DNA of 64,000 bases, from positions 832,001 through 896,000 of the forward strand of contig OZ220696.1 of the NCBI GenBank assembly GCA_965116495.1, in the 5' to 3' direction. The DNA comes from Gammaproteobacteria bacterium. GTDB taxonomy: Bacteria > Pseudomonadota > Gammaproteobacteria > Eutrophobiales > Eutrophobiaceae. Position numbers and translations under genes: made by a program. The notes beneath the pieces are model-generated. The model had not been told where the DNA came from, did not search any database, and was given only the letters and a program-made list of their open reading frames with translations. The stretch's first letter is position 1. The number at the start of each line of letters is the position of its first letter. Shown piece after piece: positions 1 through 64,000 of this stretch.

Positions 1-66
1 TTCAACTTCACTGCGCCTGTCATCCGCATGGGCCTGGCACGAGATCAGGCCGTAGCCAAACTTCAT
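1..66 (-). CDS. 5' part of a probable LLM-class flavin-dependent oxidoreductase (runs off the window)
   Basis: Reverse strand from ATG at 66 reads MKFGYGLISCQAHADDRRSEVE, the MKFG.. start typical of luciferase-like monooxygenases; divergent from the molybdoenzyme operon. Confidence 0.55.
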   Translation of the reverse strand, partial: MKFGYGLISCQAHADDRRSEVE

Positions 67-243
67 GGGTTTGCTCCAATGGCTGCAATCTGTTTATTCA
101 ATATAAGTATGGAACACGTTGTCCGGCTCGTACCTCAAAGCCAGGTTTTTGAGCTAGAGAAATTTCCTATGACCAAACCAACCGAACTCCGTTAGAATAT
201 ATCAGCAAACAAAGAATTAACAGCGCTAATCAACAGCCCGGTC

Positions 244-1116
244 ATGAGTCATAAACCCAGGAGATTTATTTCCGTTTCTTCGGAAGAGGAAGCACTGTCG
301 CAACTGAATGCGCACGGTGAGGAGTTACAGGTTCTGGCCGGAGGTACAGACCTGATGGTCCAGCTCCAGCAATCCGGGCAACGGGCACAGGGGTTGTTGC
401 ATATCGAAAACCTTCCGGGTTTGCGGGACATAGCCGGCAACGGCGAAACAAGTATTGGAGCGCTTTGCACGCATCGCCAGGTTGTGGATTCCTCATTACT
501 GGACGATTACCGGTCACTGCGCCAGGCCGCCGCGCAGGTCGGGGGCTGGCAGACACAAATGGTGGGCACGATTGGCGGTAATATCTGCAATGCATCTCCG
601 GCTGCCGATACCCTGCCTCCTTTGCTGGTACACGATGCCAGGATAACTCTCTCCAGCCAGGCGCGGGGGACACGGGTCGTTGCACTGGAAAAGTTTTTGC
701 TGGGTCGCCGGCGGACAGACAGGCGCCATGATGAGTTGGTGTCAGGAATTACACTTGATAAACCCCTGCAGCGGAGTAGTGACATTTATATAAAAGTCGG
801 CAGGCGTTCGGCCACGGAAGTAGCCATCGTCGGTCTGGCTGCCCGTGTGGCGCTGGATGAGCAGCACAGGTTCGTTGAAGATGTGCGTCTGGCAATATGC
901 TCCGTCGGCCCCGTGCCGAAACGCCTGCATGAGCTGGAAACTCTCATCAAGGGTGAGGAGATAAGTGAGGGCCTCCTGGATGAAGCAGGGAACATGTTGC
1001 TTAAACAAATCGAACCTATCGATGATGTCAGGGCATCGAAGAAATATCGTTCATTGGTTGCACCTCGAATTTTGAGACAGGCAATCTCCTGCTGCGTAAA
1101 TAATGTACCGGGGTGA
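244..1116 (+). CDS. Xanthine dehydrogenase family FAD-binding (medium) subunit
   Basis: LAGGTDL, TIGGNICNASPAAD and PIDDVRAS motifs; first gene of a medium-small-large operon. Confidence 0.92.
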   Translation: MSHKPRRFISVSSEEEALSQLNAHGEELQVLAGGTDLMVQLQQSGQRAQGLLHIENLPGLRDIAGNGETSIGALCTHRQVVDSSLLDDYRSLRQAAAQVGGWQTQMVGTIGGNICNASPAADTLPPLLVHDARITLSSQARGTRVVALEKFLLGRRRTDRRHDELVSGITLDKPLQRSSDIYIKVGRRSATEVAIVGLAARVALDEQHRFVEDVRLAICSVGPVPKRLHELETLIKGEEISEGLLDEAGNMLLKQIEPIDDVRASKKYRSLVAPRILRQAISCCVNNVPG

Positions 1117-1125
1117 TATGCGGCC

Positions 1126-1593
1126 ATGAAACTGACATTCAGAGTCAATGGACACACGGAACACCTGGACCTGGAAGGTAATGAGACCCTGCTTGACGTC
1201 CTGCGGGACGATTTGAGTTTGACCGGGACCAAGGAAGGTTGCCGGGAAGGCGAATGTGGCGCCTGTACCGTACTGGTCAATGGCCGAGCCGTCGATTCCT
1301 GTATTTATGCGGCAATGGCGGCACATGACGCAGAAATTGAAACTGTTGAAGGATTGGCGCAAAACGGCAAGCTGAATTCCTTACAAACAGCTTTCGCTGA
1401 ACTGGGCGGAGTGCAGTGCGGCTTTTGTACACCTGGATTCCTGATGATGTTAACGGCGTTGTTAAACAAATATCCTAATCCGGACCGGGAACAGGTTCGT
1501 GATGCGCTGTCAGGCAATATCTGCCGTTGCACCGGGTACACACAGATCGAAGAAGCTGTTGCAAGATACCTGGAACAGGGAACAGGCGAATGA
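1126..1593 (+). CDS. Xanthine dehydrogenase family 2x[2Fe-2S] (small) subunit
   Basis: GCREGECGACTV...SC and QCGFCTPG...ICRCTGY motifs. Confidence 0.95.
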   Translation: MKLTFRVNGHTEHLDLEGNETLLDVLRDDLSLTGTKEGCREGECGACTVLVNGRAVDSCIYAAMAAHDAEIETVEGLAQNGKLNSLQTAFAELGGVQCGFCTPGFLMMLTALLNKYPNPDREQVRDALSGNICRCTGYTQIEEAVARYLEQGTGE

Positions 1594-3887
1594 GTATGCT
1601 GGGTGAAAACCTGGTTCGGACCGATGCCACGGGCAAACTTACCGGTGAGGCCAGGTATACGGTTGATTATGACGGCAAGAATCTGCTCCATGGCGCGCTT
1701 CTGCGATCTCCAGTTCCGGCAGGCCGGTTCAAAACCATCGATACCACCGTCGCAGAGTCAATGGCCGGTGTGAGATGTATTGCCACGGCACGGGATGTTC
1801 CCGATACGCGGGCAGGCTGGGTACTGCGCGAACAGCCTCTGTTTGCCAGGGAGCAGGTACGATATGAAGGCGAACCCATTGCGGGCGTTGTCGCGGACAC
1901 GCCGGAACAGGCGAGAGCAGCTGTAGCCGCCATCGAGCTGGATCTGGTAGAGACGGAAGCTGTTGGCGACATGGAAACCGCGCTGGCGGAAAATGCGCCC
2001 CTTGTGCACCCGGAATGGAAATCCTATCAGCCTGCCAGTGGCGAAGACTACCCGCGCTATGGAAATATTGCCAGCGAACTGGTGGCGGATAACGATGCTG
2101 TTGACGTTGCCTTTGAAAACGCCGACCTCGTCGTGGAAGATGAATTTATCAGCAATCGCCAGTACCAGGCCTATATTGAGCCCAAGAGCGCCGTCGGAAT
2201 TTACCGGGAAGGCCGCTACACCATCCACACGGGTCATCAATTTCCCTTTAATGTCAGGGATCGCGTCGCACAATATCTCGATGTGCGTCCTTCACAGGTC
2301 CGTGTTATCGGACATTCCATCGGTGGCGGCTTCGGCGCAAAGCTGGATACCGGGCTGGAACCCTATGCCGCAATTCTGTCACAGCTGGCAGGGGGGCGAG
2401 CGGTAAAACTGGTCAACAATCGCACCGAAGATTTATTGACCTGCCCCAGCCGTGAAAACGCCGTTATAACAATACGCTCCGCGCTGGACAAGCAGGGAAA
2501 CCTGCTTGGGCGTGAGCTTATCTGTCACATGGATAACGGCGCGTATTCCGGTGAAATGGCATTCATGCCGAGCGTTATCTTCCACCTGGCCGGCTCCGTC
2601 TACAAGGTCGGCAATATCCGCGTCATCGCACGTCTGGTATACACGAACACCGCGCCAACGGGCGCCATGCGCGGGGTCAGTGGGGTTTATTTCTGTGCCA
2701 TGCAGGAACGGCATATGGATAACATTGCCGACAAACTGGGGGTTGACAGGCGCGCATATCGTCTTCAAAACCTGAATAATAGTGGCGATACCTTGTTAAA
2801 CGGGCAGGTACTTGATGATGCTGACTTGCTGCGGAAAGGATTCGAAAAAATGGAACAAGCCGCGCCCTGGACACTGCTGAACAAAAATAAAAAACCCTGG
2901 CACGGTATCGGTATAGCCGCGGGCACCTGGATAACCAATTCCATGCCGGGCTCCGTACAGTTGAAGCTGAATGAAGACGGTACGGTAACAGTAGTCACCG
3001 CCGCCACGGACAATGGATCGGGCGCCGTATCCATGGGTGTCACTCAGATAGTTGCCGAGCACTTTGGTCTATCCGCCGAAGATATCATCGTAACCATGCC
3101 GGATACCGATAGCGCCGGGTTTGATGGCGGTTCACAGGGGAGCCGCACCACCCATATAGTCGGACGCGCTGCAGGTATTGCGGCTGACGAACTGAAACGA
3201 ATGATTTACGACGTGGCCTCCGACCTGCTGGAAGCCGGCAGGGATGACCTTGAGATGGTCAATGGGGAGGTCGGCGTGGTCGGCTACCCGGATTCCCGCA
3301 TACCCCTGGAAAATATTGCCATGGCTGCAACATGGACCCGCGGTCCGTTATCCGCAAACGGAAGTTATACAACCGAGCCCGTCCCATACAATCCCGGTTG
3401 CGCCAGCGGCATGCTGTTTCCCTATTTCCCGACGCCTACATACCATGTTCATCTCGCCGAGGTTGAGGTGAATCCGGTCACCGGAAACGTGCGCGTGGTA
3501 CGTTATATCGTTGTCCAGGAAGTAGGGCGGGTCATTAATCCGACAGGTGTCAGGGGACAAGTACAGGGGGCCGTGGCGCAGGGCATCGGGCATGCACTGT
3601 ATGAGAGTTTACGCATCAGGGACGCCCGCTACCTGGAAAGATCGCTGGAAACCTACCGGCTTCCCCTCGCAGTGGACGTGCCGGAAGTGGAAATCATTAC
3701 CATGGAACACCCTCATGCTCTTGGTCCCTTCGGCGCAAAAGGCGTTGGAGAACCGGCAATCATACTGGCTCCCGCCACCATCGCCTGTGCAGTCAGCGAC
3801 GCGATCGGCAAACCGTTTAACAGGATACCGATCACGCCGGAAGATGTGCTCGAGGCTATTGTGGAGAAGGAAAAGACGTACGCTTGA
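1590..3887 (+). CDS. Xanthine dehydrogenase family molybdopterin-binding (large) subunit
   Basis: GGGFGAK, GAMRG, GSQGSR and GAKGVGEP (catalytic Glu) motifs; start placed at ATG 1590, overlapping the upstream stop (ATGA). Confidence 0.92.
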   Translation: MSMLGENLVRTDATGKLTGEARYTVDYDGKNLLHGALLRSPVPAGRFKTIDTTVAESMAGVRCIATARDVPDTRAGWVLREQPLFAREQVRYEGEPIAGVVADTPEQARAAVAAIELDLVETEAVGDMETALAENAPLVHPEWKSYQPASGEDYPRYGNIASELVADNDAVDVAFENADLVVEDEFISNRQYQAYIEPKSAVGIYREGRYTIHTGHQFPFNVRDRVAQYLDVRPSQVRVIGHSIGGGFGAKLDTGLEPYAAILSQLAGGRAVKLVNNRTEDLLTCPSRENAVITIRSALDKQGNLLGRELICHMDNGAYSGEMAFMPSVIFHLAGSVYKVGNIRVIARLVYTNTAPTGAMRGVSGVYFCAMQERHMDNIADKLGVDRRAYRLQNLNNSGDTLLNGQVLDDADLLRKGFEKMEQAAPWTLLNKNKKPWHGIGIAAGTWITNSMPGSVQLKLNEDGTVTVVTAATDNGSGAVSMGVTQIVAEHFGLSAEDIIVTMPDTDSAGFDGGSQGSRTTHIVGRAAGIAADELKRMIYDVASDLLEAGRDDLEMVNGEVGVVGYPDSRIPLENIAMAATWTRGPLSANGSYTTEPVPYNPGCASGMLFPYFPTPTYHVHLAEVEVNPVTGNVRVVRYIVVQEVGRVINPTGVRGQVQGAVAQGIGHALYESLRIRDARYLERSLETYRLPLAVDVPEVEIITMEHPHALGPFGAKGVGEPAIILAPATIACAVSDAIGKPFNRIPITPEDVLEAIVEKEKTYA

Positions 3888-3891
3888 GTGC

Positions 3892-6159
3892 TTAAAAAGA
3901 GTAAGTCAGTGTCGCGCCGTAGATTCTCGGCGGTGCAAAGACCCTTTGCGCGTATCCGAGATCATGAAAAGTTGCCTGCCGGTACAGTGTTCTTTTATCA
4001 GAGATATTCCTCACATAGCCGCGCAGTTCCCAATTCTCGTTAATCCCCAGAATGACAAGTACGTTATGCTTGAACTCATCCGGGAGCAATGTTGCCGGTT
4101 CACCAAAGTTGGTTGAATAGCGCTCACCCAGGTAGCTCCAGTCCCATTGCACATCGAGGCTTAAATTTCCCTGCAGCGGCACACGGAAGTTTATGGCGCC
4201 GTTGGCGCTGACGGTTGGCGCCATTGCCATGTCGCGATCGGCGATATAGGTCGGGAAGGGCCCTTTTACGTCTTCCACGTCAGTTTCGAGCAGTCCTACT
4301 CCACCGCGCAGGCGAATGTTATCCGAGACCGCCATATCTACTTCCAGTTCCGCGCCATAGGTCGACGCATCGGTGTTCTCAACCAGTCCGCCGAAACTCA
4401 GGAAGTTAAACACCTGGAAATCGCTGTAGTCGTAATAGAAAAGCGATCCGTTTACGCGTAACCGCCCATCCAAGAATGACGCTTTCTCACCAATTTCATA
4501 AGCCACATTAGTTTCGGATTCATATGGAATAAGGCTGGTATCCGATGCTATCTGGGGTGAGTAGAAACCGTTATTGAAGCCACCTGCCTTGCTGCTGCTG
4601 GATATTGACGCAAATAACAATACGTCATCATTTACTTCGAAGTTGGCCCCGACCCGCCATGACAGGAGTGTTTCCTTGTAGCTGTCGCGGTACGGGTTTG
4701 CTATGCCGGGCCCGTCAGGCGGCGAAAAGCAGTTGGACGGAATGGGGAAACCGGGACAGGAGCGCAATGTTGCATTATCCCGCTCATGGAAATTCTTCTT
4801 GTCACGCCCGACGCGCAGCCCGCCAATCAGGGTCCAGCGATCGACGTTATATTCAAACTGTCCGAAGGCAGAATATGACTCGGTCGATTGTGTCCAGTCC
4901 CCGGCGAGGGCTATCGGAAAGAAAAAACCGTTGTACAGGCCGGTCGCAGGATCGGTCGCTGCCGGTCCGGCAAGCGGAATGTTGAAGGTTGCCGTCGGAA
5001 AGTTTTCTGCATCCTGGTACATGTAATACGCGCCAACGGTCCAGGTAAAATCTCCTTCCGTTTTTGCCGCACGCAGTTCTGTCGTTACCCAGTCGGATTC
5101 ATAAGGAAAATCTGCGAAGCAAAGGCGATTGGGACTGGCGTCACAATCTTCCACAAGCTCACGCTCCAGCTTGAGATAGCCGGTCAGGGAAGTGAATGTG
5201 ATATTACCCACGTCCTTTTCAATCCGTGCAAGCAGGCTCCAGCCATCCTGGTCAATATGTTGCGGTTCGCTCGTGAACGACTCGTTGCTCGAAGCTATGC
5301 CGAAATTTTGCGCGTTATAACCGGCGAAGTCGGTTCCGTCAGGGTCCACGATGCCGACACCGCTGACAGGATCACGGATTATCGGCACCGATCCGTAGTA
5401 CATATGCCGGTTTGAGGTGTCGGTGTACTCCCCCTTTATATTGATGCGCCAATCGTTTCCGGGCTCAAACAGAAGCTGTACCCGGCCGCCGTCGGTTCCG
5501 GCCTGTCCGCCGTTCCCCAGATCCGGGTCCAGGTTCTTGATGTAGCCTTTATTGTGATGGGATATGAACGAAACCCGGCCGGCCAGCTTGTCCGTTATGG
5601 CGCCGCCGATACCGCCTTCCGCTTTTATTTCATCAAAACGGCCGCCGCCCACTGAGATAAAACCCTGGGGTTCGAATGTCGGTTTGGCGGTGACATAATG
5701 TACCAGGCCCGCAGTGGCATTTCTACCGAACAGCGTGCCCTGCGGTCCACGCAGCACCTCCGCCCGATCAATATCGAACATGGAGAAATCAACGGCGGGT
5801 ATGGAGACGAGATAGAACTCATCCACGTACAAAGTCACGGGGGCTTCATGTCCTTCACCGAAGTCGTTCAAGCCGATTCCGCGCAGGATCACATTGCCGC
5901 TGCTGCCGGGGCCATAAGGCATGTAAAGCCCCAAATTCGGTACTTTTGTGGAAAGCTCGGTGGCCCTGGTCATGCCGTAGCCCTGCAGGTCAGAGCCAGA
6001 CAGGGCGGAAATTGAAATACCGACGTCCTGCAGGTTTTGTTCACGTTTCTGGGCGGTAACGACGACTTCCTCAAGTACCTGCGCCCAGCCGCTGCCACTG
6101 GCGGCCAGCAGTGCCGCTATCCCCAGATTCAACAGGCTTTTTGTGTTTGCTCGCTTCAT
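3892..6159 (-). CDS. TonB-dependent receptor
   Basis: Signal peptide, LEEVVVTAQKREQ TonB box, EVLRGPQGTLFGRNATAG plug motif, C-terminal YSF. Confidence 0.95.
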   Translation of the reverse strand: MKRANTKSLLNLGIAALLAASGSGWAQVLEEVVVTAQKREQNLQDVGISISALSGSDLQGYGMTRATELSTKVPNLGLYMPYGPGSSGNVILRGIGLNDFGEGHEAPVTLYVDEFYLVSIPAVDFSMFDIDRAEVLRGPQGTLFGRNATAGLVHYVTAKPTFEPQGFISVGGGRFDEIKAEGGIGGAITDKLAGRVSFISHHNKGYIKNLDPDLGNGGQAGTDGGRVQLLFEPGNDWRINIKGEYTDTSNRHMYYGSVPIIRDPVSGVGIVDPDGTDFAGYNAQNFGIASSNESFTSEPQHIDQDGWSLLARIEKDVGNITFTSLTGYLKLERELVEDCDASPNRLCFADFPYESDWVTTELRAAKTEGDFTWTVGAYYMYQDAENFPTATFNIPLAGPAATDPATGLYNGFFFPIALAGDWTQSTESYSAFGQFEYNVDRWTLIGGLRVGRDKKNFHERDNATLRSCPGFPIPSNCFSPPDGPGIANPYRDSYKETLLSWRVGANFEVNDDVLLFASISSSSKAGGFNNGFYSPQIASDTSLIPYESETNVAYEIGEKASFLDGRLRVNGSLFYYDYSDFQVFNFLSFGGLVENTDASTYGAELEVDMAVSDNIRLRGGVGLLETDVEDVKGPFPTYIADRDMAMAPTVSANGAINFRVPLQGNLSLDVQWDWSYLGERYSTNFGEPATLLPDEFKHNVLVILGINENWELRGYVRNISDKRTLYRQATFHDLGYAQRVFAPPRIYGATLTYSF

Positions 6160-6343
6160 CGATTGCCCCCCCTATTAATCAAGACGAATTCGTCCTCACG
6201 TCTCCTATATTAAAACAACATTATGGACAACGTGATATTTTTTATTTTAATACACCTGTATTTAAATAATTTATAATGACGGAGATAGAATGGATTCGTA
6301 CATTCCCTGACAGCACAATTGTATTGCAAGGCGGAACTGAACT

Positions 6344-7414
6344 ATGACATCAGCAACGAAACGCCCCGGTCCCCGGTTCGGGGTCTGGGCGGTCGTCTAC
6401 GGTACGTCGGCATCACTCCAGCATCCTGAAGATCCCGTAGACGCATCGTGGATACGCAACCGGGACTTGGTGCTTGAGGCGGAGGCGCTCGGGATAGACT
6501 CCGTGCTTGTGGCGCAGCACATCGTCAATCCCTTCGGAGACGAATTCAACCAGCTTGAAACGCTGACTGCTTGCGGCGCTCTTGCTGCACTGACGGAAAG
6601 AATCGAGATCATCGCGGCTATCAAGCCGTACCTGTTCCACCCGGCTGTATTCGCGAAGATGGCGTTGCAAATTGAAGAGATCAGCCAGGGGCGTTTTTCA
6701 CTCAATTTTGTCAATGCGTGGTTTCGCCCTGAGTTCGAGAAAGCGGGAATTCCTTTTCCCCCGCACGATGAGCGCTATGTCTACGGCGGCGAATGGCTGC
6801 GCGTCGTCAAGAAGCTCATATCGGGCGAACGGCTGACCATCGACGGCGACAACTTCAAGCTGGACGGCTACCAGTTTAAACCTGCCTCAAAGTGGCGGCC
6901 GCGTCCCTTGCTTTACTCGGGCGGCGAATCCGAGGCGGCGCTCAATCTCACCGTCGAGTTGTGCGACACCTGGTTCATGTTCGGGCAACCGCTGGAAAAT
7001 ATCGCCGGCAAGATCACCGCCATGCGCAAACGCCCGCGCAGCGGTACACCACTCAGCTATGGTGTGTCTGCGTTTCCTTTCGCGCGCCCGACGCAGTCCG
7101 AGGCAGAGGAGGCGCTCGCTTATGCCTTCGAATTGCGTGAAAAGGACAAGGAAGTCTACGAGGCCCTGCACCGGAATGCCGACCCGGAAGTCGTAACCTC
7201 AAAAGTCATGGCCAAGGTGCCGGGCGTCGGCGTCGGTAATGGCACCGGTTGTGGATTCACCGGTTCCTACGATGAAGTTGCAAGGCGCATTGCCGCGTTT
7301 CATGATGCCGGCATTGAAATAATACTGCTCGAATTCCAGCCGTTTGAGCGGGAAATGCGGCGTTTTGCAGAAGAAGTCATGCCGCGGGTGGCAAGACTCT
7401 GCTCCCTGAAGTGA
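6344..7414 (+). CDS. LLM-class flavin-dependent monooxygenase (alkanesulfonate monooxygenase-like)
   Basis: AEALGIDSVLVAQH, LAALTERIEII, ISQGRFSLN, FAEEVMP motifs. Confidence 0.85.
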   Translation: MTSATKRPGPRFGVWAVVYGTSASLQHPEDPVDASWIRNRDLVLEAEALGIDSVLVAQHIVNPFGDEFNQLETLTACGALAALTERIEIIAAIKPYLFHPAVFAKMALQIEEISQGRFSLNFVNAWFRPEFEKAGIPFPPHDERYVYGGEWLRVVKKLISGERLTIDGDNFKLDGYQFKPASKWRPRPLLYSGGESEAALNLTVELCDTWFMFGQPLENIAGKITAMRKRPRSGTPLSYGVSAFPFARPTQSEAEEALAYAFELREKDKEVYEALHRNADPEVVTSKVMAKVPGVGVGNGTGCGFTGSYDEVARRIAAFHDAGIEIILLEFQPFEREMRRFAEEVMPRVARLCSLK

Positions 7415-7454
7415 CGCTATAATGGCGTGAATCATAACCAGTTTAACCCGGCTG

Positions 7455-8276
7455 ATGCATGTTGCCCGCGTAAAGCTTGATTCAGGCGTTTCCATCTCTT
7501 ACAGGGAGGCGGGTCAAGACAATCCTGTCACCATCGTCCAGGTCCATGGCCTGGGGACCGGACACAATAATTTCGATCTGTTGACTCCGCACCTGTCCAA
7601 ACGCCTGCACACTTACGATATCGACCTGCCCGGATATGGCGATTCCGAATGCGGACCGGGCGAGCGCGGCATCACTTATTTTGCCGACAGCGTCGCACAA
7701 TTCATAGAAACACTTGAACTGGCGCCCGTCCACGTGCATGGAACGTCGATGGGCGGGTGTGTGGCAATGGTGCTTGCCGGAAAACGGCCGGAACTCATCG
7801 ACAGGCTGGTAATCAGTTGTTCTTTCGCGAAATTTGACCGGGCAAGCCATGTTATCTTCAAAACATGGCGTATGGCCGCTGCCGCCGGTGTTGAAGCGCT
7901 GGCCCTGATCACCAGCCACCAGGGTTTTTCACGGGGCTTCTGGGACAGGCCTGAGAGCGACAATACGGTGGATGCATTTGTCTATGCGCTGCGCGGCATG
8001 ACCCCCCTGGAGTTTCTCCGTGATCTCACATTGATAGAAAACCTGGATATCAGCGCCGATGCCGCAAGTATTCGTGCGCCGACACTCCTTCTCGGTACCG
8101 ATGAAGATATCATGACGCCGATGCAATCGTCCCCGAGCGGACTCGGTATGACGGACCTACACAAGCTGATACCTGATTCGAAACTGGACATGCTGGAAAA
8201 CTGCGGTCACTTTATCTCAATCGAGCGCCCCGCCGAGACGGCACGGGCCATTGCCGATTTCCTGCTCAGCGCGTAA
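7455..8276 (+). CDS. Alpha/beta fold hydrolase
   Basis: VHGLG, DLPGYGDS, GTSMGG nucleophile elbow, C-terminal CGHF. Confidence 0.9.
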   Translation: MHVARVKLDSGVSISYREAGQDNPVTIVQVHGLGTGHNNFDLLTPHLSKRLHTYDIDLPGYGDSECGPGERGITYFADSVAQFIETLELAPVHVHGTSMGGCVAMVLAGKRPELIDRLVISCSFAKFDRASHVIFKTWRMAAAAGVEALALITSHQGFSRGFWDRPESDNTVDAFVYALRGMTPLEFLRDLTLIENLDISADAASIRAPTLLLGTDEDIMTPMQSSPSGLGMTDLHKLIPDSKLDMLENCGHFISIERPAETARAIADFLLSA

Positions 8277-8293
8277 TGACGCGCCGTTCCATA

Positions 8294-8401
8294 ATGAACC
8301 GACTGATTATTGTGGCGCATTCTGACAGAAATGATAGAGTCAGGATGATCTCCGCAAGAGAAATGACCCGAACGGAGAGGAAAGATTATGAAGAAATCTG
8401 A
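8294..8401 (+). pseudogene. 5'-truncated BrnT-like toxin remnant
   Basis: Translates to MNRLIIVAHSDRNDRVRMISAREMTRTERKDYEEI*, matching the C-terminal half of BrnT toxins (..RIISAR.AT..ER..YE); overlaps the start of the antitoxin gene. Confidence 0.7.
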
Positions 8402-8591
8402 TGAATTGAAACCGGAATATGATTTAAGACGCCTGGGACAAGGAGTTCGTGGAAAGTATTGTGATGAGTACCAAAAAGGGACCAACATAGTCGTCATTGA
8501 TCCTGATCTCACAGAAACGTTCCCCAACACCCGGGCGGTTAACGATGCACTGCGAAAATTACTCCAAAGCAGCGAACGATCGACAATCTAA
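8388..8591 (+). CDS. BrnA-like antitoxin
   Basis: 67 aa with EYD..GVRGKY..V.IDPD...FP...AVN.ALR pattern; coupled to the BrnT remnant. Confidence 0.7.
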   Translation: MKKSDELKPEYDLRRLGQGVRGKYCDEYQKGTNIVVIDPDLTETFPNTRAVNDALRKLLQSSERSTI

Positions 8592-8696
8592 CACCCATAG
8601 ACCCTGACGAATCTATTAAAAAGCAAACGACTTTGCGGAATGATAAGTATCTATCCATGATTTCCACCAGCGCCAAACAGGTTGCTTGAATCGCTT

Positions 8697-9950
8697 ATGA
8701 GACAATACGTTCCTTTATTTTCATGGCTCTTTCCCGTCCTCCTGCTGCTGTTCGGCTGTGAGGCGGAACAAGCTGTTCCTGCAACCGGGGAAGCAGTATC
8801 AGATCCATCAGCACCAGCAGATAGCTTTGTTGACGTAAGCAAGGAACCGCTGGCAAATGACCTGTTCGGTAAGGTTGCAACGATACCGGAAACACCACAT
8901 CCGCATTGGGTCTGGATTGCCGATATGGCGGCAAGCTCAATGCCGGACGGGCGCGCCTACCTGTATGATGGGGACACGGCCAGGGTATTGGGTATGCTGA
9001 ATACCGGTTATTCATTTAATGCTTTGAACATACCGGGCCACTACCGGGAAGTCTATTCTGCTGAAACCTACTATGCCAGGACGACGCGCGGCAAACGGAG
9101 CGACGTCGTCAGTATTTACGACCCTTTCAAGTTTGTGCCGGTAGCTGAAATAGAGATTCCTGCAAAACGCGCATCCACATTACCAAGACTGGCGGACTCA
9201 GCGCTGACTGACGATAACCGGTTCATGGCCGTTTTCAACCTGACACCGGCAACCTCTCTGAGTATCGTGGACCTGGAGCAGCGCCGTTTTGCCGGGGAAG
9301 TCATGACGCCCGGTTGCGCGATGGCTTATGCGGCGGGAGACAGGCGCTTTTTTGCGCTGTGCAGCGACGGAGCGCTGCTGCTGATCGACCTTACCGACGA
9401 AGGTACGCAAGCCACGGCCCAAAGAAGCAAGCGTTTTTTTGACCCACTCGAGGATCCAATCCTGGAGACCGGCGTGCGCCACGGCGATACCTGGTATTTC
9501 ATGTCGGTACTGGGAAAGGTTCATCCTGTTGAAATTTCCGCAGACGGGCCGGTTTTTTCCGCTACCTGGTGGTACCTCGACGAGCAGGACAGAGAAGCAA
9601 ACTGGCGCATAGGCGGCATGCAGCCTGTCGCCCTGCACAGCACCAGGCAACACCTCTACATATTGATGCACCAGGGTGATTTTTATACCTACGAATTTCC
9701 AGGGCCGGAAATCTGGATCTATGATATGGCAACCCGGACCCGGATAAACAAAATCAAGACCAGGCACTCCAGCATCTCTATAGACGTGAGCCAGGATGAC
9801 AACCCGTTGCTATACACCATAACCGAGGATTTGAGCAGCCTGGATATCTATGATGCAACCTCCGGTGAATACCTGCGTTCAGCCGATGAACTTGGTGTTA
9901 CGCCATTTTTGATTCAGCCGCTGCCGTTGCTGCACACAGGGCTGGACTGA
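8697..9950 (+). CDS. mauB: TTQ amine dehydrogenase large subunit (MauB/AauB family)
   Basis: ETYYARTTRGKRSDVV, VFNLTPATSLSIVDL, TPGC and WRIGGMQ motifs; N-terminal lipobox-like LLFGC. Confidence 0.88.
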   Translation: MRQYVPLFSWLFPVLLLLFGCEAEQAVPATGEAVSDPSAPADSFVDVSKEPLANDLFGKVATIPETPHPHWVWIADMAASSMPDGRAYLYDGDTARVLGMLNTGYSFNALNIPGHYREVYSAETYYARTTRGKRSDVVSIYDPFKFVPVAEIEIPAKRASTLPRLADSALTDDNRFMAVFNLTPATSLSIVDLEQRRFAGEVMTPGCAMAYAAGDRRFFALCSDGALLLIDLTDEGTQATAQRSKRFFDPLEDPILETGVRHGDTWYFMSVLGKVHPVEISADGPVFSATWWYLDEQDREANWRIGGMQPVALHSTRQHLYILMHQGDFYTYEFPGPEIWIYDMATRTRINKIKTRHSSISIDVSQDDNPLLYTITEDLSSLDIYDATSGEYLRSADELGVTPFLIQPLPLLHTGLD

Positions 9951-9994
9951 TTCCATGACGGCAAATCAGCGGGCAACAATAATGAGGAGTAATA

Positions 9995-10513
9995 ATGAAG
10001 CTTTTTGATCGCTGGTTTCAACAAAAAACCCGCTCCCTGGCGCGCCATACCTCACGCCGGAGCTTTTTAAAGAAAGCCGGGACAGTCCTGGTCGGCGCAG
10101 GGGCAATACCCTTACTGCCCGTTGCAAGGGCGGATACGGCCCCGGATGAAGGTTCCATATCAGGGCCCGAAGGCGATCCGGGGAAATGCGAATACTGGCG
10201 CAACTGCGGTATGGACGGTTTCCTGTGTACCTGTTGCGGCGGCAGTCATACCAGTTGCCCTCCGGGGACCGAAATGGCGCCGATGACCTGGGTAGGCACT
10301 TGCAAAAACCCTGGAGACGGGCGTGATTACATCATTGCCTACAATGACTGCTGCGGCAAGAGTACCTGCAACCGTTGCATGTGCAACCGTAACGAAGGCG
10401 ACCTGCCAAATTATTTTCCGGCCAAGAGCAATGATATCAACTGGTGCATGGGCTCAAGCAATAATGTCTACCATTGCACGACCACCATCCTGCTGGGCCT
10501 GGCGGTCGAGTAG
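9995..10513 (+). CDS. mauA: TTQ amine dehydrogenase small subunit (closer to aromatic amine dehydrogenase AauA)
   Basis: Tat signal SRRSFL; 14 Cys; TTQ-forming Trp in TWVGTC and DINWCM; catalytic Asp in YNDCC. Confidence 0.93.
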   Translation: MKLFDRWFQQKTRSLARHTSRRSFLKKAGTVLVGAGAIPLLPVARADTAPDEGSISGPEGDPGKCEYWRNCGMDGFLCTCCGGSHTSCPPGTEMAPMTWVGTCKNPGDGRDYIIAYNDCCGKSTCNRCMCNRNEGDLPNYFPAKSNDINWCMGSSNNVYHCTTTILLGLAVE

Positions 10514-10533
10514 CCCGGTTGCATGCTTCTCCC

Positions 10534-11856
10534 ATGGGTGCAAATATCAGTAACCAGGAGATCGCCTCACTGGTGGAGCCTGCACGGGTACATAAGCGTG
10601 TTTATACGGACCCGACCATTTTTGAACTGGAAATGGAACGCATCTGGGGCAGTGCCTGGGTCTATATCGGACATGAAAGCCAGGTAAAGTCCCCCGGAGA
10701 TTACTTCACCACAACACTCGGCAAGCAACCGATCATCGTCACCCGGCACGATGATCACCAGGTACACGTCCTGTATAACCGTTGCGCCCATAAAGGCGCA
10801 CAACTGGCTATCGAAGCATGCGGCCACGCGCAACAATTGCGCTGCGCCTATCATGGTTACGTGTTCGATACCGCCGGTAACCTGGTACATATTCCCAAGC
10901 CGGAAGGATATAAAGGCTCGGTATTTACCCGTGACAGCCACCTGACCAATATACGCAAGGTCGCCAGAGTCGAGATATATCGCGGTTTTATTTTTGCCAA
11001 CCAGTCGCACCAGGGACCGGACCTGAAGAGCTGGCTTGGTGCAGCCATTACCTCGTTTGATAACGCCGTGGACAGGTCACCTACGGGTGAGATTGAAATG
11101 ACCGGTGGCGTGTTGCGCTATATGCACGATGCCAACTGGAAAATTCTGCTGGAAAACGTATCAGACAACCTGCACCCGGCCGTTACTCACCAATCCGCCT
11201 GGCAGCCGGCAAAACAAATGGCCCGGCAATATCCGGAAAATGAAAAACCCCTGCCTCTGGCTATGCTGGAACCGTTCGGTTCCAGCTATGAATTTTTCGA
11301 TTCCATAGCCATGACGACCTGCGGCAACGGCCATACCTGGTCCGGAGGCAATGCTACGATACATATCGGTTATCCGCGTGAATCAAAGTACGTGCAGGAT
11401 ATGGTCGCAGCTTACGGTGAGGAGGAAACCAACCGGATCCTGGCCATGCAACGGCAGAACACGATCATCTACCCGAGTATCGCCTTCAAGAGCGCGTTGC
11501 AGACGATTCGGGTTTACCGCCCCATCGCCGTGGACAAGACTATCCAGGAAACCTGGACATTCAAACTCGGTGGCGTATCGGATGACATGCTGCATACCTC
11601 GGTACTCTATAACCAGTTGATCTTCTCCCCGTTTTCCATAGCGGGCCACGATGATTACGAAGCCTACCACCGTATTCAACACGGCCTGCAGACGGAGGCA
11701 TCCGAGTGGGTTAGCCAGCACCGTCACTACGGCCGTGACCAGGCCAACCAGGACGGTACCACCCAGGCATTGGGGACCAGCGATATCGTGTTCCGGCACG
11801 AGTTCGAAGCCTGGAAGAATTACATGACTGATTCATCCGCAGATGACGCAGATTAA
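10534..11856 (+). CDS. Rieske aromatic ring-hydroxylating oxygenase alpha subunit
   Basis: CAH...CAYH Rieske motif; NWK..ENVSDNLHPAVTH and DD.E mononuclear Fe motifs; start placed at ATG 10534. Confidence 0.9.
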   Translation: MGANISNQEIASLVEPARVHKRVYTDPTIFELEMERIWGSAWVYIGHESQVKSPGDYFTTTLGKQPIIVTRHDDHQVHVLYNRCAHKGAQLAIEACGHAQQLRCAYHGYVFDTAGNLVHIPKPEGYKGSVFTRDSHLTNIRKVARVEIYRGFIFANQSHQGPDLKSWLGAAITSFDNAVDRSPTGEIEMTGGVLRYMHDANWKILLENVSDNLHPAVTHQSAWQPAKQMARQYPENEKPLPLAMLEPFGSSYEFFDSIAMTTCGNGHTWSGGNATIHIGYPRESKYVQDMVAAYGEEETNRILAMQRQNTIIYPSIAFKSALQTIRVYRPIAVDKTIQETWTFKLGGVSDDMLHTSVLYNQLIFSPFSIAGHDDYEAYHRIQHGLQTEASEWVSQHRHYGRDQANQDGTTQALGTSDIVFRHEFEAWKNYMTDSSADDAD

Positions 11857-11979
11857 CGCAGATAAAAAGACAGTTTTCTGGTCGTAGAGCGGGCAAAATA
11901 CTTCCCGGAATATTGGATTGGAGCCTCCGTACTCAATGAAACAAAATATAATCTGCGCTGATCTGCGCCATCTGCGGAT
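11835..11979. repeat. Inverted-repeat element with ~10-bp periodic arms (CGCAGAT family), copy 1
   Basis: Left arm 11835-11863 ATCCGCAGATGACGCAGATTAACGCAGAT; right arm 11951-11979 is its reverse complement with 3 mismatches. Confidence 0.85.
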
Positions 11980-12011
11980 AAATATTTGGATAACCTGCGG
12001 ACAAAAATAGC

Positions 12012-13478
12012 ATGTGGAAACCGCCGGAGAGAGTCAAGCATAAACCACAACCCGGGGTAAGCCCCGATATGGATGAGGCTGCTGCTGCGCTGATGTTCAC
12101 CCCGGTCAGTCTCGGTCCTTTTACCCTGGAACAACGTACCTGGGTGCCGGCGATGGTGCCCTGGCGTTCCAATGAAGACGGCTTTGTCACCGACGATGTG
12201 CTGGGCTGGTATGAACGGTTTGCCAGGGGGCAGCCCGGAGCCATCGTCATCGAGGCAACCGGTATCCGGGACATTCCCAGCGGACCTTTGCTGCGTATCG
12301 GGGATGACCGGTTTATCCCGGGCCTGAGAGAACTGGCGGATGTGGTGAGAACGGCCAGCGCCGGACATACCCGCTTGCTTATCCAGGTGATCGACTTTCT
12401 CGCTATCCGGCGCCGCCCGGATCCGGCCAAGTACTTTTCCCGTTTTCTGGCTGTCACCGATCTCCACAGGGAGAAGCTGTCCGCCCATGACTGGCCGGAG
12501 CAACGTATCAGGACACACCTGGCCGGTTTGCCTGATGAGGAACTTGATGAAATATTGACTGTTGAAGAACTGGAAGCCTTGCGCATGGGATACCGGGAAC
12601 GGGTCACGGACATGCATCTGCCCCATGTAAAAAACCTGCCGCAGGTACTGCCTGACCTGTTTGCGCAGGCTGCCCGGCGCGCCCGGGAGGCAGGTATCGA
12701 CGGTGTGGAACTCCATTATGCCCATGCCTACACGATGGCTTCGTTTCTGTCTGCGACAAATTGCCGTACGGACGGTTACGGCGGCCCCCGGGAAAACAGG
12801 GTGCGTTTACCCCTGGAGATATTCAACCATATACGCGACGTGGTCGGTGAGGACTATTGTGTCGGCTGCCGTTTCCTCAGCGATGAGTGCATAGAAGGCG
12901 GCAACACAGTTGAAGACGCCATGTATTTCGCAGTCGAATTTGCACAAGCCGGCATGGATTTCATCTCACTGTCCCGGGGAGGCAAATTTGATGACGCCAA
13001 ACAACCGCAAATCGGCTGGGCTGCTTATCCTTATACGGGACGCAGCGGATATGAATGCATGCCCGGTTATATCTCCGATGAATTCGGCCCTTTTGGCCGT
13101 AACGTTGAACCCACCACACAAATCAAAACGGCAATTGATGCGGCCGGATACGCCACGCCCGTGGTTGTCATCGGCGGAATTCACGGGTTCAGGCAGGCGG
13201 AAACCCTGCTGCGGGAGGGCAAAGCCGATATCATAGGCGCAGCCCGCCAGAGTCTTGCCGACCCCGACTGGTTTCTGAAACTCAGGCTGGGGAAGGGTGA
13301 CCAGGTAAGGGTATGCGAATATACCAACTACTGCGAAGGTCTGGACACGAAACACAAACAGGTAACCTGCCAGCTCTGGGACCGGCTGCAACTGGATGAA
13401 CAGGGCATAAAATTATCCAGCGACGGCCGGCGCCGCCTGGTCGCCCCCGAGTGGACGCGTTTGCCCGGAGCAGATTAG
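12012..13478 (+). CDS. NADH:flavin oxidoreductase (Old Yellow Enzyme family)
   Basis: DGVELHYAHAYTMASFLS, RTDGYGG..ENRVR, ARQSLADPDW and C-terminal CEYTNYC motifs. Confidence 0.88.
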   Translation: MWKPPERVKHKPQPGVSPDMDEAAAALMFTPVSLGPFTLEQRTWVPAMVPWRSNEDGFVTDDVLGWYERFARGQPGAIVIEATGIRDIPSGPLLRIGDDRFIPGLRELADVVRTASAGHTRLLIQVIDFLAIRRRPDPAKYFSRFLAVTDLHREKLSAHDWPEQRIRTHLAGLPDEELDEILTVEELEALRMGYRERVTDMHLPHVKNLPQVLPDLFAQAARRAREAGIDGVELHYAHAYTMASFLSATNCRTDGYGGPRENRVRLPLEIFNHIRDVVGEDYCVGCRFLSDECIEGGNTVEDAMYFAVEFAQAGMDFISLSRGGKFDDAKQPQIGWAAYPYTGRSGYECMPGYISDEFGPFGRNVEPTTQIKTAIDAAGYATPVVVIGGIHGFRQAETLLREGKADIIGAARQSLADPDWFLKLRLGKGDQVRVCEYTNYCEGLDTKHKQVTCQLWDRLQLDEQGIKLSSDGRRRLVAPEWTRLPGAD

Positions 13479-13538
13479 GGTGCGCCGGGGAAGGCGTACA
13501 TTACCCAGACAGGTTAAGTATCTTTTTCCGCCTCCGGC

Positions 13539-13973
13539 TCACCCCTGCTGGCGTTCCTTGATTTCATCAAGGGTTTTACAGTCGATGCAGAGGGTTGCCG
13601 TCGGCCTGGCCTCAAGCCGTTGAATTCCAATCTCTCCAGCGCAGATTTCACAATAACCATAATCGCCCGATTCCAGCATCATTAACGACTCATTGATTTT
13701 TTTAATCAGTTTTCGTTCGCGATCCCGCGTCCTTAACTCAAGGGCGAATTCTTCTTCCTGGGTGGCGCGATCGTTGGGGTCGGGAAAATTGGATGCTTCA
13801 TCCTGCATGTGATGCACGGTTCGCTCCACTTCTTCCATCAAAGCCTGCTTCCACTCAATTAACAGGCTACGGAAATGCTCAACCTGGGCGGGCTTCATAT
13901 ACTCACCTGACGCTACTTCACTGCTGATTGGACTGATTTTGCGGGTGTGTTCACCCGTGGCGACCTTTTTCAT
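13539..13973 (-). CDS. dksA: RNA polymerase-binding transcription factor DksA
   Basis: DPNDRATQEEE coiled-coil tip; CEIC...CIDC zinc finger. Confidence 0.96.
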   Translation of the reverse strand: MKKVATGEHTRKISPISSEVASGEYMKPAQVEHFRSLLIEWKQALMEEVERTVHHMQDEASNFPDPNDRATQEEEFALELRTRDRERKLIKKINESLMMLESGDYGYCEICAGEIGIQRLEARPTATLCIDCKTLDEIKERQQG

Positions 13974-14081
13974 TTCATTAATTACCGAACCGTATTTCAG
14001 TTACATATGGCCTGGGCCTTCTTGTGCAATTATGTGTGTATTTGAAACCATATTCATACTTCGTGTCAACGAAAATGAAAA

Positions 14082-14189
14082 GTGTGAAAAGTGGGGTCAG
14101 GTCGCACAATGCACATGCTGAGGAAACCAATGTGAAGCCAAGCAACTCTCCAATATGTGTATTGTGCGACCTGACCCCACTTTTCACAC
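14082..14189. repeat. 35-bp inverted-repeat pair (GGGGTCAGGTC family)
   Basis: 14082-14116 and 14155-14189 are reverse complements with 1 mismatch; 38-nt spacer. Confidence 0.9.
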
Positions 14190-14190
14190 C

Positions 14191-14580
14191 TCAAGGCAGA
14201 GTCACTTTTTCGGGGATATGCCAGTCCTCTTTTTTATGTTCTGCAGTGACTGACGTATAGATTCCGCCGCGCACGTTAAAGTCTGCAGTCAATTTCATAT
14301 ACCTGGGAGAAATTGCTGCTACCAGGTCGGATAGAATACTGTTGGTTACGGCTTCATGGAACGCGCCTTCATCACGATACGACCATATATAGAGTTTGAG
14401 TGACTTCAATTCAACGCATAACTGGTCCGGAACGTAATGGAGATGCAACGTAGCAAAGTCCGGTTGTCCCGTAACAGGGCATAAACAGGTAAACTCAGGC
14501 AGCCTGATACTGATCGTATAATCACGCCCGGGTTCCGGGTTAGTAAAAGTATCCAGTGTTTTGGATGCTGTTATCGTCAT
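14191..14580 (-). CDS. queF: 7-cyano-7-deazaguanine (preQ0) reductase, single-domain type
   Basis: [27 protein letters not shown] and RGGI motifs. Confidence 0.95.
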
Positions 14581-14742
14581 GCCGCTTTCAAACCATCTTA
14601 TCCAAGTGGGCAATTATAGCAATCTTTACAGTCACATGTCTAAGAAGATACTTTATTATTTACTAATATAATTTGTAATTACAATTTATTACATATATAT
14701 ATTAATCTAATATATAAAGACTGAGGGTCTCATATTCCATAT

Positions 14743-14904
14743 CAGGGTTATCTTAAAGTCATTACCCGCTTTCAAATCTCCCACCCGTCATTCCTGCACA
14801 AGCAGGAATCCACATTCATTGTGTATAAAAAATTATGTTTTCATTGGATTCCGGATCAAGCCCGGAATGACAGCGGGGCGCATACCGACTTTGAGATAGC
14901 CCTG
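14743..14904. mobile_element. Non-autonomous MITE, copy 1 (CAGGG ends, 10-bp TSD)
   Basis: 18-bp TIR CAGGGTTATCTTAAAGTC / GACTTTGAGATAGCCCTG; flanked by direct repeat TATTCCATAT (14733-14742 and 14905-14914); near-identical to 36015-36186. Confidence 0.9.
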
Positions 14905-14959
14905 TATTCCATATACCTTTACTTGTATCTTGCAGTTCAAAACGGTATGGTTATAACTC

Positions 14960-22088
<7,129 letters not shown>

Positions 22089-22193
22089 ACAGGTGCAATA
22101 TATGGAGCAAGATAATATAATTGATTCTCTGCACACATTTATAAAATTTTGTCGTGCCTGAGCGCTGTCCTCACGTCATGACAGAAATTTACC

Positions 22194-22775
22194 ATGGAAC
22201 CTGATATATCCGACCAAATACTCGTAGAAAGGGTTAAAAGTGGGGACAAGAAAGCGTTTGATGCGCTGGTGGTCAAGTACCAGGGCAGGATTTTGAACCT
22301 GATATCCCGCTTCGTTCACAACCCTTACGATGCCAGTGACATTGCCCAGGAAGCTTTTATCAAGGCTTACAGCGCATTGCCGAAGTTTCGTGGCGACAGC
22401 GCATTCTATACCTGGCTCTACCGGATTGCCATAAATACGGCAAAAAATTTTCTTGCCTCAAGATCGCGTCAACCTTTTGATACGGCCGTGGATTTTAATG
22501 AAATGGAACAAACAGAGCGAAGTGACAGTCTAAGGGAGCAGACAACGCCGGAACGCTTGCTGCTGACTCGTGAATTGCAAGAAACCATAATTTCAGCAAT
22601 TGAAGAGTTGCCGGTAGATTTGCGTTCGGCAATCACATTGCGTGAAATAGACGGACTGAGCTACCAGGAGATCGCAACAGTTATGGACTGCCCGGTCGGC
22701 ACGGTGCGTTCGCGTATTTTTCGCGCCAGGGAAGCGGTGGATAAACGATTAAAACCTTTACTTGTTGATGATTAA
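22194..22775 (+). CDS. rpoE: ECF sigma factor RpoE
   Basis: FRGDSAFYTWLYRIAINTAKN and CPVGTVRSRIFRARE; nadB-rpoE synteny. Confidence 0.96.
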   Translation: MEPDISDQILVERVKSGDKKAFDALVVKYQGRILNLISRFVHNPYDASDIAQEAFIKAYSALPKFRGDSAFYTWLYRIAINTAKNFLASRSRQPFDTAVDFNEMEQTERSDSLREQTTPERLLLTRELQETIISAIEELPVDLRSAITLREIDGLSYQEIATVMDCPVGTVRSRIFRAREAVDKRLKPLLVDD

Positions 22776-22776
22776 T

Positions 22777-23340
22777 ATGAACGATTCAAAAAAAGAACAG
22801 TTATCTTCTTTTATGGATGGTGAGATTGACGGGCAGGACAAAAAACTGGTCGACAGGTTACTGAAGGATCCCGAACTGTCGGACACCTGGTCGCGCTACC
22901 ATTTGATTTCGGACTGCCTCAAACAAAATCTGCCCGAACGCATTGACAGGGACCTGGCGGTAAATGTTTCAAAATCCGTACAAAATGAACCCGCAATCGT
23001 CGCCCCCGTGCGCCTGTCTCATCCGCTCATCAAACCCGTTACAGGGTTTGCCATAGCCGCTTCCGTTACTGCGCTGGCTATTCTGGGCATACAACAACAG
23101 CAGTTGGGCGGGCCGCACGAAATACCTCAGGATACGCTGGTGCAAACCGTGCCCGGTACCGGCGGCGGCAATGTCTATGCGCCGGTACGACAGGTAAGTT
23201 CGGGAAGCAATGAGGTGATGACTGAATGCGATAACCAGGCGACCGGGAGCAACCAGGTGAATTCAGGCAATGAAGAACAGGCACTGGAAGACAGGGTAGA
23301 GGGCGCTGGTGCGGATGGAAGAGGAGTGAATTGCCGATGA
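22777..23340 (+). CDS. rseA: Anti-sigma-E factor RseA
   Basis: EQLSSFMDGE..W.RYHLI N-terminal domain and FAIAASV transmembrane helix. Confidence 0.88.
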   Translation: MNDSKKEQLSSFMDGEIDGQDKKLVDRLLKDPELSDTWSRYHLISDCLKQNLPERIDRDLAVNVSKSVQNEPAIVAPVRLSHPLIKPVTGFAIAASVTALAILGIQQQQLGGPHEIPQDTLVQTVPGTGGGNVYAPVRQVSSGSNEVMTECDNQATGSNQVNSGNEEQALEDRVEGAGADGRGVNCR

Positions 23341-23432
23341 TGTCAACAGGCTTGCCGTTACCGTGCCGGATTATTTCCGGGAATGTACAGCCGAGTGTAG
23401 TCCTGGTTGTTTTGCATGAAGTAAAAAACCAG

Positions 23433-24866
23433 GTGATCAATGCTCTCTGTTACAGGTATATCCTGCCGGCACTTTTTCTGTGTATTACGGGGACGGCAAG
23501 TGCCGCGCCCTTGCCTGATTTTACGGCGCTGGTGCAGGATAACTCTGCGGCCGTCGTCAACATCAGTACGACTTTCAGGAAAGATAACCCTGAAGCCTCC
23601 GGGAGGCCGCAGATACCGGACGTGCCTGAGGACAGCCCGTTTTATGATTTTTTCCGTAAGTTTTTTGAGGAACAGGCGCCGGAAAACCGGGGAATGCCAA
23701 GAGAGGCAGCCTCCCTCGGGTCAGGGTTTATAATTTCAGAGGACGGTTATGTCATTACCAACAGTCACGTAGTCGCTGATGCTGATGAAATCATCGTCAG
23801 ACTGAGTGACCGCAGGGAGTTTATCGCTGAAATAGTCGGCACCGACAAGCGTAGTGATATTGCGCTGCTTAAAGTTGACGGAAACGGCCTGCCCGTAGTC
23901 AGGCTGGGCAGTTCCTCGGAGCTGAAGGTCGGGGAATGGGTGCTGGCAATAGGGTCGCCTTTCGGTTTTGATTATTCGGTTACCCAGGGGATAGTGAGCG
24001 CGATAGGCAGGAGCCTGCCAAATGAAAATTATATTCCCTTCATTCAAACAGATGTCGCGATTAACCCGGGGAACTCCGGTGGTCCCTTGTTCAACCTGGA
24101 CGGTGAAGTAATCGGGGTAAACTCACAAATATACAGCCGTACCGGTGGGTTCATGGGCCTGTCTTTCGCAGTGCCTGTCGACGTGGTCGTCAATGTGTAT
24201 TCACAGCTACGGGAAACCGGTCATGTTACCCGGGGTTGGCTCGGTGTGCTGATACAGGATGTGACGCGGGAACTGGCCGAATCGTTTAACATGGACAAGC
24301 CCCATGGCGCTCTGGTTGCAAAAGTGTTGACTGACAGTCCCGCACAAGCCGCAGGCATTGAAGTGGGTGATATCATCATCGGGTATGACGGCACCGGGAT
24401 CGCATTTTCATCCGACCTGCCTCCCCTGGTCGGAAACAGTAAAATCAACACAAAAGTGCCGCTGGAAATCATCCGGGAAGGGAAGCGTAAACACCTCGAG
24501 GTCCTGATTGCAACACTGCCCGAAGAAGGTCAAATCGCACGCGCAGAAAGTGCCGCTCCACAGGTTGAGCCGTCCAATGCAATGAATCTCGTGGTCGGTG
24601 AACTGACGGAGGAGCAGAGAAAAAAGCTGGACCTGCCCAAACACGGTATAATGGTCAAACAAGTAAAGCCCGGGCCGGGTGGTGAATCTGGAATTCGTAA
24701 AGGGGATGTAATTTTGATAGTGAATAATATACATGTGGAAAGCGTTTCACAGTTTGAACAGATACTTGCGGAATTGCCGCGTAACCGTTCTGTCCCAATC
24801 CTGATCCAAAGACGCGGCGCACCGACGTTCCTGGCGTTCAAACTGACTGGAGAAGAAGACGAATAA
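23433..24866 (+). CDS. degP: Do/DegQ family periplasmic serine protease (MucD-like)
   Basis: TNSHV, DIALLK and GNSGGP catalytic triad; two PDZ domains; start tentatively at GTG 23433. Confidence 0.9.
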   Translation: MINALCYRYILPALFLCITGTASAAPLPDFTALVQDNSAAVVNISTTFRKDNPEASGRPQIPDVPEDSPFYDFFRKFFEEQAPENRGMPREAASLGSGFIISEDGYVITNSHVVADADEIIVRLSDRREFIAEIVGTDKRSDIALLKVDGNGLPVVRLGSSSELKVGEWVLAIGSPFGFDYSVTQGIVSAIGRSLPNENYIPFIQTDVAINPGNSGGPLFNLDGEVIGVNSQIYSRTGGFMGLSFAVPVDVVVNVYSQLRETGHVTRGWLGVLIQDVTRELAESFNMDKPHGALVAKVLTDSPAQAAGIEVGDIIIGYDGTGIAFSSDLPPLVGNSKINTKVPLEIIREGKRKHLEVLIATLPEEGQIARAESAAPQVEPSNAMNLVVGELTEEQRKKLDLPKHGIMVKQVKPGPGGESGIRKGDVILIVNNIHVESVSQFEQILAELPRNRSVPILIQRRGAPTFLAFKLTGEEDE

Positions 24867-24915
24867 GCTTTGTCCGGCCACTCCATATAAACGTTAGTTT
24901 TACAGTCCGGTTTAT

Positions 24916-26712
24916 ATGGAGCGGATCAGAAACTTTTCCATCATCGCGCACATAGACCACGGCAAGTCTACACTCGCTGATCGGTTTATCCAGGTTTGCG
25001 GCGGGTTGAGTGAGCGGGAAATGTCCGCGCAGGTGCTGGATTCGATGGAGTTGGAAAGAGAGCGTGGCATTACGATTAAATCCCAGAGTGTGCGGCTGGA
25101 TTATCCCCACTGTGACGGCCACTCGTACCAGTTCAATATTATTGACACGCCCGGCCATGTCGATTTCAGTTATGAAGTGTCCCGTTCGTTATCAGCATGC
25201 GAAGGCGCTTTGCTGGTTGTGGATTGTACCCAGAGCGTAGAGGCACAGACCGTAGCAAACTGTTTTGCCGCCATTGATAATGGACTGGATGTAATCCCGG
25301 TCCTGAACAAGATTGATTTGCCGGCGGCCGACCCTGAAAAGGTGATGCTGGATATTGAGGAGTTAATCGGAATTGACGCAAGGAATGCCCTGCTGGTCAG
25401 CGCCAAAACCGGGGAGGGACTGGAGCAACTGCTTGGCGCCATAATAGAACGCATCCCGCCTCCTCAAGGTAATACCGACGCACCGTTGACGGCATTGATC
25501 ATCGATTCCTGGTTTGATAATTACCTGGGAGTAGTCTCCCTGGTACGCGTCAATGAGGGCAGCTTGAGAGTCGGCGACAAGATCAGAATATTTTCAACAG
25601 GGCAGAATTACAGCGTTGATGAGGTCGGGTCATTTACGCCCAAGAGAACACCGGGTTCCTGCCTGGCTACAGGCGAGGTTGGTTACGTTGTGGCCGGGAT
25701 CAAGGAAATTCTCGGCGCGCCCGTAGGCGATACCATCACTTCAGGCAAACACCCGGTGGAACGCCCGGTACCTGGTTTCCAGCCTGCCAAGCCGCGTGTC
25801 TTTGCCGGCATGTTTCCTATCGAATCCAGTGATTTCGAGGACTTTCGCGAGGCCTTGGCCAAACTGAAATTAAATGACGCGGCGTTGTATTTTGAACCTG
25901 AAACCTCACAGGCCCTGGGCTTCGGGTTCCGTTGCGGATTTCTGGGTATGTTGCATATGGAAATTGTCCAGGAACGCCTGGAGCGTGAGTACGATATGAA
26001 CCTGATAATCACGGCGCCCACCGTGGTATATGAAATTGAAACCACTTCCGGTTCCAGGTTGTACATTGATAATCCCGCCGACCTCCCCGGCACGGATAAG
26101 GTCGTTGCAGTTCGGGAACCCGTAGTTCGTGCTGATATACTGACACCGCAGGAGTACCTGGGCAACGTGATCTCCCTGTGCATCGAGAAAAGAGGCGAAC
26201 AAAAGAAATTGCACTATGCCGGGCGGCAGGTAGCCATTGCTTTCGAGATGCCTCTCAGCGAAATTGTGCTGGATTTTTTTGACCGATTGAAATCGGTAAG
26301 CAGAGGGTATGCGTCTTTTGATTATCATTTTGAACGCTATAATGAGGCGCCCCTGGTTAAACTGGACGTGTTGATTAACGGCACCCGGGTGGATGCATTG
26401 TCATGTATCGTCCACCGGGACCTGGCACAACGCCGCGGGCGGGAACTGGCGACAAAGATGAAACAACTGGTACCGCGCCAGATGTATGAAGTGGCGATAC
26501 AGGCGGCGATAGGTTCGAAAATCATTGCTCGGGAATCCGTCAAGGCACTACGAAAGAACGTTACGGCCAAGTGTTACGGCGGTGACGTAACGCGCAAGAG
26601 AAAACTACTCGAGAAACAAAAAGCAGGGAAAAAAAGAATGAAACAACTGGGTTCGGTTGAGATTCCGCAGTCGGCGTTTATGGCTATTCTGCATGTAGGT
26701 GGCGAGCAATGA
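24916..26712 (+). CDS. lepA: Elongation factor 4
   Basis: [21 protein letters not shown], and [19 protein letters not shown]-terminal domain. Confidence 0.98.
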
Positions 26713-27518
26713 GCTTCGATTTCGCTGCATTGCTGGTATTGCTGACCTTTGCCAGCGGCATAGTCTGGGGTCTCGACGCCCTGTATTTTGCGCAGGGCAG
26801 AACTACTTCTGCTGCTGACGGCGGCGAGAGCAAAGAACCGTTAATCGTGGATTATGCCCGTTCGTTGTTTCCTGTCTTTTTGATCGTGTTGATCCTGCGC
26901 TCATTCATTGTTGAACCGTTCCGTATTCCCTCTGCATCCATGATGCCGACCCTGTTACGAGGCGATTTCATCCTGGTAAACAAGCACGATTACGGCATTC
27001 GTCTGCCGGTTCTGAATACCAAGGTATTCGGTAACGGGAAACCGCAACGGGGTGATGTTGTCGTCTTTCGCTACCCTGAAGACCCCGCAATTCCCTTTAT
27101 CAAGAGAGTAGTCGGTTTGCCCGGAGATCACCTGCAATACAAGGACAAAAGCCTGACAATTAATGGTGTTGGCGTCGAACTCAAACTGAAGGAGATTTAT
27201 CAGAGTGAGGGGGTGGGAAAGAGGGAGAACGGTTCTTATCGATTGCTGGAACAACTGGATGAAGTTCATCACGATATCCTGATTAACCCTCTGCAATCCC
27301 CGGCCGTGGAGGTTGACCGGAAAATTCCTCAAGGACATTATTTTGTTCTGGGTGATAACCGTGACAACAGCAGGGACAGCCGTTACTGGGGCCTGGTCCC
27401 GGATGAGAATCTCGTGGGAAGGGCATTTTATATATGGATGAACTGGAGCAGCGACGGTATTCTTGATTTTCACAGCTGGGATATGGATTGGGACCGGATT
27501 GGGACAACCATAAATTAA
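26709..27518 (+). CDS. lepB: Signal peptidase I
   Basis: [35 protein letters not shown]. Confidence 0.97.
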
Positions 27519-27550
27519 CCCGACCAATTTGGGACAACCATAAATTAACC
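27499..27550 (+). repeat. 22-bp direct repeat (30-bp period) at the lepB 3' end
   Basis: TTGGGACAACCATAAATTAACC at 27499-27520 and 27529-27550. Confidence 0.9.
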
Positions 27551-27557
27551 TGCGGTC

Positions 27558-28244
27558 ATGAATGATCTGTATCTGTACATGAAAAATATCCTGGGTCATG
27601 ATTTCCGTGATACTGAATTATTGACTACGGCCTTGACGCACCGGAGTTTCAGCAGGGATCACAATGAAAGACTTGAATTCCTGGGGGACGCACTGCTCGG
27701 CATGTTTATTGCGGACGAACTGTATAGGAAGTTCCCGCAGGCTGCTGAGAGTGAACTGACACGATTGCGCTCGTCCCTGGTAAAAAAGGAAACACTCGCT
27801 CAACTAGCAATACAACTGGACCTGGGAAGCCAAACCAGGTTCGGCATTGGTGAATACAAGAGTGGGGGAAGGCAGAAGGAGTCACTCCTGGCTAATACCA
27901 TGGAGGCGTTAATTGGCGCGATTTACCTGGATTCAGACCTGGAAAACTGTCGTCGCTTCATCCTGAAACTGTATGCTTCCCTGCTTGACGAATTGACCCT
28001 TGAGAATGTACCGAAAGACCCGAAATCCGAATTGCAGGAATATTTGCAAGCCGGCAGGAAATCCTTGCCGGCATATAATGTGATTGCAGAAGAAGGGGAC
28101 GCGCATGACAAACTGTTCACCATAGAGTGTTATGTTGACGGCATTGTCAAACCCATCGTGGCACAGGGAAGGAGCAAACGAAATGCGGAACAATCGGCGG
28201 CCAGGACGGCACTGCAGATGATAGCCCTGGATGCCGATCAATAA
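27558..28244 (+). CDS. rnc: Ribonuclease III
   Basis: NERLEFLGD signature and C-terminal dsRBD. Confidence 0.97.
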   Translation: MNDLYLYMKNILGHDFRDTELLTTALTHRSFSRDHNERLEFLGDALLGMFIADELYRKFPQAAESELTRLRSSLVKKETLAQLAIQLDLGSQTRFGIGEYKSGGRQKESLLANTMEALIGAIYLDSDLENCRRFILKLYASLLDELTLENVPKDPKSELQEYLQAGRKSLPAYNVIAEEGDAHDKLFTIECYVDGIVKPIVAQGRSKRNAEQSAARTALQMIALDADQ

Positions 28245-28303
28245 TATATTTGGGGTCAGTGTAAAAACTCATAACAGGTTTTCCGACCCCTGGCAGGCTG
28301 AAT

Positions 28304-29215
28304 ATGAGTTTTTACACTGACCCCAATTATTCCGATTTCAAGGCGGGTTACGTTTCCATTATAGGTCGACCCAACGTCGGCAAGTCGACACTGCTGAACC
28401 GGCTTATCGATCATAAAATCAGTATCGTTTCCAGGAAACCGCAAACCACTCGCTGGCAGATAAAAGGGATTAAATCGACCCCGGAATACCAGATTGTCTT
28501 TACCGACACCCCAGGGTACCAAAACACCCACAAGAGTGCGATCCACCGCTATATGAACAGGGAGGTGATAAACTCACTGGCGCATATCGACGTGGTGTTG
28601 TTCGTCGTCGAGGCTGTGAAGTGGAACCACAGGGATGACCTGGTCGCGGGTTTGCTGGATGAAATCACTGCGCCACTGGTGCTGGTAATCAATAAACTGG
28701 ACCTGCTCAAGGACCACGCTGCATTACTGCCGTACATAGATGATTTGAAAGAAAAGCTGCCGTTCGCGGAAATCATCCCTCTCTGTGCAAGGCGCCGGCG
28801 GGACGTTGAATTGCTGGAACGAAAAGTGGCCTCAATGCTGCCTGCAGGAGAACCCCTGTTTCCAGTTGACCAGGTAAGCGATAAAAGCACGCGTTTCATC
28901 GCAGCTGAATATATCCGGGAGAAGGTTATGGCGCACATGGGAGATGAACTGCCTTACAGGGTATCCGTTACCATTGACGAATATAATGACGAGAGAACAT
29001 TATTGTCCATATTTGCCACCATCTGGGTAGAACGCCGGTCACACCGCGCCATCCTTATTGGTGAAAACGGCAGGATGTTAAAATCTATCGGCGCTGAGGC
29101 GCGCATTGAACTGGAGAAATTCTTCACTAAAAAAGTATTTCTGCAAACCTGGGTAAAAACCAAACAAAGCTGGACTGAAGATGTCAAGGCGTTGAAGACA
29201 CTGGGTTATAATTGA
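28304..29215 (+). CDS. era: GTPase Era
   Basis: GRPNVGKST, QTTR, DTPG, NKLD, KH domain. Confidence 0.97.
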   Translation: MSFYTDPNYSDFKAGYVSIIGRPNVGKSTLLNRLIDHKISIVSRKPQTTRWQIKGIKSTPEYQIVFTDTPGYQNTHKSAIHRYMNREVINSLAHIDVVLFVVEAVKWNHRDDLVAGLLDEITAPLVLVINKLDLLKDHAALLPYIDDLKEKLPFAEIIPLCARRRRDVELLERKVASMLPAGEPLFPVDQVSDKSTRFIAAEYIREKVMAHMGDELPYRVSVTIDEYNDERTLLSIFATIWVERRSHRAILIGENGRMLKSIGAEARIELEKFFTKKVFLQTWVKTKQSWTEDVKALKTLGYN

Positions 29216-29373
29216 GAATTACGAATTACGAATTACGAATTGAGAATTACGAATTATGAATTACGAATTACGAATTAAAGGTAGGACTTCGTTGTGTATA
29301 TTCCCCATAACGACTGCATATACCCTACATTCCTAATTCCTAATTCTTAATTCCTAATTCCTAATTCCTAATT
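29210..29373. repeat. Heptamer tandem arrays in inverted orientation
   Basis: About 9.5 units of AATTACG (variants AATTGAG, AATTATG) at 29210-29277; about 6 units of ATTCCTA at 29329-29373. Confidence 0.92.
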
Positions 29374-29379
29374 GAATTT

Positions 29380-30093
29380 ATGCGGGTTGAACTGAACCCC
29401 TGTTATATCCTGCACAATCGCTCATACCGTGAGACGAGCTTGATACTGGACGTGTTTTCGCGCCGGCATGGCAGGATTGGCCTGGTGGCGAAAGGGGCCA
29501 GAAAACAGAAAAATGACAAGCGGGCATTGTTACAGCCGGGTCGCAAAATCAGTATGGCCTGGACGATGCGCAGGGAACTGGGCACCATGACCCAGGCAGA
29601 ACCCTGCCAGGGCAGTCAGACGCATGGAACGGGAGGACTGTTGACTGTTTTTTATATCAATGAATTGCTGGTTAAATTACTGCATCGGCATGAACCGCAT
29701 CCGGAACTTTTCGATGCCTATGATGAAGCAATCGGCAGGTTAATTGATACATCGACGGAGCAAACCACTCTCAGGATATTTGAAAAGCGATTGCTTGAAG
29801 CGCTGGGGTATGGATTGGTGCTGGGTTCGGATATTGAAGGCAATGCCATCAAGGCGGAACAGAAATATAATTACCTGTTGGAACAAGGCCCGGTTCTGCG
29901 TGATTCTCCTGACGGAAACGGCATGAGAATCTCCGGTCGAACATTGGCAGCCCTGGCTGAAGAGAAGCTCGGTGATGACCATGTGCTGGCTGAGGCCAAA
30001 CAACTGATGAGAATGGCGTTGGGTAATTTACTGGGCAACAAGCCGCTGGTCAGCCGGGAATTATACACCTACAGTTTGAACATGAAACAGTAA
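29380..30093 (+). CDS. recO: DNA repair protein RecO
   Basis: [21 protein letters not shown] and FYINELL; era-recO-pdxJ synteny. Confidence 0.95.
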
Positions 30094-30101
30094 AACAGCC
30101 A

Positions 30102-30833
30102 ATGAATCCGATAAAACTGGGCGTTAACATCGACCACGTGGCAACGTTGCGCCAGGCAAGATTTACCCGGTATCCCGAGCCGGTTCACGCTGCTTTGACA
30201 GCCGAGCAGGCCGGCGCCGACTCAATAACCATACACCTGCGCGAGGACCGCCGGCATATCCAGGAAAGGGACGTGGAAATGTTGAAGGACGTTCTGACGA
30301 TACCGATCAACCTGGAAATGGCGGTCACTGAAGAAATGTTGACGCTGGCGGAAAAATTCCGACCGGATTACTGCTGTTTCGTCCCTGAGCGGCGGGAAGA
30401 GTTGACCACGGAGGGCGGCCTGGAAGTGGCCGGCCAGCAGGAAAGGGTCTCCGCAGCCTGCGCCAGGCTGCAGGACAACGGTTCCAGGATATCCCTGTTC
30501 ATAGATGCAGATGCCGGCCAGATAGACGCGGCAGTCAATGCCGGCGCCGACATGATAGAAATTCACACGGGGCATTATGCGGATTGCGACGGTCCTGAAG
30601 CGCTCACCGTTGAATACAACAGGATTGTCCGGGCAGTGGAGCATGCAGCGGAAACCCCGTTGCAAATCAACGCCGGACACGGACTGCATTACCATAACGT
30701 CAACCCGATCGCCGCGCTCGAACAGGTTGCCGAGCTGAACATCGGCCATTCCATCATAGCCAGGGCGCTATTCTCCGGCCTCTACCAGGCGGTTAAGGAC
30801 ATGAAGGCCCTGATGGACGAAGCCAGACGATAG
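30102..30833 (+). CDS. pdxJ: Pyridoxine 5'-phosphate synthase
   Basis: [36 protein letters not shown]. Confidence 0.98.
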
Positions 30834-30854
30834 CCCGGAGCGGGTATGATGAAG

Positions 30855-31808
30855 TTACGCCTGCCCATGGGAAATGTGGTTTAAAACCGCATCCAGGTCT
30901 GCCGGCAACGGTGCGACAAATCGATATTCTCCGGTTTTTTTCAATGCCGGTACGGTGAGTTTGCCGGCGTGTAAAAACATGCGCTTCAGGCCCAGCGCGC
31001 GCATCTTCCTGTTGAATTCCCTGTCACCGTATTTTCCGTCACCGGCAAGGGGATGGCCGATCGAGTTGGCATGGACCCTGATTTGATGAGTCCGGCCGGT
31101 AGCAATCCTGACCCTGACGTGAGTTGCATTCCGGTAAACCCTTACTGACGAAAATTCGGATACGGCAGCCTTGCCGGTACTTTCAACCCTGACCAGCCCT
31201 TCACCGTAGCGGTTCCTGTGACGTTGTAACGGACTATCAACCCTAATCTTTTTATCGTGCAGGCGGCCTTGCAACAGGGCCTGGTATTCTTTATGCACGG
31301 CGCCCATTTTCAAGGCCTGGTTGAGCCGGCGCAGGACAACCATATTTTTTGCTACCAGCAGACAACCGGAAGTCTCCTTATCCAGCCGGTGAATCAAATG
31401 CAGATCCTGCTTTTGCCGGTATAACCGGCGCAGGAGTTCAATAACTCCAAATACACTTCCGCCGCCTGCATGTACGACAAGACCGGGGGGCTTGTTAACG
31501 ACAATAAGCTGCTCATCCTCGTACATCACACAGGTTTTTATCATCTCGACCAGGCGCACCGGTGGGTCGGCGGCGCGTTCGGCAGGTTGTTCAAATACGG
31601 GGGGAATTCGGAGAATGTCCCCCGGTTGCAAACGATAGTCCTGCTTGATGCGGCCACCGTTTGCCCTGACCTCGCCGCGTCTCAGCATCTGGTATATGCG
31701 ACTTTTGGGTATGGGTTTCAGGTAAGCGAGTAAAAAATTATCAATGCGCCGGTCGGCATGTTCATCATCGATGACAACCCTTTCCGTTTTGCGTGTTTTA
31801 TAAATCAT
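30855..31808 (-). CDS. rluC: 23S rRNA pseudouridine synthase (RluA family with S4 domain)
   Basis: RIDNFL S4 domain, HRLDKETSG, TGRTHQIRVH; divergent from rne. Confidence 0.9.
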   Translation of the reverse strand: MIYKTRKTERVVIDDEHADRRIDNFLLAYLKPIPKSRIYQMLRRGEVRANGGRIKQDYRLQPGDILRIPPVFEQPAERAADPPVRLVEMIKTCVMYEDEQLIVVNKPPGLVVHAGGGSVFGVIELLRRLYRQKQDLHLIHRLDKETSGCLLVAKNMVVLRRLNQALKMGAVHKEYQALLQGRLHDKKIRVDSPLQRHRNRYGEGLVRVESTGKAAVSEFSSVRVYRNATHVRVRIATGRTHQIRVHANSIGHPLAGDGKYGDREFNRKMRALGLKRMFLHAGKLTVPALKKTGEYRFVAPLPADLDAVLNHISHGQA

Positions 31809-32279
31809 CAATGAATTATGAATTATGACATTGCCGTAACGCTTTATATTTGTTATAGTTGCCGTGTCGATGCTGATCATCATATATCCTGCAAGGATAA
31901 GCCATATCAGGACACATGTCTTTAACGGGAACAGAAATTGAGAAACGGAGCCTGAATAAACCGGATTAGTTTTGACTAACGGTGCTCCGAACCTGACATC
32001 GATTAAACATGGCTTGACAAGCGTTTTGCAGGGTAACTTGAAAGTAGGTGATAACCGACTGAAGTTATTATCATGCGGGTATTGTAAGTTTTAGCAGCCC
32101 GGGGCGCGCGACTGTGCCGGATATGAAAATGTAACCATATCGGCATACCCGGGTTTAGTCGTAGCTGCAAAACGGCAGCACGAGAACAGATTAACGTGGC
32201 TCCCATCCGTCAGCCGGTATAGCCGGCTGCTGACTGTCTGTCAGGGCATGGTCGAGCTGAAAAGTAAAGGACATTTACA

Positions 32280-34295
32280 ATGAAAAGAATGTTGATTAAC
32301 GCAACTCAGCCGGAGGAGTTGCGGGTGGCGCTAGTGGATGGCCAACGTTTGTATGATCTTGATATTGAAGCAACAGGGCGAGAACAGAAGAAATCAAGCA
32401 TCTATAAATGCCGTATCGTCAGGATAGAACCCAGCCTTGAAGCTGCATTTGTTGATTTCGGCGCCGAAAGACATGGTTTCCTCCCATTTAAGGAAATTGC
32501 CCGCTCCCTGCTCAAATCCAGAAATAATGAGGATAATCGCAGCCGCGTAAACGTCAAGGACGCGCTGGAGGTAGGACAGGAATATATAGTCCAGGTGGAA
32601 AAGGAAGAACGCGGGAACAAGGGTGCGGCCCTGACCACATTTATCAGTCTTGCCGGCCGCTACCTGGTCCTTATGCCCAATAACCCCAGGGCGGGGGGGG
32701 TCTCCAGACAGATAGAAGGCAATGATCGAAGTGATGCCCGCGAGGCAATGAGCACACTGGAAATTCCCCAGGGCATGGGCTTGATTCTACGTACCGCCGG
32801 CGTAGGCAAGAGTGCTGAAGAATTGCAGTGGGACCTGGACTACCTGAAGGTGCTCTGGGATTCCATCAAGACAGCAGCCAAGGAAAAACCCGGGCCGTTC
32901 CTTATTTACCAGGAGAGTGAAGTAATCATCAGGGCAATCCGGGATTACCTGAGGAGCGATATCGCCGAGATCTGGGTCGATGATAATGATATCTTCCACA
33001 GGGCACGGGACTTTATGCAACAGGTTATGCCCCATAACCTGAGCAAGTTGAAACTCTATTCAGGAAGCGATCCCCTGTTCAGTCGGTACCAGATCGAGGG
33101 ACAGATTGAAACTGCTTTTGCCAGGGAGGTCCAACTCCCGTCCGGAGGCGTGCTGATCATCGATCATACCGAGGCTCTGACCTCCATAGATATCAATTCA
33201 GCGCGCGCTACCAAGGGTGAAGACATTGAAGAAACGGCGTTTAATACCAACCTGGAAGCGGCCGATGAAATTGCACGGCAATTACGTCTGCGTGACATGG
33301 GCGGCCTGTTTGTCATCGACTTTATCGACATGGCGAACAACAGGAACCAGCGTGATGTGGAAAACCGCCTGAGGGACGGTCTCAAGGTAGATCGCGCCCG
33401 GGTGCAAACAGGCCGTATTTCGCGTTTTGGCCTGCTTGAGATGTCGCGTCAGAGATTAAGACCATCCCTGGGAGAATCGAGTCACATACCATGCCCGCGC
33501 TGTGACGGGCAAGGGACTATCCGCGGTATCAAGTCGTTGTCACTGGCAGTCCTGAGAATTATCCAGGAGGAAGCCATGAAAGAATTGACGGCTAAAGTAG
33601 TGGCTCAGATGCCGGTGGATGCCGCCACCTTTTTGCTGAATGAGAAGCGCCAGTCCATACGCGAGATAGAACAACGCCTGGACGTGGAAATTATTATAAG
33701 TCCCAACCCGATGATGGAGACTCCTCAATACCAGGTACAACGCATAAACCTCTCGGAGTCTGCGTCGGACTTGTCCCAGAAAGAAAGTTACAAATTTGCG
33801 GAAGTCAAACAGGACGCCGCTACAGGCGCTATTACCAACGATAGCCGGAAAATACCGGAAAGACCTGCCTTGACACAGGTTATCCCGGAAAGACCGGTTC
33901 CTACAGCAAAACCGAATAAGGGAAAAGGACTGCTGAATCGACTGTTCGATAAGCTGTTTCACTCTCCTGATGAACAGAAAAAACCGGACAGTAAGGCCAC
34001 GCCCAAGAAACCCCAGTCCCAGCGCAGTAGAGGCAGAAACAGATATTCCGGTAACCAGGCGAACAGGCAACAACGCAGGGGGTCCCGCAGGAACGATAAT
34101 TCTGCGGGCAACAGCCAGCGCAGACAGGGAAACCGGGACCAGTCCAATAATGAAAATCGGCAATCCCGCTCCACCGCGAGAACCAGGAATAGCCGTGAAA
34201 AAAAACAGGTGAGTGACAATCCCGACAGCAGCATCAAACCTGATAACGGTGTGGAAAAAACGGAAGTCGCCGTCAGCACAACGCCGGAAGAGTAA
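32280..34295 (+). CDS. rne: Ribonuclease E (short C-terminal region)
   Basis: [25 protein letters not shown] Zn-link, amphipathic [12 protein letters not shown], Arg-rich tail. Confidence 0.96.
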
Positions 34296-34325
34296 CGCTC
34301 AGCGGGAAAACTCGCGGACTGGAGC

Positions 34326-35297
34326 ATGAGCAATACCTGGCAGCAGGATACCGGTGAAACGGATCCGGGTTTTGAGCAAACCCTGGTAAATCGGATTGCC
34401 AGGGAATTCCTGGCCGAACAGCGCCGCGCCAGGCGCTGGAATATCGCATTCAAGCTGTTTATCGCCTTGTTCATGCTGCTTTTCCTGTTGATATACCTGT
34501 TTGGCAAAATCGACATATCACCCGGCAAACTGACTGATGGTAAACACACCGCCCTGATAGATATCCAGGGCATTATTGCAAGTAGTTCACAAGCGAGGGC
34601 TGATTATGTAACAGCAAGTTTGCGTGCGGCGTATGAGGACAGCAATACGGCAGGCATCATTCTTCGCATTAACAGCCCGGGAGGCAGCCCTGTTCAGGCA
34701 GGCCATGTCAACGATGAAATCAAGCGTCTGAAAAAAGGCCATCCCGACATTCCGGTTTACGCGGTAATCGGTGACCTGTGTGCTTCCGGAGGCTATTATA
34801 TCGCTGTGGCAGCTGACATGATCTATGCCGATAAGGCCAGCCTGGTCGGCTCAATCGGGGTTGTAATGGCAGGCTTCGGTTTTGTTGACGCCATTGAAAA
34901 ACTGGGGATTCAACGGCGCATGTATCATGCAGGCGAACACAAGTCATTCCTTGATCCGTTTTCACCAGAACAGGACGATGATCTGGATCATCTTGATCAA
35001 CTGCTGGACGGAATTTATCGACAGTTTGTGCAGATCGTAAGGGAAGGCAGGGGTGATCGCCTGGTACAGGATGACAGAATATTTTCCGGTCTGGTGTGGA
35101 CAGGCGAACAGTCCGTAGAGTTGGGCCTGATTGACGGTCTGGGGAATGCCGACTATGTTGCCCGTGAAGTTATCGGGGCTGAAGAGATAGTGGATTTTAC
35201 CTACCAGGATACCTTGCTGGAGCAATTCTCACGGGAGATAGGCGCGTTGTTTACAAACCGTATTAAACAGAGTTACACTCCATATAATATACATTAA
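34326..35297 (+). CDS. S49 family peptidase (SppA-like)
   Basis: INSPGGSPVQ, CASGGYYIA, SLVGSIGV. Confidence 0.93.
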   Translation: MSNTWQQDTGETDPGFEQTLVNRIAREFLAEQRRARRWNIAFKLFIALFMLLFLLIYLFGKIDISPGKLTDGKHTALIDIQGIIASSSQARADYVTASLRAAYEDSNTAGIILRINSPGGSPVQAGHVNDEIKRLKKGHPDIPVYAVIGDLCASGGYYIAVAADMIYADKASLVGSIGVVMAGFGFVDAIEKLGIQRRMYHAGEHKSFLDPFSPEQDDDLDHLDQLLDGIYRQFVQIVREGRGDRLVQDDRIFSGLVWTGEQSVELGLIDGLGNADYVAREVIGAEEIVDFTYQDTLLEQFSREIGALFTNRIKQSYTPYNIH

Positions 35298-35323
35298 TAC
35301 AGTATGTTAACAAGCAATGTTAA

Positions 35324-35389
35324 GAAAACTCTGAACAAGTCCATCCGGGACTTGTCTTCGTGAAGCTCTGACTTAATCTCAGAGGTTCC
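35324..35389. mobile_element. 66-bp miniature element remnant with IS5-like ends and TTAA duplication
   Basis: Left end GAAAACTCTGA versus reverse complement of right end GGAACCTCTGA (9/11); TTAA at 35320-35323 and 35390-35393. Confidence 0.55.
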
Positions 35390-35971
35390 TTAAGGTATTA
35401 TATAACCTTCATTCCGTAGCATTCCCTGCAGTGATATCAAAGGCAGTCCCAGCAGGGCGGTGTTGTCATCGCCACTGATACGACGGACGAGAGTAATGCC
35501 TGCTGCTTCCGATTTGAAGCTGCCGGCACAATCGTAAGGTTTGTCCAGACCCAGGTAGCGTTCGATCTCGGTATCGGTTAATTCCCTGAACTGGACTTCT
35601 ACCGTTACCGTGTCATGCTGTTGTCGTCCCGACCGGCTGTTGATGAGACAAACGCAGGTCAGAAACTCCACCACCTGCCCGGACATAATCTTGAGCTGAC
35701 GCCACGCATCTGCATGTCCCGCAGGTTTCGTCAGTATCTGTCCACCTGCAACAGCCACCTCGTCTGATCCTATCACTAGTGCGTCTGCATGCAATTTCGC
35801 TATAGTCAGGGCTTTTTCCCGGGCCAGTCGCTCGACCAGGGCCGGCGCCGTTTCATCCGCCCTGATTCTTTCATCTATGCCGGGGGGATGACAGATGAAA
35901 GGAAGACGCAACCGTTCCAGCAAGGACTTGCGGTGGACTGATGAAGATGCCAGTACCAGTTTCATTTTCAC
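35390..35971 (-). CDS. maf: Maf family nucleotide pyrophosphatase (YceF-like)
   Basis: LVLASSS..R..LL, IGSDEV, DCAGSFKSE, LLGLPL. Confidence 0.93.
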   Translation of the reverse strand: MKMKLVLASSSVHRKSLLERLRLPFICHPPGIDERIRADETAPALVERLAREKALTIAKLHADALVIGSDEVAVAGGQILTKPAGHADAWRQLKIMSGQVVEFLTCVCLINSRSGRQQHDTVTVEVQFRELTDTEIERYLGLDKPYDCAGSFKSEAAGITLVRRISGDDNTALLGLPLISLQGMLRNEGYIIP

Positions 35972-36014
35972 ATGATGATCCGTAACCCCCTGTCAAGTCA
36001 ATAGTTTGACAGCC

Positions 36015-36186
36015 CAGGGACATCTTAAAGTCATTACCCGCTTTCAAATCTCCCACCCGTCATTCCTGCACAAGCAGGAATCCAGTCAAACAATCATCCA
36101 TTGTTTATAAAAAATTACGTTTTCATTGGATTCCGGATCAAGCCCGGAATGACAGCGGGGCGTATACCGACTTTGAGATTGCCCTG
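36015..36186. mobile_element. Non-autonomous MITE, copy 2
   Basis: TIR CAGGGACATCTTAAAGTC / GACTTTGAGATTGCCCTG; direct repeat TTTGACAGCC at 36005-36014 and 36187-36196. Confidence 0.9.
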
Positions 36187-36187
36187 T

Positions 36188-36216
36188 TTGACAGCCACTT
36201 CTCCGGTCGTTAAACT
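36188..36216 (+). promoter_or_regulatory. Putative sigma70 promoter of the yceD-rpmF-plsX-fab operon
   Basis: TTGACA (36188-36193), 17-nt spacer, TAAACT (36211-36216), 10 nt before the yceD ATG. Confidence 0.6.
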
Positions 36217-36226
36217 TCAAACCCTG

Positions 36227-36727
36227 ATGTCGTCGGATATGCCCCACACGATAGCACCCGGGCGTCTTGCGGGAGCCGGGGTTTGTATTGAAGGACGACT
36301 CGAGTTGCATAAAATGACCCGACTGACCGAGTTGTTGATGGACAACCGGGGCATGGTTAACCTGAAACTTGCTTTTTGTCGCTCTGAGGATGGAATCAGT
36401 TCCATCACCGGAAGGTATGAGACAAACCTGCAACTTGTTTGCCAGCGATGCCTGGAGCCTTTTATGGTAAACCTGGCCCGTAACATTAATGTAGGGATAA
36501 TATTTGAAGGGGCAACATTAAAAAAACTGCCGGAGACACTGGAGCCGCTGGTACTGAAACAGGAAACCATTGTGCTGGCAGAATTTATCGAAGATGAAAT
36601 ATTACTGGGCTTACCGCTTTCACCCATGCATAATCCGGACGATTGTGCCGCAGGAGAACCTGCCATGGAGTATGGTCAATCCGGACCAGGCCCATTCCAG
36701 ATACTGAAAGAACTGAAACCGGGATAA
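36227..36727 (+). CDS. yceD: YceD/DUF177 family protein
   Basis: [20 protein letters not shown] and PF..LK motifs; upstream of rpmF. Confidence 0.9.
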
Positions 36728-36743
36728 TCAGGAGGCTGTTAGC

Positions 36744-36941
36744 ATGGCTGTACAACAACGAAAGAAATCAAGTTCGAAACGGGATTCGCGGCGAGCGCAT
36801 GACGCGCTGAAATCTCCCAGCCTTTCGATAGAACCTACGACAGGCGAAGTACACAGACGCCATCATATCAGTCCTGACGGTTATTACCGGGGAACCAAAG
36901 TGCTGAATTCCGAAGAAGATGATGATGATGGTGGTGAATAA
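36744..36941 (+). CDS. rpmF: 50S ribosomal protein L32
   Basis: MAVQQ.KKS.SKR..RRAHD and [17 protein letters not shown]. Confidence 0.97.
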
Positions 36942-37004
36942 GGCTGACGGGTCAAGTACTTCCCTGAACAGACAATAATCTGATGGGATTGCCCATAATC
37001 TGAG

Positions 37005-38018
37005 ATGGCTTTCCGTCTGGCACTCGATGCCATGGGAGGGGACCATGGACCTGACGAGATCGTTTCTGCGGCAGTTTATTCGCTGAAAAAACACCAGGAT
37101 ATTGAACTTCTGCTGGTAGGACATGAACATGTAATCAAACCAGGACTGGCGCAACTGAGCCATGACCTGGCTGCCAGGGTTCAGGTAGTCCATGCGCCTG
37201 AAGTCGTTGAGATGGATGAAGCGCCTTCCTTTGCATTGCGCAATAAGAAAAAATCGTCGATGCGGGCTGCCATTGAACTGGTGAAAAAAGGACAAGCGCA
37301 TGCCTGTGTCAGTTCCGGTAATACCGGTGCATTAATGGCAATTTCGCGTTATGTTCTGAAGATGCTCCCGGGTATTGACAGACCTGCCATTTGTACGACC
37401 ATCCCGGGATTAAACGGCCATACCCATATACTCGATCTGGGCGCTAACGTTGATTCCAGCGCAAAACAGTTACTCCAGTTCGCCGTTATGGGAGCGGAAC
37501 TGACCGGCGCCATTGAAAATATCGAATCACCAAAGGTGGCACTGTTGAACGTTGGTACTGAAGAGAACAAAGGCAACAACAGGGTAAAACAAGCGGCATC
37601 ATTACTGTCCGACAGCCACATTAATTACATCGGGTTTGTCGAGGGCAACCACATTTATTCCGGTGACGCTGACGTCATCGTATGCGACGGTTTTGTCGGC
37701 AATATCGCGCTGAAAGCCAGTGAAGGCCTGGCTGAATTTTTTTATCACCAGGTAACCAGCGGATTTCAAAAAAACCTGTACGGCAAACTGGCTGCGGTGA
37801 TCTCGATTCCCGTATTGAAAACCATCCGCAGAAAAACCGATCCCCGGCGCTATAACGGCGCAAGTCTGCTTGGGTTACGCGGAATCGTTATCAAAAGCCA
37901 TGGCAGTGCAGACAGGGTATCCTTCGCAAACGCGATCGAAGAGGCTATTCTCGAGGTGGAGAAAAACATACCTGCAAGAATCACCTCCCGACTGGAAGCT
38001 TTACTGACCAGGGATTGA
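37005..38018 (+). CDS. plsX: Phosphate acyltransferase PlsX
   Basis: LDAMGGDHGP, SSGNTGALM, DLGANVD, DGFVGNIALK. Confidence 0.97.
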   Translation: MAFRLALDAMGGDHGPDEIVSAAVYSLKKHQDIELLLVGHEHVIKPGLAQLSHDLAARVQVVHAPEVVEMDEAPSFALRNKKKSSMRAAIELVKKGQAHACVSSGNTGALMAISRYVLKMLPGIDRPAICTTIPGLNGHTHILDLGANVDSSAKQLLQFAVMGAELTGAIENIESPKVALLNVGTEENKGNNRVKQAASLLSDSHINYIGFVEGNHIYSGDADVIVCDGFVGNIALKASEGLAEFFYHQVTSGFQKNLYGKLAAVISIPVLKTIRRKTDPRRYNGASLLGLRGIVIKSHGSADRVSFANAIEEAILEVEKNIPARITSRLEALLTRD

Positions 38019-38021
38019 CTA

Positions 38022-38978
38022 TTGTATTGCTCTCAAATCATTGGCTGTGGCGGTTATCTTCCAGAGCGGGTTATGCTCAACGCGGAACTGGAAAGCCTGG
38101 TGGAAACATCGGATGAATGGATCCGCTCGCGCACGGGCATAAAACAGAGGCACATTGCCCGGGAGGATGAAACCACGTCTGAAATGGCCTGCAATGCATC
38201 ATTACAGGCAATTGAAATGGCCGGCATCGAACTTGACACGATTAACCTGATTATCGTTGCCACGTCAACTCCCGATCTTATCTACCCCAGTACGGCCTGC
38301 CTGGTCCAGAAAAGGCTCGGTTTGCGCAACGGCGCCGCGGCATTTGATGTCCAGGCCGTTTGCTCCGGTTTTATTTACGCGTTGAGTATCGCAGATCAAT
38401 TTATCAGGTCCGGGACAATGCAGCGTGCTCTTATCATCGGCGCCGACATGAACTCCAGGATACTGGACTGGACGGACCGAGCGACCTGTGTGCTGTTCGG
38501 GGACGGCGCCGGCGCCGTTATCCTGGATAGAAGCAACACGCCAGGTGTCTACAAGACGTTACTGCATGCCGACGGCAGTTATAGCGACTACCTGCAGGTA
38601 CCGTCCGGGATTTCCCGCCCGACTCCTGAACCCTTCATCCGTATGCAGGGAAATGAAGTTTTCAAGTTTGCCGTTAAGGCAATGGATGAGATCGTGGAAG
38701 AAACGCTTGCACATACCGATTTGACAAAAAAGGATATAGACTGGCTCGTGCCCCACCAGGCAAACCGCAGAATAATAGCAGCTACCGTAAAAAAACTGGG
38801 TATGAGTATTGATGAAGTGATACTCACCGTTGCGGAACACGGCAATACTTCGGCGGCATCCATCCCCCTGGCCCTGGATATCGGTATTCGGGACGGCCGT
38901 ATCAAGCGGGGAGAAATCCTGTTTATGGAAGCCGTTGGCGGAGGGTTTACCTGGGGCTCCGCATTGATTCGATATTGA
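38022..38978 (+). CDS. fabH: 3-oxoacyl-ACP synthase III
   Basis: [20 protein letters not shown] triad. Confidence 0.97.
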
Positions 38979-38991
38979 TGATATCCGCGCT

Positions 38992-39924
38992 ATGAGTAAC
39001 GGTCTGGCATTCGTATTTCCCGGTCAGGGGTCCCAGTATGTGGGAATGCTCTCAGACCTGGCGGAAGACTTCCCGATTGTGGCCGATGTATTTTCCGAAG
39101 CATCGACTGAACTGGGTTATGACCTGCTGCCCGTGTGTCTCAACGGGCCGGAAGAACGGCTAAATCAAACGGAATACACCCAGCCCGCGCTATTGACGGC
39201 GGGTTATGCCATATGGCGTATCTGGCAGGAACAGGGAGGATTACGTCCTGAGTTCATGGCCGGTCATAGCCTGGGAGAATACACGGCCCTGGTCTGTGCC
39301 GGCGTTCTGGATTTTACCGACGCAGTCGGACTGATGGCGGAACGGGGACGGTTTATGCAGGAAGCAGTCCCCCGCGGCGCGGGGTCCATGGCGGCTGTTT
39401 CCGGACTGGATGATGCCGCGGTGATTGACGTGTGCGCCAGAGCCGCGCAGGATGAAGTCGTCTCTGCAGCTAATTTTAATTTCCCGGGGCAGGTGGTTAT
39501 TGCCGGCACTGCCGGGGCTGTGGAGCGCGCAGGCATACTGGCAAAGGAAGCAGGCGCACGGCGGGTCACACCGTTGGCAGTCAGCGTGCCGTCCCATTGC
39601 CGTTTAATGGCCCCTGCTGCGGACAGGTTGCAAAGACGTGTCAATGAGATAACGTTCACGCCTGCAAACATACCCGTTGTACAAAACACTGACGCCCGGG
39701 CCCGGACTGATCCCGATGATATCAGGCAGGCCCTGGTCTTACAGTTGCATCGTTCTGTCATGTGGTCGAAAAGCATAGCTGAAATTCAACAGCACGGTAT
39801 TAGCACGATGATAGAGTGTGGCCCCGGCAAGGTACTAAGCGGTTTGATCAGGCGTATAAGTAAAGATATAACCTGTATCAGTATCTCTGATACGGAATCC
39901 CTGAACTCGGCTTTGTCAAGGTAA
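38992..39924 (+). CDS. fabD: Malonyl-CoA:ACP transacylase
   Basis: FPGQGSQ, GHSLGEY, VSVPSH. Confidence 0.97.
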   Translation: MSNGLAFVFPGQGSQYVGMLSDLAEDFPIVADVFSEASTELGYDLLPVCLNGPEERLNQTEYTQPALLTAGYAIWRIWQEQGGLRPEFMAGHSLGEYTALVCAGVLDFTDAVGLMAERGRFMQEAVPRGAGSMAAVSGLDDAAVIDVCARAAQDEVVSAANFNFPGQVVIAGTAGAVERAGILAKEAGARRVTPLAVSVPSHCRLMAPAADRLQRRVNEITFTPANIPVVQNTDARARTDPDDIRQALVLQLHRSVMWSKSIAEIQQHGISTMIECGPGKVLSGLIRRISKDITCISISDTESLNSALSR

Positions 39925-40077
39925 TCCGCAGATGACGCAGATTAACGCAGACAAAAAAGATTTTTATTGACACATTTTAATTTTATCTGCCTTTCATCTC
40001 GGAAAGAACTTGCCAGGTCAACCAGATTTCGCCATGAAACAAAATATAATCTGCGTTAATCTGCGTTAATCTGCGGA
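39924..40077. repeat. CGCAGAT-family inverted-repeat element, copy 2
   Basis: Left arm 39924-39951 identical to 28 nt of copy 1; right arm 40049-40077; shares ATGAAACAAAATATAATCTGCG with copy 1. Confidence 0.85.
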
Positions 40078-40085
40078 AAAAAATT

Positions 40086-40835
40086 ATGAATAATCATCTC
40101 AAAGATCAGGTCGCGCTGGTAACAGGGGCGAGCAGGGGAATAGGAAAAGCAATTGCAGAGCGATTGGGCCAGGCAGGCGCCTATATCGCGGGCACGGCAA
40201 CAACTGAACAAGGTACGACCGGGATTGAGAATTTCTTCAAAGAGGCTGGAATAAACGGCCGGGGCTTTGTACTGGATATCAGCTCAAATGAATCTGTAGC
40301 CGGGCTGAGTGAATCCTTGAATGCAGCCGGTTTAACGCCGTCAATCCTGGTTAATAACGCAGGCATCACCCGGGATAACCTGATGATGAGAATGAAACAA
40401 CAGGAATGGGATGAAGTCATCGACACCAACTTGAACTCGGTTTATCGTTTGACGAAACTGTGCCTGCGCAATATGGTAAAAGCGCGTTATGGCCGGATCA
40501 TTAATATCACTTCCGTGGTAGCCCTGTCGGGGAACCCCGGACAGGCCAATTATGTTGCCGCCAAGTCGGGTATAATAGGTTTTACCCGGGCATTGGCGAA
40601 GGAAATCGGCAGTCGGGGCATCACTGTCAACTGTGTAGCTCCCGGCTTTATAGAAACGGACATGACGGCAGGACTTGCTGCCGGGCAACGCGAGAAATTA
40701 CTGGAGCAAATTCCCCTGGGCCGACTCGGTCTTGCCGGCGATATTGCGTATGCCGTCGAGTTTATTGCATCCACAGCTGCCGGCTATATCACCGGCGAAG
40801 TACTGAACGTAAATGGTGGAATGTACATGGCGTGA
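40086..40835 (+). CDS. fabG: 3-oxoacyl-ACP reductase
   Basis: TGASRGIG, NNAGITRD, YVAAK. Confidence 0.97.
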   Translation: MNNHLKDQVALVTGASRGIGKAIAERLGQAGAYIAGTATTEQGTTGIENFFKEAGINGRGFVLDISSNESVAGLSESLNAAGLTPSILVNNAGITRDNLMMRMKQQEWDEVIDTNLNSVYRLTKLCLRNMVKARYGRIINITSVVALSGNPGQANYVAAKSGIIGFTRALAKEIGSRGITVNCVAPGFIETDMTAGLAAGQREKLLEQIPLGRLGLAGDIAYAVEFIASTAAGYITGEVLNVNGGMYMA

Positions 40836-41007
40836 TCTATAATTCCAGTTTGATTTCAAATTGAGACTATATTGTTTTAGGACTATAATATATTCAGTTA
40901 TTCATGAAGAGCTGTCTGAGTTAACAAAAATAACTTGAACGCAGGGAAGTTTTAGCTTATCGTACACCCGCTTTCGGTCTTGGTACCGTGGAAGGAGGAT
41001 ATATCAC

Positions 41008-41244
41008 ATGAGCAACGTTGAAGAACGAGTGATGAAAATCATTGTAGAGCAACTGGGGGTAAAAGAGGAAGAAGTTACCAGTGAAGCATCGTTTGTTGAT
41101 GACCTTGGAGCTGATTCACTCGATACAGTTGAGTTGGTAATGGCCCTGGAAGAAGAGTTTAAGATTGAAATACCTGATGAGGATGCAGAAAAGATAACAA
41201 CTGTACAACAGGCAATCGACTATATTGATACACATCTTGAATAA
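41008..41244 (+). CDS. acpP: Acyl carrier protein
   Basis: [14 protein letters not shown] phosphopantetheine site. Confidence 0.98.
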
Positions 41245-41266
41245 CTGCCGTAAATAAGTCCTTGAC

Positions 41267-41304
41267 AAGGCCGCTTCACAGGTTCATCTAAAGCGGCCTT
41301 TTTT
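41267..41304 (+). terminator. Putative intrinsic terminator after acpP
   Basis: Stem AAGGCCGCTT / AAGCGGCCTT (14-nt loop) followed by a T run. Confidence 0.65.
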
Positions 41305-41332
41305 CATTCATCCCATTGATGTTTTCCATACC

Positions 41333-42571
41333 GTGAACAAACGAAGAGTTGTAATTACCGGCCTTGGTCTGGTAACTCCTCTGGGTAATAGTGTCGAAGA
41401 ATCCTGGAACAATATCCTGGCAGGAAACAGTGGTGTTTCCGCAATTACGCACTTTGATGCAAGTGCCTTTTCGGTCAGGCTCTCGGGCTCGGTAAGGAAT
41501 TTTGAACTGGATTCCTATATCCCGAGAAAAGAACAAAAAAAAATGAGCACCTTCATACATTACGGTATGGCGGCAGGGATACAGGCGGTAGAACACGCGG
41601 GGATAGACGCGGAAGATCTTGACCCGTACCGGGTCGGCGTCACTATCGGCTCAGGCATAGGGGGTATCTACGGTATAGAAAAAGGGACAGAGAATATCCT
41701 GAACAACGGTCCCAGAAAGATCTCGCCGTTCTATGTGCCGAGTAATATCATCAATATGATTTCCGGCAACCTGTCAATCCGTTACGGTTTCAAGGGACCT
41801 AACTACTGCATTGTCACGGCATGCTCAACCGGGACTCATAACATAGGCGATGCGGCCCGGGTCATTGAGTACGGTGATGCCGACGTAATGGTCGCCGGCG
41901 GGGCCGAATATGCATCTTCGCCTACCTCCCTGGCCGGATTTGCCAACGCAAAAGCATTATCCACTCGTAATGACGAACCGGAAAAGGCAAGCCGCCCCTG
42001 GGACAGGGACCGGGATGGATTTGTGCTAAGTGACGGAGCAGGCGCCATAGTACTGGAGGAACTCGAACATGCCAGGGCAAGGGGCGCCGATATGTATGCA
42101 GAACTCACCGGCTACGGCATGAGTGGAGACGCCTATCATATGACTGCCCCCTCCGAGAATGGTGAAGGTGCAGTGCGCTGCATGCAGAATGCACTCAATA
42201 ACGCATGCATCGACAAAACCAGCATTGATTATATCAATGCCCACGGCACGTCGACACCGGCCGGCGACGTTATCGAAAGTAATGCAATCAAACAGGCTTT
42301 TGGTGAGCATGCAAAGCAATTGGCCGTCAGTTCCACAAAATCCATGTGTGGCCACATGCTTGGGGCCGCCGGCAGCGTAGAGGCCGTATTCTGCACCCTG
42401 GCTTTGCATAACCAGGTGGCGCCGCCCACCATCAACCTGGACAACCCCGACCCGGCCTGTGATCTGGATTATGTGCCCCATGAGGCGCGCAGCATGAAAT
42501 TGAACTACGTTATGTCCAATTCATTTGGTTTTGGCGGTACGAACGGGTGTATTATCCTGAAAAGAATCTAG
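41333..42571 (+). CDS. fabF: 3-oxoacyl-ACP synthase II
   Basis: TACSTG, NAHGTST, GHMLGAAG, NSFGFGG. Confidence 0.97.
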   Translation: MNKRRVVITGLGLVTPLGNSVEESWNNILAGNSGVSAITHFDASAFSVRLSGSVRNFELDSYIPRKEQKKMSTFIHYGMAAGIQAVEHAGIDAEDLDPYRVGVTIGSGIGGIYGIEKGTENILNNGPRKISPFYVPSNIINMISGNLSIRYGFKGPNYCIVTACSTGTHNIGDAARVIEYGDADVMVAGGAEYASSPTSLAGFANAKALSTRNDEPEKASRPWDRDRDGFVLSDGAGAIVLEELEHARARGADMYAELTGYGMSGDAYHMTAPSENGEGAVRCMQNALNNACIDKTSIDYINAHGTSTPAGDVIESNAIKQAFGEHAKQLAVSSTKSMCGHMLGAAGSVEAVFCTLALHNQVAPPTINLDNPDPACDLDYVPHEARSMKLNYVMSNSFGFGGTNGCIILKRI

Positions 42572-42604
42572 TGGTCTTTCAATTTGATATTGCCGGATAA
42601 ATAC

Positions 42605-42743
42605 CATTCCCGTGCAAACGGGAATCCAGTTGATAAAACAATCTTTTATAAGGAAGAACTGGCTGACCGGATTCCGGGCCTGCCCCTGTATGGAGTTGAG
42701 CAGGGGCCAGGCATGTCCCGGCGAAAGCCGGGCCCGGAATGAC
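42605..42743. repeat. ATTCCC-N8-GGGAAT palindrome pair with nested hairpins
   Basis: ATTCCCGTGCAAACGGGAAT at 42606-42625; partner GGATTCCGGGCC...GGCCCGGAATGAC encloses CCCCTG..CAGGGG and CCCGGCGAAAGCCGGG hairpins. Confidence 0.75.
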
Positions 42744-42751
42744 GAGTCGTT

Positions 42752-43582
42752 GTGATTGACGCACTGGTCAACGGTAAGCCTGGCGACGTCATCTCCGTTC
42801 AGGATCGCGGCCTTCAGTTCGGTGACGGCGTGTTCGAAACCATCGCCGTCAAGTCCGGCGAACTGCTTTGCCGGAAGGCGCATTTTGATCGGCTTGAAGC
42901 GGGTTGCCGACATCTATCAATAGTCTGCCCGGACAGAAGCCTGCTGGAACAAGAGGCAGTGAGGCTTTGTGAGTCGCTTGATTCAGCAGTACTCAAGGTC
43001 GTAGTTACCCGGGGAACGGGAGGACGCGGTTTTCAGCCTCCTGAAAATATTTCCGCGAACAGGATACTTACGGTCCATAACCGGCCGGTATATCCCTCAG
43101 CCTATTATAACGAAGGCATAGAATCCTATATTTGCCGGCGCCGCATCACCCATCATCCCGACCTGGGCGGCGTCAAACACCTGAACCGGCTGGACCAGGT
43201 GCTCCTGCGTCAAGAGATTGCCACTACGCCATACCCTGAAGGGGTAGTGCTTGACCCGTACGACAACGTAATTGAAGGTTCCATGAGCAACCTGTTCATG
43301 GTAAAACAGGGAAAGTTGATCACTCCCGACCTGGCCCGCTGCGGCATAGCAGGGGTGATAAGAAAATCGATCATTGAACTGAATGAGATGGCAGGCGCTG
43401 AAACCGGCATCAGGGCAATCAAAGCCGAAGAATTATATGAGGCAGATGAGGTATTCTATTGCAACAGTCTGATAGGGATCTGGCCGGTAAGACGCATTGA
43501 TCACAAGAGGTACAACAACATCGATGTAAGCCTCGGGATCATGAGGAAATTAATGGCCAATAATCTTATAGCAGCCATATGA
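42752..43582 (+). CDS. pabC: Aminodeoxychorismate lyase
   Basis: DRGLQFGDGVFET, KHLNRL, EGSMSNLF. Confidence 0.95.
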   Translation: MIDALVNGKPGDVISVQDRGLQFGDGVFETIAVKSGELLCRKAHFDRLEAGCRHLSIVCPDRSLLEQEAVRLCESLDSAVLKVVVTRGTGGRGFQPPENISANRILTVHNRPVYPSAYYNEGIESYICRRRITHHPDLGGVKHLNRLDQVLLRQEIATTPYPEGVVLDPYDNVIEGSMSNLFMVKQGKLITPDLARCGIAGVIRKSIIELNEMAGAETGIRAIKAEELYEADEVFYCNSLIGIWPVRRIDHKRYNNIDVSLGIMRKLMANNLIAAI

Positions 43583-44571
43583 GGAAAGTACTGATCATCC
43601 CCGGTGCGCTTGTCGCCCTGGCTGTATGGTGGCTGTACCAGGATATGCAGCAACGGTTGAATTTACCGTTGAAGATAGACGGACCGGAATATTTTTCAAT
43701 AGAAACCGGCATGTCCCTGCTCACCGTTGCTGAGGGTGTGGCGGCGCGGGGCTGGTTTGATTATCCCCTGTATTTGCAGCTTGAGGGAAAAATCCGGGGT
43801 GTTGACGGCTTGATCAAAGCCGGCCAGTACCGGGTGGAGACTGGTACCACTGCCTTGTCATTTCTGGAGATGATTGTAGCCGGCAGGGTGTCCCAGCATT
43901 CGTTAACGCTGCTGGAAGGCTGGACATTCAGACATATCATGACGGCATTACATGAAAACAGGTATATCAGGAAAGTGTTAACGTCAACAAAACCTGAACG
44001 CGTCATGATACAAATCGGCTACCCCGGATACGCCGCTGAGGGACGGTTTTTCCCCGATACCTATTATTTTCCTGCAGGCACCACTGACGCGGAATTTCTG
44101 CTCCGGGCGTTCAGACAGATGGAGACGGTATTAAACGAGGAATGGCAGCAACGCATGGGTGGACTACCGTATCGATCGCCTTATGAAGCCTTGATCATGG
44201 CGTCACTGGTAGAAAAGGAAACGGCAGTTGCCGACGAAAGAGAGAAAATTGCCGGCGTATTCGTACGCCGACTTGAAAAAAACATAAAACTGCAGGCAGA
44301 CCCCACCGTGATTTATGCCCTGGGAGAAAGCTATGACGGGGATATACGGCGTAAGGACCTGGAATTTGATTCTCCGTTTAACACTTATCGTTACAAGGGA
44401 TTGCCGCCTGCGCCCATCGCCGCAGCCGGAAGGGCATCGATTCGCGCTGCGCTGCAACCGGAACCCGGAACGGCATTATATTTTGTCGCTACCGGGGAAA
44501 ATGGCCGCCACTACTTTTCCGAGACTCTTGCGGAACACAACAGGGCGGTGGCGAAATATCAAATTCGATGA
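43579..44571 (+). CDS. mltG: Endolytic transglycosylase MltG
   Basis: EGRFFPDTY, ASLVEKET, LQADPTVIY, SPFNTY..GLPP. Confidence 0.95.
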   Translation: MRKVLIIPGALVALAVWWLYQDMQQRLNLPLKIDGPEYFSIETGMSLLTVAEGVAARGWFDYPLYLQLEGKIRGVDGLIKAGQYRVETGTTALSFLEMIVAGRVSQHSLTLLEGWTFRHIMTALHENRYIRKVLTSTKPERVMIQIGYPGYAAEGRFFPDTYYFPAGTTDAEFLLRAFRQMETVLNEEWQQRMGGLPYRSPYEALIMASLVEKETAVADEREKIAGVFVRRLEKNIKLQADPTVIYALGESYDGDIRRKDLEFDSPFNTYRYKGLPPAPIAAAGRASIRAALQPEPGTALYFVATGENGRHYFSETLAEHNRAVAKYQIR

Positions 44572-45194
44572 CAGGGTTTTTCATCACATTTGAAGGCATA
44601 GAGGGAGTGGGTAAAACCACACAGGTTCAAAAAGCCTTTGACCTGCTGTCAACAAAAAATCCGGACAAAGTCATCCAGACCCGGGAACCTGGCGGAACCC
44701 GTACGGGCGAGGCCATCCGTAATGTAATTTTACAGGGTAATACCGACAGGATTGACGGAATAACCGAGATGCTGCTGGTATTTGCTGCCCGCCGCCAACA
44801 TATCCAGGAGCTTATCATTCCCTCGCTGGCTGCCGGCAGGATTATATTGTGCGACCGGTTTACCGATGCGACGTTTGCCTACCAGGGAGGCGGCCGCGGG
44901 GTAGATGAACAATTGATAACCTGGCTGCAGGATACCGTGCAGGGCACGCTGAGACCGGACCTGACTTTATTACTTGACGCTCCGCCGGAGATCGGTCTGG
45001 CGCGTATCAGGGAACGGAGTGAACCTGATCGTTTTGAGACAGAAACCATGAATTTTTTTCAGCGGGTCCGGCACAGGTACCTGGAAATGGCTGAAACGTA
45101 TCCTGACAGGATCCATATTATAGACGCAGCGCGGGAAGCCGATGAAGTAACACGGGAAATTCGAACCGTGCTTGAAGCGATGAATTTATGTTGA
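44568..45194 (+). CDS. tmk: Thymidylate kinase
   Basis: FEGIEGVGKTT, TREPGGT, CDRFTDATFAYQ. Confidence 0.97.
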   Translation: MTGFFITFEGIEGVGKTTQVQKAFDLLSTKNPDKVIQTREPGGTRTGEAIRNVILQGNTDRIDGITEMLLVFAARRQHIQELIIPSLAAGRIILCDRFTDATFAYQGGGRGVDEQLITWLQDTVQGTLRPDLTLLLDAPPEIGLARIRERSEPDRFETETMNFFQRVRHRYLEMAETYPDRIHIIDAAREADEVTREIRTVLEAMNLC

Positions 45195-45234
45195 TTTTCC
45201 CGCCTGGCGTACCGGCCTGTGGAAACCGCGACTG

Positions 45235-46212
45235 ATGCCTTATCCCTGGCAGACAAGTCAATGGCGCCGGCTCAGCCTTGCCGTGGACCAGGACAGGCTG
45301 GCCCATGCCGTCTTGCTGAACGGAACAGAAGGATCCGGCATCCTGCAATTTGCGCTGGAGTTTGCTCAATTTTTGTTGTGTGAAGCGGTTACCCGGACAA
45401 TGGCATGTGGCGAATGCCGTTCGTGTTTACTGTTCAATGCCGGCAACCATCCTGATATCAGGCTGCTAAGCCCTGAGGAGAACAGTACGCAAATCAAGGT
45501 GGATGCCGTCCGTGAACTGATATCTTACCTGCAACTCAGCAGCCACTACGACAGGTATAAAATCGCCATTATCGAGCCTGCGGAGGGAATGAACCGGCAT
45601 TCGGCCAACAGCCTGCTGAAAACCCTGGAGGAACCGTCAGCCTCTACGATACTGATACTGATCTCGTACCAACCGGCCAGTCTGCCTGTGACCATACGCA
45701 GCCGCTGCCAGAAAATCAGTTTCAACCAGATCGACCGACAACTGGCTTCCGACTGGTTGAACGAGCAGGTAGGTGACCCCGAAAAGTCCGCCTTGTTGCT
45801 TGATCTGGCCGAAGGAGCGCCGCTTAAGGCACTGGCTTTGAATGAAACAGATACCGTGCAGGAACGGCAGGAGATACTGGCGGATTTGCACGAAGCCTGC
45901 AGGGCGAACACGGACCCGGTGAAAATTGCTGAAAAATGGCAGAAGCGTGACGTAGCCGCAGTATTGGGCTGGCTGCTTGCAATATTCAGTAAAACGGCCG
46001 CCATGCACTGTTCAGGAGCCCGGAAACATGCCGGTAAACACTTCATTGACAGGGAACTGTACTGTCTGGTAAACGGTTTGGACCTCTCACAGATAATCGG
46101 GTGCTATGATCTGATACTGAGGAACTATGATCTGGTAACAGGAGAGGCCAACCTGAATAAACAAGCCTTGCTGGAAGAAATCATCGTACACTGGCAAACA
46201 ATCCACACATAA
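45235..46212 (+). CDS. holB: DNA polymerase III delta prime subunit
   Basis: C..CGECRSC zinc module, HPD, ANSLLKTLEEP, TIRSRCQ. Confidence 0.95.
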   Translation: MPYPWQTSQWRRLSLAVDQDRLAHAVLLNGTEGSGILQFALEFAQFLLCEAVTRTMACGECRSCLLFNAGNHPDIRLLSPEENSTQIKVDAVRELISYLQLSSHYDRYKIAIIEPAEGMNRHSANSLLKTLEEPSASTILILISYQPASLPVTIRSRCQKISFNQIDRQLASDWLNEQVGDPEKSALLLDLAEGAPLKALALNETDTVQERQEILADLHEACRANTDPVKIAEKWQKRDVAAVLGWLLAIFSKTAAMHCSGARKHAGKHFIDRELYCLVNGLDLSQIIGCYDLILRNYDLVTGEANLNKQALLEEIIVHWQTIHT

Positions 46213-46215
46213 ATC

Positions 46216-46270
46216 ATCCGCAGATTACGCAGATGAACGCAGATTTAGTATATGTTATAAGCGGATAAAT
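46216..46270. repeat. Collapsed third copy of the CGCAGAT-family element
   Basis: ATCCGCAGATTACGCAGATGAACGCAGAT at 46216-46244, plus residual right end GCGGATAAAT at 46261-46270. Confidence 0.75.
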
Positions 46271-46275
46271 AACAC

Positions 46276-47046
46276 ATGCAAAGCCCGTATTTAGTCGATT
46301 CGCATTGCCATATCCCTCTGATTGAAATGGACGGTGGTGCGGACAGCGTAATCAGGACGGCACAGGAAGCCGGGGTGGGGCATATGCTGTGCGTATCAAT
46401 CGATCTTGATTCTTTCCCCGAAATTAAACGACTTGCCACATCCTACCCTTGTGTTTCCGCTTCGGCGGGTGTACACCCGAATTCTGCCAGGGAAATCGAA
46501 TTATCGGAAAAAATCCTGCTGGAACTCGCAGACGACCCAGCGGTGGTCGCCATCGGGGAAACAGGACTGGATTATTTCAGAAGCCAGGGAGACCTCGATT
46601 GGCAGAGGCAGCGGTTTCGTATTCATATCAGGGCTGCCCGGGAGATTAACAAACCGCTGATCATCCACAGTCGCGAAGCCAGGGGAGACGTCATCAAAAT
46701 CCTGACAGAAGAGGGCGCGCAAGCAGTGGGTGGGGTAATGCACTGTTACGTTGATGACCTGGATACCGCAAAACAGGCCATCGACCTGAATTTCCATATC
46801 TCCTTTTCCGGCATCGTTACCTTTCGCAATGCGCAGGCGCTCCAGGATGTAGCCAGACAGGTACCCCTGGACAGGGTCCTGGTCGAAACCGACTCCCCCT
46901 ACCTGGCGCCGGTTCCCTACCGCGGCAAGCAGAATCAACCGGCCTATGTACGCTTTGTCGCGGAAAAAATTGCCGAATTACAGCAGGTAGAACTGTCAGA
47001 AGTAATGTCAATTACCACGCAAAATTATAATAATTTGTTCCTCTGA
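46276..47046 (+). CDS. tatD: TatD family hydrolase
   Basis: DSHCH, GVHP, IGETGLDY, IIHSR, VETDSPYLAP. Confidence 0.93.
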   Translation: MQSPYLVDSHCHIPLIEMDGGADSVIRTAQEAGVGHMLCVSIDLDSFPEIKRLATSYPCVSASAGVHPNSAREIELSEKILLELADDPAVVAIGETGLDYFRSQGDLDWQRQRFRIHIRAAREINKPLIIHSREARGDVIKILTEEGAQAVGGVMHCYVDDLDTAKQAIDLNFHISFSGIVTFRNAQALQDVARQVPLDRVLVETDSPYLAPVPYRGKQNQPAYVRFVAEKIAELQQVELSEVMSITTQNYNNLFL

Positions 47047-47410
47047 TAATAATCATATATATATCATACAATTAAATTCATAATATCAAGCGCATTATCA
47101 ATATTCTGCATACTGGTATAGTAATGCGGTGAAAAGCGGATGGCGCCGCCGCGATGGGCGCATATAACCTGGTTTTGCAATAGTCGTTTATGTAGTTCGC
47201 GCAGGTCGACACCGGCTATTTTAAAAGCAATAATACCCGACGTCCCCCGGGAAACAACAGAAGTTGACCCATGCCACTACGCGAACGCTGTTCGAAGCCC
47301 TGAATAGCCAGCGTGAATTATTGGTTCAGGAAACGCCTGAAGTGGCCACTGTACGCGCCGAAGCGGCGAGCAGCGCCTGAACCAGCTGCTGACTAACCTG
47401 GAGTAATGTG

Positions 47411-48469
47411 ATGAATCGAACAACCATATCCGATACCGTACATCTTGTCGGCAGTATCGCCATGGACAACTGTGAGCAGGTTTTTCGTGAGATCAGCGCA
47501 GAACTGGGCCCGTACCTGGACAAAATACCGGATGGTGAAACGGGCGAACGGGCGCGCTGGATATTCTTTCAAAGAAAAATGCTGATGGAACATCCCGCCA
47601 TGGAAATCGATCCGACGGTGCCGGAAATGGCATTGCACCAGTGGGACGGTAAATTCCTGCGTTCCCTGCCGCTGTTGCGTTTCAGGAAAGAGGTAAATCC
47701 GGATGACGTGGAATTTGCAACCGGTTACGACAAGGCAGCAGAATATTCTTATGGTATATTCAAGAAACTGCGCGCTGGGGGCGTGATCCCGGACCATGTG
47801 CGCTTTCAGGTCTGCCTGCCCACGCCCATGGCCAGCGCTTACATGTACGTCAGCCACAAGGCCTATGACGACTACCTGCGCGTCTACCTGGAATCACTGT
47901 TAAATGCGCTGAACTGGATACTGGATAATATCCCCCACGAAGACCTGTGCATACAGTATGACGTGTGCCAGGAAGTCCTCATCTTCGAGAATTACTTCCC
48001 GCATCGACCCCCCGATTACGAGGAGCAGATCTTTGCCGAACTGGCCATACTGGGCGACTCCGTTCCGGCGGACGTCAAAATGGGTTACCACCTGTGTTAC
48101 GGCACCCCTAACGATGAACACCTGGTCATGCCCGGGGATGCGGGAATACTGGTGGAACTGATGAACGGCATTACTGCCGGCGTCAGACGCCAGGTGGATT
48201 TTTTGCATATCCCGGTGCCGAAGGACCGGACCGACCCTGCATACTTCAAACCGCTAAATCAGTTCAAGGGCGATACGAGACTTTATTTCGGCTTGATACA
48301 TCATGATGATGAAGAGGGTGACCTGCAACGTATAGAGGTGGTTAAGAACTTTATAACCGATTTCGGGGTAGGTACTGAGTGCGGCTGGGGCCGTACCGAC
48401 CCGAAACGTGTCCCGGGTCTGCTTAGCAGCCACAGGAAAGCGGCAGAGGCCTTGTCCGGCCAGTACTAG
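47411..48469 (+). CDS. Uncharacterised MetE/UROD-fold putative zinc enzyme
   Basis: HLVGS, IPDGETGER..WI, GYHLCYG (HxC) and TECGWGR; resembles a single MetE catalytic barrel. Confidence 0.6.
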   Translation: MNRTTISDTVHLVGSIAMDNCEQVFREISAELGPYLDKIPDGETGERARWIFFQRKMLMEHPAMEIDPTVPEMALHQWDGKFLRSLPLLRFRKEVNPDDVEFATGYDKAAEYSYGIFKKLRAGGVIPDHVRFQVCLPTPMASAYMYVSHKAYDDYLRVYLESLLNALNWILDNIPHEDLCIQYDVCQEVLIFENYFPHRPPDYEEQIFAELAILGDSVPADVKMGYHLCYGTPNDEHLVMPGDAGILVELMNGITAGVRRQVDFLHIPVPKDRTDPAYFKPLNQFKGDTRLYFGLIHHDDEEGDLQRIEVVKNFITDFGVGTECGWGRTDPKRVPGLLSSHRKAAEALSGQY

Positions 48470-49425
48470 TCTGCGTGGACAATGCCCGCGGCGATACCGA
48501 GTTCCGGCGCAAGGGTGTAGAAATCCCGGACCGGCAGTTTACCGCCGGCTGCCCTGTGAGCGGCGGCTGCGGCAATCCAGGTATGCAGTTCCATGGAACC
48601 GATACCACCCTGTTCAACCAGTTCGCACTGGTCCCAATCATCGTATGCTTCCAGCCTGTTATGCGTGAGCAGGTCCAGGAAACGCCGGTCCGATTCCGCA
48701 TTCAATCGCATGTCCCCGGCAGTGCGTTCACCGCGCGCGATCATCTCTGCGCCTTCATGGTGCATCACCTCCAGCCGTTCCAGCCACTGTGCGGGAGTCA
48801 GGGAACCGGGGTCACCCCCACCCGACAGTTTCCAGGCTTCCACCGCCTCTTCACCCGCGCCGTGTTCCGGATAATACCGGGTTGGGTGGTGCGACATGCC
48901 GCCTGAGGCCAGAAACAGCACTTTCCTGTTCAGGGTAAGGGCAAAGCGTCCTATTGCCTCTCCCAGCATGCGGGTGCGCCTGAAAGGCACAAACGGCGTG
49001 GTGATGCAGTTGATAAAGACAGGGATGACCGGACGCTCCGTCAAGCTGCCGAGCATGATGTTGATGGTTTGGGAAAAAGCATGGTCAATGGTCATGCGGT
49101 AGGATACCGAACTATCGACATCGTGCTCGCGCAGGTATTCGATACAGGCTATAGCTGTTTTCTCCGGCACGTTTAGCGGACCGGCAAACCCGCCGATATC
49201 GCCGCTTGCCTCGGCGCTCAGGCCCACGCAGAAGGCCGGCATGGTCTTGAGGAAAAACCCGTTGAAGTGGTCCGAGCCGAAGGCAAACACCAGTTCAGGG
49301 TCAAATTCGGATATGGCTTGCGCTCTCGCGGCAAAGGCGCGTTGCAGCCCGTCCCAGTCTTTCGGCTCCCTGGCATAACAATACAACAGGGGAGAATGTG
49401 AAGCGCACACCAGTGCAGTGGTCAT
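48466..49425 (-). CDS. mhpB: 3-(2,3-dihydroxyphenyl)propionate-type extradiol dioxygenase (LigB family)
   Basis: ASHSPL, FGSDHFNGFF, IDHAFSQ, SGGMSH, ELHTWIAA; start placed at ATG 49425. Confidence 0.85.
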   Translation of the reverse strand: MTTALVCASHSPLLYCYAREPKDWDGLQRAFAARAQAISEFDPELVFAFGSDHFNGFFLKTMPAFCVGLSAEASGDIGGFAGPLNVPEKTAIACIEYLREHDVDSSVSYRMTIDHAFSQTINIMLGSLTERPVIPVFINCITTPFVPFRRTRMLGEAIGRFALTLNRKVLFLASGGMSHHPTRYYPEHGAGEEAVEAWKLSGGGDPGSLTPAQWLERLEVMHHEGAEMIARGERTAGDMRLNAESDRRFLDLLTHNRLEAYDDWDQCELVEQGGIGSMELHTWIAAAAAHRAAGGKLPVRDFYTLAPELGIAAGIVHAD

Positions 49426-49760
49426 GACTGCCTGCCCTGGTAAAACACCCGGTACAGCAACGGATACAACAGCAAGGAGACAATGATCGCAGTGATAAAT
49501 TCGACCGGGATAATTGTGTTCAAAATGTAGTGAGACAGGATAAATAAACTGATAATGGTTATGACGCCGGACAGCAAGGCAATTTTCATGCCGGCTATGA
49601 ATGTGATCAGCGCGCCGACGTAAACTTGCACCAGGGTGGTAACGATGCCGACCGTATTCCAGGACATGGCAAGCCAGCCGTGCCGTTCGCCGTCTGGGAC
49701 CCGTTCCAGCGCGTGATCTTCGATAATGTCGTGGATTGACTGGGGCGCGCTCATGGTCAT
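49422..49760 (-). pseudogene. Internally deleted purine-cytosine (NCS1) permease
   Basis: N-terminus EDHALERVPDGERHGWL plus two helices joined in frame to a C-terminal helix pair; 112 aa versus >400 aa for the family. Confidence 0.65.
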
Positions 49761-49830
49761 TCATTCCCGGTTGTTATATTTTTTCACTTGCGCATAATAG
49801 AACAAAATACAATGTACCGGCAGGATAATC

Positions 49831-50802
49831 ATGAGTAAGGCGATATTTGTCAATGAATGCGGCGGCCCCGGGGTCCTGTCATACCAGGACTACGATACCG
49901 GTCAGCCTGGTCCGGGTGAAGTACTGGTCCGTAACACTGCCATCGGCGTAAACTACATCGATACGTATTACCGTTCCGGGTTATACCCGGCCGCACTACC
50001 ACTGATACCCGGCGACCAGGCTGCCGCTGTCGTCGAAGCAACAGGCCCGGAAGTCAACGATTTCAAGCCGGGGGACCGGGTTGCCTATGCATCGAAGCCT
50101 CTGGGCGCTTACGTGGATGAACGCGTGATAGATGCGGACCTACTGGTGCCGTTACCGGACGGCATTTCCGATGAGGTTGCAGGGGCTACGTTGACCCGTG
50201 GTCTGACCGTAGAATACCTGACACACAGGTTGTATGAGTTGCGGGCGGGGGAGACTGTACTGGTACACGCGGCGGCAGGCGGTGCGGGAAGAATTCTCTG
50301 CCAGTGGGCAGACAATATCGGTGCTAAAGTGATCGGCACGGTGGGGTCCGAAGAGAAAATGGACATTGCCCGGGAAAATGGTTGCACGGAGGTTTTGTTG
50401 CACCAGGAAGATTTTGTCCCGCAGGTAAGAGAACTGACGGGAGGGGAGGGCGTCGATGTCGCCTATGACTCGATCGGCAAGGCCACGTTCATGAAATCGC
50501 TGGACTGCATAAAGCCCAGGGGCATGATGGTCAGCTTCGGCAATGCTTCGGGGAAACCGGACTCCCTGGACGTCCTGGAACTGGCAAAACGCGGCTGCCT
50601 GTTCCTGACCCGGCCGACGTTGTACGGCTACACCAGTATCAGAGACGATTTACTGCTGTCCGCCAGTCGCTATTTCACGGCCATAACCGGCGATTTGCTG
50701 CATGTGGAAGCAGGCGTGCCTTTCCCGTTGAAAGACGCAGCAGAGGCGCACCGTCACCTTGAGGACCGCTCCATAGTCGGGTCCCCGATACTTATACCTT
50801 AA
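49831..50802 (+). CDS. qor: NADPH:quinone oxidoreductase (MDR family)
   Basis: GVNYIDTYYRSGLY, HAAAGGAG, YDSIGKATF, SFGNASG. Confidence 0.9.
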   Translation: MSKAIFVNECGGPGVLSYQDYDTGQPGPGEVLVRNTAIGVNYIDTYYRSGLYPAALPLIPGDQAAAVVEATGPEVNDFKPGDRVAYASKPLGAYVDERVIDADLLVPLPDGISDEVAGATLTRGLTVEYLTHRLYELRAGETVLVHAAAGGAGRILCQWADNIGAKVIGTVGSEEKMDIARENGCTEVLLHQEDFVPQVRELTGGEGVDVAYDSIGKATFMKSLDCIKPRGMMVSFGNASGKPDSLDVLELAKRGCLFLTRPTLYGYTSIRDDLLLSASRYFTAITGDLLHVEAGVPFPLKDAAEAHRHLEDRSIVGSPILIP

Positions 50803-50980
50803 TGGGAATTACGAATTAGGAATGAATAGTTCATCTGCAGCGGAACTTGATCAACACCCTTGCCCCTCCAATTCGTGATAAAGACAACAAAGCCAGAACA
50901 TCCTCAGTGGGTTGTAAGTATTGCTTTAGCCTGATAACTATAGTATGATTTTCTGTAACAGTAATTCATACGAGAAAATC

Positions 50981-51196
50981 ATGAGAATTTCTGAACGAGG
51001 CCAGATTACCATTCCCAAGCAGCTGAGAGACCGCTTCGGCATGGGCTGTAACGTCGAGGTCGAGATTACTCCGACCGATGACGGCCTGCTCATCCGGAAA
51101 CAAACAGCTTCTCAACACCCGGTAGAACGGGTGTACGCTATCCTGGGACGCGACGGCAATACTGACGATTACATTGAAGAAATCCGCGGAAGGTGA
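50981..51196 (+). CDS. AbrB/MazE-fold antitoxin (VapB-type)
   Basis: MRISERGQITIPKQLRDRFG; overlaps the toxin start (GTGA). Confidence 0.9.
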   Translation: MRISERGQITIPKQLRDRFGMGCNVEVEITPTDDGLLIRKQTASQHPVERVYAILGRDGNTDDYIEEIRGR

Positions 51197-51588
51197 TCAG
51201 CGCCGTTGACACCAGCGTCCTTCTGGATGTATTTCTCCCGGACAAGCGCCACGGCCCCAGGTCTAAAGAGTGGCTTCGAGACGCCTATGATCGTGGGGCA
51301 ATTCTTGTCTGCGATGTGGTCTATGCGGAACTGGTGTCGGCATTCGAGGGCCGCAGCAAGCTCGACGAAGCGTTGAGAGAAATCAACGTAAAGATCTCTC
51401 CGCTCGATACTTCTATTGCTTATGAGGCCGGATTGCGCTGGTTGCGATACCGCCAAGCTGGCGGACCGAGAACGCGGATTATTACTGACTTCCTGATCGG
51501 CGCCCATGCCACTGCTCTGGCCGATACCTTCATTACCCGAGACCGCGGTTTCTATGAAACTTATTTCCCGGAGTTGAGAGGCTTCTGA
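51193..51588 (+). CDS. vapC: PIN-domain VapC toxin
   Basis: VDTSVLLD, VYAEL, DFLIGAHA, TRD acidic tetrad. Confidence 0.92.
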   Translation: MISAVDTSVLLDVFLPDKRHGPRSKEWLRDAYDRGAILVCDVVYAELVSAFEGRSKLDEALREINVKISPLDTSIAYEAGLRWLRYRQAGGPRTRIITDFLIGAHATALADTFITRDRGFYETYFPELRGF

Positions 51589-51601
51589 TATGATTTGATC
51601 G

Positions 51602-52858
51602 ATGCGTTTCTATGCCGATCTTCATATCCATTCTAAATATTCCCGCGCCACCAGCAAGGATTGTGACCTGGAGCACCTGAGCTTCTGGGGACAGAAAAAA
51701 GGCATCAGCGTAATCGGCACGGGTGACTTTACCCACCCGGCCTGGTTCGGACAAATAAAGGAAAAACTGGTACCGGCAGAGCCGGGGTTGTTCCGTTTGC
51801 GCGCAGATATTGACAGGGAAGTGACGGGGAAATTACCGGGAAGTTGTCACGGTATAACTCGTTTTATGTTATCGGTCGAGATATCGACTATTTACAAAAA
51901 AGGTGACAAGACACGCAAGATCCATCACCTGATCTATGCGCCCACCCTGGCGCAGGCCGAATTCATTAACCGGAAACTCGACCGCATCGGTAATATCAAG
52001 TCTGACGGACGTCCTATCCTGGGACTGGATTCCCGTCATTTACTGGAAATTGTGCTGGAGGCAGGGGAGGGCTGTTACCTGGTGCCTGCCCATATCTGGA
52101 CGCCCTGGTTTGCCGTGCTTGGGTCAAAATCCGGGTTTGATTCCATCGGTGAGTGTTACGGCGACCTGGCAGAGCATATCTTTGCCGTGGAGACCGGACT
52201 CTCGGCCGACCCGGAAATGATACGGCTGGTCTCCGACCTGGACCGTTACTGCCTGGTCTCCAATTCGGATGCGCATTCCCCGGCAAAACTGGGACGGGAG
52301 GCGTGTATCTTCACTACCGGACTGGATTATTTTTCCATGCGCCGGGCTCTGGAAACGGGTGATGGTTACGGCGGCACCGTGGAGTTTTTCCCGGAAGAGG
52401 GCAAGTACTACCTGGACGGACACCGCAAATGCAATATCCGCCTGATACCTGAAGAGAGTCGCAAACTCGACGGTATCTGTCCGGCGTGTCACAAGCCGTT
52501 AACCCTGGGTGTGATGCACCGCGTGCAGGAACTGGCAGACCGGACAAGTGAGAAAAAACTGGAGAATACCGACTCCTTCGTCAGCCTGGTTCCGTTGCCG
52601 GAGGTGGTAGCCGAAACGGCAGGCGTGGGACCAGCCACTAAACGGGTGGCAAAACACTATGATCAGTTGTTATACAAACTGGGCGCAGAGCTACCGATTT
52701 TGAATGACATCCCCCTGGAAGAGATCCGGAATCATTCCGGTTCCCCGCTGATCCCCGAGGCAGTCGCACGTATGCGCAAGGGAAATGTAATCCGTGAAGC
52801 CGGTTACGATGGCGAATACGGCAGGATCAAACTGTTCCATGAAGATGAATTGAAATAA
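51602..52858 (+). CDS. Endonuclease Q-like PHP-domain protein (TIGR00375-like)
   Basis: DLHIHSKYSRATS, GTGDFTHP, PAHIWTPW, ETGLSAD, SNSDAHS, GKY..DGHRKC..CPAC, GYDGEYG. Confidence 0.85.
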   Translation: MRFYADLHIHSKYSRATSKDCDLEHLSFWGQKKGISVIGTGDFTHPAWFGQIKEKLVPAEPGLFRLRADIDREVTGKLPGSCHGITRFMLSVEISTIYKKGDKTRKIHHLIYAPTLAQAEFINRKLDRIGNIKSDGRPILGLDSRHLLEIVLEAGEGCYLVPAHIWTPWFAVLGSKSGFDSIGECYGDLAEHIFAVETGLSADPEMIRLVSDLDRYCLVSNSDAHSPAKLGREACIFTTGLDYFSMRRALETGDGYGGTVEFFPEEGKYYLDGHRKCNIRLIPEESRKLDGICPACHKPLTLGVMHRVQELADRTSEKKLENTDSFVSLVPLPEVVAETAGVGPATKRVAKHYDQLLYKLGAELPILNDIPLEEIRNHSGSPLIPEAVARMRKGNVIREAGYDGEYGRIKLFHEDELK

Positions 52859-52875
52859 ACAAGAGTTCAAAAAAC

Positions 52876-54027
52876 ATGGCCATCACTTCTTCCGCCAAGC
52901 CGAAGCATCCGCCTGACTTCATGGAGGGAGCCACTTGCCTGCCGGCAAGCTGTTACACAGACCAGGCGCGGTTTGAACAGGAAATCGAATGCTGTTTTCG
53001 CTCAGGCTGGATCAGTATCGCTACCACTCAACAGCTTCTCTCTCCCGGGGAAATATTACCTGTCAATGCCGCCGGCGAACCATTGATAATCACCCGTGAC
53101 AGCCAAAACCAGGTTCACGTTTTTTATAATATTTGCCGTCACCGGGGATTAAAGCTGGTTGATGGCGAACTGCCGCAAAAATGCAGCGGACTACTCAGTT
53201 GTCCATATCACAGCTGGGGTTATACCCTCGATGGAAGACTGATGGTAACTCCTTATTTCGATGGCAATAAAGATTCAGGACCTGATAACACTATAAAGGA
53301 GAAATCGGGTTTATTGCCCGTCCGATTTGCCGTATGGGCTGACATAATATTTGTGAATTTGTCTGGCAAAGCACCACCATTCGAGGAATTCATCGCCCCG
53401 CTACAACAACGCTGGCAACATTTTGATCTTTCCTTGCTTCGACTTGCTTATTCGAATAGATACACAGTCTCATCAAACTGGAAGCTCGCCTGTGAAAATT
53501 TTCTGGATACCTACCATGTCCCCTGGGTACACAGCCGGCTGGGAGGCCCTGATGAAATGTTTTCAGGTCTGGAGTTTACCTATCTCAGTGATGATATCTT
53601 TGGATTTATCAAGCCTGATTTTGATCGCAGGCGTGATCAGGCAGAATTTGTACCAACCCTGTTTCCCGGCATCGAAGCGCGTTTCGAATATGCACTCGAT
53701 CTTATTTTCATTTTCCCGAATACACTCCTCATGATTACGCCGAGCTGGTTTCAACTCATCAGCCTGGCGCCACAAGGCACGGCGCTAACACAGGAACTAC
53801 TAACCGGATACCTGGTAGGAGACGATATGATGTCAGGTTCTTTGGAAGAGTTTCGTGCCGGCTTTTGCGACCTGCTTAATGAAATCAACACGCAGGACGT
53901 TGTCATCCTTGAGAAATTGCAGGCCGGGCGAAAAACAGCGGCAGCAGACCATGGTCAGTACGCGCCTTACTGGGATCAGCTCAGCGAACGATTGGCACAG
54001 CGTATCCTGCATGCGGTTAAAGCATAA
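52876..54027 (+). CDS. Rieske oxygenase alpha subunit (choline monooxygenase-like group)
   Basis: CRH...CPYH; NWKLACENFLDTYHVPWVH; QD. Confidence 0.88.
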   Translation: MAITSSAKPKHPPDFMEGATCLPASCYTDQARFEQEIECCFRSGWISIATTQQLLSPGEILPVNAAGEPLIITRDSQNQVHVFYNICRHRGLKLVDGELPQKCSGLLSCPYHSWGYTLDGRLMVTPYFDGNKDSGPDNTIKEKSGLLPVRFAVWADIIFVNLSGKAPPFEEFIAPLQQRWQHFDLSLLRLAYSNRYTVSSNWKLACENFLDTYHVPWVHSRLGGPDEMFSGLEFTYLSDDIFGFIKPDFDRRRDQAEFVPTLFPGIEARFEYALDLIFIFPNTLLMITPSWFQLISLAPQGTALTQELLTGYLVGDDMMSGSLEEFRAGFCDLLNEINTQDVVILEKLQAGRKTAAADHGQYAPYWDQLSERLAQRILHAVKA

Positions 54028-54202
54028 AACGCCGGATTGGATCAAGGATTAATTTCCGGCTTTTCCCAGTAATTCCAGCGATTACTCCTTAAACAGAAAA
54101 TCCGGTAAGAGTCCCAGATGGATTTATTCTAAAACCATTGTTTATTTATAAGAGCGGGGGATTGCAAGGCCAGCCTTGTCATCCACTGGCGCAATCTGCG
54201 GG

Positions 54203-55525
54203 TCAAAGAGGAAAACGCCCGCTCAGATATAATGGATAACTATGCATGGCCGTTTTATGGTTGATTTCAAGATTTCGGGCGCTCAAGCGTGTTCGATAGG
54301 GTGGGGCATAGCGTCGCGCAAAGACATTAAGACTTTTTAATTTACCGGATTTCCCCGCTTTCACTTCAATCGGCAGAACCTGGCCGTCTGTTTCCAGCAT
54401 GAACTCAACCTCTGCCGTATTGTGCATCCAGCAATAAAGTGTTTTACCACTGGCTTGTGTTAATTCCTGGGCAACAAAATTCTCACAAAACGCGCCCCTG
54501 AACGTCGCAAACAGTTCAGCCCCCGTATATAGCGCAGCGGGTGAGAGCTGGGCCATGGCGCCCAGCAATCCAGTGTCAAACATGTACAGCTTGAACCGGT
54601 TTTCCTGGGCGAATGCCGAAAAAGGCAACTCTCCGGTGCTGGCGATAGGCGTCTTGATGACCAGACCCGCGCCGGCCAGCCAGTCAATGGCGCTGTGCAG
54701 GGTTGGGTAACTCCCTCCGGATACCGCCTTTGACGGCATAAACTTTTTATTTTCTTTGGCAAGCTGTGCCGGTATGGATGAAAATACCGCTAAAATTCGA
54801 TCCGACCTGAGCGGGCCGGCATACTTGGCAAAATCCCGCACGTAGGCATCCAGCAGGTCCCGTTGCCGGGCGCGCGCTTGTTCAAATGCTTCCCGGCGGT
54901 GTGCGCGGTTTCTCCTGTAAACGTCCACCACTTCCGGCAAGCCGCCAATAACAAAATATTCTTTCAGCAGTCTCAGGAGGTTTTCGTGGATAAGCTCCGG
55001 AATTCGGGTGTCCCGGGCAATATCCTGCAAATAAGCGAGCATTCTTGTCTCGCCAATGGCTCCTGCAAACTCCATAAACGACAACGGGTAAAGATCCAGG
55101 AAGGTGGCCTTGCCGACGGGAAAGGAATCGTCCGCGTGGACAAGTCCCAACAACGAACCGGCACAGCAAAGGGCCAGTTCAGGCATTTTCTCACAAAAGT
55201 ACTTGATGCTGGTAAGGGCGCGGGGGCAATCCTGTATTTCATCGAATATGACCAAGTCGGTTTGTATATCAATATCAGCGTCGAGGAAAAACTCCAATGA
55301 CTCGATAATGCCGTTTGGAGACAAAGAGCCTTGGAATAAAGTGTTAAGTTCCGGGTTCTCCTGAAAGTCTGCAACGTGGCAGGCCGGAAAATGCAGTTTG
55401 CCAAATTCCTTCAATATATATGACTTGCCGGTTTGTCTGGCTCCCCTCAGCACAAGCGGTTTCCGTGCAGACGCCTGTTTCCAGGCGATCAGGTCCTGGG
55501 TGATGTCGCGGGTTATGGAATCCAT
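54203..55525 (-). CDS. AAA_14 ATPase with C-terminal DUF4143 nuclease-like domain
   Basis: GARQTGKS, FDEIQ, GGLPEV, KLYMFDTGL, ENFVAQEL, EVEF...IEVKAG. Confidence 0.88.
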   Translation of the reverse strand: MDSITRDITQDLIAWKQASARKPLVLRGARQTGKSYILKEFGKLHFPACHVADFQENPELNTLFQGSLSPNGIIESLEFFLDADIDIQTDLVIFDEIQDCPRALTSIKYFCEKMPELALCCAGSLLGLVHADDSFPVGKATFLDLYPLSFMEFAGAIGETRMLAYLQDIARDTRIPELIHENLLRLLKEYFVIGGLPEVVDVYRRNRAHRREAFEQARARQRDLLDAYVRDFAKYAGPLRSDRILAVFSSIPAQLAKENKKFMPSKAVSGGSYPTLHSAIDWLAGAGLVIKTPIASTGELPFSAFAQENRFKLYMFDTGLLGAMAQLSPAALYTGAELFATFRGAFCENFVAQELTQASGKTLYCWMHNTAEVEFMLETDGQVLPIEVKAGKSGKLKSLNVFARRYAPPYRTRLSARNLEINHKTAMHSYPLYLSGRFPL

Positions 55526-55880
55526 AAATTAAATATACAGGAAAAAATCACCATATAAATTATATTTCATACGAAAAATTAGAAAATATCATAGATTTAC
55601 CTATGAATAAATCTGATCCTGCAATTTCTTACCGGAATTGGCGCTTCACCTCCCAGGTCTTTAATACACCACTTGACCAAAGCCCGGTCAAAGACGGGGA
55701 TTGCGTTTCAAGTAATGTAGACATTATTTACTCGTATCAACCTCACGTTTTTCTTGTAAAATAGTATAATCTCCTCAGCATTTTAAATGATGTGAAATTA
55801 TGAAAGTATTAGCGCCTCAAGGAAGCAAGAAGGGATCAAATTATCCCCAATCATCGCGGAGATAAGGGGAGCGCGTGTCT

Positions 55881-56154
55881 GTGCCAGATTTGAATTTATT
55901 CGATAACCCCTACATGGTAGTGGGTTTACTTGTTCCCGGCCTCATTGTTCTTTCTGTTCGGTCACAGTTTCTGACCGGACGAAGGCCATCTCATTAGCGA
56001 GCGTGATATCTATATTCAGTGGACTTACGACATTGATGATCAAGACAATTGGTCCTCGCGTGGTGAGAATGGTGTTCTCATTGCCGCGGGTGAAGTCCAG
56101 ACGATAGAATTTTGGCCCTACAATCCACAGGAGGATGCCAATGAGCAAGAGTGA
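55881..56154 (+). pseudogene. Internally deleted DUF6338-like membrane protein gene
   Basis: 55881-55997 gives MPDLNLFDNPYMVVGLLVPGLIVLSVRSQFLTGRRPSH*; another frame from 55996 gives SERDIYIQWTYDIDD..W...GVLIAAGEVQTIEFW..*; these match the family's N- and C-termini as I recall them. Confidence 0.55.
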
Positions 56155-56332
56155 CAATTCAACTTCGGCACCACGTCCAACCTCATCCAATAAGGGACAT
56201 CAATCTATACCCCTAAAGAAAGGCTACGTACCCGACCAGCAACGTGGACACCAACCTGTTACCAGCCAGCGTGTTCCAGCCAATCCACCTTCAAATCCAC
56301 CGAATCAGGGGACTGGAGGGAAGAATGGCTGA
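56141..56332 (+). CDS. Small Pro/Gly/Gln-rich hypothetical protein
   Basis: GGAGG ribosome-binding site; overlaps the end of the DUF6338-like frame; repeated (K/R)G(H/Y)xP-like motifs and PPNQGTGG end. Confidence 0.5.
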   Translation: MSKSDNSTSAPRPTSSNKGHQSIPLKKGYVPDQQRGHQPVTSQRVPANPPSNPPNQGTGGKNG

Positions 56333-56390
56333 AATAGTGTCATTACCAAGATAATTCAGGGTGATGCTTCATTTATAATTTGAAGCTAAA

Positions 56391-58502
56391 TCATCTCCCC
56401 TCTAAAAAATCCTCAAAAAATTCCGATACCGGTTCAACCCCGGATATCAGCAGGCGATCTCTCGCCCGGGTACAGGCAACGTAGAACAGGTGTCGCTCAG
56501 TTTCATACACTTCGTCCAGTTCGTCTTCATCGGCAACAGTTTCAATGCGCTCCTGTGAGGGCAGAATGTCATCGTCGCAGGCCATCACTACAACAGCCTG
56601 GAATTCCAGGCCTTTTGCCAGATGCATAGTGGCGATGGAGATACGGCCATCCCGGTCTTCCACCCGGTTGGAAAGTTCCAGGGGTGTTTGTTCTGCCAGC
56701 TTGACTACCTCACGGGCACGCGGCAATTCATTGTTGCTGCGTACAAATATGCCAACCTCTTCCGGATTTATCCCGTCCTCTATGATTTTCCGTACCCAGG
56801 CAGCCACTTCTTCGGTTTCCTGGTGGGCGTCATCAAATGTCTTGACTTCAGGTTCGAGGCCGTTGAAAACCGAAATAACGTCCCGCCGGTTTTCCTCGTT
56901 TCCATCCACATCCCTGATGACATCCGGCAGGAGCCGATCAGCTGCTCTCCTGATCTGGTGGGATGTGCGGTAATTGACTTTCAGGGTGTGGGAACGCCCG
57001 CGTATGTCGACACCCAGCGCCTTCCATGAGAAAGGCCGCTGGAAGATACGCTGGCCGATATCGCCGCTGAAGAACAGCGCATCAGGGTTGTCCGCTTTCA
57101 TCGCTGTAAACAGCCTGAGTTCGGGTACGCCCAGGTCCTGGACCTCATCGACAATGATATGGGTAAAAGGTTTATGCTCCTGTGTAGCGAAATATGCCGT
57201 CACCTCTCTGCAAATCTCCGGCCAGGTATGTAGCCCTTGCCTGGTGAGTAACTCCCGACAGCGAGCGAACACCGGCCAGGCTCTTTCCCGTTGTCCTGAA
57301 CTGATGCGGCTGCGGCGTCCGATACGCGGCACGTTCTGGTAGATTTCCAGGCTATCAACCTGCCAGGCATCGATGACATTGCGCCATTCAGAGACAAGAA
57401 ATTGAATGGTGAATTTCGTATTCTCAAGCTCGTTTGCTGCCGTTTCCAGCGCTCGTTTTACCTGTTCTTCCTTAGCAATTCTGGGCGTGCGGCCGAATGC
57501 AAGTGTGTAAAGTTCAATCGCAACCCGCTCGAACGGCAGGATTGTCACATTGGTATTCCCGTTACCGGTCAGCACACTCAACTTATGTTTCAATGCGTTG
57601 GCAAGGGGCAGGGAAAAGGTTGTCAGAAGAACTTTGGCTTGCCTGTCTTTCTGCAAAATCGCAGCAGCGCGGTGCAGTGTCACCACGGTTTTTCCCGTTC
57701 CCGCTGAACCGGACACGCGGGCTGGGCCATTGAATTGCCGATCCACCAGGCGCCGTTGCGAGGGATGGAGGAATATCGCCCATTGTTCCCAGGGGTAAGC
57801 CAGTGCTCGTTCCAGTTCTTCCATATTTTCCATTACCCGAAACCGGCGTTGCGCATCCGGGTGCTCAAAAGGATCGGTTCCGGGAATTACAGGCGCTGGC
57901 TGGGGCAGGGCGCCGGTGCTGACATAGTCGAGCAACGCTTCAGACGCCTCAGCCGGCAGGTGCTCGGCAATGTCGAGAAACCCATCTTCCGAGGCTTGCA
58001 GAATATTCTCAACCCAGTCCTCGGGCACACCGACACCAAGTAACGCTTGTTCTGACAAACTGAAAAATGGACCTGGAAGGTAAGGCTGGTCTGGAGTATC
58101 GGCAACGCTATACGCTAATGTATCCATATCTTCGAAGTAAGGTATTGCAACCTTTTCAACCCGCTCAGGCACCTCAATTACCTGAACAGCGCCGGTTTTA
58201 GGATGGGTTTCAATTCGTCTTCGTTCCGTCCATTGATAGGCTTCATCGTGGTGACCGACATAACATATTAAAAAGCTGTTTTCGGTCTTGTGGACGATTA
58301 CCCGGATGTCCATGTTTACGCTAACAGACCAGAAGTGCGGATCTCTGGAGCCAGAAACACGGTGTAACCGCAAACCAGTCGCTGCTGGGTTTTGCTGCAA
58401 GTCAAAAACCGTAATCTTTGCAGCTTTCTGTTCCTGGCCTTTCAGCTTGTCCAGTGCTTTTGAAAAGCTTTTTGCGATGAGGAACTGCGCCGGTTCGGTC
58501 AC
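56391..58502 (-). CDS. UvrD-like SF1 helicase with N-terminal RelE/ParE-like domain
   Basis: FLHPSQ, GSAGTGKT, IVDEVQD, GDIGQRIF, NYRT, HLAKGLEF, YVACTRAR; first ~95 aa follow a RelE-like pattern ending YVGHHDEAY. Confidence 0.85.
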   Translation of the reverse strand: MTEPAQFLIAKSFSKALDKLKGQEQKAAKITVFDLQQNPAATGLRLHRVSGSRDPHFWSVSVNMDIRVIVHKTENSFLICYVGHHDEAYQWTERRRIETHPKTGAVQVIEVPERVEKVAIPYFEDMDTLAYSVADTPDQPYLPGPFFSLSEQALLGVGVPEDWVENILQASEDGFLDIAEHLPAEASEALLDYVSTGALPQPAPVIPGTDPFEHPDAQRRFRVMENMEELERALAYPWEQWAIFLHPSQRRLVDRQFNGPARVSGSAGTGKTVVTLHRAAAILQKDRQAKVLLTTFSLPLANALKHKLSVLTGNGNTNVTILPFERVAIELYTLAFGRTPRIAKEEQVKRALETAANELENTKFTIQFLVSEWRNVIDAWQVDSLEIYQNVPRIGRRSRISSGQRERAWPVFARCRELLTRQGLHTWPEICREVTAYFATQEHKPFTHIIVDEVQDLGVPELRLFTAMKADNPDALFFSGDIGQRIFQRPFSWKALGVDIRGRSHTLKVNYRTSHQIRRAADRLLPDVIRDVDGNEENRRDVISVFNGLEPEVKTFDDAHQETEEVAAWVRKIIEDGINPEEVGIFVRSNNELPRAREVVKLAEQTPLELSNRVEDRDGRISIATMHLAKGLEFQAVVVMACDDDILPSQERIETVADEDELDEVYETERHLFYVACTRARDRLLISGVEPVSEFFEDFLEGR

Positions 58503-61270
58503 ACTTCAAACACCTTCATCACCTCATCGCCGAAATGGTTAATGACCTTGACGGCAAACCGTCCCGTTGACGGACGCGTAAACGGGCGGGATTTGTCGCG
58601 GTACAAAGTCTCCCAGGCTTCCTTATCGATTTCCGCTTTTAGGCTGGTTTTCAAAGATTTGTAAGGGTCGCCGGCGCCCATGAAATACGCGTGGCGAACA
58701 AAGAAGCTTTCCCTGTTGTAGTCGGTGTCGATAAACCAGGCGGCGATTTCATCTTTGCCGCTTGGGCGCACTTCACTGGTTTTCGGGTCAAATACGTCCA
58801 CTCCCAGAACTTCGACCACGATATTGCCTTCATCATCGAAGTCCCATTCGATATCCGGTTCACCGAAGACGACAAACAGGTTGCCCGATCCGGTATTTTT
58901 CAATTCTTCCGACATATGCAAGTCGGTATTCATCCGTGCTTTCAGGATCGGCAGCGGGCCAAGCTTTGTCAGTTCCGAAGTATGGGCGTCGAAGTTAAAA
59001 CCACAGGCAATCAGAGCATCAAAACGATCGCGTTGGGCTTCACTGGCAGCATTTGCCAGGTCGGACTGCGTAATGGTGCCGTACTCCGGGCCGATGAATA
59101 TGCCGGCCCGTCTTTCGTTACTGCTTTCCGTATAGTGACCGACGGCGGCAATGTATTCTCCAGGCCAACCCTCTATGGTGGAGAAGGTTATCCTGTCTTC
59201 TTTAGCAACCTGTTGAACGCCGGCAGACTTCATATTTTCCAGTACCATCTGCGTAAAATCATTGAGGGGAATGGCCTCACTAACTCCCTCTTGGCCAGTG
59301 TTCTCATCCGAAGCATACGAATAATCGTCATCAGCTGATACCATGCGATGGGGAGATAGGCTTTCCACGGTAAACGGACCGGAAACTCTCACTCTGGTGT
59401 TATCCGTGTATGGCTTATCGTAGAGCGTTTCATAGTCAGCCTTGGCAGCGATGGATGCATCGATCTCCTTTTGTCTGTCAATGCGGGCTTTCCACCATTC
59501 GCTGTGACAGAGTTTAGCTGTCTCCGGCCAACTGTCTTCCTCGTCACGAGGCACCTCCCATTCCTGCCATTCCTGGTGTAGTTCTGCATTGAGTTGTTTA
59601 CGCAAGGGTTCCAGCGTTTCCTGGTATTTTTCCCAGAGCACGTCTATTTCGGCATTGTTGGCAATGGATTTGAGCGTGATGTGGGGCACCCGTTCATAGA
59701 CAAATCCTTGCCGAATATTACCGTAAGTGGGGTCTGATTTGGGTATTGTTTGGGCCAATTCCGCTTCTTTCATTTGGCCTTCCGTGGAATCTCTTAACAG
59801 ATAATAGGGGTAGCGAGCGCCCATAATTCGGGCACGGGCCAGTGCCAGGGCAACGCGTGAGGTATCGATAGTAATCCATCGGCGTCCCCACTGTTCGGCT
59901 ACGTAGGCGGTGGTGCCCGAGCCACAGGTAGGATCGAGGACAAGGTCGCCAGGATCGGTGGTCATAAGGAGGCAACGTTGCACTGTCTTCGTGCCTGTTT
60001 GTACAACATAGATCTTATCGTCTGTGAAGCTTCCAGTACCGGTGTCTCTCCAGAGTTTTGATACTTCTGTTACAGGAAAGTCATCAAGTCGCCGTACGTA
60101 CTGGAGGCTATTTTGTGCAATATGCAATCGATTGGCTTTCTCTAACCTTGATAGACCATTTGTAGTGGTCTTGGACCGAAACCTGTAACTTTTCCCGTCA
60201 AGGTTATACTTGATGTAGGGGTTGCCTTGAGAGGTGATATTGTCTGCTTTATATATAAAATACCCATCTGGAACCTTGTTCTCTGATTTTTCTTCCTTAG
60301 TCATACTCCGGTATTCGCCTCGGGAATCTCGAATCCATGTATAGGTTGATGCGGTTCCATCTTCTCGGTTCTTAGAAAGATAAGGTTGTCTAAACTTAAT
60401 ACAATCAGAGTCCTTGCCGTACCAGAGCAAATAATCGAAACGATCCGCTAAATACTTAGACGATAAACCGCTCGTCTTTACAAATGCCAATTCACCCATG
60501 AAGTTGCTATTTCCAAACACCTCATCCATTACCGCCCGTACCCGGTGAACATTCTCATCCCCAATCTGCACGAATATAGAACCACTCCCCGACAGTAAAT
60601 CTCTTGCCACCGTCAACCGATCGCGCAGGTAGGTCAGGTACGAGTGTATACCATGCTTCCATGTGTCTCGAAATGCCTTCACTTGTTCCGGTTCCCTGGT
60701 AACGTGCTCCATTTTGCTGTCCTTCACATCCCGTGAGCGGGTGGACACCTGCCAGTTGGAATTAAACTTGATGCCGTAGGGCGGATCGATATAAATACAC
60801 TGCACCTTTCCCCGCAGTCCTTCGCGCTCCGCCAGACTTGCCATCACCTGCAGGCTGTCTCCCAGGATCATACGGTTTTGCCAGTTCTGGTCGTGCTGGT
60901 AGAACTCGGTTTTGTCGGCATCCCCCAGGCCGTTGAAATCGGCAAACAGGTCCAGTTCGACAGGTGATTCATCCCGGCGGGAGTCTGCCTGCCGTTTCAG
61001 GTCGTCGATGATCGCCTTGGGATGAATTTTTTCCTGGATGTAGAGGGGTGGCGCTTGCACCACCAGGTCCGACCAGTCCTGTTCGTCCTTGCCGCGCCAG
61101 ACGAGTTGCGGATCCAGGTCTTTATTTCGGCGTTCGTAGCTGACCTGAATTGGAGACTTGTCTGCCTCGTGCAGGGAGGGTTCGTATTCTACGGTGGGAA
61201 TATTCTTTCTCGTGGCTTCCTTGTGAGTAAGAGTTTCTACCTGTTTTGCGGAATGTCGTCTTCTGGGCAT
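58499..61270 (-). CDS. mod: Type III-like site-specific adenine DNA methyltransferase (Mod, beta class)
   Basis: IDPPY (motif IV) precedes LDPTCGSGTT (motif I); long C-terminal extension ending AVKVINHFGDEV. Confidence 0.9.
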   Translation of the reverse strand: MPRRRHSAKQVETLTHKEATRKNIPTVEYEPSLHEADKSPIQVSYERRNKDLDPQLVWRGKDEQDWSDLVVQAPPLYIQEKIHPKAIIDDLKRQADSRRDESPVELDLFADFNGLGDADKTEFYQHDQNWQNRMILGDSLQVMASLAEREGLRGKVQCIYIDPPYGIKFNSNWQVSTRSRDVKDSKMEHVTREPEQVKAFRDTWKHGIHSYLTYLRDRLTVARDLLSGSGSIFVQIGDENVHRVRAVMDEVFGNSNFMGELAFVKTSGLSSKYLADRFDYLLWYGKDSDCIKFRQPYLSKNREDGTASTYTWIRDSRGEYRSMTKEEKSENKVPDGYFIYKADNITSQGNPYIKYNLDGKSYRFRSKTTTNGLSRLEKANRLHIAQNSLQYVRRLDDFPVTEVSKLWRDTGTGSFTDDKIYVVQTGTKTVQRCLLMTTDPGDLVLDPTCGSGTTAYVAEQWGRRWITIDTSRVALALARARIMGARYPYYLLRDSTEGQMKEAELAQTIPKSDPTYGNIRQGFVYERVPHITLKSIANNAEIDVLWEKYQETLEPLRKQLNAELHQEWQEWEVPRDEEDSWPETAKLCHSEWWKARIDRQKEIDASIAAKADYETLYDKPYTDNTRVRVSGPFTVESLSPHRMVSADDDYSYASDENTGQEGVSEAIPLNDFTQMVLENMKSAGVQQVAKEDRITFSTIEGWPGEYIAAVGHYTESSNERRAGIFIGPEYGTITQSDLANAASEAQRDRFDALIACGFNFDAHTSELTKLGPLPILKARMNTDLHMSEELKNTGSGNLFVVFGEPDIEWDFDDEGNIVVEVLGVDVFDPKTSEVRPSGKDEIAAWFIDTDYNRESFFVRHAYFMGAGDPYKSLKTSLKAEIDKEAWETLYRDKSRPFTRPSTGRFAVKVINHFGDEVMKVFEV

Positions 61271-61285
61271 TTGCTGTGGCGTCAG

Positions 61286-61720
61286 TCACTGATTCCGATA
61301 AGCCCTGATTTCATTTCGGACGTCGTCTTCCGTGATGTCATTCTCCAATGTCCGTTTTTTGCCATAGGAATAAATCTCCTCCCACACGGCCTGACGCGAC
61401 GAAAAGTGGTAGACCCCGATCTCAGGCCTGGTTTTTAACATTGATACCACTTTGGGTATCAGTGGTTCCAAATCCTGAACGCGGGTACGGTATGAAACAA
61501 GAACAATGATAGTGACGGGTAGGGTATCCGGATTCTGTTGATATTCCATGCTCCTGTCCGTTGTAACGAGAACATCAAAACCCTGCCGGCTTGCAAGTGC
61601 CAATAATGATCCGTTCTTTATTCCGGCCCAGCCCATTTGAGGCACTGTTCTGATGTAAAATGTATCAGGGAAACTACGGGCCAAACGTCGGGGGACGGAC
61701 TCGTCAAAGAGTAATTTCAT
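61286..61720 (-). CDS. DUF5615/PIN-like toxin with extra C-terminal tail
   Basis: MKLLFDESVP, GWAGIKNG.LL, FDVLVTTD..MEYQQN; overlaps DUF433 gene by 17 bp. Confidence 0.8.
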   Translation of the reverse strand: MKLLFDESVPRRLARSFPDTFYIRTVPQMGWAGIKNGSLLALASRQGFDVLVTTDRSMEYQQNPDTLPVTIIVLVSYRTRVQDLEPLIPKVVSMLKTRPEIGVYHFSSRQAVWEEIYSYGKKRTLENDITEDDVRNEIRAYRNQ

Positions 61721-61949
61721 CTCCCTGATTGGCGAATTGGTCGAGGGCCAATTTGATAGTCTGGATAGCCTGACTACGGGTCACACTGGGAAAATTGTCA
61801 AGAAAATCATCGAGGCGGTCACCTGCTTCAAGGTGTTCCGATAGTATGCGTACAGGTACTCGCGTACCGGCGAAAACAGGCGTTCCTCCCAGGACCTCCG
61901 GGTCACAGGTAACAACCGAATGATATATCTGCGGATTCTGCTTGTCCAT
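61704..61949 (-). CDS. DUF433 family antitoxin
   Basis: DPEVLGGTPVFAGTRVPV, DFLDNFPSV. Confidence 0.9.
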   Translation of the reverse strand: MDKQNPQIYHSVVTCDPEVLGGTPVFAGTRVPVRILSEHLEAGDRLDDFLDNFPSVTRSQAIQTIKLALDQFANQGDEITL

Positions 61950-61956
61950 GACGCCA

Positions 61957-61962
61957 ATTATA
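61957..61962 (-). promoter_or_regulatory. Perfect -10 box 7 nt upstream of the DUF433 ATG (possible leaderless transcript)
   Basis: Minus strand reads TATAAT TGGCGTC ATG, with no Shine-Dalgarno sequence. Confidence 0.45.
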
Positions 61963-62002
61963 GTACAACCAACACCTGTTCAACAATAAAGATATCCTAT
62001 GC

Positions 62003-64000
62003 TCACTGCTTGTCATATTCAGCGTCACCTGTATTATCCCATAGCTTGTTTAATCGCGCTTCCGGCGCGGCCATTGCTGCTTTGGTCAAGTTTATGGACT
62101 CGGTATGGTTAACCATCTCATTGAAGGCTACCTTGATTTTTTCCGTGAGGTCACTTTCCATCGCATAGACATCGGAAAGCTCTGCAAAATCCCAGCGGCC
62201 GAAGCTGCCCAGGTTGTTGACACCGACCAGCCATTGGGTGCGCATGGTCTCAGACTTCAGTTTGACATTTTCGTGCCTGTAGCCTTTGATCTCTACGATC
62301 AAATGCAGGGGATCATCCAGCCCATTTCCGTCATCAATCAAGATGATAAAGTCGGGAATGTAAAGCCGTGCCGTTGAGCCATCCTTGTATGGAACGTCAA
62401 AGCCCAGCCCCTGGTTTTTAACGTAAGAGATTACCTTGGGATGTTGTTCCACCACCCGGGCAAACTCGGCTTCCCAGCCGCTATCGACAACTACGTAGTT
62501 TATATGACACTTGTCCGGTGCCGTCCCATATACCTTTTTGGTCGTATGGAAATTGACATGGGCTGTGGAGGATGCCGGGTTGTAGGGATCAAGCACTGCG
62601 CGAATTCTGTTTTTGTCCGGCATGGCGTCCACCATGGCGTTGTAGATACGCTCACAGGCCTGGTCCGCGATATCCCGGTATTCCAGCATCCACTTACCGG
62701 TGTTGCCTTTGCACTTGAGGTAGCCGCCGTCAATCCACTGGCGAGCGATACGTTTTATATCCCCAAACAGGTGCATTTTGGGTTGTTGGTCTTTGTCCCT
62801 GAAGTACTTGTAAAGCAGGTGTTTGGACAAGTCAAAAGCGATGGTGCTGGGGCGCTTGGCGCGGGCCTCTGCCGCGGAAATTGTCTCGCCTTTGCCGACA
62901 ATTCCCTCCATACGGGTCTCACCCGGACCTACCATCTCCGGAGTCAGTTCCAGTTTCGAGTCTTCAGTGAAATTTGCGCTCAGCTTGTGCCTGGGCAACT
63001 CCACCCGGTATCCGGTGACTCGCGGAAAGGTGATTTCCAACGCCGCACGTTCACGGACGGCGTGAACGTGTGTCCTGGGTGGTGGCGGTGGTGGTGGCGG
63101 TATGGGTGGCTGCTTCGCGGTGAAACTGAACGGAATGCCCATGATGTCGGCGTATTCCACCGGCAGCAGTTCATCGTCATCCAGCTCGTAAGAGTAACGG
63201 CGCAAGCTGCGCCCGACGACCTGCTCGCACAGCAACTGGGTACCGAACGCCCGAATACCGAGGATATGGGTGACCGTATTGGCGTCCCAGCCTTCCGTCA
63301 GCATGGCAACGGAAACCACGCAGCGCACCTGTTCACCCAGGCGGCCCCTCTTGCCGATAGTGTTCATCACTTCGCGCAGCAGTTCCGCATCTGACAGGTT
63401 ATCCGCGCTGCCGGCGCCGTCGCGTATGGCTTTTTCGCGTTTGAACTGTTCGATCTCGAGCGCCGCTGCCTTGCGGAAATTTGTATCCAGCGCCTCGCCC
63501 GATTCAATCTGCTTGCTGTCGATCAGCAGGGTATTGGGGCGGGGCAGACGGTCGCCGTTTTCATCAAAGTTCCGAAACAATGCCAAATGACCATTCTGCG
63601 CGAATACATCTTCACCATCTTCGTCAGGCCGCTGCCAGCCGGATATCCATTCATAGACCAGTCTGGATGTCGTCGTGTTGTTGCAGACCACGATGAATAC
63701 GGGTGGAGTGTCTATGCCGGCCTGCTTCCAGCGCTCGTGGGTTTTCCCATAATGGCTGTACAGTGTATGCAGTGCAGTCTGGAGCTTATCCGGCAAGGCA
63801 AGCGGGTCGCCTCCTGTCTGCCGACCTTTTTTGGGCATGTCCTTACCTATGTGTTTCCAAAGGTCGCGAAAAACCGGAAAGTCTTCGGTCAGGATGTTAT
63901 CGGACACAGGCACCCGGGGCAGTTTGACGATGCCGCACTCGATGGCATCCATGAGGGAAAAATCACTGACTGTCCAGGGGAACAGGGTTCCCTCAGCCCA
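62003..64000 (-). CDS. res: Type III-like restriction endonuclease Res (5' end outside window)
   Basis: Frame open to the window edge; SF2 motifs SVAMLTEGWD and QVVGRSLRR; C-terminal YIPDF...VEIKG PD-(D/E)xK nuclease. Confidence 0.88.
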   Translation of the reverse strand, partial: WAEGTLFPWTVSDFSLMDAIECGIVKLPRVPVSDNILTEDFPVFRDLWKHIGKDMPKKGRQTGGDPLALPDKLQTALHTLYSHYGKTHERWKQAGIDTPPVFIVVCNNTTTSRLVYEWISGWQRPDEDGEDVFAQNGHLALFRNFDENGDRLPRPNTLLIDSKQIESGEALDTNFRKAAALEIEQFKREKAIRDGAGSADNLSDAELLREVMNTIGKRGRLGEQVRCVVSVAMLTEGWDANTVTHILGIRAFGTQLLCEQVVGRSLRRYSYELDDDELLPVEYADIMGIPFSFTAKQPPIPPPPPPPPRTHVHAVRERAALEITFPRVTGYRVELPRHKLSANFTEDSKLELTPEMVGPGETRMEGIVGKGETISAAEARAKRPSTIAFDLSKHLLYKYFRDKDQQPKMHLFGDIKRIARQWIDGGYLKCKGNTGKWMLEYRDIADQACERIYNAMVDAMPDKNRIRAVLDPYNPASSTAHVNFHTTKKVYGTAPDKCHINYVVVDSGWEAEFARVVEQHPKVISYVKNQGLGFDVPYKDGSTARLYIPDFIILIDDGNGLDDPLHLIVEIKGYRHENVKLKSETMRTQWLVGVNNLGSFGRWDFAELSDVYAMESDLTEKIKVAFNEMVNHTESINLTKAAMAAPEARLNKLWDNTGDAEYDKQ

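Follow-up and report, generated by a model that had tools for sequence, protein, structure and literature searches.

A type III-like restriction–modification operon with an optional ArmD-family RelE/UvrD helicase as its third core gene

Type III restriction–modification systems are known as two-gene systems, and their hallmarks are an asymmetric site methylated on one strand and an ATP-dependent cleavage that needs two inverted sites. At the end of the window analysed here (the whole stretch of 64,000 nucleotides) genes resembling such a res-mod pair stand together with three others, among them a helicase with a toxin-like domain, which raises the question of which genes belong to one system and what the helicase might contribute to it. 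The initial annotation had described five co-directional, tightly spaced genes, and the coordinates of the open reading frames confirm this arrangement and all of its spacings:

62003..64000, minus strand: 3' part of res, core gene; SF2 helicase with C-terminal PD-(D/E)xK nuclease, BPTD_3080 family
61704..61949, minus strand: DUF433 predicted antitoxin (Pfam DUF433), passenger cassette
61286..61720, minus strand: DUF5615 PIN-like predicted toxin (Pfam DUF5615), passenger cassette
58499..61270, minus strand: mod, 923 aa, beta-class adenine methyltransferase (Pfam N6_N4_Mtase), core gene
56391..58502, minus strand: ArmD-like helicase, 703 aa (Pfam UvrD-helicase/UvrD_C), optional third core gene

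The res gene runs past the window edge to the window-equivalent position 65164 and encodes 1053 aa when read from a TTG. It is separated by a 53-bp gap from the DUF433 gene, which overlaps the PIN gene by 17 bp; a 15-bp gap follows before mod, and mod and the helicase gene share a 4-bp GTGA overlap. A perfect TATAAT is located 7 bases before the ATG of the DUF433 gene. The promoter scan found 12 against 13.5 expected, no tRNA genes were found in the 64-kb window, and in the expression data one RNA run contained 0.08 of the words and yielded a few short contigs.

Res and Mod look type III-like, as had been proposed. The two genes are co-directional and, apart from the DUF433/PIN pair, adjacent. 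Res is predicted to be an SF2 ATPase that carries a PD-(D/E)xK nuclease at its C-terminus: the whole protein scores 1293.7 bits against NCBIfam BPTD_3080, which is over the cut-off, contains the domains PF04851 (ResIII) and PF19778 (endonuclease), and has intact motifs (ATGSGKT at 186, DEAHH at 322, YIPDF at 935 and EIKG at 958). The PADLOC model REase_III matched the 3' part of Res weakly (E 2.6e-7) and whole Res not at all at 1e-8, and no match was found for Res among the solved structures of the PDB. The closest solved relatives of Mod in the PDB are type III Mods, including EcoP15I, and the PADLOC check suggested in the initial annotation gave a match of Mod to MTase_III (PDLC03632, 1243 bits, residues 46-923) as well as GajB models covering parts of the helicase. 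With DPPY (motif IV) at 162 and motif I at 446, Mod shows the motif order of a beta-class N6 methyltransferase, and its central region (256-420), variable and swapped among relatives, is presumed to recognise the target. Its C-terminal part is long and conserved and appears in the Atlas in unnamed clusters only; a docking domain specific to the helicase was rejected for this part, as subfamily B has it too. No region of Res was found to differ with the presence of the helicase when 36 helicase-positive and 8 helicase-negative loci were compared.

The DUF433 gene lies directly before the PIN-like gene, as in DUF433-PIN type II toxin-antitoxin pairs. Our analysis shows that this pair is swappable, unrelated passenger cargo: none of the other 35 complete loci has it between res and mod, and in a congener it stands on its own, with neither res nor mod nor helicase. 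On these grounds a five-gene system was rejected, the role of a second suicide layer proposed for the pair is not supported, and the locus is one of three core genes (res, mod and helicase) with a passenger DUF433/PIN pair. Res tails vary, and the DNA upstream of the cassette in the congener (G781) matches the last 19 residues of Res at this locus, so that the tail is read as an insertion scar and a Res-antitoxin fusion controlling the PIN toxin was rejected. Independent systems (SIR2-HerA, IetAS, ABC-3C, GmrSD, HicAB and MNT-HEPN) fill the two operon gaps, hotspots from which known and unnamed defence cargo could be mined.

The association of the helicase with res-mod was surveyed in 400 genomes drawn from the phylum Pseudomonadota (28 with Res, 372 without) and in a class sample of 400 genomes (19 with Res, 381 without). 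The helicase was present in 20/28 Res-positive versus 3/372 Res-negative genomes of the phylum draw and in 6/19 versus 3/381 of the class sample. In the phylum draw it was found at all 14 intact res-mod loci lying on a single contig, and the gene order res-mod-helicase was kept in 14/14 same-contig cases. Among 80 kept loci, 55 belonged to the RM clade, and mod lies upstream of the helicase in 43 of these; the other 12 comprise five with less than 600 bp upstream, five that are themselves C-terminal remnants and two ending within 3.5 kb. The linkage was also seen on 13 of 16 viral contigs, the remaining three being cut short, and no match was found in the 50,697 GenBank phages. The clade of this helicase is linked to this subfamily of Res, and the suggestion that the helicase is a dedicated third component holds in the sense of a recurrent companion of this res-mod subfamily that co-descends with Res and Mod.

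The RM-linked helicases group in a single clade with support 100, distinct from that of the ArmC-linked helicases. For co-descent, supported splits were compared in 36 complete loci with the helicase core (16 splits) as reference. Res has 12 of the 16 in common with it and one conflict, the Mod C-terminus 10 and none, and the Mod central region one split and 11 conflicts; shuffled controls had at most two splits in common. These comparisons show that helicase, Res and the Mod scaffold co-descend while the specificity region of Mod is swapped. They also bear on the view of the helicase as a defence gene complete in itself, an ssDNA sensor with an RNase that just rides as the last part of a mobile RM cassette. 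Such a gene would fit a locus whose two gaps are filled with independent systems and a family with members in other contexts and a few orphans. However, the helicase stays the last gene and shares the descent of Res in several phyla while the cargo turns over, it is rare in genomes without Res, and ArmD without its partners gave no protection in the ARMADA study (PMC12458937), so that we regard a self-contained gene as rather improbable.

The helicase is optional in this res-mod subfamily. Five intact res-mod loci, spread over four families, lack it, and none of the loci fetched for the 11 subfamily-B Res rows contained a helicase. Helicase-negative loci are nested inside the positive clade, several of them with a broken mod. 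This nesting, the 14/14 intact loci of the phylum draw, and a Res that matches the PADLOC type III models weakly and none of the solved structures would suit an obligate, non-classical machine of Res, Mod and helicase, comparable to the four ARMADA proteins, in which helicase-less loci are decaying or weak; in view of the five intact loci and subfamily B such a machine is quite unlikely, and any benefit of the helicase would have to be conditional, since intact res-mod loci exist without it. There are a few orphan helicases. In one genome (G271) an intact helicase with an intact RelE motif and a split mod are about 35 kb apart, and in another (G114) an intact helicase, likewise with an intact motif, stands beside a broken mod, no res being found.

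The helicase consists of a RelE fold (about residues 5-93), a helical middle (about 146-240) and a UvrD-type ATPase with Walker A at 265-272 and DEVQD at 452. The RelE-like N-terminus, already suggested in the initial annotation, is confirmed by the predicted structure of residues 1-242, for which Foldseek finds RelE (3bpq_B, E 4.6e-4) and which also matches YafQ (Z 10.6, rmsd 2.1, 86 aligned), while sequence alone gives a weak match (in Pfam E 0.015 at best for this copy). The middle region had no fold match of its own among the matches listed, which were filled by the RelE domain. R67, H85, A88, Y89 and W91 of the RelE domain are invariant in 38/38 rows and dN/dS is 0.08-0.24 in 9/10 pairs, showing that the domain is under purifying selection. 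H85 and Y89 would correspond to H87 and F91 of YafQ, judging from the aligned ranges (4..90 to 3..92), whose roles are described in PMC4652777. In the copy studied here R61 is replaced by Ser and A92 by Thr; since each of these residues is conserved at 90% or more in the other copies, the RNase of this one may be weakened. Over 709 aa the helicase is 30% identical to E. coli ArmD (Z5902; E 8e-94), the N-domains alone matching with E 1e-17. In the sections of PMC12458937 available, ArmD is essential in ARMADA type II and its Walker A is required, and its RelE domain is not among the mutants reported there. Other contexts of the helicase family are a Thermus plasmid and a sacsin/NOV protein.

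A toxin fold with conserved putative catalytic residues, in a protein that is optional as expected of a backup, recalls the PrrC-like guard first proposed, in which Res and Mod keep the RelE domain inactive until phage anti-restriction proteins release it and cause death or arrest; the same logic is described for RM-linked HEPN RNases in PMC3710099. However, defence by ARMADA with ArmD is non-abortive (PMC12458937), and strains deleted for armA, armB or armC that keep armD were constructed and grown (PMC12458937, PMC13463889). Given this non-abortive defence and the two genomes above, in which the helicase is intact although its partners are not, the guard or suicide function of the initial annotation has become less probable, and we consider it unlikely.

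The reading that we prefer, at a probability of about one half, is a type III-like operon whose optional ArmD-family protein may act as an amplifier triggered by DNA ends or single strands made by Res. Judging by their families, Mod would mark host sites and Res would cut unmarked DNA; the UvrD motor, as GajB and ArmD suggest, would load on the cut DNA, hydrolyse ATP and unwind or hold the broken phage genome. The RelE-fold domain, held off within the helicase protein at rest, might be uncovered by the same motor step and transiently cut ribosome-bound mRNA, with the cell mostly surviving. This amplifier is supported by the linkage, the single clade, the co-descent and the purifying selection, by the need of ArmD for its Walker A, by the non-abortive defence of ARMADA and by GajB, which senses the DNA termini that its nuclease produces. 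Against it stand the intact res-mod loci without the helicase, the two substitutions that may weaken the RNase of this copy, the defence of GajB itself, which is abortive and better fits a rival, and the fact that genes lying together co-descend even if they do not cooperate.

More tentatively, RelE-UvrD proteins could be a portable effector, recruited by unrelated methylation-based defence machines such as ARMADA type II and this type III-like subfamily, that turns a DNA cut into RNA cleavage, and the operon a three-component system not described before. No description of a link between this helicase family and type III res-mod was found in the open-licence literature. The earlier statement that no experimental description is known stands for the res-mod link within that literature; for the helicase family it does not, since ArmD, a member, has been tested. 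In a computational study of 2003, Anantharaman and Aravind reportedly placed RelE-helicase fusions near restriction genes. Of the sampled genomes of Pseudomonadota, about 5% (20/400) contain the res-mod-helicase operon, which also occurs in at least five other phyla; if the proposal is true, the operon couples DNA restriction to a translation-blocking RNase. In a common type III-like subfamily a third gene is usually kept, and the relative of this gene in ARMADA type II is essential yet mechanistically unexplained; a three-gene system with an optional helicase offers a simpler setting for learning what ArmD-type proteins do.

Compared with known systems, the locus has in common with EcoP15I-like type III systems the adjacent res and mod, the ResIII and endonuclease domains and the swapped central Mod region, whereas Mod has 923 aa here and 644 there, Res here has no solved-structure match, and a third gene is usual here. 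The DUF433 gene overlapping a PIN-like gene is that of the COG2442/DUF433-PIN type II toxin-antitoxin pairs (PMC2701414), here inside a res-mod gap and with nothing else notable. CnuH of CoCoNuT likewise joins a RelE-like domain to a helicase within a system derived from restriction, but in a McrBC-type context, and this putative domain shows no conserved sequence in common with known toxins (PMC11090510). GajB of Gabija is the same kind of UvrD-like ATPase serving a nuclease, and its PADLOC models match parts of the helicase, but the helicase here is fused to a RelE-fold domain, and Gabija membership was rejected because no GajA (OLD-family nuclease) was found beside it in the operon. ARMADA membership was rejected as well, since neither ArmB nor ArmC (YprA helicase) was found at the locus; a genome-wide tblastn with both queries gave only a weak ArmC match of 71 aa and no ArmB above 40 bits among the matches listed. 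The helicase is nevertheless ArmD-like, with the same RelE-like/UvrD architecture and the RelE structure 3BPQ as top match for both proteins, and each stands last in an operon that also encodes an adenine methylase and an SF2 helicase-nuclease. The helicase studied here differs in its separate clade, in its partners, a BPTD_3080 Res and a beta-class Mod instead of ArmA/B/C, and in being optional where ArmD is essential.

The five minus-strand genes of the initial annotation, together with their spacings, were borne out by the positions of the open reading frames and by the junction sequences:

62003 past the window edge, minus strand, res
61704-61949, minus strand, DUF433 gene
61286-61720, minus strand, DUF5615 PIN-like gene
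58499-61270, minus strand, mod
56391-58502, minus strand, 703-aa helicase (RelE fold and UvrD)

In detail, res is a 1053-aa open reading frame extending past the window edge, which as a whole passes the NCBIfam BPTD_3080 cut-off with 1293.7 bits, and mod matches the PADLOC type III model PDLC03632 along its length, with type III Mods as the nearest solved structures. Res, Mod and the helicase all retain intact catalytic motifs. In one low-depth run (X6), one contig carries about 356 additional bases at window 55995 and a second (window 59807-61491) connects 61491 to 60534, reversed; either may be an assembly error.

The full-length helicase model (pLDDT 82.7) finds UvrD, PcrA and Rep as structural matches. 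Residues 1-242, modelled separately (pLDDT 89.5, pTM 0.83), are predicted to resemble RelE-family toxins (3bpq_B, E 4.6e-4), the model aligning to YafQ with a Z of 10.6 and an rmsd of 2.1 over 86 residues. All 38 helicase N-domains compared share R67, H85, A88, Y89 and W91; judging from the aligned range, H85 and Y89 would equate to YafQ H87 and F91, described as important for cleavage in the accessible part of PMC4652777. In the window protein Ser replaces R61 and Thr replaces A92, two residues that are at least 90% conserved elsewhere. The RelE part shows a dN/dS of 0.08-0.24 (computable in 9 of 10 pairs), and a profile search with the N-terminus gave 968 clusters (50% identity) at an E of 1e-30 or lower. 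In one protein (P0145, 1951 aa) the RelE-UvrD module is fused to both a PD-(D/E)xK domain and another SF1 helicase.

The best 80 of 95 relatives from GTDB genomes divide into 55 nearer the window protein and 25 nearer ArmD, one of the four proteins of the ARMADA II anti-phage system, which form separate clades with a support of 100 in quick trees. The recurrent linkage that the initial annotation had suggested looking for was found on the window side, where mod lies upstream in 43 of the 55; the remaining 12 comprise five preceded by less than 600 bp, five remnants of the C-terminus and two that end within 3.5 kb. Among the 25 ArmD-side relatives an ArmC-like gene lies upstream in 22 and mod in none. 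The restriction-linked clade is present in Pseudomonadota, Acidobacteriota, Planctomycetota, Verrucomicrobiota, Chloroflexota and Gemmatimonadota, and in 25 viral contigs its helicase follows mod in 13 of 16 cases, the other three being incomplete. On one viral contig (L200, 4689-12085) the helicase and a 3' part of mod are preceded by two genes which, from their N-terminal sequences, we take to resemble type I hsdR and hsdM.

The reciprocal search started from the close Res subfamily (at least 52% identity), found in 28 of 400 evenly drawn genomes of the phylum. The helicase of this clade, in some cases partial, occurs in 20 of these 28 versus 3 of the other 372; 14 genomes have all three genes on one contig, invariably in the order res-mod-helicase, and in six the genes are split over separate contigs. 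In a class sample of 400 genomes (one unscored for helicase, and the 199-aa fragment of Res in G012 excluded from the count) the figures were 6 of 19 versus 3 of 381, the six helicases being intact at the locus (3), broken (2) or about 35 kb off (1). As the sampled genomes include kin and are non-independent, counts instead of P values are given. Five loci with intact res-mod, in genomes G001, G224, G231, G070 and G039 (the last unpublished and requiring the depositors' permission), gave no helicase match genome-wide, which argues against an obligate three-part machine, an improbable reading. They fall within the helicase-positive clade of the unrooted FastTree Res tree, consistent with helicase loss. 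In a distant Res subfamily B (about 33% identity, often with mod ahead of res) the helicase was absent from the loci fetched.

In 36 loci with res, mod and helicase each full length, the helicase core has 12 of 16 supported splits in common with Res (one minor conflict), 10 with the Mod C-terminus (no conflicts) and one with Mod residues 256-420 (11 conflicts); shuffled controls gave at most two, and further comparisons of this kind agreed. The frame is thus passed on as a whole, with the presumed specificity region being swapped. This pattern can be obtained from linkage alone and is no demonstration of protein contact. Linkage and co-descent favour the dedicated third component proposed initially, and it is unlikely that the helicase is an independent passenger.

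The res-mod gap is below 100 bp in 13 and the mod-helicase gap in 16 of the 36 complete loci, other gaps being filled by variable cargo (PIN, GIY-YIG, GmrSD, HicAB, MNT-HEPN, Fic, SIR2-HerA, IetAS, ABC-3C). Six cargo genes in one or the other gap, without Pfam match at the cut-offs used, are candidates for unnamed defence genes:

L012, 4968-6065
L015, 5021-6214
L020, 6537-7199
L126, 5815-7521
L050, 8972-9976
L168, 5772-6863

Elsewhere among 210 loci the DUF433/DUF5615 pair, of a kind described as a common predicted toxin-antitoxin family (PMC2701414, accessible part), was seen only in three:

L006, decayed stub
L032, ahead of the helicase
L145, near a subfamily-B Res

Three of 12 congeners have res-mod-helicase without an intact pair, and congener G781 has the pair at 90% identity without any res, mod or helicase match. 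The pair is therefore cargo, and the second suicide layer initially ascribed to it is not sustained. The last 19 residues of Res (window 62003-62073) derive from DNA moving with the cassette. An additional C-terminal tail on the PIN protein (window 61286-61400) is also present in G781, and both features look like scars of past cassette insertions.

The surroundings of the operon contain the following:

L001 (own locus) 13302-14828, strand as res, 137 bp before res and just outside the window: 508-aa Fic-domain gene, SoFic-like by PADLOC, with no equivalent at the corresponding place in close relatives
window 54203-55525, minus strand: AAA_14/DUF4143 gene (PADLOC PDC-S01, 466 bits), with a second copy elsewhere in the genome
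window 50945-52858, plus strand: AbrB-VapC toxin-antitoxin pair, then a TIGR00375-like gene
own genome, G000:C1:900398-904723, upstream of the locus: large repetitive secreted-looking protein, 1441 aa
own genome, G000:C1:912827-922573, upstream of the locus: the same kind, 3248 aa

In L003 and L005 the TIGR00375-like gene likewise adjoins the operon, and in G781 it adjoins the lone cassette, thus marking a genus-level insertion hotspot.

The reading adopted here, by analogy, is that the helicase acts as an amplifier of restriction, to which we assign a probability of about one half. Mod would mark self DNA and Res would cut, both by family, and the helicase would load onto the ends or single strands left by Res, as GajB is reported to act after GajA nicks DNA (10.1101/2023.05.02.539174, accessible part); it would then process the broken DNA and expose its own RNase for a short time. 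The abortive guard of the initial annotation, a helicase released by anti-restriction, is possible but doubtful, since ARMADA II defence is non-abortive (PMC12458937, accessible part) and strains with the ARMADA partners deleted but armD retained were grown (PMC13463889, likewise). Genomes G271 and G114 also retain intact helicases and RelE motifs without intact partners.

The separate parts are already known and their combination seems new. RelE-helicase fusions were reportedly placed next to restriction genes by Anantharaman and Aravind in 2003. A search of the open-licence literature found no paper on the RelE-UvrD helicase combined with res-mod, and the accessible parts of PMC3710099 and PMC7251935 hold no description of such a locus. 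The initial claim that no experimental description exists thus holds for the combination within that literature, but not for the helicase family, ArmD having been tested (PMC12458937).

RelE-UvrD proteins also occur in other settings. On a Thermus plasmid (L084, 12469-21167) one is flanked by BrxL and a 1716-aa exonuclease/RecQ-like gene; others lie downstream of a sacsin/NOV-domain gene (L162, 9051-16106) and of a TrkA/RyR-domain gene (L156, 438-4521). A homologue on an E. coli plasmid matches the O157:H7 gene at 99.2% DNA identity, and its protein is 30% identical to the window helicase across 709 aa; it has both residues that were altered in the ArmD mutants, K266 and D454. As far as the accessible texts go, ArmD is a GajB-like helicase whose N-terminus resembles RelE, ARMADA II requires all four genes and K266A abolishes defence (PMC12458937), the requirement for each gene being confirmed in the native host (PMC13463889), and CoCoNuT CnuH is another predicted RelE-like/helicase fusion (PMC11090510).
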